A stretch of DNA of 63,081 nucleotides, counting the filler, from Reticulomyxa filosa (Eukaryota; Protista; Foraminifera), in the NCBI GenBank assembly GCA_000512085.1. It is 19 parts of 19 records of this genome, joined end to end, with 100 filler letters (N's around TTAATTAATTAA, not from the genome) between each part and the next. Parts side by side here need not be neighbours in the genome. Positions count along the whole stretch, not along the records: positions 23,628 to 25,363 come from ASPP01030016.1; 18 more parts are not named here. The stretch is one strand, 5' to 3'. The notes under the pieces are model-generated. The model worked only from the letters and a program-made list of their open reading frames with translations, was not told the DNA's origin and ran no database searches. Shown here piece by piece: positions 1 through 63,081 of this stretch (the stretch's first letter is position 1; every line of letters starts with the position of its first letter). Both the position numbers and the translations under genes were made by a program.

Positions 1-840
1 TGAAGAAATCAAACAAAAAAGGAGACACACTTTGAACGAGTCTTTGAGTACTGTGTTTATTCGTAGCATAGTGATAAAATATAGCGGTATAAGTTACTCC
101 CAAAAAGATACTAATTATGTTTGGAAAAGAAATTGTTGCATTCTCTTTTAAAGTGCCATAAGTTGACCAGATAAATCCATTTACATAAAGCATTATGAAT
201 GTCAAAGGTGACAATGGCCCTGTTGATTTACTTTGTACGATCTTGCGAATCGTTGGAATACTAAGCAACAATCAAACATTTTTTTATCTGTGAGCAAGAG
301 GATGTTTTGGTCCCCCAAAACAAACGCAAGTGGCAGGAAAGAGAATAGACACCCGCTGAGTTGAAATAAAATAAATGCTAAAACAGGAATTGATTCTCCA
401 AATGTAATAATTTCTTTTCTTTCTTCCTCCATCACGATTAATTGAAGTTATCAATCAATGAGGATTTTCAAAAACTTCACCCGTGGCAAAATTCAAGCAA
501 GGAAAATTCCATCATTTTAGGTCAAATACTCAAATTGTTAATGTATAATTGCATTTAAGAAAGAGCTTTTTTTTACGGTTTGAAACGCATTCATGGAATT
601 AAAATGACATTGACTTTCTTCAAAATATTAAAACATTAAAAAAAGATAGAAACTTTTTTTTTGTTTAAGTTGGTGTATTTTCTTATTACTGAGATGATTT
701 GAATGGAAGAAAATGTGTAAAACGCCAAGGGGACTGAACGTTGAGCCGAAAGGTTACTCAAAAACTTGTTTTAAGTTGCCTTTGTTTTTTGTGTAAGTTC
801 TGGCGTGCTTCCTTGTGGCATAACTAAAAGACTGCTGCTA

Positions 841-2655
841 ATGTCAGGAAAGAAATCAGAGTATGCTGAAGAAGAATCAGAAGAATATGAGAAGAAGGTT
901 ACTTTTTTATTTTTGGTTTTAAAAAGATAACGGATTTATTATGATTTAGAATTGTGTTTTTGTGTAGTCACCAGAAGAACATGTATTAATTCGACCAGAT
1001 ACTTATGTAGGATCAATAGAAAAACAAAAAAAAGAAGTATGGATATTAAATGAAACAAAAACAGAAATGATAGAAGAAACAATAGAATATGTACCAGGAT
1101 TATTTAAAATATTTGATGAAATATTAGTAAATGCAGCAGATAATAAACAAAGAGATGAAGAAATGAAAAAGATAGAAGTAACAATAAATGAAAAAGAGAA
1201 ATATATAGAAATAATAAATGATGGAAAAGGATTACCAATAGGAATTCATAAAGAATATAATTGTCAAATAATAGAATTAATATTTGGTCATTTATTAACA
1301 TCATCAAATTATAATGATAAAAAAAAGAAGACAGTAGGAGGTAGAAATGGTTTTGGTGCAAAATTAACAAATATATTTTCAAAAAGATTTGAAATAGAAA
1401 CAATAGATAAAATAAAAAAGAAGCGTTATGAACAAATATGGAAAAATAATATGAAAGAAAAAGAAGAAGCAAAAATAACAGATTGTAAAAATAAGAATAG
1501 TTATACAAGAGTACGTTTTTATCCAGATTTTGAAAAATTTGGAATGATAGGATTTGAAAAAGGAATAATTAAATTAATAGAAAAACGTGTATATGATATA
1601 GCAGGTACAACATGGTCAAAATTAAAAGTATATTTAAATGGATTATTAATTAATATTAATTCATTTGAAGAATATGTAAAATTATATTTAGGAATAAATA
1701 AAAAAAAGAATAAAGAATATTTTATATATAAAGAAAAAGATAATAATAGATGGGAAATAATAATAGGATTATCAATAGAACAAGAATATAAACAAATAAG
1801 TCATGTAAATAATATTTGGACAATGAAAGGTGGAAATCATGTAAAATATATAATAGAACAAATAATAGATTATATAAGAAATAATTATAAAACAAAAATA
1901 AAATCAATTGGAAATATAAATGATATTAAAAATATATTAAAACCACAATTTATAAAAGATCAAATATTTATATTTATAAATTGTTTAATAGAAAATCCTA
2001 GTTTTAGTTCACAAACAAAAGAAGAAATGATATTAAAAAAAACAAATTTTGGAAGTGAATGTAATTTACCAGAAAATTTTTTAAAAAAAATATTAATATC
2101 AATACGTGATAATTTAGATGATCGTATACAATTTAAGATTAAACAAGATTCAAAAAAAACAGATGGAAAAAAGAATAATAATAAAAAATTAAGATTAGAT
2201 CCAGATATTATAGATGCAAATGATGCAGGACCTGGAAGTAATTGTGTATTAATATTAGTAGAAGGTAAATCAGCAAAAAGTTATGCACTTGGTGGTGTAA
2301 GTGTTCTTCCTGGAGGAAGAAATAAATATGGAATATTTCCTTTACGAGGAAAATTATTAAATGTTAGAGATGAAAATAAACTTAAAATAAGTAAAAATAA
2401 AGAAATATCTAATTTAAAACAATTATTAGGATTAAGAGAAGATGTTAATTATAATGATTTAAATATATTTGAAACATTAAGATATGAAAAAATAATGATA
2501 ATGACAGATCAAGATTATGATGGAAGTCATATAAAAGGATTAATTATAAATTATTTTCATAATGGATGGCCAGAATTAATAATAAAGAATGGTTTTTTAA
2601 CACAATTTATAACACCAATAGTTATGGTATCAAAAAAACATAACAATAATAATAA
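841..2655 (+). CDS. TOP2: DNA topoisomerase II, N-terminal part (GHKL ATPase, transducer, TOPRIM); join(841..897,968..>2655)
   Basis: A GT-AG intron at 898-967 joins MSGKK...YEKK to SPEEHVLIRPDTYVGS. Motifs: FDEILVNAADN, GGRNGFGAKLTN, LVEGKSA, FPLRGKLLNVR, IMTDQDYDGSHIKGL. Truncated by the contig end. Confidence 0.96.
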
Positions 2656-2755
2656 NNNNNNNNNNNNNNNNNNNNNNNNNNNNNNNNNNNNNNNNNNNNT
2701 TAATTAATTAANNNNNNNNNNNNNNNNNNNNNNNNNNNNNNNNNNNNNNNNNNNN
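2656..2755. other. Artificial contig linker (first of 18)
   Basis: Identical N44-TTAATTAATTAA-N44 100-mers with stops in all six frames, starting at 2656, 8086, 10270, 18237, 21215, 23528, 25364, 29715, 32309, 36252, 38394, 44190, 45841, 47631, 52999, 54326, 56002 and 57738. Confidence 0.98.
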
Positions 2756-3204
2756 AGACGTTCGATCTGCAGTTTCGAATGACGCAGTTACAGACGTGGG
2801 ACAATACGAAGGACAAAAGCGAGGAGGAGGACAAGAAGAAGAAGAAGAAGACAACAACGACAACGATCGATGCAACAATACTGACTAAAAGACACAAGCG
2901 ACGTGCTCAAGTGACCAAAGGAACTCAGAAAGGTCTTGAAACAGAAACTGCTCTTGGGCGAAGACTTACAACATCCTATGAAAAAGCACAGCACCAACGT
3001 CGCAAAGAGGTACCCGATCCGTACTTTGGTTCTTGGGATGATGATGGCACTACTTGGGAACGCAGAAGAAACTACGAACAGATGGCCTTCTTGCAACAAA
3101 TCGCAAATGAACCCAAAGTCTTTGCTGGCAAACTTGGAGAGGATGTCAAAGCTGATGAAAAAGAACCAACGTCGACTATTCCTTCCAAAACCTATCTATT
3201 CTAA
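2756..3204 (+). CDS. 3' end of a hypothetical charged protein
   Basis: Frame open from the contig start to TAA at 3204. Coding-like composition, followed by AT-rich sequence. Confidence 0.55.
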
Positions 3205-4772
3205 TTCATATTCGCCAAACTTCTTCCAATACTTTAGAAAAAAAAATATCTTGAAACAAAAAATGAGTTAGTAACAAAATTCAAAATGGAATGTGAATAC
3301 AAGTAAAGTTTTTGATTTCTGCAATGGACTAAACAATTTCTAACTTAAACTTAAAGACCTGATAAATCGATTTAAAAAAGTGCCTTTGGTGTAGATGCGA
3401 CTTTGACAGCTGCTCATTTCAAAAAAAACTTTCAAAGAAAAAAAAAGGATCGAATTTACTAAAAAAAAAAGAAAAGGTCTAAACACTCCCAAACAGAAAA
3501 ACAGGCAAAAAAAACATTTGAGAGCAGTTTATGTTGTAGTATGAAAGACTCTCTTTGTCAGTTTATCTCGGTTTACTTGTTGAATGATAATTTCGCTTTC
3601 ACCATTCGTTTTTTGGTAAATAGATCATTCTTCTTGAAGATCTTGCAAATAATGGCACGTATTTATACTTAATTTTTGTTCTACAAATTTTTCGAAAGAC
3701 TAAACTGTCTTGACAATCGAAATTTAATATGAAATTTAAAATGTAAAGAATGTTTAGTTTGAAAAGTTCTAAAAAACATTTTTAAATTGTTGTTTATGCC
3801 AAAGTGGTTGCACCACAAAATTAAACGAGCGCACAAACTAACAAAAATACTAAAAAACTATTTTTGTCCAACGAGACTTCCATATGCCCCCCTTTTGGTG
3901 TGGTTTAGTTTTAGTGTTCCGTTGTACCGTTTCATTGTACTTCCTTCCTTTTTTTTGTCTTCATTTAACTTTTATTTGCTTTGAACCTTAACAATTTCTC
4001 GTTTGCGTTGAGAAATTTTTTGCGAAAAAAAGAAAACCTTTCAATGAATACAACGCTTTTGTTGCTATTTAGCGTTGCAACAAGTTAACTTTGTGTTTTT
4101 TTTGTTTTGTATGCAATAACTTTTTTTTGACTTTTCCTAGAGATAAAGAAAACTATATTTTTTTCGCAACACAATTGTCTTTCCACAAAAAGAGTTTTTT
4201 TCCACATAAAAATTGGTTGTTTTTTTGTGTTTTAAAAAAAAGGTTTTGCACAGACACATGGAATAATAATACTAAGCACCTGTTCACAATTGGATCCCGA
4301 TGGTGACAACTGGTGGGTAGACAGGTTGAAACAAGATTCGACAAACTGTAAATCGAAGTTGTACAAACAATTATTATTTTACAAAGTTAATGAGAACGTG
4401 TTCATTTCATGTCCTCAAAAAATTGCAAGCAAAATGGGTAGCAAAAAAATAAAAAAACGTATAATGAAAAAAAAAAATTTTTTTTTTTGCTAACCAAAAA
4501 GGTTACACGTATAAACGCACAAAGGCTTAAAAAAATAAAATATTTAAATAGCTTTGAAACAAGATTTCGTTATTCAATGAATCGAGCCAAGTTTACGTCC
4601 GAATGACTCCAGATTGGATATTCACTGAATTTTGGTATCCTTATCAATTTTCGTTGGGATATCACACTGGTAAATTCCTTTTTAAAAATATTTTTTTAAA
4701 TGTCCCAAATTAAAATTTTTTTTTTAATTGATATGATATATAGCAAGTACTTCCAAGCAGCTTGCTAAATCA

Positions 4773-7690
4773 ATGACCAATGCATCAGCACAGCAGGTTA
4801 TTCGAATCAAGAAGCGTATGACTTTATTGCTAAGCGAACAAAGGACCAAGAATAATTGTTGGGACGAATTTATCGGAAGCAACACCTTTTTGAATACTGG
4901 CGATACGGACCAAGACCCAGTATTCTGTTGGGCGTTTTTCGAAGAAATCTTTCATGATAAGCCATTAATTTGGGAAATAGATAAGCTTCAGGTGGTTGTC
5001 CACTCAAACAACATGGACTTGTTTGTGATTATGGATGCGTCCAAGTCAATTTCGGGCGACAGTTTTCAACGAGAGAAAACATGGGCGCAACAATTGTTTG
5101 AGAGAATTAAAAGAAAATACGTGCGGATGAATGCAGCTATGGTGGCACAAGGACCCACAGATCTCAACGTGTGTCACTGCCAGCCAAGTTGTCACCCTGA
5201 AGAACTGAATTCGCAATGTCTTATGTGTCAAACCAAGTTTTGTTTTTTGTGCAACTAATAGTATTTTTTATTTGCCAAAAATATGTTCAATATAAGTTTT
5301 TGACTTGCAACAGACCATCAATCAAGCAACCAACGAAACATCCAATAAAACCTCGACAAAACCCCAACAAGCATCACACAAAAGTCCAATCAGACATCAA
5401 CCAAAGCACCAACAAGTCACCCAACTTCGAGCCCAATTTCGTCTCCAACAGTACACGCAATTCCAAGTGATGCCGTTGGAATGTTGAAGCCAAAAAAGAA
5501 TCATCGATCAAAGCTGGCGAAATATTCAAAGTTATACGATCTGTCATTATCCAATTTGTGATGCAAAAAGAGTTGGATTTGGGCGATTAAAAGGCAATAC
5601 ATGTTTACGGAGTGGGACTTTAACAAAATTAACGGACTCGTAGGGCTTGGCGAACATGGAAATCGGACAACAGATTCACATGATCACTTATTTGATAGCC
5701 CAACTTGGGATGTGACCAATAAGAAATGACATCAACTTTTGTTGGTCAACACAAACTGGAAGCTTTGGCACCAACAAGCGCGCCGACACATCTACAACGT
5801 TGACGACATATTTGTCAACGTATTCCCCAACAAGCGCTCCAACATTTTCGCCAACGTTTTCCCCAACTTTCTCCAACATTTTCTCCGCAGATGCTCCAAC
5901 ATATTCACCAACACGCCCCAACTTTTTCTCCAACAGGAGCACCACAAGCGCTCCGACATTTTCCCCACAATAATCGCGTATTCGCCAACAATGCCCAATG
6001 GATACGCTGGCATTATGTCCAACCTATTCTCCAACGGGTGCACCGACATTTAGCATACACCAATTTTTCGCCAACGAAAGCCCACAGAGTCGCAACACGG
6101 TACCAATGATTCTCCAACGAATGTCCCAACACAAAGTCCGACCTTCAACGTATTCACCAACGATGCACCAGCATTCAGTCCCACGTATTCGCCAACGAAT
6201 GCGCAACTTTCTCCGACTTATTCCCCAACGAGCGCACCAACATTCATCGACTGAGCTCCAAAATTCGTCCAACTTATTCGCCAACAAATGCTCCAACGGT
6301 GCACCGACCTTCCTCCAATATATTCCCCAACGAGCGCTCCAACATACAATCACACGTACCACAACTTATTTACCAACCAATGCACACACACAGTCGCCAA
6401 CTTTTCTCCAACATTTCGCCAACGGGCGCACCAACATTATCACCGACAAATGCGCCAACGGAGTCTCCAAATAACGCGCCAACACAGCCACCAACCTATT
6501 CCTCTACTTACTCCCAACGAGTGTTCCAATGGTGATACCAACATAGTCACCAACATGTTCCCCAACAGCGCTCCAACATACTCGCCAACATTTTCTCCAA
6601 CTGACGACTCAACAAGCGCTCCAACGTAGTCTCCAACAAATACCCCGACACTTCACCGACTGATGCTCCAACGTGTTCACTAACAGGTGCTCCAAAGTAC
6701 TCACCGACTGCTTTGCAACAGGGTGCACCAACATACTACCAACGGACAGTCCAACATATTCCCCAACTGTGCTCCAACAAGCCTCCGACACAATCACCAA
6801 CAGACAGCCCGACTTAAATCAATGATCCACCAACTGGCGCTCCAACGTACAGTTCAACTTATTTTCCAACAAACACTCAACGGAGTCGGACGAATACTGC
6901 AACAATAATCAACTTCACATATTCACCAACATTCCAACTCTCGCCCAACATATTCCACAACGTACTATCAACGGCGCTCCAACGTACTCCGCCTTTTGCC
7001 AACGTTTTCACAACAAGCACTCCAACATTTTATGCACTACATTCGTCGAACTTATTTGCCAACAAATACTCCAACGGATGCAACTTTCTCTTCAACATAT
7101 TCAACGAACGCTCCAACATTGTACCACATACTCGCCAACCTATTCACCAACGAGTCACCGACCGATGCACACACAGTTGCCACTTATTCTCCAATAATGC
7201 CCCAATGAGAGCTGTACATTATGTCCAACATATTCTCAACGGTTCCCGACATTTAGTCCCACGTACTCGCCAACGAAGTCGCCAACTAACGCGCCAACAC
7301 GTCATCAACGTATTCCAACTTTCACCAATAAATGCGCCAACGGAGTCACCAACGGGTGCACCAAATTCTACCCAACTTTTCGCCAACTTATTCACCGACG
7401 GATGCACCAATATTTCCGACATATTCGCCAACGTATTTGCCAACGAGATTCCAACGAAGACAACATAATACGAACATTCTCACCAACTATTCACCACGGG
7501 CTCCGACATACTCGCCAAACAATCGCCAACGGACAGCACAATTTATTCCCAAAGGCTCCAACATTCAATACAAACTATCCCCAACTGGTGCTCCAACACA
7601 ATCACCAATTTACTCCAACATATTTGCCAACGGGCACTCCAACGTATTCGCCAACATACTCGCCGTCATTAGCAAATTTGTAACGAGGAC
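4773..7690 (+). pseudogene. vWA-domain plus Pro/Thr (PTYSPT) repeat surface protein, heavily frameshifted
   Basis: MDLFVIMDASKSIS is a vWA MIDAS DxSxS motif. About 2.3 kb of CCAAC-rich sequence gives PTYSPT/PTGAPT/PTESPT fragments scattered over all three + frames. Confidence 0.7.
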
Positions 7691-8197
7691 CTTTGACGTA
7701 TTGAAGCACTCGCTACGCAAAGAAAAAAGACATGTTCTATTCACCGCAAGTGTTGCTTGTCATGTTATTACGTAACGTTTTGCGCGTGATGACCAATGAA
7801 GCAACGAAGAAGACAGGCCAAGAGCTTAGATATATTGAAAACCAACTATCCAAAGAACAAGATGGACGAATATGAACCATTGAATGGGAGATCTTCAAGT
7901 CTTTTCGCTGGTTCGCCACAAAGGCAAATGAGCACATCATTCAAAAGTTCCGTCGCGAGGTGGCCAACGCGAGAAGACAGCAGCGTCTTGAAGAGAAGAA
8001 AGCACGCAAGTTGGCTTTGATTACGGCCAAAAACATACACAAAAACAAAAGCGCAATTACGAAGCGAGATGAATTGATCGAACAANNNNNNNNNNNNNNN
8101 NNNNNNNNNNNNNNNNNNNNNNNNNNNNNTTAATTAATTAANNNNNNNNNNNNNNNNNNNNNNNNNNNNNNNNNNNNNNNNNNNNTATATATATATG

Positions 8198-8233
<36 letters not shown>

Positions 8234-8240
8234 GACATAC

Positions 8241-9030
8241 TGCTTGTTGACATTCTTGAATGGCACTAGTGACGAGAAACTCGTGATGATGATCCAAGAA
8301 CAACTTAACATTCAAAGGCGTTGGAGGCTCGGCCAATGTGGACGACAGTATTTGTATGGTGTCGTCGGCGCCAAGTGGCTTGATCGCCATGCTGCCTATT
8401 GAAGTGGCAATGGACACAGGAACAGCCACTGCCGCACTCACTGTGAGGTCGCCTCGTCCGCCCGTCTTCCCTGGACTCATCAGTGCTCGTGTCTTCTCTC
8501 TTTCTTGCATGTTTAGTATTCCCAATGGCTCTCCGATCACTCCTTTCATCTCCTCCACGCTCGACCTTTCTCGCAAGGCATTGGCGTTTATTACATTCAT
8601 AAATTCCATTTGCGATTTCCAATCGACCCCGGCTTCCGTTGCAAATTCCATACTTTTTATTATATAACAATAGATGCATTTTTTTTTAAAAAAAAAAAAA
8701 AAAAAAAAAAGGGGAGGGTATTGGTTGGTTAAAGGAGAGGAAAAAAAAAAAAAAAAAAAAAGGCTTTTTTTGGTCCGTAGCATTCATTGTCCTGCCTCCT
8801 TATACCAACATTTTTTTGCTTGGGACAGCCGAAAAACGCTGCGATACTTGCTTTTGGGCCTTTTTTTCTATGTCCTGCAACGGCTCCAGCAAGGGCTCTG
8901 TCATCCCTGTCAAACTTTTCGACCATTCCACTAGTCTTCTGAAATCTGATACTCCGGTTGGTACATAATTTTTTGGTTCGGAGTCCTCTTTATCATTTTC
9001 TTTTGATTTCTCATCATTTTCGGTAGACAT
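8241..9030 (-). CDS. NUP93: Nucleoporin Nup93/Nic96-like, N-terminal two exons (about 9030-8810 and 8652-8241), partial
   Basis: DFRRLVEWSKSL...LQDIEKKAQ, then AGVD, then NVKLFLDHHHEFLVTSAIQECQ. This matches the Nup93 N-terminal pattern as I recall it (FGELLQQAEQL..LQEIQQ..GLD..DIQGFLKNE..LLSAIEES). Confidence 0.62.
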
Positions 9031-9578
9031 GATAGAAAGAAATTTCTTTTTTCCCTCCTTTTTTTTTTCTTTTGGTTTCTGAATTTATTCGCAAACTACA
9101 CAAAATATGTTATGTGCATCCAATTTGCTTTTGAAAATGCTCGCTGTCTTGAAGGATACATTTTTCTGGAAATACTGTGCTCTCAATTTTGCAATAATTT
9201 GCAAAAAAAAAAATGGAAACACAAAACACAATTTTAAAAAAATCAAAGCTTAATAATTATTTATTTGCTAATAGTAAAAAAAATTAACTTTTAACAATAT
9301 TAAAACATTTAAAACTTATGACCTTTGACTTTATGTAAAGCTATTTGCTTCTGAGCGTATAATGTTTTTGCTTCGGAACAAGTAAAAATATATTAACATT
9401 TAATCAAAAGAAAAGAAGTATAATTAAACAATTGCATGTAGGAAGTGATAGATGTTGTGAGTGAATTTAGGGTGTTCATTACTTAGACAATAACCAGTGA
9501 CGGTAAAGTTGTGTCTTAAACTGCGCCGTAGTGCAGAAAGGGGTAAGTAAAATTCTCCATGCAGCCCTGGTCGTCGGA

Positions 9579-10018
9579 ATGCCTGCAGTGATTTGTGAAG
9601 GAAGAGAAAATGTGCTTGCCGCAGGGCAAGGTTTTTTCATATATGTGCTTTGTTTTATCATGCATAAGCACAAAACATTACAACAATCACGTTGTACGCA
9701 CTGACACGTCAGACACGTGTTACCTCCAAACTGTAAAAAAAAAAAAAAAAAAAAAAAAGTTGTGAGCTACTCGTTACTCGTACCTGTTCATGTAGCATTA
9801 ACAGTGTACACGATTTACAATTTGATGAAAGGGCCAATGGTGCGTGGGATTTTGCAAATCAGTTGTGGATTTTATTTCCTCTTTTCAGTGGTATATGTGA
9901 CTATGAATGGGATCCATGACACGTTGGGAAGAGAGTACGCATGGCCGGCCCTGGACATTATGTACTGTCGAATCTTTGTGCCCATTACTTGGGGTAGTGC
10001 CTACTGTTACAGTCTCTG
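9579..10018 (+). CDS. Multi-pass, 7TM/GPCR-like membrane protein, 5' part; join(9579..9630,9760..10018)
   Basis: A phase-compatible GT-AG intron gives MPAVICEGRENVLAAGQ|VVSYSLLVPVHVALTVY...ILQISCGFYFLFSVVYVT...YCRIFVPITWGSAYCYSLW: three hydrophobic helices with Cys at the top of the third. Confidence 0.5.
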
Positions 10019-10471
10019 GTACAACAAGCATACATACGTATATATATATATATATATATATGTGCATATATGCAGCCACAAGCATTCCTCAAACTACGTA
10101 TACCACTTGTGTGATCCATTGGCAAATTTATATGTTTATGACATATTTACGATTATTATTTATTATTTATTATTAAAAGAAAAAAAAAGAGGGGACATAT
10201 TTTTATTTTAAAGAAGTTAGTATATACATGCACATCACATTTGTGCGACATGCACACACACATACAAAANNNNNNNNNNNNNNNNNNNNNNNNNNNNNNN
10301 NNNNNNNNNNNNNTTAATTAATTAANNNNNNNNNNNNNNNNNNNNNNNNNNNNNNNNNNNNNNNNNNNNCAACAAAGCAAATTTAATATTGAAACAACCT
10401 TCGTATTTTATTTTATTTTTTTTTTTTTGGCAAGTGTCCATTTTTTTAAAAAAAGTTTAATAAAAATTTAC

Positions 10472-11606
<1,135 letters not shown>

Positions 11607-12015
11607 GCTTGTGTTGTTTCAGAGATTTTATCTCAAATGGAAATACAAATCTCCTTTTTGATTTCCTTTCCCCTCTTTAAACTGGGGCCGATGTACACGT
11701 ATGCTTCAACTTAGAAATATATTTATATTTGAAAGAGGTTTTAAAATTGATGTTTTTCTTTGAAAATAGTTAAATCATTAATCAATCCCTGAAAGACAAA
11801 AGAAAAATTAGAATTTAAACAAAAAAAAGAAGTTCAATTACTGTACACCAATCAAACGCAATGCCAAAACCCGATGTGTATTCTTTTTTCCTTCTTTTTC
11901 CAAAAAAAAAAAAAAAAGGAGATGAGTCAAAGCTGAAGGAGAGCGAGCGAGAAAGAAAAATTATTTTTGTTGAAAAAAGTTGCTAAGATTTAAAAACAAA
12001 CCAAAAAAAAAAAAT

Positions 12016-13431
12016 CTAAACAACAAGACATCTCGCCATACAGGATTGTCTCTCTCCGTTGGGCTGCAACGCATTATCGATGTATGGTGGTAAGTCTCCA
12101 GCAGTATTATCTTGATGGTGTCCCTGACGTTTTCCCTCCAAAGAATTGACTTTTTTCAGGACCTCTACAATTTCTTCCTGAATGATGACCTTGTTGATGT
12201 ACGTAAAACCTTCTAACGACTTCTCAAATTCCGGGGTGATTCTAAGTTTATTGAACATATCATCTTGTGGAGGTCTTCCAATACTCTGTTGGCCTTCCGC
12301 ATGAATTTCATCCAAGGATGGGATGAAAGGAGGGTCCAAATACCCAGCTTCGAGCAAACCAAAATCAGCACTGTCAAACCATGGGTGCTGCTTAATTTCA
12401 TGAATTCCATTGGCGCCTAATCTTTTCCGGGGATTTTTGCACAGCAAGCCTTTCACCAAAGATCGAGCATTCGCACTAAAGTATTCCAAAGGAAACGAAG
12501 GTTCCATTTCGACCACATTGCGATCCAATTCCGCCGTTTGATTTCGCTGCTTGTCATCTTTTTGTGGTTCACGAGCGCGATTACGTCGAACAGACTGAAA
12601 GGGTTTTTTCCCGCATAAAAACCTACATTCCAAAATGAACCACATTTTTTTTTTTTTTTTGGGAGAGGTAGAGGGAAAAAAAAAACGTGCCCCCCCTCCC
12701 CTCATTCCTTCCTTATTTCCATCGAAACATCAAAAAAAAAAAAAAAAAAAAAAAAATTTTTAACGAAACCTGTAAATCATCACTCCCAAACTGAAGAAAT
12801 CGACAACATGGTCATAATGATGACCCAAGACAACTTCAGGAGCGGTATAACCAGGTGTGCCGGCGTATCCACGAACCTCTTTTTTTCGCCGCGTTCATCT
12901 CGCATTCGCACAGCCAATCCCAAATCACTCAGTTTGATGTTTCCTTTGTCATCCATTAACACATTTTCCAATTTCAAATCGCGATATACGATATGTTTGT
13001 TGTGGATGTGTTCCAAGCCAAGTAATACTTGGGCGGCATAAAATCGGCTACGCTCCTCATTGAACACTTTTTCGTGGTTTAAATGGTACTTCAAGTCACC
13101 TCCAATCATCAAATCCAATACCAAGTACAATGTACTCTCGTCCATAAATGCATATTTGAGCGATGTCACAAAGCGGCAATCATTCGCACCAATCCCGATG
13201 TCTGCCAAAAAATTGCGTTCGCTCATTATCGCCTCAATGCTGTCTGTTCCTTGGACCCGTTTCTTGTTGATTTGTTTCATCGCATATAATTTCCCTGTGT
13301 CCTTTTTTTTGCATGCATTCACGACTCCAAAGGCGCCACGTCCTAACATTCGCATTTGATAAAAGTCACGTATGGTTACCTAGTTTCATTGTTAATTGTG
13401 TTCCCCACGGATCCCAGCATAATTAGTTTAA

Positions 13432-13464
<33 letters not shown>

Positions 13465-14421
13465 TTAACTGTTTGTGATTTTTCTTCAATATATGCTTGA
13501 CAGCGTAAGTACATTTGATACCATCTGCTTTTTACAAATCTGGGAAACACATCCAACCGTAAGTCATTGATCACCTCTTCCGCCACTTCATTGAAAATTT
13601 CCTTATTGACGATTGCTTCTTCTTCTATTCTTTTCTTCAACCTTTCTATTGGACGTCCATATACGCCTATATTGTTTGTATTTTCTGTCAGCAATGACAT
13701 CCGATATTTCAATGGGTCCGTGTCTTTTTCTTCGTGATGTTGCTGTTCTTCTATTCGATGTTCAACAAACTTTTTTTTTTTTTTTTCTTTTCCCTTCTTT
13801 TGTCGACATTTCAAAAATTATACGTTTCTAAAAAAAAAATAAAATTGGGATGATTTTGTAATTTAGTTAATTATTTTTTTTTTTTTATGTTACGTTTTAT
13901 GTCGTCCCCTTTTCCTTCTTTGCCATTGACATCCTCAATCTTTTCAAACACAGAAAGCCCTTGATTTCGAGAGTCAATGTTCCAGATATCCTCCTCTTTT
14001 TGTGGCGCGCAAAAACGACTAAAAATTTTGCTTGCCACTTGTTCACGTGCTCTTGGATCTTGAAGCGTTTTGAACACCTTCATTGTAAATATATTGTGTT
14101 ATCATTATTTTTTTTCCCTTTTTTTTTGTTAGAGCACTTTTTGCACGCAACTTCGACATCGGATAAGAACACCGCTTTATCAACACTATGCTCGTTAATT
14201 AAGAATGACTTCATCAAGTGATATCCTACTGGTTCTTTGAAAAATATTTTTTCAAAGGTCAGTTGCTTCTCGCTCATTAGTTTTTGCTCTAGCTGGCTTG
14301 TGTTGGCTGAGTTTTGAAGCTCTTTCCAAAACGGCATTTTTTTGTAATTCGCCGCGTCTCTTTCTCTAATTTCTGTCAGCAATTGCTGATCCATTGCTAG
14401 ATGAATAATATCGTCGTACAT
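12016..14421 (-). CDS. GRK: G-protein-coupled receptor kinase (RGS-homology domain, AGC kinase, C-terminal CaaX), about 5 exons
   Basis: RH domain (TFEKIFFKEPVGYHLMKSFL...LDVFPRFVKSRWY). Kinase motifs DFYQMRMLGRGAFG, GKLYAMK, LDLMIGGDLKYHL, YRDLKLEN, LSDLGLA, RGYAGTPGY (after a 1-nt shift at 12880-12886). AGC tail PPFIP. Ends CLVV*. Confidence 0.92.
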
Positions 14422-14661
14422 TTTTGTTTTTGCAGATTTTTTTTACAGGAATAATGTCAATTAATGGAGAAGGAAAAAATCTTCAACAGAAAAAAAAGTC
14501 CTTGTGTTCCTTGACTTGATTACTATGATGTACAACGTCCAAAGCTAAAACCATTTTTGTAAATGAGTTCTTGGATATTGACCAAAACTTATTAAATCAC
14601 GTTACGACAATGCTAAAAACACAAAAAGAAGAGAAGAATCAAAAATAATTTTAGCATGTTC

Positions 14662-15721
14662 TCATGTTTGCTTGTATTTGTTGACAGTAGCAATCCATTT
14701 TTGGATGTCTTGTGTAAATTCTTGTGCACAGTCTGTCATGACCCAATGTCCAGCCTTGTACTCTTTATACACACAACCTAGGTCTTTTTGATGATGCAAC
14801 AAATGGCACTTCCATCGATTCGTATGAAATTTCAAAGGCATATATTTGCCAAATCCAAAATAAATTGGGATGGATGGGATCGCATATAGTGTGATATCTT
14901 CTTCATTTTTTTCGATTTTGCGCTTCCACAAATGAAAATACAAATGATTCATGTGTACAGTGATATCATAAGATCTGTGGTATTATGAAAAAAAATAGAA
15001 ATTTTTTTAGGTGCCTTTTCTTTTTTTTTTTTTTTTGTCAAATTCAACAAATTTTTGGAAAATAGTGGAGTGAAAACACATAAACTTTTTTTGACGAGTT
15101 AATGGTGCATTTACAACCCAGGCAAAAATTCTAGTGAGCCAATTACCAAAGAGAAAAGGTGGAAAAAGGAGAAAAACAATAAGTAAAAACCATTGGTAAA
15201 ATAAAAACAACAACAGCTGCTTTCGGTGATTTTCAAAATCAAATTCACCACCATCCGCGACGTCAACACAAATCCATTTTTGAATTGTTGATTTAATTTT
15301 GGTTGAAAACAGCATACCACCGATAATACTCCCAAAATCATGAGTTACCAATGTGATGTGCTTCCTTTCTAAACTTAGATTGTTTTCATTTGTCAAAGAC
15401 TCAATATGTGATGCCACTGTTCTTGCAATGACTGAAAAGTCATAGCCCCATTTCCATCTCTTTCGCATCTTAGCATCACTCTCAAATCCTGGCAGCGTGA
15501 TGCACACACATTGATAATTTTTTTCCAATGCTTCCACTTGCGTCTTCCATAACGAATAGTTATCCGGAAAGCCATGAATAAAGTATATTATTTCGTCACT
15601 TTTTTCGTTCCCACTTACGTGCACCTCCAGCTCCGACTCGGTAAACTCTCCCCCTTTGGCGCTTTCTTGTTGCAACAACACAAGCTATTTTTAAATTTAT
15701 TTTAAGACGGTTCGAACTCAT
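14662..15721 (-). CDS. Alpha/beta hydrolase, epoxide hydrolase family, at least 2 exons; start uncertain
   Basis: FIHGFPDNYSLW oxyanion motif, THDFG nucleophile-Asp elbow, C-terminal AGHWV catalytic His. Confidence 0.85.
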
Positions 15722-16062
15722 TTTTTTTTACCTATCCAAGAAGAGAGCTTTTTAATAATGTAGTGTTTCATGAATCAAATTTTTTTTTTTAAATACGATT
15801 ACGACCCTTGCCAAAAAAAGACTGTACTTATAGATGAAATTGAGGGGAAAAATGGTGATTTTAAAATGTTTTTAGATTAGGGATTAATATCATTTAAAAA
15901 AAGTATCTGAAAACAGCTAATAAGTGTTTTTTTTTTTTGGATATTGCATTCTTTGTGCAAGGAGAGAGTGATAAAGGGAGGAAAAAAAAGAGTGCTGCCG
16001 AGAACATTATGTCAAAAATATTTTAAAACTTTGAGAGACAAAGCACAAAAATTGTATTAAAC

Positions 16063-17458
16063 TTAATTGCTCGAGGATTTATCCAAAATGTCGAAAGCTG
16101 CTTCGAATGACGAAATCATTGCTCCTTCCACCTGCCCTTTCAAAAAGGCATCTCCACACAAAAGTATCGTGCCAATGCAATTCGTGGTGTGATCGACAAC
16201 AGGTATTTTCAGATGAGTATAATTCGTAATACCCGTTTTAACCTGACTGTATTTCCATCGATGAACTTGTGAAGCACTAGACACTTTTTGTGTAATGATT
16301 TGCTGATGCATCGACTCGGGCTTATTGAGAAAGTTTAAGTATTCATAAACATTTTGGTCATCGTCCGTGCCTTTTTCATCCTCGTTGTGACCCCCTAAAA
16401 TAGCTTTTTCAAACAATTGTCTGAACATTGCTTGTCCAACTACAAGTAAATCTTCATCAAATTTGGAAGAAGCAAACTCAAATGTGCTTAACAAACAAAC
16501 GCACTCATTGTTAAATGATACCAACTTCACAACCTCGTTGCCTTGAGTTTGGTAGACCCCTTTTTTTTTTTTGTCCAATCAATGGATTCATTAACAATCG
16601 GGTACATATGTCGGATTTTGAAGTCAATCCATTTGTTCATTTGAACACATTAGTTGAATTTTATTACACAATTAACCACCAAACAAACAATACAATCAAT
16701 GACTGAAATAGGAGTAAAGACGTGTGTTCTAACAGTATATATATATATATATACATATTAGCTACCTTGTAAATGAGTTGGCATTGTATGATCATTGAGA
16801 ACCATCAAAGCAAATTGCGAATGATAAGCAACACCTTTCAACAGATTGTCCAGTCTTTCATCCGTAATAGACATGTTACGTTTTTCAATAACTGCAGAAA
16901 CTGTGGGATTGGTATAGTGCTAATCAATTCATCACAAACATATTCGCCAGCAAATGAAAGCTTATTTGCTTTCTCTGACGATGCAAATTCTTTTTTCACA
17001 TCCGCTTTTGCATTCAGATCCGTTGCTGTGTTTTTGCTTGGTTCATGTCTTTTATTATATCGTAATATCCACTGCTTGCTTTTATTCCTTTCAATCTCTT
17101 TCACTTCATCCCCGACGTGTACATTTGTTGCCACATTCTTTTCCAAATGTGACGCTAGTGCTCGCATCTGCGGTGCATACACGTGCACATGATCCTCCAA
17201 AAAATAACACTTGGCCTTACATTCTTTATGCCATTCATGCATAACCATCCGAATCCCTTCTGATTTCTCAAATGTCCCACGAGAAATCACAAATGACGGC
17301 ACACCGTAATTGAAGCATGGCCTTCGACTTGCAAAACGTCCTCCCGCTTTTCTTCCTTTGTCAACCATTAGAAATGGTATTTTATTGCCATGTAATAAAT
17401 TGGCAATTATAACGCCAGACAATCCCCCACCTAAAATGCCATGTACTTTACTGGTCAT
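16063..17458 (-). CDS. Renalase-like FAD/NAD-dependent oxidoreductase, multi-exon
   Basis: ILGGGLSG Rossmann motif, DKGRKAGGRFASRR, HRWKYS, and C-terminal LCGDAFLKGQVEGAMISS. Confidence 0.85.
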
Positions 17459-17948
17459 TTGATTTTTTTTTTTTGGTCACCTTCCAACCTTGAGGAAAGG
17501 TTCGAAACTCGATTAAATGTACAATGAACAAATTAAAAAATATTAAAAGATTTGTAATTAGCATTTCTGTAAAACAAAAAAGAAATAAAAAGAACTTTGA
17601 AATTTTTCCTTTGCATTGAGGAGTTTGTCTATGAATAATCATAGATCACATGCGTAAAACTCAGGTTTGATTCGTTTTTTTAAAAATTTTTGGTTGCTAT
17701 TTTAAAGCTTGCCTCTTTGAAATTATTTTATTGGAGCGACAAATAAAAAAGCTAAAGTTATATCAATGCGAGCTTTGAATTTAAAATGGACGCAAAGATC
17801 AGATTTTAAATTATTGAAAAAAGATTTTTTTTTTTATGAAGCAAAGATAAAATTGTTTGAAAGCAATTAAAACAAGTAACTTCAAAAAAAATAAAACTAA
17901 GCCTTAAAAATTATGTCAAAGTCAAAAATCAAGGTTTGACAAAGGTAG

Positions 17949-18236
17949 CGTCATAATTTGAGTAAATCTATACAAAAGCAATACCAAGCGCAAACGAGAA
18001 GCACAAAAGATGAAAAGAAGTTGTTACTACTCGGAACAGGTAGAGAGGAGGGGGAATATTGTACGAAGTTGTCTGGGCCTATTTGGAATGTGTAATCTCC
18101 CAATCAACAACAACAACAAAAAGCAACATAAGAATGAATGGAAAGGGAAAGGATATGGAACAAAAAACACAGACGCGAGTGGAAAATCAACCATTTTCAA
18201 AAATTTGCGAAAATGGAACGGAGATACAATATGTGA
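17949..18236 (+). CDS. Heterotrimeric G-protein alpha subunit, N-terminal fragment; join(<17949..18039,18173..>18236)
   Basis: Spliced product SKSIQKQY...DEKKLLLLGT-D-ASGKSTIFKNLR matches the G-alpha alphaN/P-loop consensus KLLLLGAGESGKSTIFKQ. Confidence 0.82.
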
Positions 18237-18880
18237 NNNNNNNNNNNNNNNNNNNNNNNNNNNNNNNNNNNNNNNNNNNNTTAATTAATTAANNNNNNNN
18301 NNNNNNNNNNNNNNNNNNNNNNNNNNNNNNNNNNNNTTTTTTTTTTTTTTTTTGACATAATTGATTGTATTTGTTTTTTTATTAACAGCCGAAACCCATC
18401 TGTCCAAAAAAAAAAAAATGTGTGTACGTCGCAATACAAACTGTCGGCGAAGAACAATTTCGGGGTTGAAGCTACCCGGTGTCGAAAAAAAAATGAAATG
18501 GTTTGTATCTTTTATTTTTTTATTTTTTATTTTTTTTTACCAAATGTTTATGTTTGTAAATAGGCACGCCCCCACCAGTAAAAATTTTTTTTGGTACCAT
18601 CATCGTCACAAAAGAAAAAAAATGTATAGTTAGATTGGAAATGGAGCTTTTAGCTCAATATCAAATATATTTATTTTTTTTTTCAATGTTCAAAAAAAAT
18701 TTGCAAATTTATTTTTATTTGAATATATTGATATGGAAATGGGTGGGGAAAGAAAATAGAATGGAAAAAATGAGGGAAAAAATTAGTAAAAGAAAATTGG
18801 AAAAAAATAAAGGGAAAAAAAGGGAAAATGAATTTAGAAAATGGGGGAAATGTTGAAAATAAGTTAGAAAAGGGAGGGCA

Positions 18881-19017
18881 AAAAAATTGAAAAGGGGGGC
18901 AAAAATTGAAAAAGGGAGCAAAAAATTGAAAAAGAGAGCAAAAAATTGAAAAAGGGAGCAAAAAATTGAAAAATGGAGCAAAAAATTGAAAAATATAGCA
19001 AAAAATTGAAAAAATGG
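18881..19017 (+). repeat. Minisatellite, about 7 copies of a 20-bp unit AAAAATTGAAAAAGGGAGCA
   Basis: Head-to-tail copies with a few substitutions and no unique spacers. Confidence 0.9.
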
Positions 19018-19139
19018 TGAAAGAAATTAGAAAAAAGTTTATTTAAGATAATTGAAAAAAAGAAAAAATGCAAAATGCAAAATAAAAAAGAAATTAAAAA
19101 AATGTTGAAAAAAGAAAATAAAAAAAATAAAAAAGAAAT

Positions 19140-20540
19140 ATTGTCTAAGCGTGCCAAAACTTGTCGTGTGCGCATTCCTACTTTGTGTTTTTGATTGTTG
19201 ATTGGAAAAACGTTGGTTCGCGAAGTATTGGACATTGTCAATTGGTGAAGAAAGAGAGCCAGTTGCATTTTCCGAGTTCGTCGCTGAAAGAGTTGTGTGC
19301 CTTGCATTTATTGAACAAACGCCTGCTATCTTTACTGAACTGCCTCCGGGACCAACTACGAGCTATAGTCGACGTGTTGGTTAGCATTCAAGAAATCAAG
19401 AAGTGGGGGACGACGAAAGAAAGAACGTGGACATGGTCAAAAAATAATCATTGTGATCAAGCAACCACTACATCGTGATAGTCGTCCTATGTAAGAACTG
19501 TCCAATTTAGATTTGCCGAAACTCCAGGACGCGTCAAGAAAGAGGAGGATTTGTTTAAAGAAAAAAAAAAAAAAAAGCAGTTGCAAGCTTTTTTGAAGTT
19601 AATAATCGATTTACTTTTTTCATCCCGAAGCGCGCAAAATCGCCACTCACAGACGTATACTAACTCCTAATAGCGAGTCCGATTGAATGTGTTAAATGAA
19701 TAGGTCAAGTCTGGCAATGGTAACACGAGGCATTTCAAAGAACATGTTTACTGTCGACGAAACCAGACACAAGTCTCTGATGCTGTGCCACTCAAACAAT
19801 TAACCACAAAGATATTGTCAAACTGCGAGCTACTGGTGCCAGTGAACAATTGAAACTTTGCTGTAATGAAAATGGATCTCTAATGTTATAAACTCAAACA
19901 ACAGCCGAAACTAGTTGTGTGCGTGCGCACATGCGCAAATTTTGAGTTTTGAAGTATGAGATTGTTGATTGGAGTGGTAAGCTAGCATGCGACATTGCTC
20001 ACTGATAATTGGTAAATTGTCGCATTTTTTGAATCAATCAATGCAAGAGTCGTTGATCTTGCGTTTGTGGAGCAAATATATATTATATTTACTGAACTGC
20101 CTCCCGGATCGACCATTGACTACGGGCGACGTGTATGGTACTCAAAGAATAGCAGCGAATATGGAAAAAAAAAAAGGAAATGCAAATGGTATTCTCAAGT
20201 ATTGTATCGCCAATGCAGAAATTGTTGAATGGACGCATATTAATAGATGCGATAATTTTCAATCAAGACCATTAGACCAAGGCCAAAGTATTTCTACTAT
20301 CACAAGGGCGCCGAGAATGAATGAATTCGGTATGCAATTGCAATGGCTGCAAAAAAATTCTCGCAGTTGAATCGCCGACGATCTGGGTCTTGGTACTGTC
20401 CGACTACGAATGCAAGTTTTTCAATCAGAAAAAAGACTTGCAAAATGAAAACGAAATAATATCGATATTGCTGTATCGCAACGACAGCAGCGACTGGCTT
20501 GGCCGAAGAAATACAAGATAAAGAAGAAGAGGACGTTCAG
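19140..20540 (+). repeat. Degenerate 0.8-1 kb tandem unit, decayed coding-like, also present in contig 44290-45840
   Basis: TTTACTGAACTGCCTCC at 19331 and 20088. GTTGTGTGCGTGCGCACAT near 19915 and 44757. TCGCCACTC(A/G)CAG near 19640 and 45620. Confidence 0.65.
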
Positions 20541-21314
20541 TAAATACATAATCACATGTTGCAGTCGAGTGGACCACTGTTACATGGGTCTATTCTCCGA
20601 TATCGTGACCCAATTCGTTGGATGATTTTTGCGAAACTGTAAGCAAACATCACAAGCGAACAAGAAAGGGAGATATTAGAAGGACAATGATATGGATAGA
20701 AAGACTCCGAGGATAATGCATTGGATCTGTTTTAAAAGAAAAAAAGCCATCCATCAACTTACTTTCGTTATGAAATGACTTTTTCACATCTGCGAGTGGA
20801 GGTCTTGCGCAATCTTATGCATGGACTAATTTCATGTATTGCGCCCCCCCCCAAATGAAGCGTCTTAGCTGGTATAACAATGTTACGCGCAGCGTCAGTG
20901 AGACTTGTGGCGTCAACAACAAAACGCAGTTCAGATTCTCTTTTAATCTTTTGTCAATTGTTTTAATACATTGGACTGGTATTGTGTTCGCCAATATTTG
21001 GGTACCACTGTATTCCATGATTTGATTTAATGCGCACTGAAAAGCTAACGTTGCGCATTTGTTACAAAAAGTAACAACATCGTGACAATTGATAATTGGG
21101 ACAATTCAAAAGTTGCTCCATTGTTTAGCGAATTAGAACAAACTGTGGATATTGGTAATGTGTTGGTGGAGCGGGTCCTGCTGGGTGGATAATGAACAAT
21201 ATTTTATATCAACANNNNNNNNNNNNNNNNNNNNNNNNNNNNNNNNNNNNNNNNNNNNTTAATTAATTAANNNNNNNNNNNNNNNNNNNNNNNNNNNNNN
21301 NNNNNNNNNNNNNN

Positions 21315-22186
21315 ATGACTTTAGAACTGCTTCAATTTAGCACAAGTCATAACGAGGGACCCTCTGATATTCTACTAAGATGGAGATAAGAAAAGTTCGC
21401 GTTAAAGTTGGAATTGGAATACGATGCAGAATGTAATGTTTCAGCAAGAAAGAGATTAAAACTATCTGATGAAAGGTTAGTGGAATCGTTGCTAGGAGCT
21501 CTGGTTGGAATCTTGAGACGACTGGTATACGAACAAAACCAGTCGACATTAAATAAAACAAAAACATCTCTGGAAAACATATAGATCATGTTCGAAGAGG
21601 AAGGACTAGCAAAACACATGACATATCAAAAACAAAAATGGGGCTAAACAATATCAACGAAACGATATTCAAGACGTAATAAAATGTTCTATTGTCATGA
21701 AAACACATCAGATGGTGACAATCGTTTTACAGTTATAGAAAAATGGAGTTATAAGAACAGAAACGATATGTATAAACAACAATATGACAGTATTAAATTG
21801 ACAAGCCAAAGTAATGTATCTACCTACAACTACTGAAAAGCAAGTAACGAAAGACAAACAGCAATATAACGCCCTCAAAGGCACTAATCGTCATTGGAAC
21901 AATGAGTGTTGGAATTGTGGCGAAAATGGTTGTATGTTCAAACAATGTAAACGAATTACACGTAATCGAACGGCAATCAGATCAAGAAAGTGGGGAGCAC
22001 ATACTTCCAATGCTTGTTGTCGACAAAGTGATGAAAAAACCTGATATAATTGTAATCAAATTGTGAAATAAAGAAATGGGTACCATAAAAGCAATTGCAG
22101 ATACCGGAGCATCAATATGTGCGTTGAGCGACGATATTGCACGTAAACATTTGCACTTACTAACAAAGGATAATCGTGATAAATTT
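21315..22186 (+). mobile_element. Decayed LTR retrotransposon gag-protease region, probably Ty3/Gypsy
   Basis: Degenerate zinc knuckle CWNCGENGCMFKQC near 21907, followed by retropepsin motif IKAIADTGASICALS (D codon at 22100). Stops and frameshifts throughout. Confidence 0.75.
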
Positions 22187-22820
22187 GCTTTGATATGACT
22201 ATCATCTAAATCTGGCTTTTTCTTCTTAGTTAATGCTATCAAACTGTTTCTCTTTTGAGTTCTTATTACAGTTTCATAAGAAACTTTGATTTCATCATCA
22301 TCTAACTCTTTCTTGACGTCTTTGAAGTTTCGCACTTTCCAGAAACAAGCTATTTCACAATTTTATGCTGAACTCGCAAAGTAATCTTCTATGATCTGCC
22401 AGATCCAGATTTTCTTTTTAATGTTCCATTACACTTATATGACGCCAGCCAAAATCGAAGCGCAGCTATACTTACGTTAAACTTCTTTACTACATATTGA
22501 ATGCTAGATCCACCGACTATCATACCAACGACAACTTATTTCTTAAAAGCAATCAAATGTTTCATCATTTTAAAAATCAAAATTTTGAAATGTCAATTAA
22601 AAATATCAACAATAAAAAAAACTAGTAAAAAAAAAAATTAAATATTTAAAAACTACAAGATTAGTGGATATTTTTTTTTTTAAAATTATGTTTAAATCTT
22701 TATTTTTCATAGAGAAAATTGATTCTCTTCATATAGTGCCATTTATGTATGGCAGTTTTTTTTTGCAATCTACTGTATAAGATGCCATTTTAGGTGTCAA
22801 CTTTACTTTGCATTATACTG
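22187..22820 (-). mobile_element. Truncated Tc1/mariner transposon: terminus plus N-terminal transposase (paired HTH) pseudogene
   Basis: Terminus TA|CAGTATAATGCAAAGTAAAGTTGACACC at 22820. ORF remnant from about 22567: GSSIQYVVKKFNVS...FW...SGSGRS*KIT...VSYETVIR...KKKPDLDDSHIKA. Confidence 0.82.
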
Positions 22821-22977
22821 TATTATCGACATATGTCATGTAACAAACGATCAAGCATGCTTATGTTGCCCAGATGGTGGCAAAGAAGGGGGAATGTAGG
22901 ACAAGTCCATATTATGAATATCTGAACTTCAAGAGAACAAAGGAATTCACAATAGGTTAAACTTCCTCAACAAACTA

Positions 22978-23130
22978 CAGTAGAACGCAAAGTAAAGTTG
23001 ACACCTAAAATGGCACCTTATATACATGATTGATTTTATTCATAGAAAAACAACATTCAGACCTTAATTTTTTTTAATTTAAAAAAAAATCTACAAATCG
23101 TGTACTTTTTAAATATGTATTTTGGTTTTT
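22978..23130 (+). mobile_element. Second Tc1-family terminus, opposite orientation
   Basis: TA|CAGTAGAACGCAAAGTAAAGTTGACACCTAAAATGGCA. Similarity to the first copy continues for about 140 bp. Right boundary is approximate. Confidence 0.75.
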
Positions 23131-23627
23131 TATTACATCTTTCCTAATTATTTCAATATTTTATCCTTTCTTTTCTTTTTTTTTTAATTTTTTTTGAAAT
23201 TACTAAAGGTTGAGAATTTGAACAAAAGACGTGCTGTTGAGCTTTTGCGTCAGTGCTCGAGTTTGCGCAAAATTGCAAAACAATTTTGTGTAAGTCATGA
23301 ATGTGTGCGTGAACCGAAGCTGACGTTAATCATAAAAATATCAAATTGATAGTGGGAGCATAATTGTGTAGTCTTGCTTTGGAGTGTTAAGACCTGTTTA
23401 TCCATGTAACATTAATTGATTTGTCAATGCATATGTTTACAAAGAAATTTTAGTTGATGAAATGCTTAAAAGTATTAATTGATGTTTAGAAGATAATGAA
23501 AATTAAATGTTTCAGCAAGATAATGCCNNNNNNNNNNNNNNNNNNNNNNNNNNNNNNNNNNNNNNNNNNNNTTAATTAATTAANNNNNNNNNNNNNNNNN
23601 NNNNNNNNNNNNNNNNNNNNNNNNNNN

Positions 23628-24692
23628 AAGATTACCGCTGCTCCGCTGCGCAAGAGTTCGAGCGCGCTCTTCCCCATAGCCAGCTTCGATCAGCGACTGC
23701 CGAATTTGGTCAATAGTAGGATTCGGAATAATTGCCCGAAATGGATGTGGGATGCCGCCAGGGCGTCCACCCAACACTATCCCATGTCGAGATCGTCTAG
23801 CTTTTTCGATCAGGCGAACGCTGGAGGAGTCCTGATCATTAAGTGGAAAATCCGCAACTAGTATAAGACGTTCTTTATGCTCTGCAATTTCCGCCCATGC
23901 ATCGCTCGATGGGACAATTACACAACGACCTCTAGCGTCAGTGCGGTTTTCTTCATCGAGGTGCTCGATAAACGCCGAGACAAAATCGCCAACTTGATCG
24001 GGGAAATGTGTATCGAGTTTTAATTCCGTTGCCTTCTGATCGAAAATCTCACCCAAGCGAGTCCGCGCGAGGTCTCGATTGCTTAGAAATGTGGTGGGTA
24101 GCAGAGGTGGCGGAGCGCCTATGTCCCGGAGTAGTTTCCACCTTTCTTCGGGCAACTCAAGTCGCGCACTTGGAAGCCCCATTTCTTTCGCAAGCCAGAT
24201 TGCAACAGATGGAAGCTGGTGCAGCCAGTCAATTATTCTCGTGCCATCAATGATGCGGACATCAGCCCATTCGCCGCGGTTCTTCCGATTCTCTATCCAT
24301 TTGTTTTGACTGTCCTCTTTCCAAGTATGTGACCAACTACGGCGGCCTGAATGTGGAGTGACGAAGATGAAGCTAGAGACGTTTCGAACTGCTTCCGGCA
24401 CATCATTAGTCAAAGATTTGTAGTCGGCAGTCGCTTTGTCGCCAGCTTCAAGATTGGTCCCGATTTCCCAATAGGAGCGCCCTTGTGGAATGAAAGGATC
24501 AAAGGGATAGTCGACATCAAGAACGCCGTCGGGACCGTGCTGCCCGATGCTATCCCCAAGAGGGAAGCGCCTCTCTTTGGGTCTGGGCGACGACGCGGCA
24601 ACTAGTCGATAAACGAGTTCGACTATTGCTCCTTGTGCTGCGATTGAATTTCCTCTCGTCCAATCGTCCAACTGATTTTCAGTTACGAACAT
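23628..24692 (-). CDS. Bacterial PD-(D/E)XK-like nuclease fused to a degenerate STAND-like NTPase; 3'-truncated; candidate defence protein
   Basis: Intronless ORF of more than 355 aa with a G-rich SD-like site (AGGGGGCGG) upstream. GPDG...SYWEIGT...KATADY...FIFVTP...WADVRIIDG, then FLSNR..RL, LILVAD, ARTLAQRSSGNL. Confidence 0.72.
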
Positions 24693-24839
24693 GTTGTTCC
24701 GCCCCCTGAATCAGCGTGGAAGAGTTCGCCGATTCTGGCCAGATTCTAGAGGAGCTTGTCGAGAATACCAAACAAGCGGCACGCGCCGCTGCAGCAGTAG
24801 TTTAAGCGTATGACCTCATCACGCATTCTTGCAACTCTC

Positions 24840-24874
24840 GGCAGACGGAGGATCCAAAGAAGATCCGCCTTGCC
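24840..24874 (-). terminator. Imperfect GC-rich stem-loop just after the oxidoreductase stop
   Basis: GGCAAGGCGGATC-N7-GATCCTCCGTCTGCC on the - strand. No clear U-tract. Confidence 0.3.
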
Positions 24875-24892
24875 GAAGCCCGGAGAGCGTTC

Positions 24893-25363
24893 CTACTGCG
24901 CCGCGATCTTCGACGCCGCCGGGGCGAAGTCGCGTTCCATCTCGCGGCGGAGCTTCACGGCGGTGAGCGATTCGTCCATCACCACGTCGGCATAGGTCAG
25001 CGACTGGCCGGCCTTGATCGGCTTCACCAGCTTGACGTTGTGGGCGAGGCCGAGCGGCAGGCTGCCGAGGCCGGTCGACTTTTCCGACGGGAACAGCTTG
25101 CCGTAGACCGTGTAGCCGCCCTCGCCGTCCAGCATCTCGCCGGGCTTGAGGTCGCGCTTGGCGGTGGCGATGACGTCGGCGTGGAAGCCGATCGGCGTGC
25201 CGGTCGGTTCCTTGCGCAGGCCGATCGAGGCGACCGACATGCCGACCTCGAGGCCGATCAGGTGCCAGCGCTTGTACATGACGGAATACCGGCCGCTGGG
25301 TCGGTCTGCAGCATGTACTCCTCGAAGCAGTTCTTCTGGTACTCGGTGGCGGCCTCGAACACG
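24893..25363 (-). CDS. Bacterial homoserine-dehydrogenase-like NAD(P) oxidoreductase with C-terminal SAF domain, 3' part
   Basis: YKRWHLIGLEVGMSVAS...DVIATAKRDLKPGEMLDGEGGYTVYG...LPLGLAHNVKLVKPIKAGQSLTYADV. Spot GC count 43/60 at 24901-24960. One 1-nt shift near 25298. Confidence 0.88.
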   Translation of the reverse strand, partial: RVRGRHRVPEELLRGVHAADRPSGRYSVMYKRWHLIGLEVGMSVASIGLRKEPTGTPIGFHADVIATAKRDLKPGEMLDGEGGYTVYGKLFPSEKSTGLGSLPLGLAHNVKLVKPIKAGQSLTYADVVMDESLTAVKLRREMERDFAPAASKIAAQ

Positions 25364-25463
25364 NNNNNNNNNNNNNNNNNNNNNNNNNNNNNNNNNNNNN
25401 NNNNNNNTTAATTAATTAANNNNNNNNNNNNNNNNNNNNNNNNNNNNNNNNNNNNNNNNNNNN

Positions 25464-25790
25464 TGTGACGATGAGTTCGAAACATTTTTTTAGTCCATGG
25501 TTGTGTTCCTGCAATGTCACTGACAAAATTGGGATCTCTTGGATTATCCTGCTTCCATTTGATAGGGTTAGCAACTGCCCCTGCAACGTCGTCTGTTTTG
25601 AGAGATGTGAATATCTTGTTGTGACATCGCATTCGTTCCGATTTGTTTGCATCCTTTTGTTTTGGATGTGCTCCTTCAATATCGCTGATATCATATGCAT
25701 ACTTATGTTTGTTTGGAAATGATCGGCTTTAAGCATATATCGACTGTCGTGAGGATTCGATTGTGATTTTTTTGCGGAAATTGCGATACT
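25464..25790 (-). CDS. Fragment of a protein with D(I/V)xGA/T repeats
   Basis: One frame reads DISDIEGAHP...LKTDDVAGAVA...VSDIAGTQP. Start unresolved. Confidence 0.45.
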
Positions 25791-25804
25791 AAATTCTCAA
25801 CATA

Positions 25805-27768
25805 TTGCTTTTATATTTTAAAAACAAAAAACATCACAAAAAAAAGGTAATAAGTCATCATATAATTGAACATGAAACCCCACAAGCGAAGAAATACAGT
25901 GTTGATTGGTTTTCATATCACGTTGTATCGAATGAAGATATTAAGAGATTGTCCATTAGTGATATCAAATGGTACGTTTCCATTCTTGAACATTTGATCT
26001 TGAGTTTGAATCTTACAAAACTTGAAGCACAAAGCCACGTTGAACTGGAATGTATCCGACAACATTGGCAAGTTCCACAGACTTTGTTTGAAGTTAAAAA
26101 TTTGTATTATTTTGGTTCAGCTCGTCATTAGTGGTTTTTTATTTTTTTTTTAGGAAAGTTTGGAGTCCTTATTTTCATTCGAGTCAAACACTCCAAAAGA
26201 TATGTTATTTTATCGTTTGGAAATGATTAAACAAATTGCAATGCAAACATCATTCAAAAAAAAAATGGGCTCAGCAAGATGTGAGGATTGGCTCAAACGC
26301 AAAATGGCATTTGTGTTAAGTAGCACTTTGTGGCATTGTTGGAGTGACCACAACAGTTTTGTCAAACGAATAGTAACTCACCTATTGGATACCTTGACAA
26401 GTACTTATCTTTCGCATTTACATTCATTGAAACTGTAATGACTTCCATGCTACCAAAATTTTTTGGTACACCCTCAACCAAGAAGTTATGAGATGGGCGA
26501 ATAGTTTAATCAAATTTCCTTATGACAATATAGGGGTATGTTTTACCTCAAAAAAAAAAATTTAACAAAAAAAATTTGGAGCGTGTTTTTCATTATTACA
26601 GGACAGAGTACATGAACTCGAAATAAATTGGAGCCAGTTCAAAGAGTTACATTTTCTGCCAGCGAAACTTGGTGGAAAACATTATCAAAAAAAATTAGGC
26701 GCAGTTATTTCAGGTATCAATTCAAAAGAACTTTTTCAAAGGGACTATCAACTGGTTATGTAATCACCAAAGTTGAAAGCACTACAACTTCAAGCAAAAA
26801 AGAAGGAGGAAATGAAATCAACATTGATTGGCTATCAATGAGCTATAACAAAATATTGCAACGTATACGTACACTATTGCTAAGTAATCATAACTCTAGT
26901 ATTCGAGTTACTTTTCAATTTTAAACTCGATCATTGATTAATTCATTACTGTTTGAAAGTTTTGAAACTTTGGAAATCCAAGAAAAAATTTTGATGAAAT
27001 ATGTATCTGGTGAGGTCATTTACAATGAGTTGCGACAACTGTTGCTCCAGGGTTTGTATTGCCAACCTGTTAATCAACATCGATGGAAAGACTTACAAAT
27101 TACGGAAAACTTGGAAAACTAGTCGCTCCATTGTTGAAAATGCTTGACGAAAGACAATTTTTTTGTTTGCTAAAAGAGTTGGTCCGTTGTCTTGTCCGTT
27201 GTCTATGTCACGTTTTGACAAATGATACCTCAAGTGTCAAACGAATATGGAAAAAAAGTGATTGTGCAGTTATCATTCAAGATATTCAGTCATTTCACAA
27301 AATGTTTGAAGCCGAATGTCAAAAATTTGAAGGGGCACAATGGTTGAGCAAAAAAATGTGCAGACTATATCATTTGGCGAATTTTACCAGATGAGCCGTA
27401 CTCATTTGCTTGGAAATATATATTTGGAGTTAAAAAATAATTATTTCGACACATTTTGTATTTGTTCAATGAATCATCGATTGTTTGAATACACTACACA
27501 TCCCTTTGATACAACCGCAATTACTTTCACATGCATAAAATGCGCCATCAAGTATCCATTAAAATATGGGATCTATTGCTGTGGTAAAGCAACTTGCCCC
27601 ACTCAGTTGTATTGTTTTGATTGCACAAACCGTTTAATGTGGAAGCAAAACAAGGATGGACAAGTGTCTCACTTCGATGTCATTACAGCACTTACGAATA
27701 GGAAACATGATGACACTATTCATGAATTCTTGAAGCGTGAGATTCCAACATTTCAAATCACATCTTAA
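25805..27768 (+). CDS. Multi-exon hypothetical helical protein with C-terminal Cys-rich zinc-finger-like region; several apparent frameshifts
   Basis: Chain of + ORFs separated by AT-rich GT-AG segments. CSMNH..CIKC..CCGKATC..YCFDC near the end. Confidence 0.5.
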
Positions 27769-28063
27769 TTGTTTCAATAATTTTTAAAAAATAATATATT
27801 TTTTTTTAGAGTAAAAACTGAGTCAAGCTTTTTGTATTCAAATTTGCAATTCAGCATCGGTACAATGAAAAGAAGCAAGCATCTGCAAATGTGTCAGCAC
27901 TAAACAAAAACATAACAATAAATTAAATTTGCAATAAAAAATGCAAAAAGATAACCTCAATTAAAAAAAAACTTTGCACTAAAAAAAAATGTCGGAGCCA
28001 CACATACATGAAACAAGTTTATAAAAAGCAAATTACAAAATACAAACAAATAATATCAAACGT

Positions 28064-29683
28064 TTACGTGTTATAAGATTTGACTTTATTTGATTTTTTG
28101 AACGATTTTGAGTAGGATTGTTTGGACGTGGTGTTTTTTTTATCGATAGGTTTTGACGAGTGTGGACTTGAATTTGAAGTGTTGACTTTGGCATTAGTGT
28201 TGAATTCCGTGTGTTTTTTCGAGTCGGATGTGGTTGCACGCTGCTGGGGTTGTGTTAGTGTTGAAGCAAAGATATCTTGAGAGGTTTGATGAGCGGCACT
28301 GGACTCCTCTGATTGTTCAAAAGTGGCTCCATCTTGTGGATTGGATTGCTCCGTTGTGTTTGCAGCTGCTGTCATCGATATTGTCGTTGCGTTTGGTGTT
28401 TCATAGGTCTCTGCGTCCGTCTTATCTTCGGAGTCAGCTGTCACTTTAGCACCGAGATCAGGCTCCACATTTACAATTTGCTGATATGTGTTGGAGTCGT
28501 GCTTCTCCGCTTTGCTCTCAATTTTTTTGCTCACTTTTATTTCCACTTCAGGCACCGGTTCTAGAATATTTTGAATGTTATTTTTTTCAAATTGTTTCGG
28601 CAAATGCTTTTGCTCTTGTTCAAAGCTTCCAAAATCGTTTATGCTCTATTTATTGTTCATACAACCGTCATGTGCTTAATCGCGTATATACATATATACA
28701 TATATATGTATATATATATATATATATATATGTATACGTATGCATGTAATTGCACATGCATACGCATGCAGTGCGCACCTGCATAATTTCGTTCAATCGT
28801 TTTGGATCAAAGTTCAAATCCACCAAAATCTTCATATTGTCCAGCAAGTTCTGTTGTGCTTGAGCAGGCATATTAGGAGTAAAATCTTCGACATTGTATC
28901 GAAGCCACGACAAAAAGAAATCTGCGGCATTGATATCACCTGGACTTGCAACGGCAGCATCCCTTTCCATGTGCGTTCGCGCTATATCTGCGCCTGCACT
29001 TGCAGCAGTAGCATCAACCTGAGACTCCAACGACAAAGAAGAGGCCCGTGCATGTTCTTCCAATGCACATTGCAGACCCAATGTGACAATATGCGGGATA
29101 TCTTTTTGCGAGTCGAGCCACACGCGACTGGGTATTTTATACGTATCGTCGGGCATGTACACCTGTTGCAAGCACCGCGTCACCTGTTGCAGGACATAGT
29201 TTTTTCGTTTGGACACGTCTTTCCAATCCAACATGTGTTCGTCAATCGGGTCTGTCAATCCGTCGTTCAAAGACGCAGCTGCATGCATAGTGTCACCCAC
29301 TGTTGCAGTGTCGCACATGCGTTGTTGTTGTTGTTGTTGACGTATACCGTGGACATACTCACACCTCTCCTTGCACGTGTTCAAGACGTCCATGTGTTGC
29401 AAGAGCAGACGACCCTTGAGCAGCAAGGCCTTGTCTTTTGCATCTTTCAAGCGATTCCATTGTCGCAAGTTGGCATTGCACTGACGCGCCCAAAACGCTC
29501 GCACTTGTTGGTCACAGCGCTCGATTTCGAGTCGTACATGCTCGCACGTGCGTTCCCATTGCTCCAAGTCCTTGCAGTTCTTTTCATACTCGGCAAAGTA
29601 AAAGTCGAGCGACTTAATGAGCAACTCCACCGCAATGCGTTCGTATGGGTCCATCGCAATTGTCGGCGTATTGCCTTGCATCA

Positions 29684-29714
<31 letters not shown>
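28064..29714 (-). CDS. Coiled-coil protein with possible Dpy-30-like motif and low-complexity tail; exons >29714..28779 and 28645..28064
   Basis: A phase-0 intron at 28778-28646 containing (TA)n joins two long ORFs. PHIVTLGLQCALEE...AADFFLSWLRYN. Confidence 0.65.
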
Positions 29715-29814
29715 NNNNNNNNNNNNNNNNNNNNNNNNNNNNNNNNNNNNNNNNNNNNTTAATTAATTAANNNNNNNNNNNNNNNNNNNNNNNNNNNNNN
29801 NNNNNNNNNNNNNN

Positions 29815-30947
29815 TCCCTGAGTGTTTAGTCCATGGGAAAGAGGACGCAACAAATAACTTTGCCCGAGGTCATTGTACAATCGGTAAACAAATTATCGAT
29901 AAAGTAAATGACCGATTGAGAAAGTTGGTTAACAACTGTGACAACGTGATGGACTTTGTAATTGGACACAGTGTATGCGGAGGCACTGGCTCAGGGTTGG
30001 GCGCCTTAAGTTTGGAACGTTTGGCGGTTGATTATAGAAAGAAGACAAAAATTAGCTTTGAGATATACCCTTCACCAAATTTGTCCACATGCGTAGCAGA
30101 ACCTTATAATGCGTTGTTGGCGATGCATTGGTTGTTGGGCCACACGGAAGTTTCTTTGTCATTAGATAACAAGGCCATTTATGGGATCTGCCAAAAACAA
30201 TGCGAATTGCCAAACCAGATGTAGATAACTTAAACAAATTAATTTCGAAAGTTATCTCCGCCATGACCGCGTCTTTGCGATTTAGCGGTGAATTAATGTA
30301 GATTTGAACGAGTTTCAAACGAACTTAGTACCTTTCACTCGTTTACACTTTATGACTACTGTGGAATGGGCCTAATTATTCCAAAAATTGACGTATCAAC
30401 CGCGCCAAACGATATCCAAAAAATAACAGATAACTGTTTTAAGCCAGCAATTGGTTTGTGAAATAAAATGAATTTGATCCAGCTGAAGATAAATACATGG
30501 CCATTTCTTTAAATTATAGTGGTGACATAAAATCGAAAGAAGCAAATGCAACTGTCCAATGGTTAAAATCAAATAATAAAATCACATTAGTCGAGTGGTG
30601 TCCAACTGGCTTTAAGATTGGATTTAATGATGTACCAGCAGTAACTTTAGAATCTGATGATATTGGAGCATTTAGTAAAAATGCAGTAACGATTGCCAAC
30701 AACACAGGCATTTCTCGAGTATTGAGTAAACACATTGCTCGAAGTATGATATTATGTACTCCCAAGAGCATTTGTGCATTGGACGTAGGAAAAGGAATGG
30801 AAGGAGAATTTGCTGAAGCAGTGAAGATTTAGGCTTTTTGGAAAAGATTATTTGGACGTGTTGAGTGAACAACTAACCGATGATATGGGAGGTGACAACG
30901 CTGGCGATGACGCAGGTGATAATGACAATCAAAACTTTTTGTCGTGA
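29815..30947 (+). pseudogene. Divergent alpha-tubulin pseudogene
   Basis: [58 protein letters not shown]. Multiple frameshifts and substitutions at invariant residues. Confidence 0.92.
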
Positions 30948-33002
30948 AAATGAAGTGGTGTAAATTAATCTGATGAAATTTTTTTGAATGCCATTGGCCA
31001 GAAAAGGGTAAATGGCTTTCTTTTTAAATTCAAGTCCAATCTTTTCGAATGAAATATTTTCGCAAATTTTCAAAAGTGTACCAGTTTTTAGTTTGTTGAA
31101 ATATCTTAAGAAAATTTTTTTAAATCGTTTTGAGTTGACTTTTATCCCTTTAAGTCAATTGATATAGTGAGATAAATACTGTCGAATTAATGTTTTATAC
31201 GTTATCCTTTACAAAAACAAAAACCGTACTTTAAACGCATACAAAAATAAACTATACGTATCGATTATTATTTCGTTTGATGCAAAGCTATCCAAAAAAT
31301 GTTCAACAGTTGTAATAATGAAAAAAGAAAAAAGCAATTGCGAAATAAAGTGTTACATGATCGCCTAAACAATCAAAAAATATATCCAAATACTCTTGGA
31401 TGTAGATCTCTTCTGTTACTTCTGATGTCTTGGATAACTGTGGATTTTTTTTAATTTTCTTTTTGGTTTTTGTGTCGTTTTTTGGCTTTTATCACTTTTT
31501 TTTTTGCTTTAAACTTGAGAAAGCAAGGGTTTTAAGCCAGGGACCTCAGTGAACAACATTTTTGATCAAATCCATCTATCTTGTTTGATCTCCAAAGATT
31601 ATGTATGAACTTTGTAATTTTTACGACAATATAGCTAGAAAAACGTGTTATCTATCAGAGCAACCTATCAACACAACATGTCAATACAACAAACCAACAC
31701 AACACATCAGCGCAATATATCAATGCAATTAAAGGTAAAATATATTGAAGAATGCTAGATTGAATACAACAGTAAAGTTGAAAGCGCTTTAGGACATTGT
31801 CAAAAAAAGCGAGGGAACACTTTCTTAGCAGAGCTGTAATGTTGGTCTTGCATCATGGGCAACATGATCGAAGCGACTCTGTTTTGTCTTTTGTGACTTC
31901 GTTTTCTTTTCCTTGTGACTTGAATTTTTTTTTTTTTGACGAGATAGGAGCTGTTCGCGACTTGGAAAGTGTATTCAAAGCGGTAGACATTTATTTTTTA
32001 TGTTTTTATGTGTTTCTTATCTTCATTTGTGGTTGTTTTTGTTGATTTGATCGTTCCTTCTTTTGACAAACTTTTTTTTAATAAAAAAAAATTTGTTTCA
32101 AATTCAACTGACAGTTTCCACGCAACTGTTGATGCTTTCTCGAGAAGTGAATTTATTCCAATCTTTCTTTCTTCAGATAGAATTAATGTTGCACCGATAT
32201 CAGAATTGTCTGCCATTTTTCTGTTAAATAAAAGCTATTGAATTATTGACGAAACAAGAAATATTTTTTTTATAATATGGCATCCAAAAGAAAAGAATGT
32301 GGAAAAAANNNNNNNNNNNNNNNNNNNNNNNNNNNNNNNNNNNNNNNNNNNNTTAATTAATTAANNNNNNNNNNNNNNNNNNNNNNNNNNNNNNNNNNNN
32401 NNNNNNNNTTTCTCCACGAAAAATAAAGATTTAAACATAATTTTTTTAAAAATATAATGTATTTATTAACTAGTAGTCATACATACAGATATTAATAATT
32501 GTAAGCGGTCACTATATATTACATCAAATATTGTCCTATTTATATTTGCTCTGCAATGGCAGTCACAAACGATTAACGTTTTGTAAGTGTGATTGTCATA
32601 TATTGAACATTATTGTCAATGATATAACACCAGTTTAAGATGAATACATAAGAGCACATAGTGGTTGGATCAATCTATGTAATTGGGGGGGTTCTATGTT
32701 AAGTCTTAACGCTGTTACTAGTCAGTAATCAGAGCATATGGGTATAGATATAGATTACAATACCATCATATTGTAGGGTAAACCCTATTATACAAGTTCA
32801 AATAAAGGAACTGTGGGTTAAACCTTCTTAACAACACAACTCACTTTGTCTAGTTCTTTAGTTGTTTCCTTTCATTGTGTTGCAATTATTTTCGTTAATT
32901 TACTTTCTTTTTCCTGAAATTACTTTTCGGAACTAAGTTTCCTTTTGTATTACACAGTATCCTAAATTTTTTTTAAATAATATATACTGATCGTATAGAA
33001 TC

Positions 33003-33096
33003 AAGAACGTATTTGGCTTTTAATAAAAGTGTAGAAAATAATATAAAAATTGATCAATTTTCTTATGTACTTTTATTAAAAGCCAAATACATTCTT
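33003..33096. repeat. Inverted repeat (hairpin) with 28-bp arms
   Basis: 33003-33030 and 33069-33096 are reverse complements at 27 of 28 positions. Confidence 0.9.
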
Positions 33097-33444
33097 ATGC
33101 ATAGATATTACTAAAAAAGAATTTCGAATAAATGTTGATTTTTCATGAAGAAACACATGACCGTTCATAGTGGTATTCAAAGTTAAGAAACTTATTATTG
33201 ATTGGTTTCGATCGTATTTGTGAATTAGTTCGTTATGAATTTTGATGTAGTTTTATGTGTAAAAATAGAAATCAATGCACATCTAATACCCCAACAAACC
33301 GTTAAATAAATAAAATAAACAAACAAAATAAATAAACAAAAATTTTGAATATTGACTATGAAAAAAAGCACAATTTGTCAAAATCATACACCAATTTTGA
33401 GATTAATGTAAATCATTTTCTACAATTCACTTCTTTCTCAATTT

Positions 33445-36203
33445 TTATTCTTCATCACTTGCGCCCTTTTGTCCAAAATTTTTTGATGGATTATTTAAGA
33501 TTGGAACGCTATTATTGGTTTGAAATGAAGGCATAGAGACAGCAGGTGAGACCAATATATTTTCATTTGCTACACGAGAAGAAGAAGCAGAGGTAGTTTT
33601 TTGTTCGCTTGGCTTGGAAAATCTCTGGTTTATCTGGTTGAATTTTGTTTTTAGTTCTTTATATTTGTTCTTTGCAAAATCTCTTTGTGATCGCAATTTT
33701 TGTGCCTTGGCAGTAATTTTTTCAATTTCAGCTTGCTTATTTTTTACTGTCTCTTCCAACGTCAAAATATGATTATTTTCTTTTTGATCACTTTGGCTTA
33801 TTCTGTAAGATGATACACAAATCAACAAAAAAAAAAATGTGCAAAATTCTAACAAAAGTTAAGAAACATACAATTTTGTGGAAAAAATATTGCGCTCCGA
33901 TTCTAGTTGGCTCACACGAGTTGTTTGTTGCTGAACCTCCATTTGTAATTGCTCTTTTTCTCGAGACAAACTTTGGCTGTACAAGAAAGAAGTGTTTGCA
34001 TAGCACACAAAAGCAAGCTTTTCAGAGTAAACAAAATGCAAGAAAAGAATATTTACCATGTCGCCTGTGCATTTCCTAATGTCAGCTGCAGCCGCTGCAT
34101 CTCTAATTGCAGTTGTTTATTCTTTTGTTCGCATTCCTTCAACTTACGTGTCAAGGTTTCACGTTCATCTTGAACAGATCGCAGCTGTTTGTGAAGATCA
34201 TTTTCAACATTTTGATTATATTGTTCCAAAGGTCTTCGATTACTTAAAGAATCCATTAGTCTTTGATTCTCTTGCTCAGGCTTTTCAATGGACACGGCGT
34301 TGTCTTTGTCCGTTTGTGGACGCTTCCAAGACAAAGGAGACGCCTTTCCACCGTCCAGCAACTTGTCTGCTTGAGTGACTTGTTGTCTTGCCAAATTGAG
34401 TTTCTGGTCATAATTTTCAAAGTCCATTTCCAACTCTTCTTGTTTCTTCTTGAAGCTTTCCAAATGCTTTGACTTATTGGTCAATTGTAACTACGCAAGA
34501 AAACACACATACATTCGAACATGTATACGTCCATATGCCCTTACAAAGAAGAAACCTTTTGCTATCAATGCATTTGTATTCTTTTTGCGTACGCACGTAT
34601 ATAAACAAACCTTTAAGTCCGCAATTTCTGTACGTAAGTCACTGTTTTCTTTGGCCAAGTGTTCTAATTGGTGTGTATTCTTCATGGAAACTTGATTCAA
34701 TTGCCTGTGCTTTTCTTCGTATTTATGGCACTGTTGTCGAAGAATATCGCCACGATTTGTGACGGAAGCAATTTGAGCGATCAATTGACGCAAGTAGGAA
34801 GGCACGTTTGCGCTCGAGTACGTCGGTTGAACGTGTTCATTGGCAAAAGAGGCGCTCGTAAACTCGAATACGCCAGAAGTTTCTAAATCTTTCAATTCCA
34901 ATTTTTCTTTCAAACGACCGACCGCCTCATCCAAGGCTTTCATTAATTTTTCAATGGAAGTATCGTTACTCGACAGTGTCTTCTGCACATTGACCAAATC
35001 GCGTTTCACAGTTTCGTATTGTTTAGAGAGTTTCTCAGCATTCTGGACTTCTCGAGCGCTTGTGTCTTTCAATTTTTGATTGAGTGCGCGGAGTTGCGCA
35101 TCTTTTTCTTTCACAGATTGTTGGAGCTGCTTTAATTCTTTCCATTTCTCTTTTCTGCGTGAATAATGAAGTTGAGCCTTGTCACGAAGTTTCAGTTGTT
35201 CATTTTTGCTTTCGTCGAGTTGCTTTTGCATTTGTTCAAGTTGTCGCACGAGATCCTGGTTTTGCGCTTGATAGCCCTTCAACAGTTCATTTGCTTTCAC
35301 CAATTGCTGATACTTTTTCAATGTCTCTTCCAATTGGCTGTCCATACCATTCACTTTTGTGTCGTGCAGACGTTGCAACTCCTTCAACTCAACATCCACC
35401 GACATTTTTTGCTGCAATGCATTTTCCATTCTCGTTTGGCAATCTTTAATCATTTTTGCTTGTTTTTCGGTCAATTCTTGGTTCATCTGATTTATCCATA
35501 ATTTATTTTATTTTATTTTATTTTATTCAGTTTGTGTAGTTTCATTGACATAATAAACAAGTACGTATACACATATAAATTGTTGAAACTGAATGCAATT
35601 TTTTATTCTCTTGTTTGGTGTTTTCAAGCTGTTCCATGACATCATTGAGCTGTTCTTCAATATCATTTCTTTGTTTGCCATGTGTGGACAGTTCATCTTT
35701 GGCCAGCTGCAATTGGTTATGCAGATTGTCTCTTTCGGTGGTCAATTCAGTCACTCGAGCTGTGGATTGCTCCAATTTGTTTTCCAGCTCTTTTTTATCA
35801 TTTTCAAAAGTGCTGAGATTGGTTTTCATGGATTCAATGTCTTGTTTCAACTGCGTGTGTATCTGTTCGTATTTTTCACGGGCGCTCGCTTCTTTTTGAG
35901 TCCACATTTTTTTGAGTTGATCCAATTCTTGTTCCAACTCTTGGCGTTTTTTCTCCTTTTCGTCAAGCTCTCCTTCCTTTTGTTTCAGCTGCACCATTAG
36001 CTGCTCGATTTCTTCTGACAACTTTACCCGTACATTATTTAGTTTTGCGACTGTGACATTCGTCGCATTCATTTTTTCGGTGTAGTGTTGTTTTGTGTTC
36101 GCAATTCGCTTTTCATATTTGTCTTTCAAACGTTCTAGCAATTCATTCAATTTCTTCACATGGTGTCCGTCATCAGTTGTGCTTTTTGCTGTCAATTCAA
36201 ACT
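33445..36203 (-). CDS. Long coiled-coil protein, at least 4 exons, 5'-partial
   Basis: E/K/Q/L heptad-rich ORFs 35542-36219, 34491-35486, 34053-34484 and 33445-33855, separated by short AT-rich introns. Confidence 0.8.
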
Positions 36204-36392
36204 TAGCCCAAACGCACAAAAAAAAAAAAAAACGTATACTTTTTTTTTTTTNNNNNNNNNNNNNNNNNNNNNNNNNNNNNNNNNNNNNNNNNNNNTTAAT
36301 TAATTAANNNNNNNNNNNNNNNNNNNNNNNNNNNNNNNNNNNNNNNNNNNNTATGTATATATTGTAACAAAAAACAATAATATAAAAGAAAC

Positions 36393-38073
36393 TCAACAGT
36401 CATTTATTTTGCCCGGACTGACTCGCTTATCGTCTTGCAGGATTGGCAACGGAGGAAATGGGGACGATGAGATGGTATGTTGGGACTGCGTGTGTACCAG
36501 ATCTGTGTTCGTTTTCAAGAGAGGAATCCCCGTTTCACTTGAGGGATGTTCGATCTCGGAGCCATCTACAGTGTGAGCTTTTTTCCGATATCCATTGACT
36601 CTGGCATTGTGCGCTTTCGCTGCAATAGCTGATATGACCGAGGGATTGGTGGTCCTAGGGATCGACGTGTATTGTCCATACTTGTTGCCACTTTTCGACT
36701 TTTCGATGGACGGCTTCACATTGTTGCCGGTGGTATTATTGAGCACATCTCGATGCATGTTCAAAGAACTGGTGTTGGAAATGAGACTGTTATTGCTGCG
36801 GAAGGTGCCAAAGTCCTCACTCAACATGACAAACTCGGAGCCAAGGGACGTGGTCGACTCTTTGTCGCCCAGTTCGGGACGAATGTCTTCGCCAAAGCCA
36901 ATGGCGCTGGAAATCGAGGGTTGATATGTGAACGCCCCTTTTTCCGAGTGCTGCTCATGCAGCCGTTGCGAGGGGTGCGATCCATTGGAATCGTCGGAAG
37001 GGGAGATCAGACTCAAGTGTCGTTTCCGAGGGGTCTCCACGCAACTGTCGTTATCGAACTGGAGTGAAGATACTCCACTTTTCGTCAGTTTGGGACGTTG
37101 CGATACCTCCATAAAGTAGTGTCGGTCCATAGTGGCCGTGGTGGATATTGAATACGTATCGTCCAGTTGGGGTTGGTCTGCTTCGTCATGCTTTTGAGAA
37201 TGCGTCGTGTGATCATTGCCGGTGGATTGATTGCTGTGCCATCCTCCTTCTTCCCCTCCTTCTCTTCCTTCTCCTCCTCCTCCTCCTCCTCCTCCTCTTC
37301 CACTACTACCACCATCACCACCACCGCCATGGGCTTGATCCCCAAATTCGGCCAGTGGAGTAATACTCCCACGACTTTCTATTGTGTGGAGAATGTCGGT
37401 GTTGTGCTTGACGTCCTCACTAAACTCCTTGCTTTCCAATATCTCCTTCTGCGCTTCCTTTGATCGGAACCTCTCCAAGTTGTGTTCTTGTTCCGTGTCC
37501 GTCTCTTCATTGCTCGGCAAGTTTTGAATGGTACTGTTCAAGTGACTAATTGCCGCACTGCTCGTGACACTGGGCGTCGCACTCCCCGATGCAGTTGGGG
37601 TACTAAATCCATACGTTGATTTTTCATGTGCGATTCATTTATCTGTTGTATTGTATTCATTTGAATAAGAAATGGAGAGGACCATATATATATATATACA
37701 TATATATATGTATATCTGTATATATGCACATATTTATTTATATAATTTTTTTAAATAATCATACCATGTCACTTGACTGCTTAAGCCTTGGCACTTGAAT
37801 AAACTTGCTCTCATTATCAATACTCTTGATAACAGGCAATGGCTCTCCTTTCTTTTGCAACGACAAACGCTTGGCGGGCATTAAGCCTATAGGCTCTTCT
37901 TTTTTTTCCAAGTCATGCAGCTTTTTTTTCAACTGCTCGTCCACTCTCGGCTTGAATTCCTGTTCTCTTTCTGTTGAACGCGTCCACGGCGAATAGCCAC
38001 TTGTCTCTTTGTCACTGTCGCTGTCCTGTTTCTCATTTTCATTGTCATCATCATCATCATCATCATCATCACC

Positions 38074-38104
<31 letters not shown>

Positions 38105-38393
38105 CCATCATCATTATTATCATCGTCATTGTCATCATTGTCATCATGTTCGTCTTCTTCATTCCCTTCTGCTATCGTATCTTCATTGCCATTATCAGCA
38201 TCGAAATCGTCCGCCTTGTTCGCTTCCTTCGCTCCTCCATTTTTATTCTTCTCGAGATCATCACCGCTGTTGTGATCATCTTTTGGAACGGGCTTTTGGA
38301 AATTTTTTTTTCGTTTGTCGAAAGTTTAAATCGAGCGGGTGGAAGAGTGTTTGATTGTTCGTGTTGTTCTTTTTCTTTTTCTTTTTCTTTTTC
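36393..38393 (-). CDS. Low-complexity, probably disordered protein (Asp tract, Gly tract, Ser-rich); internal fragment
   Basis: 382-aa ORF plus an upstream exon in which (CAT)n at 38047-38140 encodes poly-Asp. (TA)n intron near 37680-37760. Confidence 0.65.
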
Positions 38394-38493
38394 NNNNNNN
38401 NNNNNNNNNNNNNNNNNNNNNNNNNNNNNNNNNNNNNTTAATTAATTAANNNNNNNNNNNNNNNNNNNNNNNNNNNNNNNNNNNNNNNNNNNN

Positions 38494-39214
38494 ACGCTGT
38501 CTTTGTGGGTGTTATCGAGGTGGTGATGGAAGGGATTGACGTCGGAGACAATGTTGTTGACGCTGTAGACGGAGTATGCGTAGTCGGAAGTTGCGTCGGA
38601 ACTCGGGTTGGAGTATGGGTCGAATTTGGGATGGACTGTTTCATGGTCGGAGGGAGACTCGGAAATTTGGTCGATAGTTTTGTGCTTGGTGACTTTGTCG
38701 GAACATTAATGGGTGCTTTGGTCGGGGGTTTACTGGGCTGCTTAGTGGGTTGTTTTGAAGGTTGTTTCGAGGGTTGTTTTGAAGGATATCTTGTAGTTGG
38801 TAATTTACTTGGATATTGAGTTGGAGGCTTTGTAGGTTTTTTTGTGGGCATCTTCGTTGGTGGATTGGTCGGACTTTGCGTTGGAATTTGAGTATACGGA
38901 CATGCATCTTGGGAATACGTACCCAACCTCAGGTGAAAGCATTCGTGATTGGTCATTATCGCCCATTGCATTTTAAAGTAGAGATAACATAAAAGCGTCA
39001 CGTCCTGCGAACCTGCAAGCACTTGCTTAGTTGTCGTACCTCCGGCTTGGATAGTCAAGTTCTGCGACACACCTGCTATCGTCAAGGTGCAAGCGGCTAC
39101 CACGTCTGCTTTCACTGAAACGATATAATAATGTGCTCCCGAATGCGCAACAGGCCACAGACAAATAAAAATTGTCGTCAGTGCCAACATCCATGGGTAC
39201 AAAGTTGACAACAT
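38494..39214 (-). CDS. Secreted or surface protein: signal peptide, small Cys-containing domain, PTxxPT mucin-like stalk; 3'-partial
   Basis: MLSTLYPWMLALTTIFICLWPVAHS leader, then PTQSPTNPPTKMPTKKPT repeats. Confidence 0.82.
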
Positions 39215-40299
39215 TGTTCTCTGTTTCTCTTCAACTTTTTGCACACCAGACAAAAATTTTTTAAAATGCAAAGCGCACTAAACAACAGTACAAAATTTAC
39301 AATAAATAAAACACATTTGATTATTTACAAAAATTTTAAAAGATAAATAAAACGAGAATTTTTTTTCACAGTCGCAACGATGAAAGACGGTATGGAAAGA
39401 GAGAGATCATATATTGCAGTTAAAAGGAAGAAACAAGTTGATAAAATTTTTAAAAGGAAAATGTTTTGTTGATTCTAACTAAATAAATTCATTTTACCAG
39501 AACATAAGACAAAGCCTGAAACTCTTGGTTTTCATATAATAGGGTATCCCTTTTTTTTTCTCCCCCATGTGATCAATGAAAGTTTGCATGCTTTGTAAGG
39601 TGTTCAAAGTTAGTGCAAGATTTGTCCCATGTTTACATTGCGTTTGACGCAACACAAACAAAGATTACATATTTCTTTTTTACACATTCGTACAATTTTT
39701 TTTAACGACAAAAAAGTTTCTTTTTAAATCGCACTGCCGTTCCATCCTTCGAATAAAATTTAACTTTGCTACGATATTAGATTCAAAACGATGATTATAG
39801 TAAATCTAATCATATTCGATTGCAAAAGACTTCGTCTACACTTGCTTTACCATAAATAGATTAATGTATACATAGTTACTTTATTTTAAAAATAACTTTA
39901 TATTAACAAAGTTATCAAGATAAAAACGACATGAAAATTAACTAAAATAATGTTTGATATTAAATTATTAAACAATATATGACCTACAAGATAATTTAGT
40001 CTATTGTAATTTAAACATATAATCATTTTGCTGTTTATTCAAGATTAGTCTTCTATAGAATACAATTTCATCTTTCTTTAAATTGTGTGTTGAATTAATT
40101 TTTTCTATTATCAGTTCATTTTTTCCTTTTATGTCAAACAATTTTCTTTATTGAATTGTAGCATCAATTGATCATATTGCCAACATAGAACAGAAACGAT
40201 ATATTTATTATTTTATTATTTGTATAATATAAGATTTAATTCGTCAATCATTTTAAATTTGAGTTTTTGATTTAAAGTTCTTGTTTTCAGATGATATAA

Positions 40300-43170
40300 C
40301 AAAAAATAATAAATGCTAAGAAATAAACATTTTTTTTTAGCTGATCAGGTTCTACTTTAGTGATGTTTAATTCACACAAGGATGCAACCACTAGACAATG
40401 TAGATAATTTACCTGTCCATGTGATTTAATTGGAATTAGTTGTCAATTTGCACTTTTCCCACATTAGATAAGCTTGAACTAAATTGTGATTATGAAATCT
40501 TCATGACTATTTAATACATCGTTGATACATACAACTTCTTCTTGTTGTAGTCTAAATTCAAGTGAATGCATTTGATATATGACATTCACTTTGTCATAAG
40601 CTGTCCATTACTACAAAAATCCTTCGTACTGCAATTCTTTAGATCCTTTCAAATTTCCTTTTATGAACTTCTGCTTCACCATTCCAAAGTGCACATGCAT
40701 ATTCGATATAATGACAAATTATTGCCTTGAATAGTAATGTATATACTGATAATGATTGTCTAATTCCTTTGTATGAACAAAAGTACGTCAAGTACACTAG
40801 TTTACTAGTATTATTTCAATATACTAATTGATTGCTGTTTATAACTAAGTTTTGAATCCATAATTAACTTCAAATACTTGACATTATCTGTTTATGTGGT
40901 TGATGCTACATACAGATTTAATTTGTGTGTTGAATTTCTTATTGTTCTTATTTCTGAAGGCGATATATTGAGTCTTTTCTGGAGCAAGGACTATTTTTCA
41001 CATATTTGCACATAAAAAATATTCAAAGTATGTCTTATGTTATCCATTTGACTTTGCATTTCTGATTTCACTTGAAAATGTTAAGTTCCACATTGCAATA
41101 TCATCAGTGGACATACTACATTGGATTGGCTCTGGTACTGTTGGCCAGGTCATTGATGTGCATGAGAAATATCAATTTAAATATTGCTGATCCTTGTTGA
41201 ACTCCAGGTTGAAATTGTTTCCATTCTGAGTTCACTACATTAGACTCCACTATACCAAAATATGTAATATATATGATGTCTATCTACCAATACAATATCA
41301 CTTTCATGTAGAATTCAGATCGTAGATTTAACGGGAGTCCATCTATCCAAACACTGTCGTAAGAAGCTGATATACCCAATAGCACTGCAAAGTGACAAAA
41401 CTCTTGTCGAAAGACTTGTATATTATTTATGTGATCTTGAGAATGAGTTCATTTCTATTGTGCCAAGACTTGAAACTTACTTGATCTTTGGTCAGCAAGT
41501 TATTTTGATCGATATAATAGATTATCCTTTTAATACGACTCGTTCTATCAATTTAAAAACTCCTTATAGCAAAAATATCAGCATATGATTCTTCGTCAAG
41601 ATTTGATCTCAGTCTAGTTTTTGAAGTTGAACAATATTCGATCTTTTCAATGACAATAGCATGTATCACATTTGAAAACTTCACTCGAACATGAAAACAA
41701 GTGATTGAATCAATAAATAAACTAAATTCTTCAGCATGAGTTTGTGAATATTGTATGGTCCTTGTGCTTTGTAACATAAATATGCATGATCGCTTCGATC
41801 ACTTCGTCTTATTTGATATCACATTGATGTTAATCACACAAATTCACACTTCTATGTCTCATCTTTTAATCTCTTGATATTGCAATAACATAAATAATTT
41901 CATCTTCAATCGATTTATAGAATCATTCATAATTTTTTTCACCTTTTGGAGATTGTGGAAGCTTATCAAATGAATAAGCCAACAACTCCGCTTTGTCAGT
42001 GTCGTTGTGTGAAATATTGTGTTATTGTGTCGACTAATGTTGGAATAATAACTATTTTATTGTAGTTTATTGATCGAAATTTGTATAACTACATTATTGT
42101 ATTGCCTTCTTACATCGAATCGACACTTTTCACTATGTATTTATGTTTCTATTGTAGTACTTCTTCGAAGCTGATTTACTTATTTATTGTATTTTGTAAA
42201 GTTAGTTGGCGTTCGATTTCTTATGAACTTTCTTTTCAATTTTTGGACTTTGTTTCTTTGTTAATGTAATTTATTTCTCCACAAAGATTTGCTTCTATAC
42301 CAAACTGTGATCATTCTAAATGTTGATTTCCCGTTTCGACAACACATTCGGTCTAAGTCTCGACAGCATCTTTAGATTAATTTGTTTCATTTTACCACTC
42401 CAAGTATTGATGTTTGTCTACAATCGACTTCAGGACATTCCACAGTTTACACTTGATATATTCCAAGTTTCTATTTTATGTCTTTCTATTTTATATTACA
42501 ATTAATAAGGAATTATATTAAATGTGATTTGAAGTGATCGAATTAATATCAAATTGATAGTCATCCGTTATCCAATTTCTGCACAAAGGCAACAACGAAC
42601 TTAAATATATTGATATATAAATACTAAAAGACACATCATCACTCAAGAATGTCGTACTAAATTAGTGAGTTGATGATTTGTAGATTGTTGGATACAATGA
42701 AATCCGGCAAAGCTTCACCGATTTGATCGACATTGTTATCCAGACAAGCTGGGTTGTTAGAATTTAAATCTCCACTTATTATAATGTGTTCTTTTACTTT
42801 CGATTTATCTGTACATTTCAATCTGCAAGTATTCAAAGAAAAACTGAAAGATCTGTCGTAGATAACTGAATAACTTTGTATATTCACGTAAAAACTGCTT
42901 AATAAAATTAGTTTCTTTGTATGTACACGAAGCTTCGACCCAACATGACTCGAAGCCACATTCTTCAAATCGATTTGTTATATTTGAAAAAATTCCTTGA
43001 GTGTAGTGGAGGTCCCTTCGACACAATATCACTTTTCTTACTGTTTCACTACAGTAGTGATTGAAGAGAAATTGAAACTGGTAATTGATGTTCTCTTCTT
43101 GTCCGATCGAAATCCTTCTTGAAACAGAAAAAATGTTGTTGCTTGTCCTTGAAATTTTATTCAAGTTTAT
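40300..43170 (-). mobile_element. Decayed non-LTR (LINE) retrotransposon ORF2: APE endonuclease plus reverse transcriptase
   Basis: IIISGDLNS (endonuclease, near 42770); DKAELLAYSF; AVLLGISASYDSVWIDGL (near 41350); GVQQGS...HINDL (near 41150-41210); STDDIAMW (near 41100). Many stops. Boundaries approximate. Confidence 0.85.
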
Positions 43171-44449
43171 ATTATTTGATTTTTAAAATAAACAAAACCA
43201 ACTATTCCACGACCAGAGACTACCAACCCAAACTTTAGAGTTCCTTTCAAAATTTGTAACAAGTATAGATAAATTTCGCCAACAATTGCATATACAAGTA
43301 TCAACTGAAGTTAAAGACAATGTTAGGTTCAATATTCGAAATAATCTCAAAGGCGGAAATAAGAAGTCGATATGAACTAGCCAAATAAAACCAAAAAAAT
43401 AAAACGATAAAGTGGTAATGCTTTTGCAGTTCTGTAACTGTTTTAAACTAATTTTGAATTATGCATATTTGAAATAGAGGCAATTTAATTTGAATTTCAA
43501 AATCCTACCAAAAAAATCTTCTGGAACAAAAGGGTTTTTAAACAGGGAGAATTGCTGCAATTCCTGTTGTATTATTACTCTTGATAATCATAATAATTCT
43601 TTTTAAAGATTGAATTGTTCAAAAATTTTAATTTTGAAGGTAGATCCGACGTTGTAGCGGATACAAAGATGCATTTATTTCAAAAGCTTTTGTTTGCGCT
43701 AGTACTTTTTGTGACCTGGTGCCAAGAGGGGTCTGCTCAACGCAATCCAAGTCTTAGTCCATGGACATGTTAAGTATCTTGAAACCTGATAAAAATATCA
43801 GTGAACAAAAGTGTTAGAAACTTTTCTTGAAAACTTGTTGTGTGGATGTGTTTGCAACCAAAGATTACAAATTTACATCGTCTTATACCGGAACAACGTA
43901 TTTGTCAGGTTACTATGTAAAGAATATCACAAAAGGAGTTTACACAGGCACTTGTGGAACTCTGGACTGTGGTTCGACGTGTTATTGGAACGGTGAGTAA
44001 ATCTGTTGTGTGTTCAACACCGCTTTGCAAGCCAAGGATTTACACAAACAAATTTCCTGAAAAGTCCATAGGCCCAAAAAAAAAAATCTACATAAAAAAA
44101 AAAAAAGGGGGAAATCTTGAAAAAGTTTGTAATATCTTTTTTTTAAAAAAATGACCTTATAGTTTAACTTTGTACAACTCCTTTCAAAANNNNNNNNNNN
44201 NNNNNNNNNNNNNNNNNNNNNNNNNNNNNNNNNTTAATTAATTAANNNNNNNNNNNNNNNNNNNNNNNNNNNNNNNNNNNNNNNNNNNNGAATGAAAATA
44301 AAAAAATGAGAATAAAAATGATTGTAAAATGAAAAAAAATGTTAAAAAAATGTAAAAAGAAAAAAAAAAAAGTTGACAATGAGAAAAAAAAGAAGAAAGG
44401 AAAAAAAAAAAGAGCAAAAAAATGTGAAGAAAATGAAAAAAAAAATCGG

Positions 44450-45840
44450 GAGATTGTTCCATTGTACGTGCGCGCTTTCGCACTTTGGAGTATGGGTCTG
44501 GATGGGAATAGTTGTTGTATCGTGACTCAATGGAAAATGCTAAATAAGTGAGTCAATGTCTAGCAAGATCAAATCGAAGCTTTGGAAAGGACTCATTTTC
44601 ATCAGCATATGCGCATAAGTCTTTGGAGAAAAATCTTGGAGCGGCACATTAGCAAAGAAGGCGTCGAACTCGGTCTATATGCGCAAACAAACAAGTGAAA
44701 CTCGTCGTTATGGAAATTGATCTAACTTTGTAAGCGCAGAACAACAATGGAAACTCGTTGTGTGCGTGCGCACATTCGCAAATTTGTGGTTTTAATCTTT
44801 AGCTCGCTGGCAACATTGAACATCACTTGGTGAACAATGAAGTGTGGGTCGCCAATTCGTATTCGTTGGAGTTGGATTCGAATCGTTAGTTTTGAAATTT
44901 GAAACTGTAGGGACCTTGGGCATGCTCAAAAATAACGTCCGATCATGGTACGCAAGAAATGAAGAATGGCAACAAAGAATACGTCCAATAACGAAAAAGA
45001 AAGAAAAATGCTGATGGATCGCCTCAAACATGTGAATGGCGCATTGCGATATGCGAACGTCCAATCAAGCCAAAGTGTGTCCCTAATCACAAGGACAACG
45101 AAGTCGAATGAACTTCTTATTTGGAAGACGTTCATTATATGGTCGCACTGGGACAGTGGATCAAAGTTGTCCCAACAAATCTCAAACAATCTGGGACTTG
45201 CTGTCGCTCGATACAAAAGCACAAGCTCGCCAAGAGAAAGAAAAAAAAAAGACGGTATAGCGCAAAGTGAAACAGACACCACATGACGATCTCCACAACG
45301 GCGGCAGCGATTGGACTTATAAAGAAGTGGAAGGCGGGAAGAAACCAGTGTGGAAGTTGTTAAAAAACAATGCATATAGAGACCGAGCAAACGACTACAT
45401 CGGTAGAATCGTTCTGTGTGAGAGTGGCTCGATTTGGTGGAGGAGTTGTGCGAAATTTGGGTCAAGACACCAACAAGCAAGAAGAGGAAGATGAGGATGA
45501 TGAAAAAAAAAACAAGTACGTATCGCTTTGAATTTGGTTTTTTTTAAAAACATAACTAGTCTGCTGGTTTTATTGAGGTTGGCTATAGAAATGCTATTCA
45601 TCCCTGGAAACGCGCAAAGTCGCCACTCGCAGGCGTGAACTAAAGTCGCATATCGTGCTTCAATGTATAGAACCAGAATGAACTTGCTCGCCATCAATGC
45701 CAGTGCACAAATCTCGCGAATAATTGTTGACTTACACAGCGCCAAAGATGGCGCTGAACTGAGATCTGCAGGCGCCAAAAAGAATGGAAACTAAATTGTT
45801 ATGGAAATAGAGCTAATTTTATGAGCACAAAAAAAAAAAA
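44450..45840 (+). repeat. Further copies of the degenerate ~1 kb unit seen at 19140-20540
   Basis: Same motifs in the same order. GTTATGGAAAT..A.CTAA recurs internally near 44707 and 45798. Confidence 0.6.
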
Positions 45841-46472
45841 NNNNNNNNNNNNNNNNNNNNNNNNNNNNNNNNNNNNNNNNNNNNTTAATTAATTAANNNN
45901 NNNNNNNNNNNNNNNNNNNNNNNNNNNNNNNNNNNNNNNNTGGCTCAATCCAAGTAGACAAATTTAAAACTAATTGCAACCACACCAAAGTAGCTTATAC
46001 AATTGGTATAGACATATGTCGCTCTGAAACTTTACAAAACTAGAAATTCACTCCTTTGAAGTTTTGGAGCAGAAAATGCAACTATTGGAAATTATTTAAC
46101 AAACAAATAGCAGTATACTTTGTTCTATGGCAATATTTAATCTTTCCTCTTTCATTGCATAAATGTTTTATTTTATAAAAATAAAAAATATCACTTGTTT
46201 ATCACTCAACGTCACATAGCCTCATATTACAGTAGTAACTTTTTTTTTTATTTTGTTTATCGCACAAGGATATTATAAGATACCACTATAAGTTTTTATC
46301 GTGATTTATTTGTTGCGTTGAATCACCTTTTTTGTTTCTCAGTTTTAAGGCATATTGCAAATCAATGATAAAGTTCATCAATCTTCTGCTTTTTGTACCT
46401 GTTTTATCCTTTGAACAAAAGAAAAACTTGACCACAAAATAACAGAAAAATATTTTGTCTTTGAAATACCAA

Positions 46473-47630
46473 TTACTCTGATTCTTTCAAAAATTGTTGA
46501 ATTTTTTGTTGCAAGACAAAATCAGTATAAAATTCTAACTTCCCATCAATCATCAAAGAACAATAATTTGGAATTTTTTGATATTGAATCAGAAATGATG
46601 GTCGATCATAAGTCTTTCTATTCAAAGCAATTACGGGATCTTTCATAATTGAATTTGATAATGGACATAAATATTCTTTTGGAATATTTTGGGAAATACT
46701 TTCATCTGAATTAAACATATTCATTGAATATTTAGCACAGATTTGATGGGATGAGTCATAAAGAACACAAGCTTGCATAAACATATCAAAATGGAATACA
46801 TTCATCCAATCATTTTTTGTCATTTTCAATAAAGACAATCCATCAATGTTTTTTGCTTTGATAATTTGATTGTATTGATTCATTTTGGATTTATTACATT
46901 TCAAATTATGTGCTATAAAAATCGAAATGTCTTGTGAATTCCATTTATTCCATTTTTTTTTCCAATTCGTTCCATACATGTTGTGTACTTTAAAGTTGCT
47001 TCATCCATCTCATTCTTCAATTTTATTTTTTCCAAAGATTTTTCATGAATTGCTTGTTGTATTGATTTTTCTTTTTCAGATATTTCTTTCAAAGTTTTTT
47101 GTTTGTTATTGGTATCTGTATATACATATTTAAACAAATTCTATTTGTTTTTTATTTAATAACACAAATAAAAATAAATATAAAATCAAACATTGACAGA
47201 TACTTTATATGAAAATAATAATAGATAGAATATCATCCATTCGGTTTAAAATATCTTTTTTGATTTGTTGATATTTACCATCAAAACTCCAAATATCATC
47301 CCAATTCATTACATTCAATTCCATTCTCTTTTCTTCATTCCATTCTTTCAATTTCTTTTCATACGATTTAATTTGTCTTTCCCTCTCTTTCCATTCCTTT
47401 GAACTTTCTCTTTCATCATTGTTTCCTTTTTCATTTTCAATCATCCTATTCTTTTCAATTGAAATATTGTATAATTTTTCCATTGGGTTTTCGTACATCA
47501 CTTGCATTTTCGATAACCCTTCTATTTCAAATAACTGATTTACATTCACACTTATATGCATATTCTATTCTTCACTTTTTGCATTAAATCCACCAATGAC
47601 ATGAATATTCGTATCATCATTACTCAAAAT
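46473..47630 (-). pseudogene. Kelch-like, coiled-coil, SAM and U-box gene, 3' part, disrupted
   Basis: IHVIGG (Kelch-like), then in-frame TAG near 47566. WNSQDISIFI..NIDGLSLLKMT (SAM). IPKEYLCPLSNSIMKDPVI..TYDR (U-box). Frameshift near 46980. Confidence 0.75.
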
Positions 47631-47730
47631 NNNNNNNNNNNNNNNNNNNNNNNNNNNNNNNNNNNNNNNNNNNNTTAATTAATTAANNNNNNNNNNNNNN
47701 NNNNNNNNNNNNNNNNNNNNNNNNNNNNNN

Positions 47731-47765
<35 letters not shown>

Positions 47766-47962
47766 AAAAAAATTCTTATTTTAAAAAAAGTGAAATATCT
47801 CAGATTTCTCTTGGAAACGCCTCTCCTTTCTCAAACAAGGGCGCCAAAGGGGGGAGGGCGACCAGTCAAAAAAAAAAAAAAGAAGGGGACGGAGTCGGAG
47901 GGGGAAAAGTTAGAACTTGTTGGGATGGATATATGCTATTCTCGTGTTAAAAACATGTATAG

Positions 47963-50900
47963 CTAGGCGTGGACGCAAACTGAAGGACGAGCAAGTGGTT
48001 TGTGCAGTGCTAAATAGCAATGCTACCTACATTTATTGTGGGACTACACACGGACGTGTAATGATCATTGACCACCACTCGTGGACTATCGTGCATCAAC
48101 AAGTGATTACAAAAAATGGAAGTATCAAATCCATTGTGTTCAGTCGCTGCGGCAAGTTCTTTCTTGCCAATTGTTCTGATCGCATTGTGCGATATGTTGA
48201 ATTGAAAGACGACAACAAGTATGTGTATGTTTGTGTGTTTGCGCATGTGTGTGTGTGTGTGACTCCATTGCTTTACTTTGTTCCCATTCATTTTCATTGA
48301 ATCGATCAATTGCATTCATTCATTTGATTTATTTATTTATTTATGTATTAAATGAATTTTTTTTTTTTGTGAAAAGGGCCATTTCGGTGGAGCGATCGTT
48401 TCACGATAGCATAGAAAAAAAAGCATGGAGTGCATGCTGCTTTAGTCAAAACTCGGAGTATGTCTGTGCAGGTTTGTTTTGTTACACATGTTTGCGGAGA
48501 GCAGACGACGAAGAAATGAAGAAATAAACCACCACAATACTTCACAGCCATTGCACACAGACACGTGTGTAAAATATCGATTTGGCGAACATGTTTCGAT
48601 GGAGCGTTGGAGGAAGTGCTCAGTGGCCCGGATTCGAGTGTTGTTGACTTGGTGGTTTGCTCTTTATAAATTATTATATACATATATAAATGTGTATATA
48701 TACATATGTATGTGTATATGTTTATATATGTATAATGTATGCTATACTTGTATAAAATTTCTCAATTGTGTTACACTGAACAGTGGCACCCAATAGATAA
48801 TGTGCTGGCCTGCATTGTAGAAAGTGGCGAAATATTGATATGGAAGGAAGAACGCAAAGACCATTGGTGTGCGTTTGCTCCTGGATTCCAAATTTTGGAT
48901 GAAAATGTTTGGACCATAAATTGCTATAACAATTACAATAGCCATAACAGTGACAACAGTGATAATAGCAATGATAGCGCACAAATGGCGAGTGACAAGC
49001 ACGCAAAGAGCAAAGACACGAAAGCATCGTCCATTGCTCCAACTATCGAAGGAACAGCGCCCTCCAAGAAAACATGGATGGAATCGCTGGACAAAAAGTG
49101 GGACGAAACAAAGGATAAAACATTTGATTTGCAAGACAAAGTGGATATATTCAGCTTGGATAAGTTTTTGCTGGACGAGTTTTTCAGCGACGACGAGCTC
49201 GCCAACGACGTCATTATCGACGAGAAGGACCGCTTATGTCACGAAATCGTATACTTGCCCGCCCTGGTGTGCCATGATCATTTGAGTAGTTACAACTCGC
49301 GTCACGAAATGACTTTGGATATGGACGAGCCGCCGCCGTTGATTGCCTATGGTTCCATTAGTTCAGCAGTGGTTGTTCCATTCTTCAATACACTAAAGAC
49401 ATATATATATATATATATATATGTATATCAAATGCAACACAATACAATGGCAAGATTGTCTTAGCATTTCAACACACATACACATATATGCATATACATG
49501 TATATACATATTTATATAAATATAAATATTAATATACATATATAAAATATATATATATGGTATATTTACGTGCATTTATATTTATATATGTATTATAGAC
49601 AATCGACAAAAAGAGAGCCATTCCGGTTTCGCTGTTCAAATAACCAAAGATGTGGAAACAGCCAAACACAAAAAGCCCAAACAAAGTGAGAAAACGAAAC
49701 AAGAGGACATCACGGCGAGCAACTGTCGGCGTGAACAGAGTGCTTGTGACAATCGGGTGACAACTCTCCACGCTGTCGGCAAAGCGAAGAAAGACTCGCA
49801 ACAGAAGCTTGTGCAGAAAACATCCAAAAAACAAGGAGTGCATCCCAAAAAGACCAAACGAACAGCAAAAGCCAGTTCAAGTGTCTTGCCGCTACTCTCT
49901 GTAGCGGCACCGAATATAACAAGTCGCTTGAACAAGAACGACAACGAAGTCAAATACAAAAGTGTTACTTGTGAGCCATGTGATTTGTTGCCGTCTTCGA
50001 TTTCTTCTTCTTCTTCTTCATCCTCCTCGTCATCATCATCAACCTCGTTGTCATTGTCATTATCATCATCCACTCCTACGTCTTCTTCTTCTTCCTCATT
50101 TGTTTCAAGAAGTAGCGAGACCAGTTGCAACGCAATGGCAATGCTCGGGCTGACATCTTTGGCGACAGACGTGCTACCCCATGTCAATCCAAGTCTTTAT
50201 TCTCTCACCTCTCCGTTTTCATCAATGTCCACATTGCCTTTGAGCAGTGTTGCCACCAACGAACAGTTGGCCAACTCCGCCAAGGTTTTGTTTATGTTAC
50301 CCACCAGCTTGGACGGTGTTTCACTGTCGAATACTGACAACATCAATGCCGATGACACTAATAACAATAACAATAACAATAACCATAATAATAACAAGAA
50401 CAACAAGAACAACAATAATAGTAACAATACGATAAACACTATCAATACTACGACTACTAATAACAACAATAACACTAATAATTGCAACTTCGAGCCTCCA
50501 ATTTCTTTGACATTGAGTACACCTCTAGGTCCACATCTAACGGGATTGAACGTAGGAGGCTCAAGCTTAAACCCGGCAATGATGGGCGATGCCACGTTAG
50601 CAGCAACAACAACAACAGCAACAACAGCAGCGACAGCAACAGCAGCAGCAGCAACAGCAACAACGACAACGTCGACTCAAGCCTCTTGCCACCCTCTTCC
50701 CTCCAACACATTTATCTATACATCGTACACACCGACCATGCCCATGGGCATGAGCGTAAGCGCATTGAGCGTTCCGACCATTGGCATTCCCATGGCCGGG
50801 ATGATTAGCACTCTAGGAGCGACCCATCATAGCCATTTGCAACCGCAAGCATTTGCTGTAGGTCCGGTTGTTCATGCTAACGCGGTTGACAATGGCGACT

Positions 50901-51472
50901 CGCAAGCTCACTCCTCCAATGTTCAAATTCAGTACACTCTTCCAGGGTCGAACATGTCGTTCATCCCCATATCGACCATACCTACTGTCAACATGAACAT
51001 GGGCTTAGCCAGCACCGGAAGCGGGGTGGATGTCATGGCCGAGAGCGAATCTAGTTGCTCCACACAAAATTCGCTTCATTATTTACCGAGACATACCATT
51101 ACGTTTGAAGGAAGAAATTATGACATCAAAGACCCACAAATGAATGTTTCCATCAATTCACAATCCACAAAAAAGAGTACTTTTTTAGAAGATAGAATTG
51201 ATATACCTTCAAAGGTATGTCTTGCCATTTTTCCTCATCTTTCTTCTTGGCTTTTGTAACAAATAAACAAAATTGCATTGACAAAAGTATCAATTCGACA
51301 CTTTCAATGTTGCTTTGTTTTTTGTTATTTATTTATGTTTTTGCCATTTGCACAGAGAAGGAAATTAAACGTTCCTGCTAGTAGTCTTCCAAATCATGCC
51401 ATCAGCTTTTCCCAAAGCAAAAAAACAAAGAAAGGGAAAACCTTGTCTCAACAAGAAGAAAAATTAAAATGA
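47963..51472 (+). CDS. RBBP5: RBBP5/Swd1 (COMPASS WD40 subunit) with a long low-complexity C-terminal extension; multi-exon, 5'-partial
   Basis: YIYCGTTHG, IKSIVFSRCGKFFLANCSDRIVR, WSACCFSQNSEYVCA, WHP, HWCAFAPGFQILDENV, later VDI. Linkage of the 49600-51472 exons is inferred from splice sites. Confidence 0.85.
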
Positions 51473-51794
51473 AGCCTCTCGCTGTCGAACATAGTCGAGG
51501 AGTGATAATTTTTTATTTTTTTTGCAAGCCAAGTGTGCAAGCGTTTTTGTTTGTAACATTATCAACAATCTAAAAAAACAAAATTCCTTTTTTCCCTCAA
51601 ATACGTGACACAAAATAACAAAATTCAATTCTGAGAAAATGCTTTTCCTTACCAACATCTTTTTCAGCATTGTTCATACCATTCATCACAAATGAAAGAG
51701 TAACATTTTTAGTAAAAGGACAAAGAGACTTTCTTATCACGTAAAATTCAAATTTTTTTTTTAAAAAGTCTTTCGTTTGAACAAGGAACAGGAA

Positions 51795-52717
51795 ATGAAG
51801 AGCAAAAGTGCAACAGAGAAAAGGCTCGATGTGTGGGCGTCAAAAGCTAAGGAATGGATGAAAACATCTGAAATACGTTTTACACAAGATAGTATAAGCG
51901 ACTCGTTCTCAAACGGAGTTCCAATCGAGTGGACAATATACATGCTAAAAACAAAACAAGTTTCTCCAAAGGAACTGCCTCTAATTCGGATAGGCCTAAT
52001 GGATGGAAAATATTGGAAGACAATCGACAATCGCCGATTGTATTGCTTCAAAATGGCAAACATTGAACAAGTTTTACAAATTTTTTTTTGTATACTCTTG
52101 ACTGAGTCAGTCTATGAAAATGTTTCACACTAATGGACATAGATTCCCGTATTCAAAATGCACAGCCTGACAAAAGAATTTTTTTACAAAGATCATAATC
52201 TTAGTAGTGGGATCACGGTGCGTGTTCGACTAAATGAAAAGAAAAATATTGACGCAACTGCAAATGTAGTAGCGTTTGATCCTGATACAAGTTACTTTTT
52301 AAAAAAGAGATGAACAACGGAGCCAGAAAAAAAAAGAGGGTAGGAAACCGACAAATTTGTTTGTATACTTAGTTATAACATTGACTTATTTTTGTGTTTC
52401 CACTGTCGTAAACATGACCCATAGAAAAGCTTCGAAAGTGGTCCGTGAAAGAGGTATTAACGGATCATCAAAAGTTAAAAAGAAACGGATATCAAATGCT
52501 TGACCAAAAAAGTTTGGACAGGCACAACAAAAAAGATAAAGAAAAAAAACGCGAGTTTAAAAACTTGAACAATTCGAGCAGCGTGGTACATTATTATCCT
52601 AGCAGCCATGCGAAAACCAAAGAGCCAGGAAAAGAAGAAGCGAAATCGGACGAAGAAAAAACTCAAGAACCAAGTGACGACGAAAGAGACAATCTGGATT
52701 ACTCGGACAAGGAATGA
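51795..52717 (+). CDS. ParB/sulfiredoxin-like domain protein; join(51795..52070,52143..52290,52425..52717)
   Basis: IRFTQDSISDSFSNG...LPLIRI...TIDNRRLYCFK|IPV. Both GT-AG introns keep the frame open to TGA at 52717. Confidence 0.72.
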
Positions 52718-52960
52718 TGAAATATCTGCATTTTTTTAAACGTACGTGTACATATGATAAATGTAAACTTTTTTTTTATCTGTTGTGCATTTTTTTCAAA
52801 TTATTTCTTCAACTTAATTTGATAACATTTTTATTGCAATATTTGACAAGCTTTATATCAACAAAAAAGTTCCGAATGTGTAACATTGACCACAAACTCA
52901 ATAGTGTTTGTTAATAAATGTTTTTGTATCTATATCTATTCAAATAACAAATAGAATATA

Positions 52961-52998
52961 CAGTAAGATAAAAAAGAAAGTTGACACCTAAAATGCCA
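52961..52998 (+). mobile_element. Third Tc1-family terminus, at a contig end
   Basis: TA|CAGTAAGATAAAAAAGAAAGTTGACACCTAAAATGCCA. Confidence 0.72.
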
Positions 52999-53501
52999 NN
53001 NNNNNNNNNNNNNNNNNNNNNNNNNNNNNNNNNNNNNNNNNNTTAATTAATTAANNNNNNNNNNNNNNNNNNNNNNNNNNNNNNNNNNNNNNNNNNNNAA
53101 AAAAAAACTAATGTTAATCGTGTTTAATGTGACTTAAACAGGTGAATTCCTTTTTTTATTTTTTTGGTAGAACAAATAACTTTCCATTCTCCCCATTTTT
53201 GCACAACTTTTTCATTTTATAAATCCAATTTTTTTTAAACAAGTGACAAGAATAAATAGGGAAAAAAAAAAGGTCTGTGAGTTTTTCTTCAAAGGGGGAG
53301 AGAAAGTACACGTTCACAAAGAACAGCTGAGGGGAAAATATCTGTTTTCCCTCTACAGCTTGACAGATATAATAAGCCATAATTGCACCTTTTTACTAAA
53401 AAAAACTTAATCGGTCGGATCACGCACGAGGAACAACAACGTGTCTGACCTTTCGTTTAAATATTTTTCTTTCGAAATCTCTTTAAGTGAAATTGGAACA
53501 A

Positions 53502-54325
53502 ATGACAAACCATGCAATTGTGCAAAGTCAATTTGGCATCCCCCAATTTGAGGACTTTCGATCTTCAAATGGAACTTTTCGCGAAGCAAGAAAAATCCGG
53601 GATGAATTATTGAGCATCTTAGATGGGTATTTGATGGACTATTGTGTATTTTATTTTTTATTTGAATATATTATTAATAAGCAAATATTAGCAACCATTT
53701 TTTCGATGTGTGTTTCGTGTGCAGACTTCATACAGTTGCACAACTGCAACATGACCGTGCATTGATAAATACATTGCAAAGCCAATTTGATTCGCTAATG
53801 GCGTTAATGACAATTAAAAAAGAAATATATATTGGTTGACACAATTGTTGTTGTTGTTGTTGTTGTACTTGAACAAACAACAGTACTATTATTTTTTTTT
53901 GTAACATTTTTAAAAAAAAAAAAAAAAACAAACAGTGAGAAGATAAAATACGAAGACTATGCATATTTCTTTTTCAAAGTGAATCACTTCCCAGAACTTT
54001 ATTCCATCCCCTACTCTCAGCACCAAGCTGTGTATACTGCAAGTAACAGTAATAGTAACAGCAACGGCAATAGCAATAGCAATAGCAACAGCAATAGCAA
54101 TAACAACAACAAGGCGAACTTGGACGGATCGTATCGACATATGAGCAACAAGTACGACAATAACAAAGCGAACCAAACCACTATGACTGGAGATCATGTA
54201 CTGATGACAACGATCAACGTAGGTCACAACGAGAACAAAGGCAATGCAAACAACAATGAGATTGAGGATAGGAATACTAATAACAATAATAGTAATAACA
54301 ATAACAATAACAGTAATAACAATAA
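53502..54325 (+). CDS. Hypothetical protein, 5' exons leading into an Asn/Ser-rich region
   Basis: MTNHAIVQSQFG...ILDG| splices in frame to LHTVAQLQ...KEIYI. The phase of the third exon is unresolved. Confidence 0.45.
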
Positions 54326-54639
54326 NNNNNNNNNNNNNNNNNNNNNNNNNNNNNNNNNNNNNNNNNNNNTTAATTAATTAANNNNNNNNNNNNNNNNNNN
54401 NNNNNNNNNNNNNNNNNNNNNNNNNTGTTCAAAGGTTTTAACAGTTCTTGCTCATTCTTTTCCGTCTTCTTGTACGCGACTTGCAAACTAGCCCGATCTT
54501 CCTCGCTTCACACTTTGGATCATCGAGTTGACGGTAGGCTGTTTCGAGCTGATATCGTCTGGCTCTTTGCGATAAGATACCAAATATCTCACTGCAAGAA
54601 TCTTTATGGCTCTGCGCGGGCCGTCTTGATATAATCACT

Positions 54640-55471
54640 GAGACATACACTCACCTTCTTGTCAATCGACATTCGGAACAAGCCATTGTATTCATTAATA
54701 AACCATTTGCCTGTCATTTCAACCAAGTTGTCTTTAATTGTAACCCGATACACGACCAAGTGCATTCACAAATACTTTTTCTCAAAGTAGGGTGTCCATT
54801 GATATTGATAATAATCAGCTTTCACTCGTGTTTGGAGCTCACTGGCACAGTAACTGGGGGATAGTATTTCCTTTGTCATTTCTATTTCAAACGTATCGTA
54901 CAAACTACCACTCGTCCACGTGCCCTTCGATTTTTTTCTTGGCATTCCTCGATACACCACCGGTGTGACTACCTAAATATATTTTTTCCATCAACAATTT
55001 GTCATCCAATCGTGCACTAATACAAACTCATCGCTCATTGTTTGACCAATGTTCCATCGACCACGCACCGTCTTTCCATCACTGTCTAAATGCACCCGTG
55101 TGTACGCCACGCTATGTTTTCCAACATACGCTTTTACAAACTGCACTTCTCCAGTAGACATATCCCACTTTGCCCGTAATCTTACATTTTCCTACATCAT
55201 CAGAACCGTTGCCACTCAGATCACCATCTGAACTCAAGTCTCAATTGAATTGCCATTTCGTGCCAAACGCCATTAGATTTGTATTGTCCTTTTATCATCT
55301 TCTTTTTTTTTTTTTTGAGATTTGTCGTGTGTTTATGTTTTTCGTTTTTCCGCAAGAAATGTTTTTTTTTTTTGTCATTGTTATACGTCGTACCATTCCG
55401 TGACGTATCTCCCGAGTTTCTTCTTGTTTGTTTGTTTATTCTCACAAATTTATTTTGCATACCTGCGACAT
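54640..55471 (-). pseudogene. Frameshifted gene with repeated beta-strand-rich units
   Basis: Fragments GDLSGNGSDDVGKCKITG, FVKAYVGKHSVAY, VRGRWNIG; YLGSH.VVYRG..KGTW; FEKKYL*MHLVVYR..MTGKW. Confidence 0.55.
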
Positions 55472-55842
55472 TTTTTTTTCTCTGGTCATTATATTCATTT
55501 ATTTGGTTTCACCAATATTAACTCAAATCTTTTTCCATGAACACTTTAAACATTTTGCTTGTAAAGAGTTTAAAGCAGCAATAATCTGTTAAAACATATA
55601 TGTTTGTACGCAATGTAAATGGAAAAATATCACAAATTGAATAACCAATAAATACAATTATCATAGTCATAAACACGCATATGCATATCAATAGCATTTG
55701 CAATCATTTCCAAATGTTTTATTACAAACCATTTTTGAGTTATTTAAGCAATTTATAAATCGTTTGTTCAAGTCAAAGAAAGTACATTCAACAAACCAAC
55801 CCTTTCAAGCAGTATGATACATAACATTTGCACTACGTTCAA

Positions 55843-56001
55843 TTAACGCAAGGAGCGTATATTAAGCGCGCCTTTGGTGGTGCCCTTGTGTTTCAACGAC
55901 CAAGCGAAGAACTCGGCGATGCATTCTCCGCCGAAATCTCGCAAAGAGCAGTCTTGCGAATCGCCCAAGGCGTCGTAGACGGCCTCGAGTAGGGCCAGTG
56001 T
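55843..56001 (-). CDS. PRKDC: Fragment of DNA-dependent protein kinase catalytic subunit (HEAT region)
   Basis: TLALLEAVYDALGDSQDCSLRDFGGECIAEFFAWSLKH...NIRSL compared with recalled human [38 protein letters not shown]...NTKSL. Confidence 0.82.
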   Translation of the reverse strand, partial: TLALLEAVYDALGDSQDCSLRDFGGECIAEFFAWSLKHKGTTKGALNIRSLR

Positions 56002-56103
56002 NNNNNNNNNNNNNNNNNNNNNNNNNNNNNNNNNNNNNNNNNNNNTTAATTAATTAANNNNNNNNNNNNNNNNNNNNNNNNNNNNNNNNNNNNNNNNNNN
56101 NAA

Positions 56104-56283
56104 TTGTATGTGATTAAGGGAGATAACGTAGATGAAGAATTTAAAGGAATATTATGTCTTAAATTTATATCACTGAAAAAAAAAGGAAACAACAATGAAG
56201 ACAAATTAATTGATAATTGTGAAATTAATTTATGTTATGGTTCAGTCAAGGGTCCAATTTATGTTTGGGGGATGAACACATAA
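56104..56283 (+). CDS. C-terminus of a WD40-repeat family protein
   Basis: LYVIKG...GILCLKFISLKKK...INLCYGSVKGPIYVWG resembles a terminal WD40 blade. Confidence 0.6.
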   Translation: MYVIKGDNVDEEFKGILCLKFISLKKKGNNNEDKLIDNCEINLCYGSVKGPIYVWGMNT

Positions 56284-56499
56284 TAAGTTTTTTTGGAATT
56301 TTCTACAATTTTTTTTAATGAAAAGGATATTAATGAGATTATTTTAAATGAATTTATTTTCATTTCATTCATTTTGAAATTTAAGATTTTTACCTTGTAC
56401 ATCGTTTACATTACACCATGATATATCGTAAAATAATATTGTTAAAACCACTGCTCCATCCTGTGTATAATGAATACATTCATTGTTCGATTATCATTT

Positions 56500-57180
56500 T
56501 AATTTATTTTTTTTTCAATTTGATACAAATCCTTCCATAAAAAAGTATTGATGTATACAACAAAATTACCTAACTTTCAACGTTTTAATATCTCATTTTT
56601 TTTCAATTCCATTCTGTATTCTTCGATATCTGTCCGTCCTTTATCTTTCAACATCCACTGTTTCTCCATTTCTGTCTCTTTTTTTATTCACTCACTTACT
56701 TGAGTTTTCATACGGATAGATACATTAGCATTTCCACCATTGTCCCAAAAATGTATACAAAACTCTTTTTTTTTGCTCATTATAGCGATATAATCATCCA
56801 ATCAAATTAGCAAAATCTTTCATATTTCATCCACGTATTGTCACTTATAGTATCTGTAAATCTTTTAAAGTATCAGGTTCATGGCCATAAACAACAAACA
56901 ATTATCAATATCTAAGAATTGTATTCATAAAAAGCAATAATAATTGGCTTGTTGTTGCGTCTGTCAAGGGTATCCATTAATCATTGTGTTTTTTTGCATT
57001 TTCATCCACAAATTATAATTTCATTTTTATGCACGACATGTTCAGACCATGAAGTAAGGCATGTAAATGAGCCAATGTTTGTTACATTCTGTTTTGCCAT
57101 TTCTTTCATGTCAGTTATCTCCATCTTGGCTTCTTCAAATAATTTATAACGTGTTTGACGATTCTTTTTTATTACGTTTC
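56500..57180 (-). pseudogene. Decayed Kelch-like family gene
   Basis: Remnants HVVHKNEIIICG and CIHFWDNGG with many stops. Very AT-rich. Confidence 0.4.
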
Positions 57181-57915
57181 CTCCGACGTAAACCGAGAAG
57201 GAAACTTGTAACCATTTAAAAAAATCACGTATGTTGAAATTTAAAAAAATGCAATAACGATGGAATATTACAAAGTTCTACACATTTTGTTGCTTTGCTA
57301 GGTTGTTTTTTTTTCCACTTGTATGATGAAATTTACGTTATATTTTTTATAACCAACAAGTAATATTGGTTCAACAAATGTCTCTGAAGTAGAAAAAAAT
57401 TAATAATTTACATACAAGTCCTGTTCATTTGAATCGATTTAGTAAAAATAAAAGTCAATAAAACATCAAGAAAGACGCGCCAAAACCATAACAACAAAAA
57501 TCTTTCTGCTAAAGAATTTTTTTGAACTGAAAAATTTGTGGTAGCGACTCTATTTTTTGTAAAAAAAATCACTCCATTTCAAAAAAAATTCACATAATTT
57601 CTTGTAAAAGAACAACTGTTTTGTGTTTCCATTAAACACGAAATTATGCTCGCACGTTTATAATATTACAAAGTATTGTAAATGAAGATTTGATTTTGTT
57701 GTCATTTTCATTAATTTTTCCAAAAATTAAAAAATAANNNNNNNNNNNNNNNNNNNNNNNNNNNNNNNNNNNNNNNNNNNNTTAATTAATTAANNNNNNN
57801 NNNNNNNNNNNNNNNNNNNNNNNNNNNNNNNNNNNNNGGTTGGCTCTTACGACTAGTCTGTGGTGGGGGTCTTTTTTGTTGAACTTTTATTGTTATAACT
57901 TTTTTTAAAAAAAAG

Positions 57916-59739
57916 GGTGTGGTGCTTTACATGGATCCAAGAATGAGGGAGATGATGCATGACTACCAAAGTCGATTGGACTCGATTGCAACTGAAACAA
58001 GTAACATTTCCCAAACACCACATACACATAAATATACTTTTTTTTTCCCCCCTCACTTGCGAATCGAACTTTTTGCTTCTCACTGTGTTGGTGACAGATA
58101 CAAACATATTCTTGGGCAGCCGAGATCTATTTTGGCTTAACGAATTCCAATTGGCCATTGAAGGACAGCCAAAGGATGTCTCCAAGGCACGACAACAAGT
58201 AGACCAAGTAATGAGTCAGTTGAAAGCTTTGACGGTATTGTTATATTTATTTACTTTTTTTTTTTTTTTGGAAAAAATAACAAGTTCTTGCCTTGTTTTT
58301 TTCAATTTTTTTTTTTATGTTGTTATTGTTATCCGTAAAGATGACAGTCGTGTTGCCGCCGACTGTAAGTCAAGAGATGGCGAAAGAAAGCAAGCAACTG
58401 GCGCAAACGATTCAAAAGCAATTTGGAGTCGACACCATTATGATTCAACAACACAAGTATGTATACGCACATTTGATTGGAACGAGTCCTCAAGTCACTG
58501 CTGCTGCGTCCGTGATCGACAGTCGCTCACATGTTTGAGACGTATCTGCACTTGTGTCCCCACTCTTTCTTTTCTTTGTCTCTGAAAATAATAATGTTCA
58601 GTGGCAACATGCAAACAAACTAAAATGAATAGAGATTAAACAAATTGCGTGGAGGTGAAAGTGAGCGATTGCTGTTGAGTAGTTTTATTATTATTATTAT
58701 TGTTATTATTACCATTATATTGTGTGTCGTGTTTAATTTACTGTTGCTTTGTTTGTTTGCTTCAAGTCGACGAGAGCGCATAAAGAATTTGAATTTCTTG
58801 GAGCTGGGCGTGGGCGGATTAGACTTAACCCTTCGCGATATGTTGCGAAGGACATTTGAATCACGCCTCATATCTAATCGCTTGCGAGAGGAGTTAGATT
58901 TGGCTCACGTGAAAGGAGTGTTGCTGCATGGACCTCCAGGCACCGGAAAAACTCTGATTGCACGCAAGATTAGCAACATTTTAGGATGCAATCAGCCAAA
59001 GATTGTAAATGGTCCTGAAGTCGAAAGCAAATGGGTTGGTGAGGCCGAGAAAAATATTCGTAACTTGTTTGAAGAAGCGCAACAAGAATTTGAGGAAAAA
59101 GGAGAAAACAGCACCTTGCATGTTGTCATCTTTGATGAAATCGACGCCATTGCGAAAAAAAGAGGCGGCGCACATGCCAAGTCAAGAGATGGAGCCCTGA
59201 ATCAATTGCTGTGTTGTATGGATGGTATCAATTCCTTGGATAATGTTGTTGTCTTTGGGCTGACCAATCGAAAGGATTGTTTGGACCCTGCTTTATTGAG
59301 ACCAGGAAGATTGGAAGTCCAATTAGAAATTGTTAGATTTTTTTTTTTTTGCTATATAAAAATGTGCACATTTAAAAAAAATTGGAAGATAATTTTTTTT
59401 TTTTTTAATCAACTTTTGTCATAGGGATTGCCTGATGCTCAAGGACGCGAGGATATATTGCGAATTCACACCCAAAAAATGAGAGATCACAATCGATTAG
59501 ACTCAAATGTAAATTTGCGTGTGTTGGCAGAGTACACTGAGGGTTTCTCTGGTGCAGATTTAGCTGGAATGGTTAGATCAGCTGTATCGTATGCATTAGA
59601 CAATATGAAAGATGAAGATGATGTCATCATAACTCAGGAAATGTTGCAAAGAGGACTGGCGGAAATTCGGTATGCCAAAGAACATATGCCTAGTAGCGAA
59701 GATCCTGAATCCAACTACTCAGGGCTATTGCAAGCCTAA
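57916..59739 (+). CDS. NSF/Sec18-like AAA+ ATPase (D1 only) with N-terminal KH-like domains; multi-exon, 5'-partial
   Basis: LGVGGLD..LRRTFESR, HVKGVLLHGPPGTGKTLIAR, PKIVNGPEV, LHVVIFDEIDAI, GLTNRKD, ALLRPGRLEVQLEI|GLPD (intron 59332-59424), FSGADL. Stop at 59739. Confidence 0.9.
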
Positions 59740-60385
59740 TTTTTTATACACTTCAAAAAAAAAAAATCGGATTTTTGTTTTCTCCTCCAATTAAAATCTT
59801 TCACTTTTTGAATTGTAAAATGAAATTTTTGTTTGTGTTGACAAACCAAGGGCAATGGATGCACAAACAACCACTAAATTTTTTCTTTCTGTTTTTTTTT
59901 TGGTTTTTTGTGCTGCCTCGTGTGCATAAAAGTGCTCTTTTTGTCATATCTTTGGGCTTTAGGCGCGTAATCATTTTTTTCCCCTCCCATTGTTCTTGTT
60001 GATGTTGTTTACTATTGATTTGTTCACTCTCTCGAAGAAAATTAATTCGTATAAGGAAGGTGTTGCTGTTTTGTTTTTAGAAGTTTGAAGAACGGTAATG
60101 CGGAAGAGTACTGAACAATCAAGAAAGGTTGATAAAAAAGCAAGCAAACTTAAAGAATCAATAAATAGCGTGAAGAAAAAAAGATCAAAGATTTATCGCT
60201 AACATAATGTTCAGCAAAATAAAAACATCAAACAAATCAAAGTAATTAAACGTCTAAACAACAATGATGACATCTTTTTTTCTTTATGTTGAAACAGTTG
60301 CTTTGAATGTGAGGGTCGTCAGGGCTGGGTAGAGTGAAAAAAGGGCTATTGTTTTTTAAAATTTTTTTTTGATTTTTACCAGAAA

Positions 60386-60988
60386 ATGCGATCTACAAAG
60401 GCCACTAAACGAACCTTAAAGGAATTGGAAAATGAAGAAATAAAAAAAAATGAAACAGAAACCGACATCTACGTTGAAGGGGGCGTACTAAAAGGTGTTT
60501 CACACGACGAAAGTCTCGAAGTTGTTCAAGAACAAATAAGAAGCTATGCTAAGATCGCAAATGAGAATTTGAAGAACAAGGCAACATGTGTGTTATTGTG
60601 GAATGTTCCGCGTTTTGTGGAACATTTTGAGTTGATTGACTTAATAAATGAAATGCTGCCCCAAAAGAGCAATACTGATAGAGATCTAATTTCAACAAAT
60701 GGTGTTTTACAATTGGATTACCGTCCCTCTCACTTGGGAATTGCATTAGTGCGCTTGGCAAGTCCTAACTTAGCGAATAAATTAGTAAAACAATTAGATG
60801 GCTATACATTCTTTGATAAGATTAAAAAGCATAATTCCTATCCATTAGTTACTGCTTTGATTACTGTCAAACAGCAAAGCTTGTCCATTAATGAAACATT
60901 GAAAAAGAAAATGAAGGTGGAAGCTGCTTATAAAAAAAAAAATACTGTGCCAAAGAAGACTAAAGAACCAATGAAAATTGATACATAA
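60386..60988 (+). CDS. Lys-rich protein with an RRM-like domain; an upstream exon near 60098 is possible
   Basis: CVLLWNVP (RNP2-like) and LGIALVRL..ANKLVKQLDGYTF (RNP1 and helix 2). Confidence 0.6.
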   Translation: MRSTKATKRTLKELENEEIKKNETETDIYVEGGVLKGVSHDESLEVVQEQIRSYAKIANENLKNKATCVLLWNVPRFVEHFELIDLINEMLPQKSNTDRDLISTNGVLQLDYRPSHLGIALVRLASPNLANKLVKQLDGYTFFDKIKKHNSYPLVTALITVKQQSLSINETLKKKMKVEAAYKKKNTVPKKTKEPMKIDT

Positions 60989-61578
60989 TAAGACAAAGTT
61001 GAAGAATTTTGTTGTTTTGTTCAAATTGTTTTGTGAGTTTATTTGATTATTAACATTTTCGTTTTGTTTTATTTGAAAAAAGATCCCTTGTAATCTTTTA
61101 ACTACTAAATTTGAATTGATCGAATTATATTTTCATCCAAAGGTATTCATAAAGTGGTTAGCAAACAGAAATTGTTAAGAAAATCATGACAAGGAACCGT
61201 AAACCTTTAATGCACTGGCGTACAAATTTTTTTAAAAAGAGGGGAAATTTTTTCATCAACCCACACAACCAAACAAAACGATGTTTACAAAGCAAATTTT
61301 ATCATCAATTAAAGTGGAAATGAACAAAAAAAACAACGACAAAAAAAAAAAGAGAAACTGTTGAATTAAAATAATAGGAAATAATTAAAAGTTCCATTCA
61401 ACATTTTCAATGATACATTGCACGCGTTGCTTGAAAAAATCGTGACATTCGTAGATGTGGGAAAGGAAGAAAAAAGGATTGAATAGGAAAAAACATACGA
61501 AAATAATACAAAAAATGATATGGAAGATCAGACAAAGCAAAACACATTTTTTTCAAACAAAACAAAAACAAAACTGTT

Positions 61579-62990
61579 TCACCATCCATAAAAGTCATCG
61601 TCGTCTTCCTCATTTTCTTGATGATAGTGCTCATCATCGTCATAGTAATCCTCTTCATAGTTGTAATAATCGTAATATCCATACATGTGATTATAATTGT
61701 CTTCATTGTCATTGTAGTAAAAAAAGAATTTTTCTTCCTTTTCATCGTCCGGATGCTGGTTTGAATTTTGCCAATTGTGAGATGTTGGTTTTTCATCTTC
61801 TTCTTCTAGCGGAGAGTAATCTTGTTTACGACGATATCTGGCAATTTTGTTTTGAATTGCTCGATTCTTGTCTTTTTCTAACGTTACAAACCCCCACATT
61901 CCATGTATTGTCGTTCGTTGCAGATCAAAGAAGATAGCATTTGGAATACTTTAGAAAAGAAAAGCTACACACATAATCACTACAGTTTAGAACACTCCCA
62001 CCCAACTGTCACGAGGGACATATCGGCGAAATACGCGAAAGTCGACAAATACCATATTCTCGTAGTGCAAGCCCATGGCAATTCTTCGCACTTTGTAATG
62101 AGTTTTTTGGCCACGGAGTCGACATACTTGTGAATATTGGTAACCAGTGCATGTAAGGCGCTATCTTTGACATCCTTTCTTGACACCGCTATGATAAAAT
62201 ATCCACCTGGAGCCCACGTGCCAAGCGCAAGGGCGGACATACAACAATACATACACACACACACACAAATAAAATAAAAAAAAGCCTTTGTCTGTTGCAC
62301 AAATGTTCAGCCGAGATCAAGTATGTGACCATACATAAAATGTATATACATATATGTATATCAGTTATAAAGATATGTGTATAATTTGGTTGTGTATTTA
62401 TTATATTATTAATCAATTCTTTATTTGCTTGTTTATGAAATTACCATTCATAATGATTTGTCGCTCAAATACAGCGGCAATATCTTGCTTGGGCTGCACT
62501 ACGCGCAAGGCCTTGTGAGACAATTTTTCAGAGTCAATTTTGATGGTCGCGTCGTAATACACACAGGAGAAGGAATATTTCGGGAATTTACTGTTTGGTA
62601 GGCACATGCAACATTCGAGCCACTGAGCGTCCACAATGCGTACTTCTTCGAATAGATTGTACGGCTCATCTCCGCGGGCCGCCGACTGCAACATGTGTCT
62701 CCATTTGACAATATTTGGCAAGACAACTTTCCTCGGCAGTCCGCCGTTTTCAATGAAACATCGGACCGCGTCCATAAACTGCGAATCCTGCACGAGCAAG
62801 TTGCCTCCTGTGCATCCATCTCGCCGAAAGATTCGTTGATAGCAAGCATTGCGTTCAAAATCGCTCATTAAGTCGCTCAAATCGAACCCGAGTTGGTCCA
62901 GAGACGCAACGGACGAGCTCCTTCGACCAAGAGCACGGCTCGATTTGTCCGTGCTTTCGGATTTTGGTGTCACTTGTCCGGCAAACAAAC
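61579..62990 (-). CDS. Multi-exon hypothetical protein, possibly SAM-methyltransferase-like fold, with a D/Y-rich acidic tail; 5'-partial
   Basis: ORFs 62413-62988, 61980-62300 and 61579-61899 separated by TA/CA-rich introns. SFSCVYYD and WAPGGYFII resemble MTase strands. Confidence 0.5.
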
Positions 62991-63081
62991 GACACTGTTA
63001 AAACAATATTTTGAGAAAGAGAGCAACAATTAAGACTTACATACACAAAAAATATTTCAAAAAAAAAAAAAAAAAAAAAAA

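What the first reader, a model, noticed from the sequence alone, without database searches (positions are those of the whole stretch)
23628..24692. Candidate anti-phage sensor-effector: restriction-like nuclease fused to an apparently inactive STAND NTPase
Seen: residues ~1-165 carry PDG...WEIG...KA..DY...FVTP...W.DVR.ID, a PD-(D/E)XK-like pattern with ExG in place of ExK. Residues ~200-355 show STAND landmarks in the right order: FLSNR..RL, a Walker-B-like LILVAD, and the LAQRSSGNL helical motif. Where the Walker A should be the sequence reads KLDTHFPDQV, with no GxxxxGK. Known: nuclease-STAND-sensor architectures (Avs, bacterial NLR-like) are phage pattern-recognition systems. Inference: this is the N-terminal part of a large NLR-like defence protein whose NTPase is degenerate, so it may be activated without nucleotide exchange. 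I cannot assign it to a named system.
Basis: partly seen in the sequence, partly recalled or inferred. Interest (0 to 1): 0.75.

Follow-up and report, generated by a model that had tools for sequence, protein, structure and literature searches.

The report
Avs8-like phage sensor lacking ATP motifs
This is the first 355 residues of a roughly 1,265-residue bacterial protein, on a stray bacterial contig. It is a distant full-length relative of the antiviral receptor Avs8, with a nuclease head and no ATP-binding loop, and it likely kills infected cells on sensing a phage capsid protein. An ATP-motif-less Avs8 is already in print.

Summary
Observation confirmed. The ORF (24692→23628, minus strand) is cut by the end of a 1,736-bp bacterial contig that lies among AT-rich contigs. 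It encodes the first 355 aa of a ~1,265-aa family (2,589 clusters at 50% identity). AlphaFold (pLDDT 94.5) gives a restriction-nuclease fold plus a P-loop/STAND fold; Foldseek's top hits are Avs3 and Avs4. Walker A is absent in 98 of 98 aligned members, while D55, E76 and K86 are kept in 96–97 of 98.

The family aligns end to end with Avs8/PD-λ-4A (HHalign 99.75%, 1,145 columns, ~15% identity; sensor alone 98.5%), and KLDTHFPDQ sits on Avs8's P-loop. It is a separate, Walker-less sister group. Lee et al. (Nature 2026) already report a capsid-triggered KpAvs8 with degenerate Walker motifs. I could not read its sequence, but K. pneumoniae carries members of this family. Type I RM genes flank 24 of 60 close homologue groups.

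Likely mechanism: capsid binding, nucleotide-independent oligomerisation, then DNA cleavage (untested; the complex-prediction queue was full). The scan found this family twice before on other DNA. Side find: NBD-less variants with a BASS11-like amyloid relay.

The parts
23628..25363 (.). 1,736-bp bacterial contig (GC 0.56) between N/TTAATTAATTAA spacers, among AT-rich contigs; most likely a contaminant or co-assembled bacterium
   Evidence: SAF gene matches proteobacterial proteins at up to 65%
23628..24692 (-). 5' 355 codons of a ~1,265-aa Avs8-like, Walker-less STAND gene; cut by the contig end; GC 0.51, GC3 0.46
24183..24692 (-). Mrr-like PD-(D/E)XK nuclease domain, residues ~1-170
   Evidence: AF2 model; VIA Z 9.7 to AF1548, 9.1 to FokI, 8.2 to MspJI; HHalign 97.2% to the PD-λ-4A nuclease
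24423..24530 (-). Predicted catalytic residues D55 (24528-24530), E76 (24465-24467), K86 (24435-24437), plus conserved D90 (24423-24425)
   Evidence: kept in 96, 97, 96 and 90 of 98 aligned members; D55 aligns with PD-λ-4A D55, and E76 with its Q78
23718..24167 (-). Degenerate STAND nucleotide-binding domain, residues ~176-325; keeps the Arg of the FLxxR motif (R206, 95 of 98)
23988..24026 (-). Site of the lost Walker A (ELKLDTHFPDQVG), aligned on PD-λ-4A AVRITGLSGVGKT
   Evidence: HHalign; 0 of 98 members have Walker A here, 21 of 21 PD-λ-4A-like proteins do
23850..23867 (-). Degenerate Walker B site (LILVAD), aligned on PD-λ-4A IMILDN
   Evidence: D281 kept in 39 of 98
23628..23717 (-). Helical domain HD1, start (residues 326-355); the WHD and helical sensor lie beyond the contig end
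24743..24790 (-). Intergenic promoter-like site (24771-24743) and terminator-like hairpin (24790-24775); weak consensus matches only
24893..25363 (-). 3' part of a SAF-domain oxidoreductase gene (GC 0.68, GC3 0.96 over 24893-25279); the host gene after whose stop the defence gene lies
   Evidence: Pfam SAF

Best explanation
This gene fragment encodes the nuclease head and the Walker-less STAND domain of a single-protein receptor homologous along its whole length to Avs8 (PD-λ-4A), which likely defends against phage by binding a major capsid protein and then destroying DNA. Proposed steps: (1) The protein rests as an autoinhibited monomer (inferred from Avs receptors). (2) The C-terminal helical solenoid binds a newly made HK97-fold capsid monomer (shown for EcAvs8A, genetically shown for KpAvs8, untested for this family). 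(3) Binding alone drives oligomerisation through the dead NBD/HD1/WHD scaffold, with no ATP switch (inferred from the family-wide loss of Walker A and from NBD-less variants). (4) The clustered D55/E76/K86 nuclease heads cut phage and host DNA and abort the infection (shown for EcAvs8A, inferred here). The gene is horizontally acquired cargo behind a SAF-domain gene in a bacterium that was co-assembled with an AT-rich genome.
For: Homology: HHalign of family (A1, 98 rows) against PD-λ-4A-like proteins (A2, 21 rows) gives 99.75%, E 2e-27, 1,145 collinear columns. Nuclease alone 97.2%, sensor alone 98.5%, reversed controls ≤0.6%. PD-Lambda-4_A was the only PADLOC model to hit the non-HTH part repeatedly, at matching positions: 4 of 8 and 15 of 35 full-length members; no AVAST model appeared among the hits shown. 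Fold: Avs3 and Avs4 are Foldseek's top two; the C-terminal body is an α-solenoid. Precedent: KpAvs8 has degenerate Walker motifs and is toxic with 3 of 23 MCP rows. K. pneumoniae proteins P0408, P0410 and P0415 belong to this Walker-less family (853-855 bits against 40 on the Avs8 profile). Context: type I RM within two ORFs in 24 of 60 homologue groups, 8 between hsdM/S and hsdR, and a PADLOC-labelled neighbour in 31 of 60. Other heads replace the nuclease, or the NBD is deleted.
Against: Identity to PD-λ-4A is only ~15%. Pairwise BLAST gives only E 2e-6 over 126 residues. The NBD+HD1, WHD and distal sensor parts do not align significantly on their own (11.3%, 4.2% and 28.1%). The tree puts the family on its own side of a long branch, so the ligand may differ. 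KpAvs8's sequence could not be read. EcAvs8A appeared to need ATP hydrolysis, which this protein could not do. In 16 loci from whole genomes, 0 had type I RM within two ORFs and 5 had a PADLOC hit at E≤1e-30 within three ORFs. No random-gene control was run for the neighbourhood counts. The rest of this particular gene is not in the window.
Confidence: 0.68

Rival explanations
1. Anti-phage nuclease-sensor of the Avs8 lineage whose sensor has moved to a different trigger (another virion or replication protein, or a host-damage signal). It would be a separate Avs family rather than the KpAvs8 type.
For: Separate side of the tree with 100% local support; distal sensor half aligns poorly to PD-λ-4A (28.1%); it is sometimes kept right beside a Walker-A-intact PD-λ-4A-like gene (L029, L030, L067), which would be redundant if both saw the same ligand.
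Against: The proximal sensor aligns at 98.0%; a degenerate Avs8 is reported to respond to MCPs, and to a different set than EcAvs8 (3 against 9 of 23 rows, two shared), which could explain co-retention.
Confidence: 0.2
2. The Walker-less protein does not act alone. It is the sensor half of a paired-NLR system and signals through an ATP-competent Avs8 or another partner.
For: Tandem with a Walker-A-intact PD-λ-4A-like gene on Rhizobium plasmids (L029, L030; a third plasmid shows adjacent hits) and divergent from a PD-λ-4 operon in L067.
Against: 0 of 80 close metagenome loci hold a PD-λ-4A-like ORF, and 1 of 16 whole-genome loci does. The nuclease residues are intact. KpAvs8 was toxic in the published screen, though I did not see what its construct contained.
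Confidence: 0.07
3. Not primarily anti-phage: an addiction or regulatory protein of mobile elements, as the 'HigA antitoxin' and 'XRE regulator' database names suggest.
For: Many members carry an N-terminal HTH_3 and are so named; they occur on plasmids (24 records).
Against: The names come from the ~90-residue HTH only; the window's clade has no HTH; the body is homologous to a proven anti-phage receptor and sits in type I RM operons.
Confidence: 0.05

Closest known systems
KpAvs8 (Lee et al., Nature 2026, PMC13581612)
   Same: Avs8-type protein with degenerate Walker A and B motifs, said to suggest no ATPase activity (Extended Data Fig. 11 legend). K. pneumoniae encodes members of the window's family.
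   Different: Its sequence is in a supplement too large to read, so identity with this family is likely but untested. The K. pneumoniae members I found carry an extra HTH and are only ~27% identical to P0002.
EcAvs8A / PD-λ-4A (PADLOC PDLC03991; PMC12236752)
   Same: Same length class (1,283 against ~1,265 aa) and the same order of Mrr-like nuclease, STAND NBD and helical sensor; collinear homology end to end.
   Different: Has intact GxxGxGK[ST] and Walker B Asp (21 of 21 rows) and a D…Q-x-K nuclease site (20 of 21), and appeared to need ATP hydrolysis. The window's family has neither Walker motif, uses D…E-x-G…K, is ~15% identical and scores far below the PADLOC model's true members (10-22 bits against 105-2,516). 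No PD-λ-4B hit was seen among the neighbours of close homologues.
Avs3 / Avs4 (PDB 8dgc, 8dgf)
   Same: Nuclease–STAND–helical-repeat architecture; top Foldseek hits of the 355-aa model (E 1.5e-4).
   Different: Only fold-level likeness (TM 0.23-0.32, 11% identity). They bind terminase and portal and keep an ATP-binding P-loop (entry titles; P-loop recalled).
Bab/Agp BASS11 amyloid system (10.1101/2024.11.07.622273)
   Same: Applies to a variant of the family, not to the window's gene: a 106-aa HetE-N/GapS6a gene ends in a motif with the Q…D-N spacing of Bab Q92/D99/N100, and the next gene starts with the same motif.
   Different: The receptor is this family's WHD-sensor rather than TPR-GreA/B-PIN. 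The window's gene has a fused nuclease and no such motif.

Membership tests
Avs8 / PD-λ-4A | Sensor domain homologous to the Avs8 sensor (the paper groups families by sensor sequence and structure clusters) | tested here: met
   On full-length homologues, as the window lacks this part: HHalign of residues 521-1264 gives 98.5%, E 2e-15, reversed control 0.3%; the distal half alone is weak (28.1%). The paper's own cluster table could not be read.
Avs8 / PD-λ-4A | N-terminal Mrr-family PD-(D/E)XK nuclease | tested here: met
   HHalign 97.2%; REase fold; D55/E76/K86 conserved, with Q-x-K replaced by E-x-G…K.
Avs8 / PD-λ-4A | STAND-fold central domain | tested here: met
   AF2 model matches P-loop/AAA+ domains (Z 7-8.6) and Avs3/Avs4; collinear with the PD-λ-4A NBD in the full alignment, though not significant alone (11.3%).
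Canonical PD-λ-4A (PADLOC model) | Intact Walker A GxxGxGK[ST] and Walker B Asp; strong score on PDLC03991 | tested here: not met
   0 of 98 with Walker A, D281 in 39 of 98; no PADLOC hit for the window protein, 10-22 bits for full-length members.
PD-λ-4 two-gene operon | Downstream PD-λ-4B gene (reported dispensable) | tested here: inconclusive
   The window's downstream DNA is missing; no PD-Lambda-4_B hit among 136 representative neighbours of close homologues.
KpAvs8-type degenerate Avs8 | Same sequence clade as KpAvs8 | not testable with these tools
   Supplementary Table 6 and the models are in files too large to read; only indirect support from K. pneumoniae members.
Avs8 / PD-λ-4A | Triggered by HK97-fold major capsid protein; DNase activity; phage defence | not tested
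   Needs experiments; the structure-prediction job for sensor plus T1-like capsid never ran.
Pfam iSTAND / nSTAND / NACHT domains | Hit to the Pfam model | tested here: not met
   No such hit above noise for the window protein or 8 full-length members (best nSTAND6 E 0.24 in the sensor).

The most novel reading that the evidence does not exclude
This is a large, still uncharacterised sister family of Avs8, distinct from KpAvs8, in which the STAND switch died once, early, and the receptor works with no nucleotide at all. The dead NBD is only a spacer: relatives delete it and fuse another nuclease straight to the sensor, or replace nuclease and NBD by a BASS11-type amyloid motif that relays to a separate Bab-like killer. 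One sensor would thus run three signalling modes: fused nuclease, NBD-less fusion and amyloid relay.
Probability: 0.3. Interest if true: 0.62.

Novelty: new member of a known kind. Interest (0 to 1): 0.35.

Why it matters
STAND/NLR receptors are thought to need nucleotide binding to switch on, and EcAvs8A appeared to need ATP hydrolysis. A widespread sister family with no Walker A gives a natural test of whether ligand binding alone can drive an NLR-like receptor. The family is also nearly invisible to PADLOC, Pfam and NCBIfam and is often misnamed 'HigA antitoxin', so defence inventories miss it. Against this, the concept is already noted in print for KpAvs8, the window holds only 28% of one gene on a stray contig, and this scan has reported the family twice before.

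Tried and rejected
Pfam, PADLOC and NCBIfam on the window protein: nothing significant. PDB sequence search with the protein and with the profile: nothing relevant. The search for related loci in genome contigs: 0 and 1 loci (the second pattern lay outside the 355-aa query). No own genome is held. ESM Atlas: only unnamed or HigA-named clusters, no structure search. Foldseek and VIA on the 1,086-aa model: generic α-solenoids and AAA+ domains, no specific match; no Avs8 entry appeared. A maximum-likelihood tree did not finish; FastTree was used, with no outgroup, so the direction of loss is inferred from STAND knowledge. Complex prediction of sensor with a T1-like major capsid protein: queue full, never run, no verdict. 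Sequencing runs: none holds half the contig's words; four laid runs cover mainly the SAF gene, so the missing 3' part was not recovered and no habitat is claimed. Paper searches for degenerate or inactive STAND defence systems, Avs8/KpAvs8, PD-lambda-4, GAPS6 and BASS11 showed no paper devoted to this clade; most subscription journals are not covered. Rejected: that the gene is GapS6a (that name belongs to the small upstream gene in a variant); that it belongs to the AT-rich host genome (GC, codon use and bacterial homologues); and obligate pairing with intact Avs8 (0 of 80 close loci).

Full report
Setting. The window is a chain of 19 small contigs separated by N/TTAATTAATTAA spacers. The finding lies on a 1,736-bp contig (23628-25363, GC 0.56); the others have GC 0.25-0.45, and one carries tubulin-like ORFs (motif recalled). 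The contig holds the 3' part of a SAF-domain oxidoreductase gene (Pfam SAF; up to 65% identical to proteobacterial proteins; GC3 0.96) and, 200 bp downstream on the same strand, the ORF in question (GC 0.51, GC3 0.46). In three of four laid metagenome runs, contigs leave the window's sequence right after the SAF stop (24891-24894), and one contig joins the SAF end to a diverged copy of the ORF's start. I read this as foreign cargo at a variable site in a bacterium co-assembled with an AT-rich genome (inference). No whole genome is held.

Observation. It has 619 longer homologues at E≤0.001 among 7,991 candidates; the 120 listed are 55-73% identical and nearly all 1,261-1,289 aa. HMMER over 50%-identity representatives finds 2,589 at E≤0.001 and 115 at E≤1e-30. 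Of the 29 differences listed inside the ORF (29 further rows of that table were not shown), 25 are at third codon positions. The window thus holds about 28% of a real gene. A profile of the family matched 12 of 401 genomes sampled from one phylum, two of them cross-hits to PD-λ-4A-like genes, and 11 of 351 from the family of G212.

Fold. AlphaFold2 on alignment A1 gave pLDDT 94.5 and pTM 0.91. Foldseek's two best hits are Avs3 and Avs4 (E 1.5e-4, TM 0.23 and 0.32), followed by AAA+ ATPases. VIA-align matches residues ~1-172 to restriction-type nucleases (AF1548 Z 9.7, rmsd 2.4, 110 aligned; FokI Z 9.1; MspJI Z 8.2) and residues ~174-355 to P-loop domains (ClpB NBD1 Z 8.6, rmsd 3.9, 151 aligned); these Z values are middling. 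A model of residues 176-1261 of homologue L071 (pLDDT 85) shows NBD, helical domains and a long α-solenoid that matches only generic HEAT/ARM proteins.

Motifs. In 98 aligned members (window protein included), D55 is kept in 96, E76 in 97, K86 in 96, D90 in 90 and R206 in 95. None has a Walker A at residues 206-250, and D281 is kept in 39. The nuclease therefore looks active, with the Lys probably moved to the next helix (inference), and the NTPase looks dead across the family.

Identity. The window protein has no Pfam, PADLOC or NCBIfam hit. Full-length members hit PD-Lambda-4_A weakly but at matching positions in 4 of 8 and 15 of 35. I gathered 21 PD-λ-4A-like proteins; the 13 I scanned score 105-2,516 bits on that model. 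Profile against profile gives 99.75%, E 2e-27, over 1,145 collinear columns at 15% identity; KLDTHFPDQVG falls on RITGLSGVGKT and the Walker-B site on IMILDN. By part: nuclease 97.2%, proximal sensor 98.0%, whole sensor 98.5%, but NBD+HD1 11.3%, WHD 4.2% and distal sensor 28.1%; reversed controls ≤0.6%. Pairwise BLAST is weak (E 2e-6). A FastTree of 51 rows puts 36 Walker-less and 15 PD-λ-4A-like rows on opposite sides of one long branch (100% local support, no outgroup). So this is a sister group of canonical Avs8, not a close member of it.

What is known. PMC13581612 / bioRxiv 10.64898/2026.01.04.697583 (seen: abstract, sections on STAND classification and on the 13 families, passages, Fig. 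5a source data) names PD-λ-4 Avs8, an MCP sensor. Its Extended Data Fig. [quoted passage not shown] In the source data KpAvs8 depletes 3 of 23 MCP rows (ZL19, Pal001, EcoS-Sa179lw) and EcAvs8 9 of 23. KpAvs8's sequence lies in files I could not open, and these bear directly on novelty. K. pneumoniae proteins P0408, P0410 and P0415 belong to the Walker-less family (853-855 bits against 40; P0408 27% identical to P0002), while its canonical copies keep GLSGVGKT; that KpAvs8 is one of the former is likely but untested. PMC12236752 / 10.1101/2025.07.02.662641 (seen: one section and passages) shows EcAvs8A binding λ gpE (KD 127 nM), capsid-triggered DNase, a dispensable B gene, and an apparent, not conclusive, need for ATP hydrolysis.

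Context of homologues. The best 80 of 459 metagenome loci collapse to 66 groups at 90% identity, 60 with a neighbouring ORF. Type I RM genes lie within two ORFs in 24 of 60, the gene lies between hsdM/S and hsdR in 8, and 31 of 60 have some PADLOC-labelled neighbour, one of them only by a weak helicase match (labels were carried from one to four representatives per cluster). No random control was run, and related loci are not independent. More distant members in 16 whole-genome loci show less: 0 with type I RM within two ORFs and 5 with a PADLOC hit at E≤1e-30 within three. Members also occur on 24 plasmid records and 13 viral contigs. A Walker-A-intact PD-λ-4A-like gene is adjacent in L029, L030 and L067 but in 0 of 80 close loci.

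Modularity. The same body carries an added HTH (hence the 'HigA' names), or a metallophosphoesterase in place of the nuclease (P0201); the same nuclease head sits on a TPR-GreA/B-PIN protein (P0165). In E. coli L054 another head is fused straight to the WHD-sensor with no NBD. In L003, L053, L062 and L063 the nuclease and NBD are gone and a 106-aa gene precedes the sensor (HetE-N in the two scanned, named GapS6a in L053). The two proteins share a motif, and the small protein has the Q…D-N spacing of Bab's BASS11 residues Q92, D99 and N100 (10.1101/2024.11.07.622273, seen: abstract, one section and passages). That paper's main text does not mention GAPS6, HetE-N or PD-lambda. GAPS6 itself is described with a TPR-PIN partner (10.1101/2023.03.28.534373, passages). 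These variants show the NBD can be dropped, which fits an ATP-free switch.

Mechanism and verdict. Shown here: architecture, motif loss and retention, end-to-end homology to Avs8, and defence-type neighbourhood for the close clade. Inferred: capsid sensing, nucleotide-free oligomerisation, DNA cleavage and abortive infection. The complex prediction that would have probed capsid binding never ran because the queue was full. Two earlier notes of this scan describe the same family on other genomes; I read them after forming my view and they are not independent support. Interest 0.35; 0.62 if the family proves distinct from KpAvs8 and nucleotide-independent.

Noticed in passing
L053:6001-9119 (E. 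coli P2-like prophage, NZ_CP050998.1); L003:7555-10649; L062:2474-5589; L063:8031-11140: Two-gene variant: a 106-aa HetE-N/GapS6a (Bab-like) gene followed by a ~930-aa WHD-sensor of this family with no nuclease and no NBD. Both share a BASS11-like motif (C-terminus of the first, N-terminus of the second). Looks like amyloid signalling wired to an Avs8-like sensor; found in 7 of 5,426 E. coli genomes at full cover. Not seen in the papers searched.
   Followed up: partly
L054:4546-8088 (E. coli NZ_CP060748.1): 1,180-aa protein: a different ~270-aa head (no Pfam hit; nuclease-like by recall) fused directly to this family's WHD-sensor with the whole NBD deleted; cluster of 213 members.
   Followed up: partly
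L029:5766-13726; L030:3819-11846; L067:1444-10000: Walker-less family gene directly beside a Walker-A-intact PD-λ-4A-like gene: tandem on Rhizobium plasmids, divergent in L067, where the family gene is split in two ORFs. Possible paired receptors or plain island co-location.
   Followed up: partly
metagenome loci, e.g. L077, L079, L088, L102, L115, L119, L135, L149: The gene is inserted between hsdM/S and hsdR of type I RM operons in 8 of 60 groups of the close clade.
   Followed up: yes
proteins P0201 and P0165: Domain swaps: a metallophosphoesterase head on the dead NBD and sensor (P0201); this nuclease head, 63% identical, on a TPR-GreA/B-PIN body (P0165).
   Followed up: partly
window 25292-25309: Contigs of all four laid runs show a one-base insertion near 25297 relative to the window, so the SAF gene's reading frame here is probably broken by an assembly error and the gene runs to the contig end.
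   Followed up: no
window 29916-30832 and the whole window: Tubulin-like ORF pieces and AT-rich, low-complexity contigs indicate a fragmented eukaryote assembly; the 23628-25363 contig is the only one above GC 0.45.
   Followed up: no
RefSeq/UniRef names: 1,350-1,380-aa members are named 'HigA family addiction module antitoxin' or 'helix-turn-helix transcriptional regulator' from a short N-terminal HTH alone, which hides the family.
   Followed up: yes
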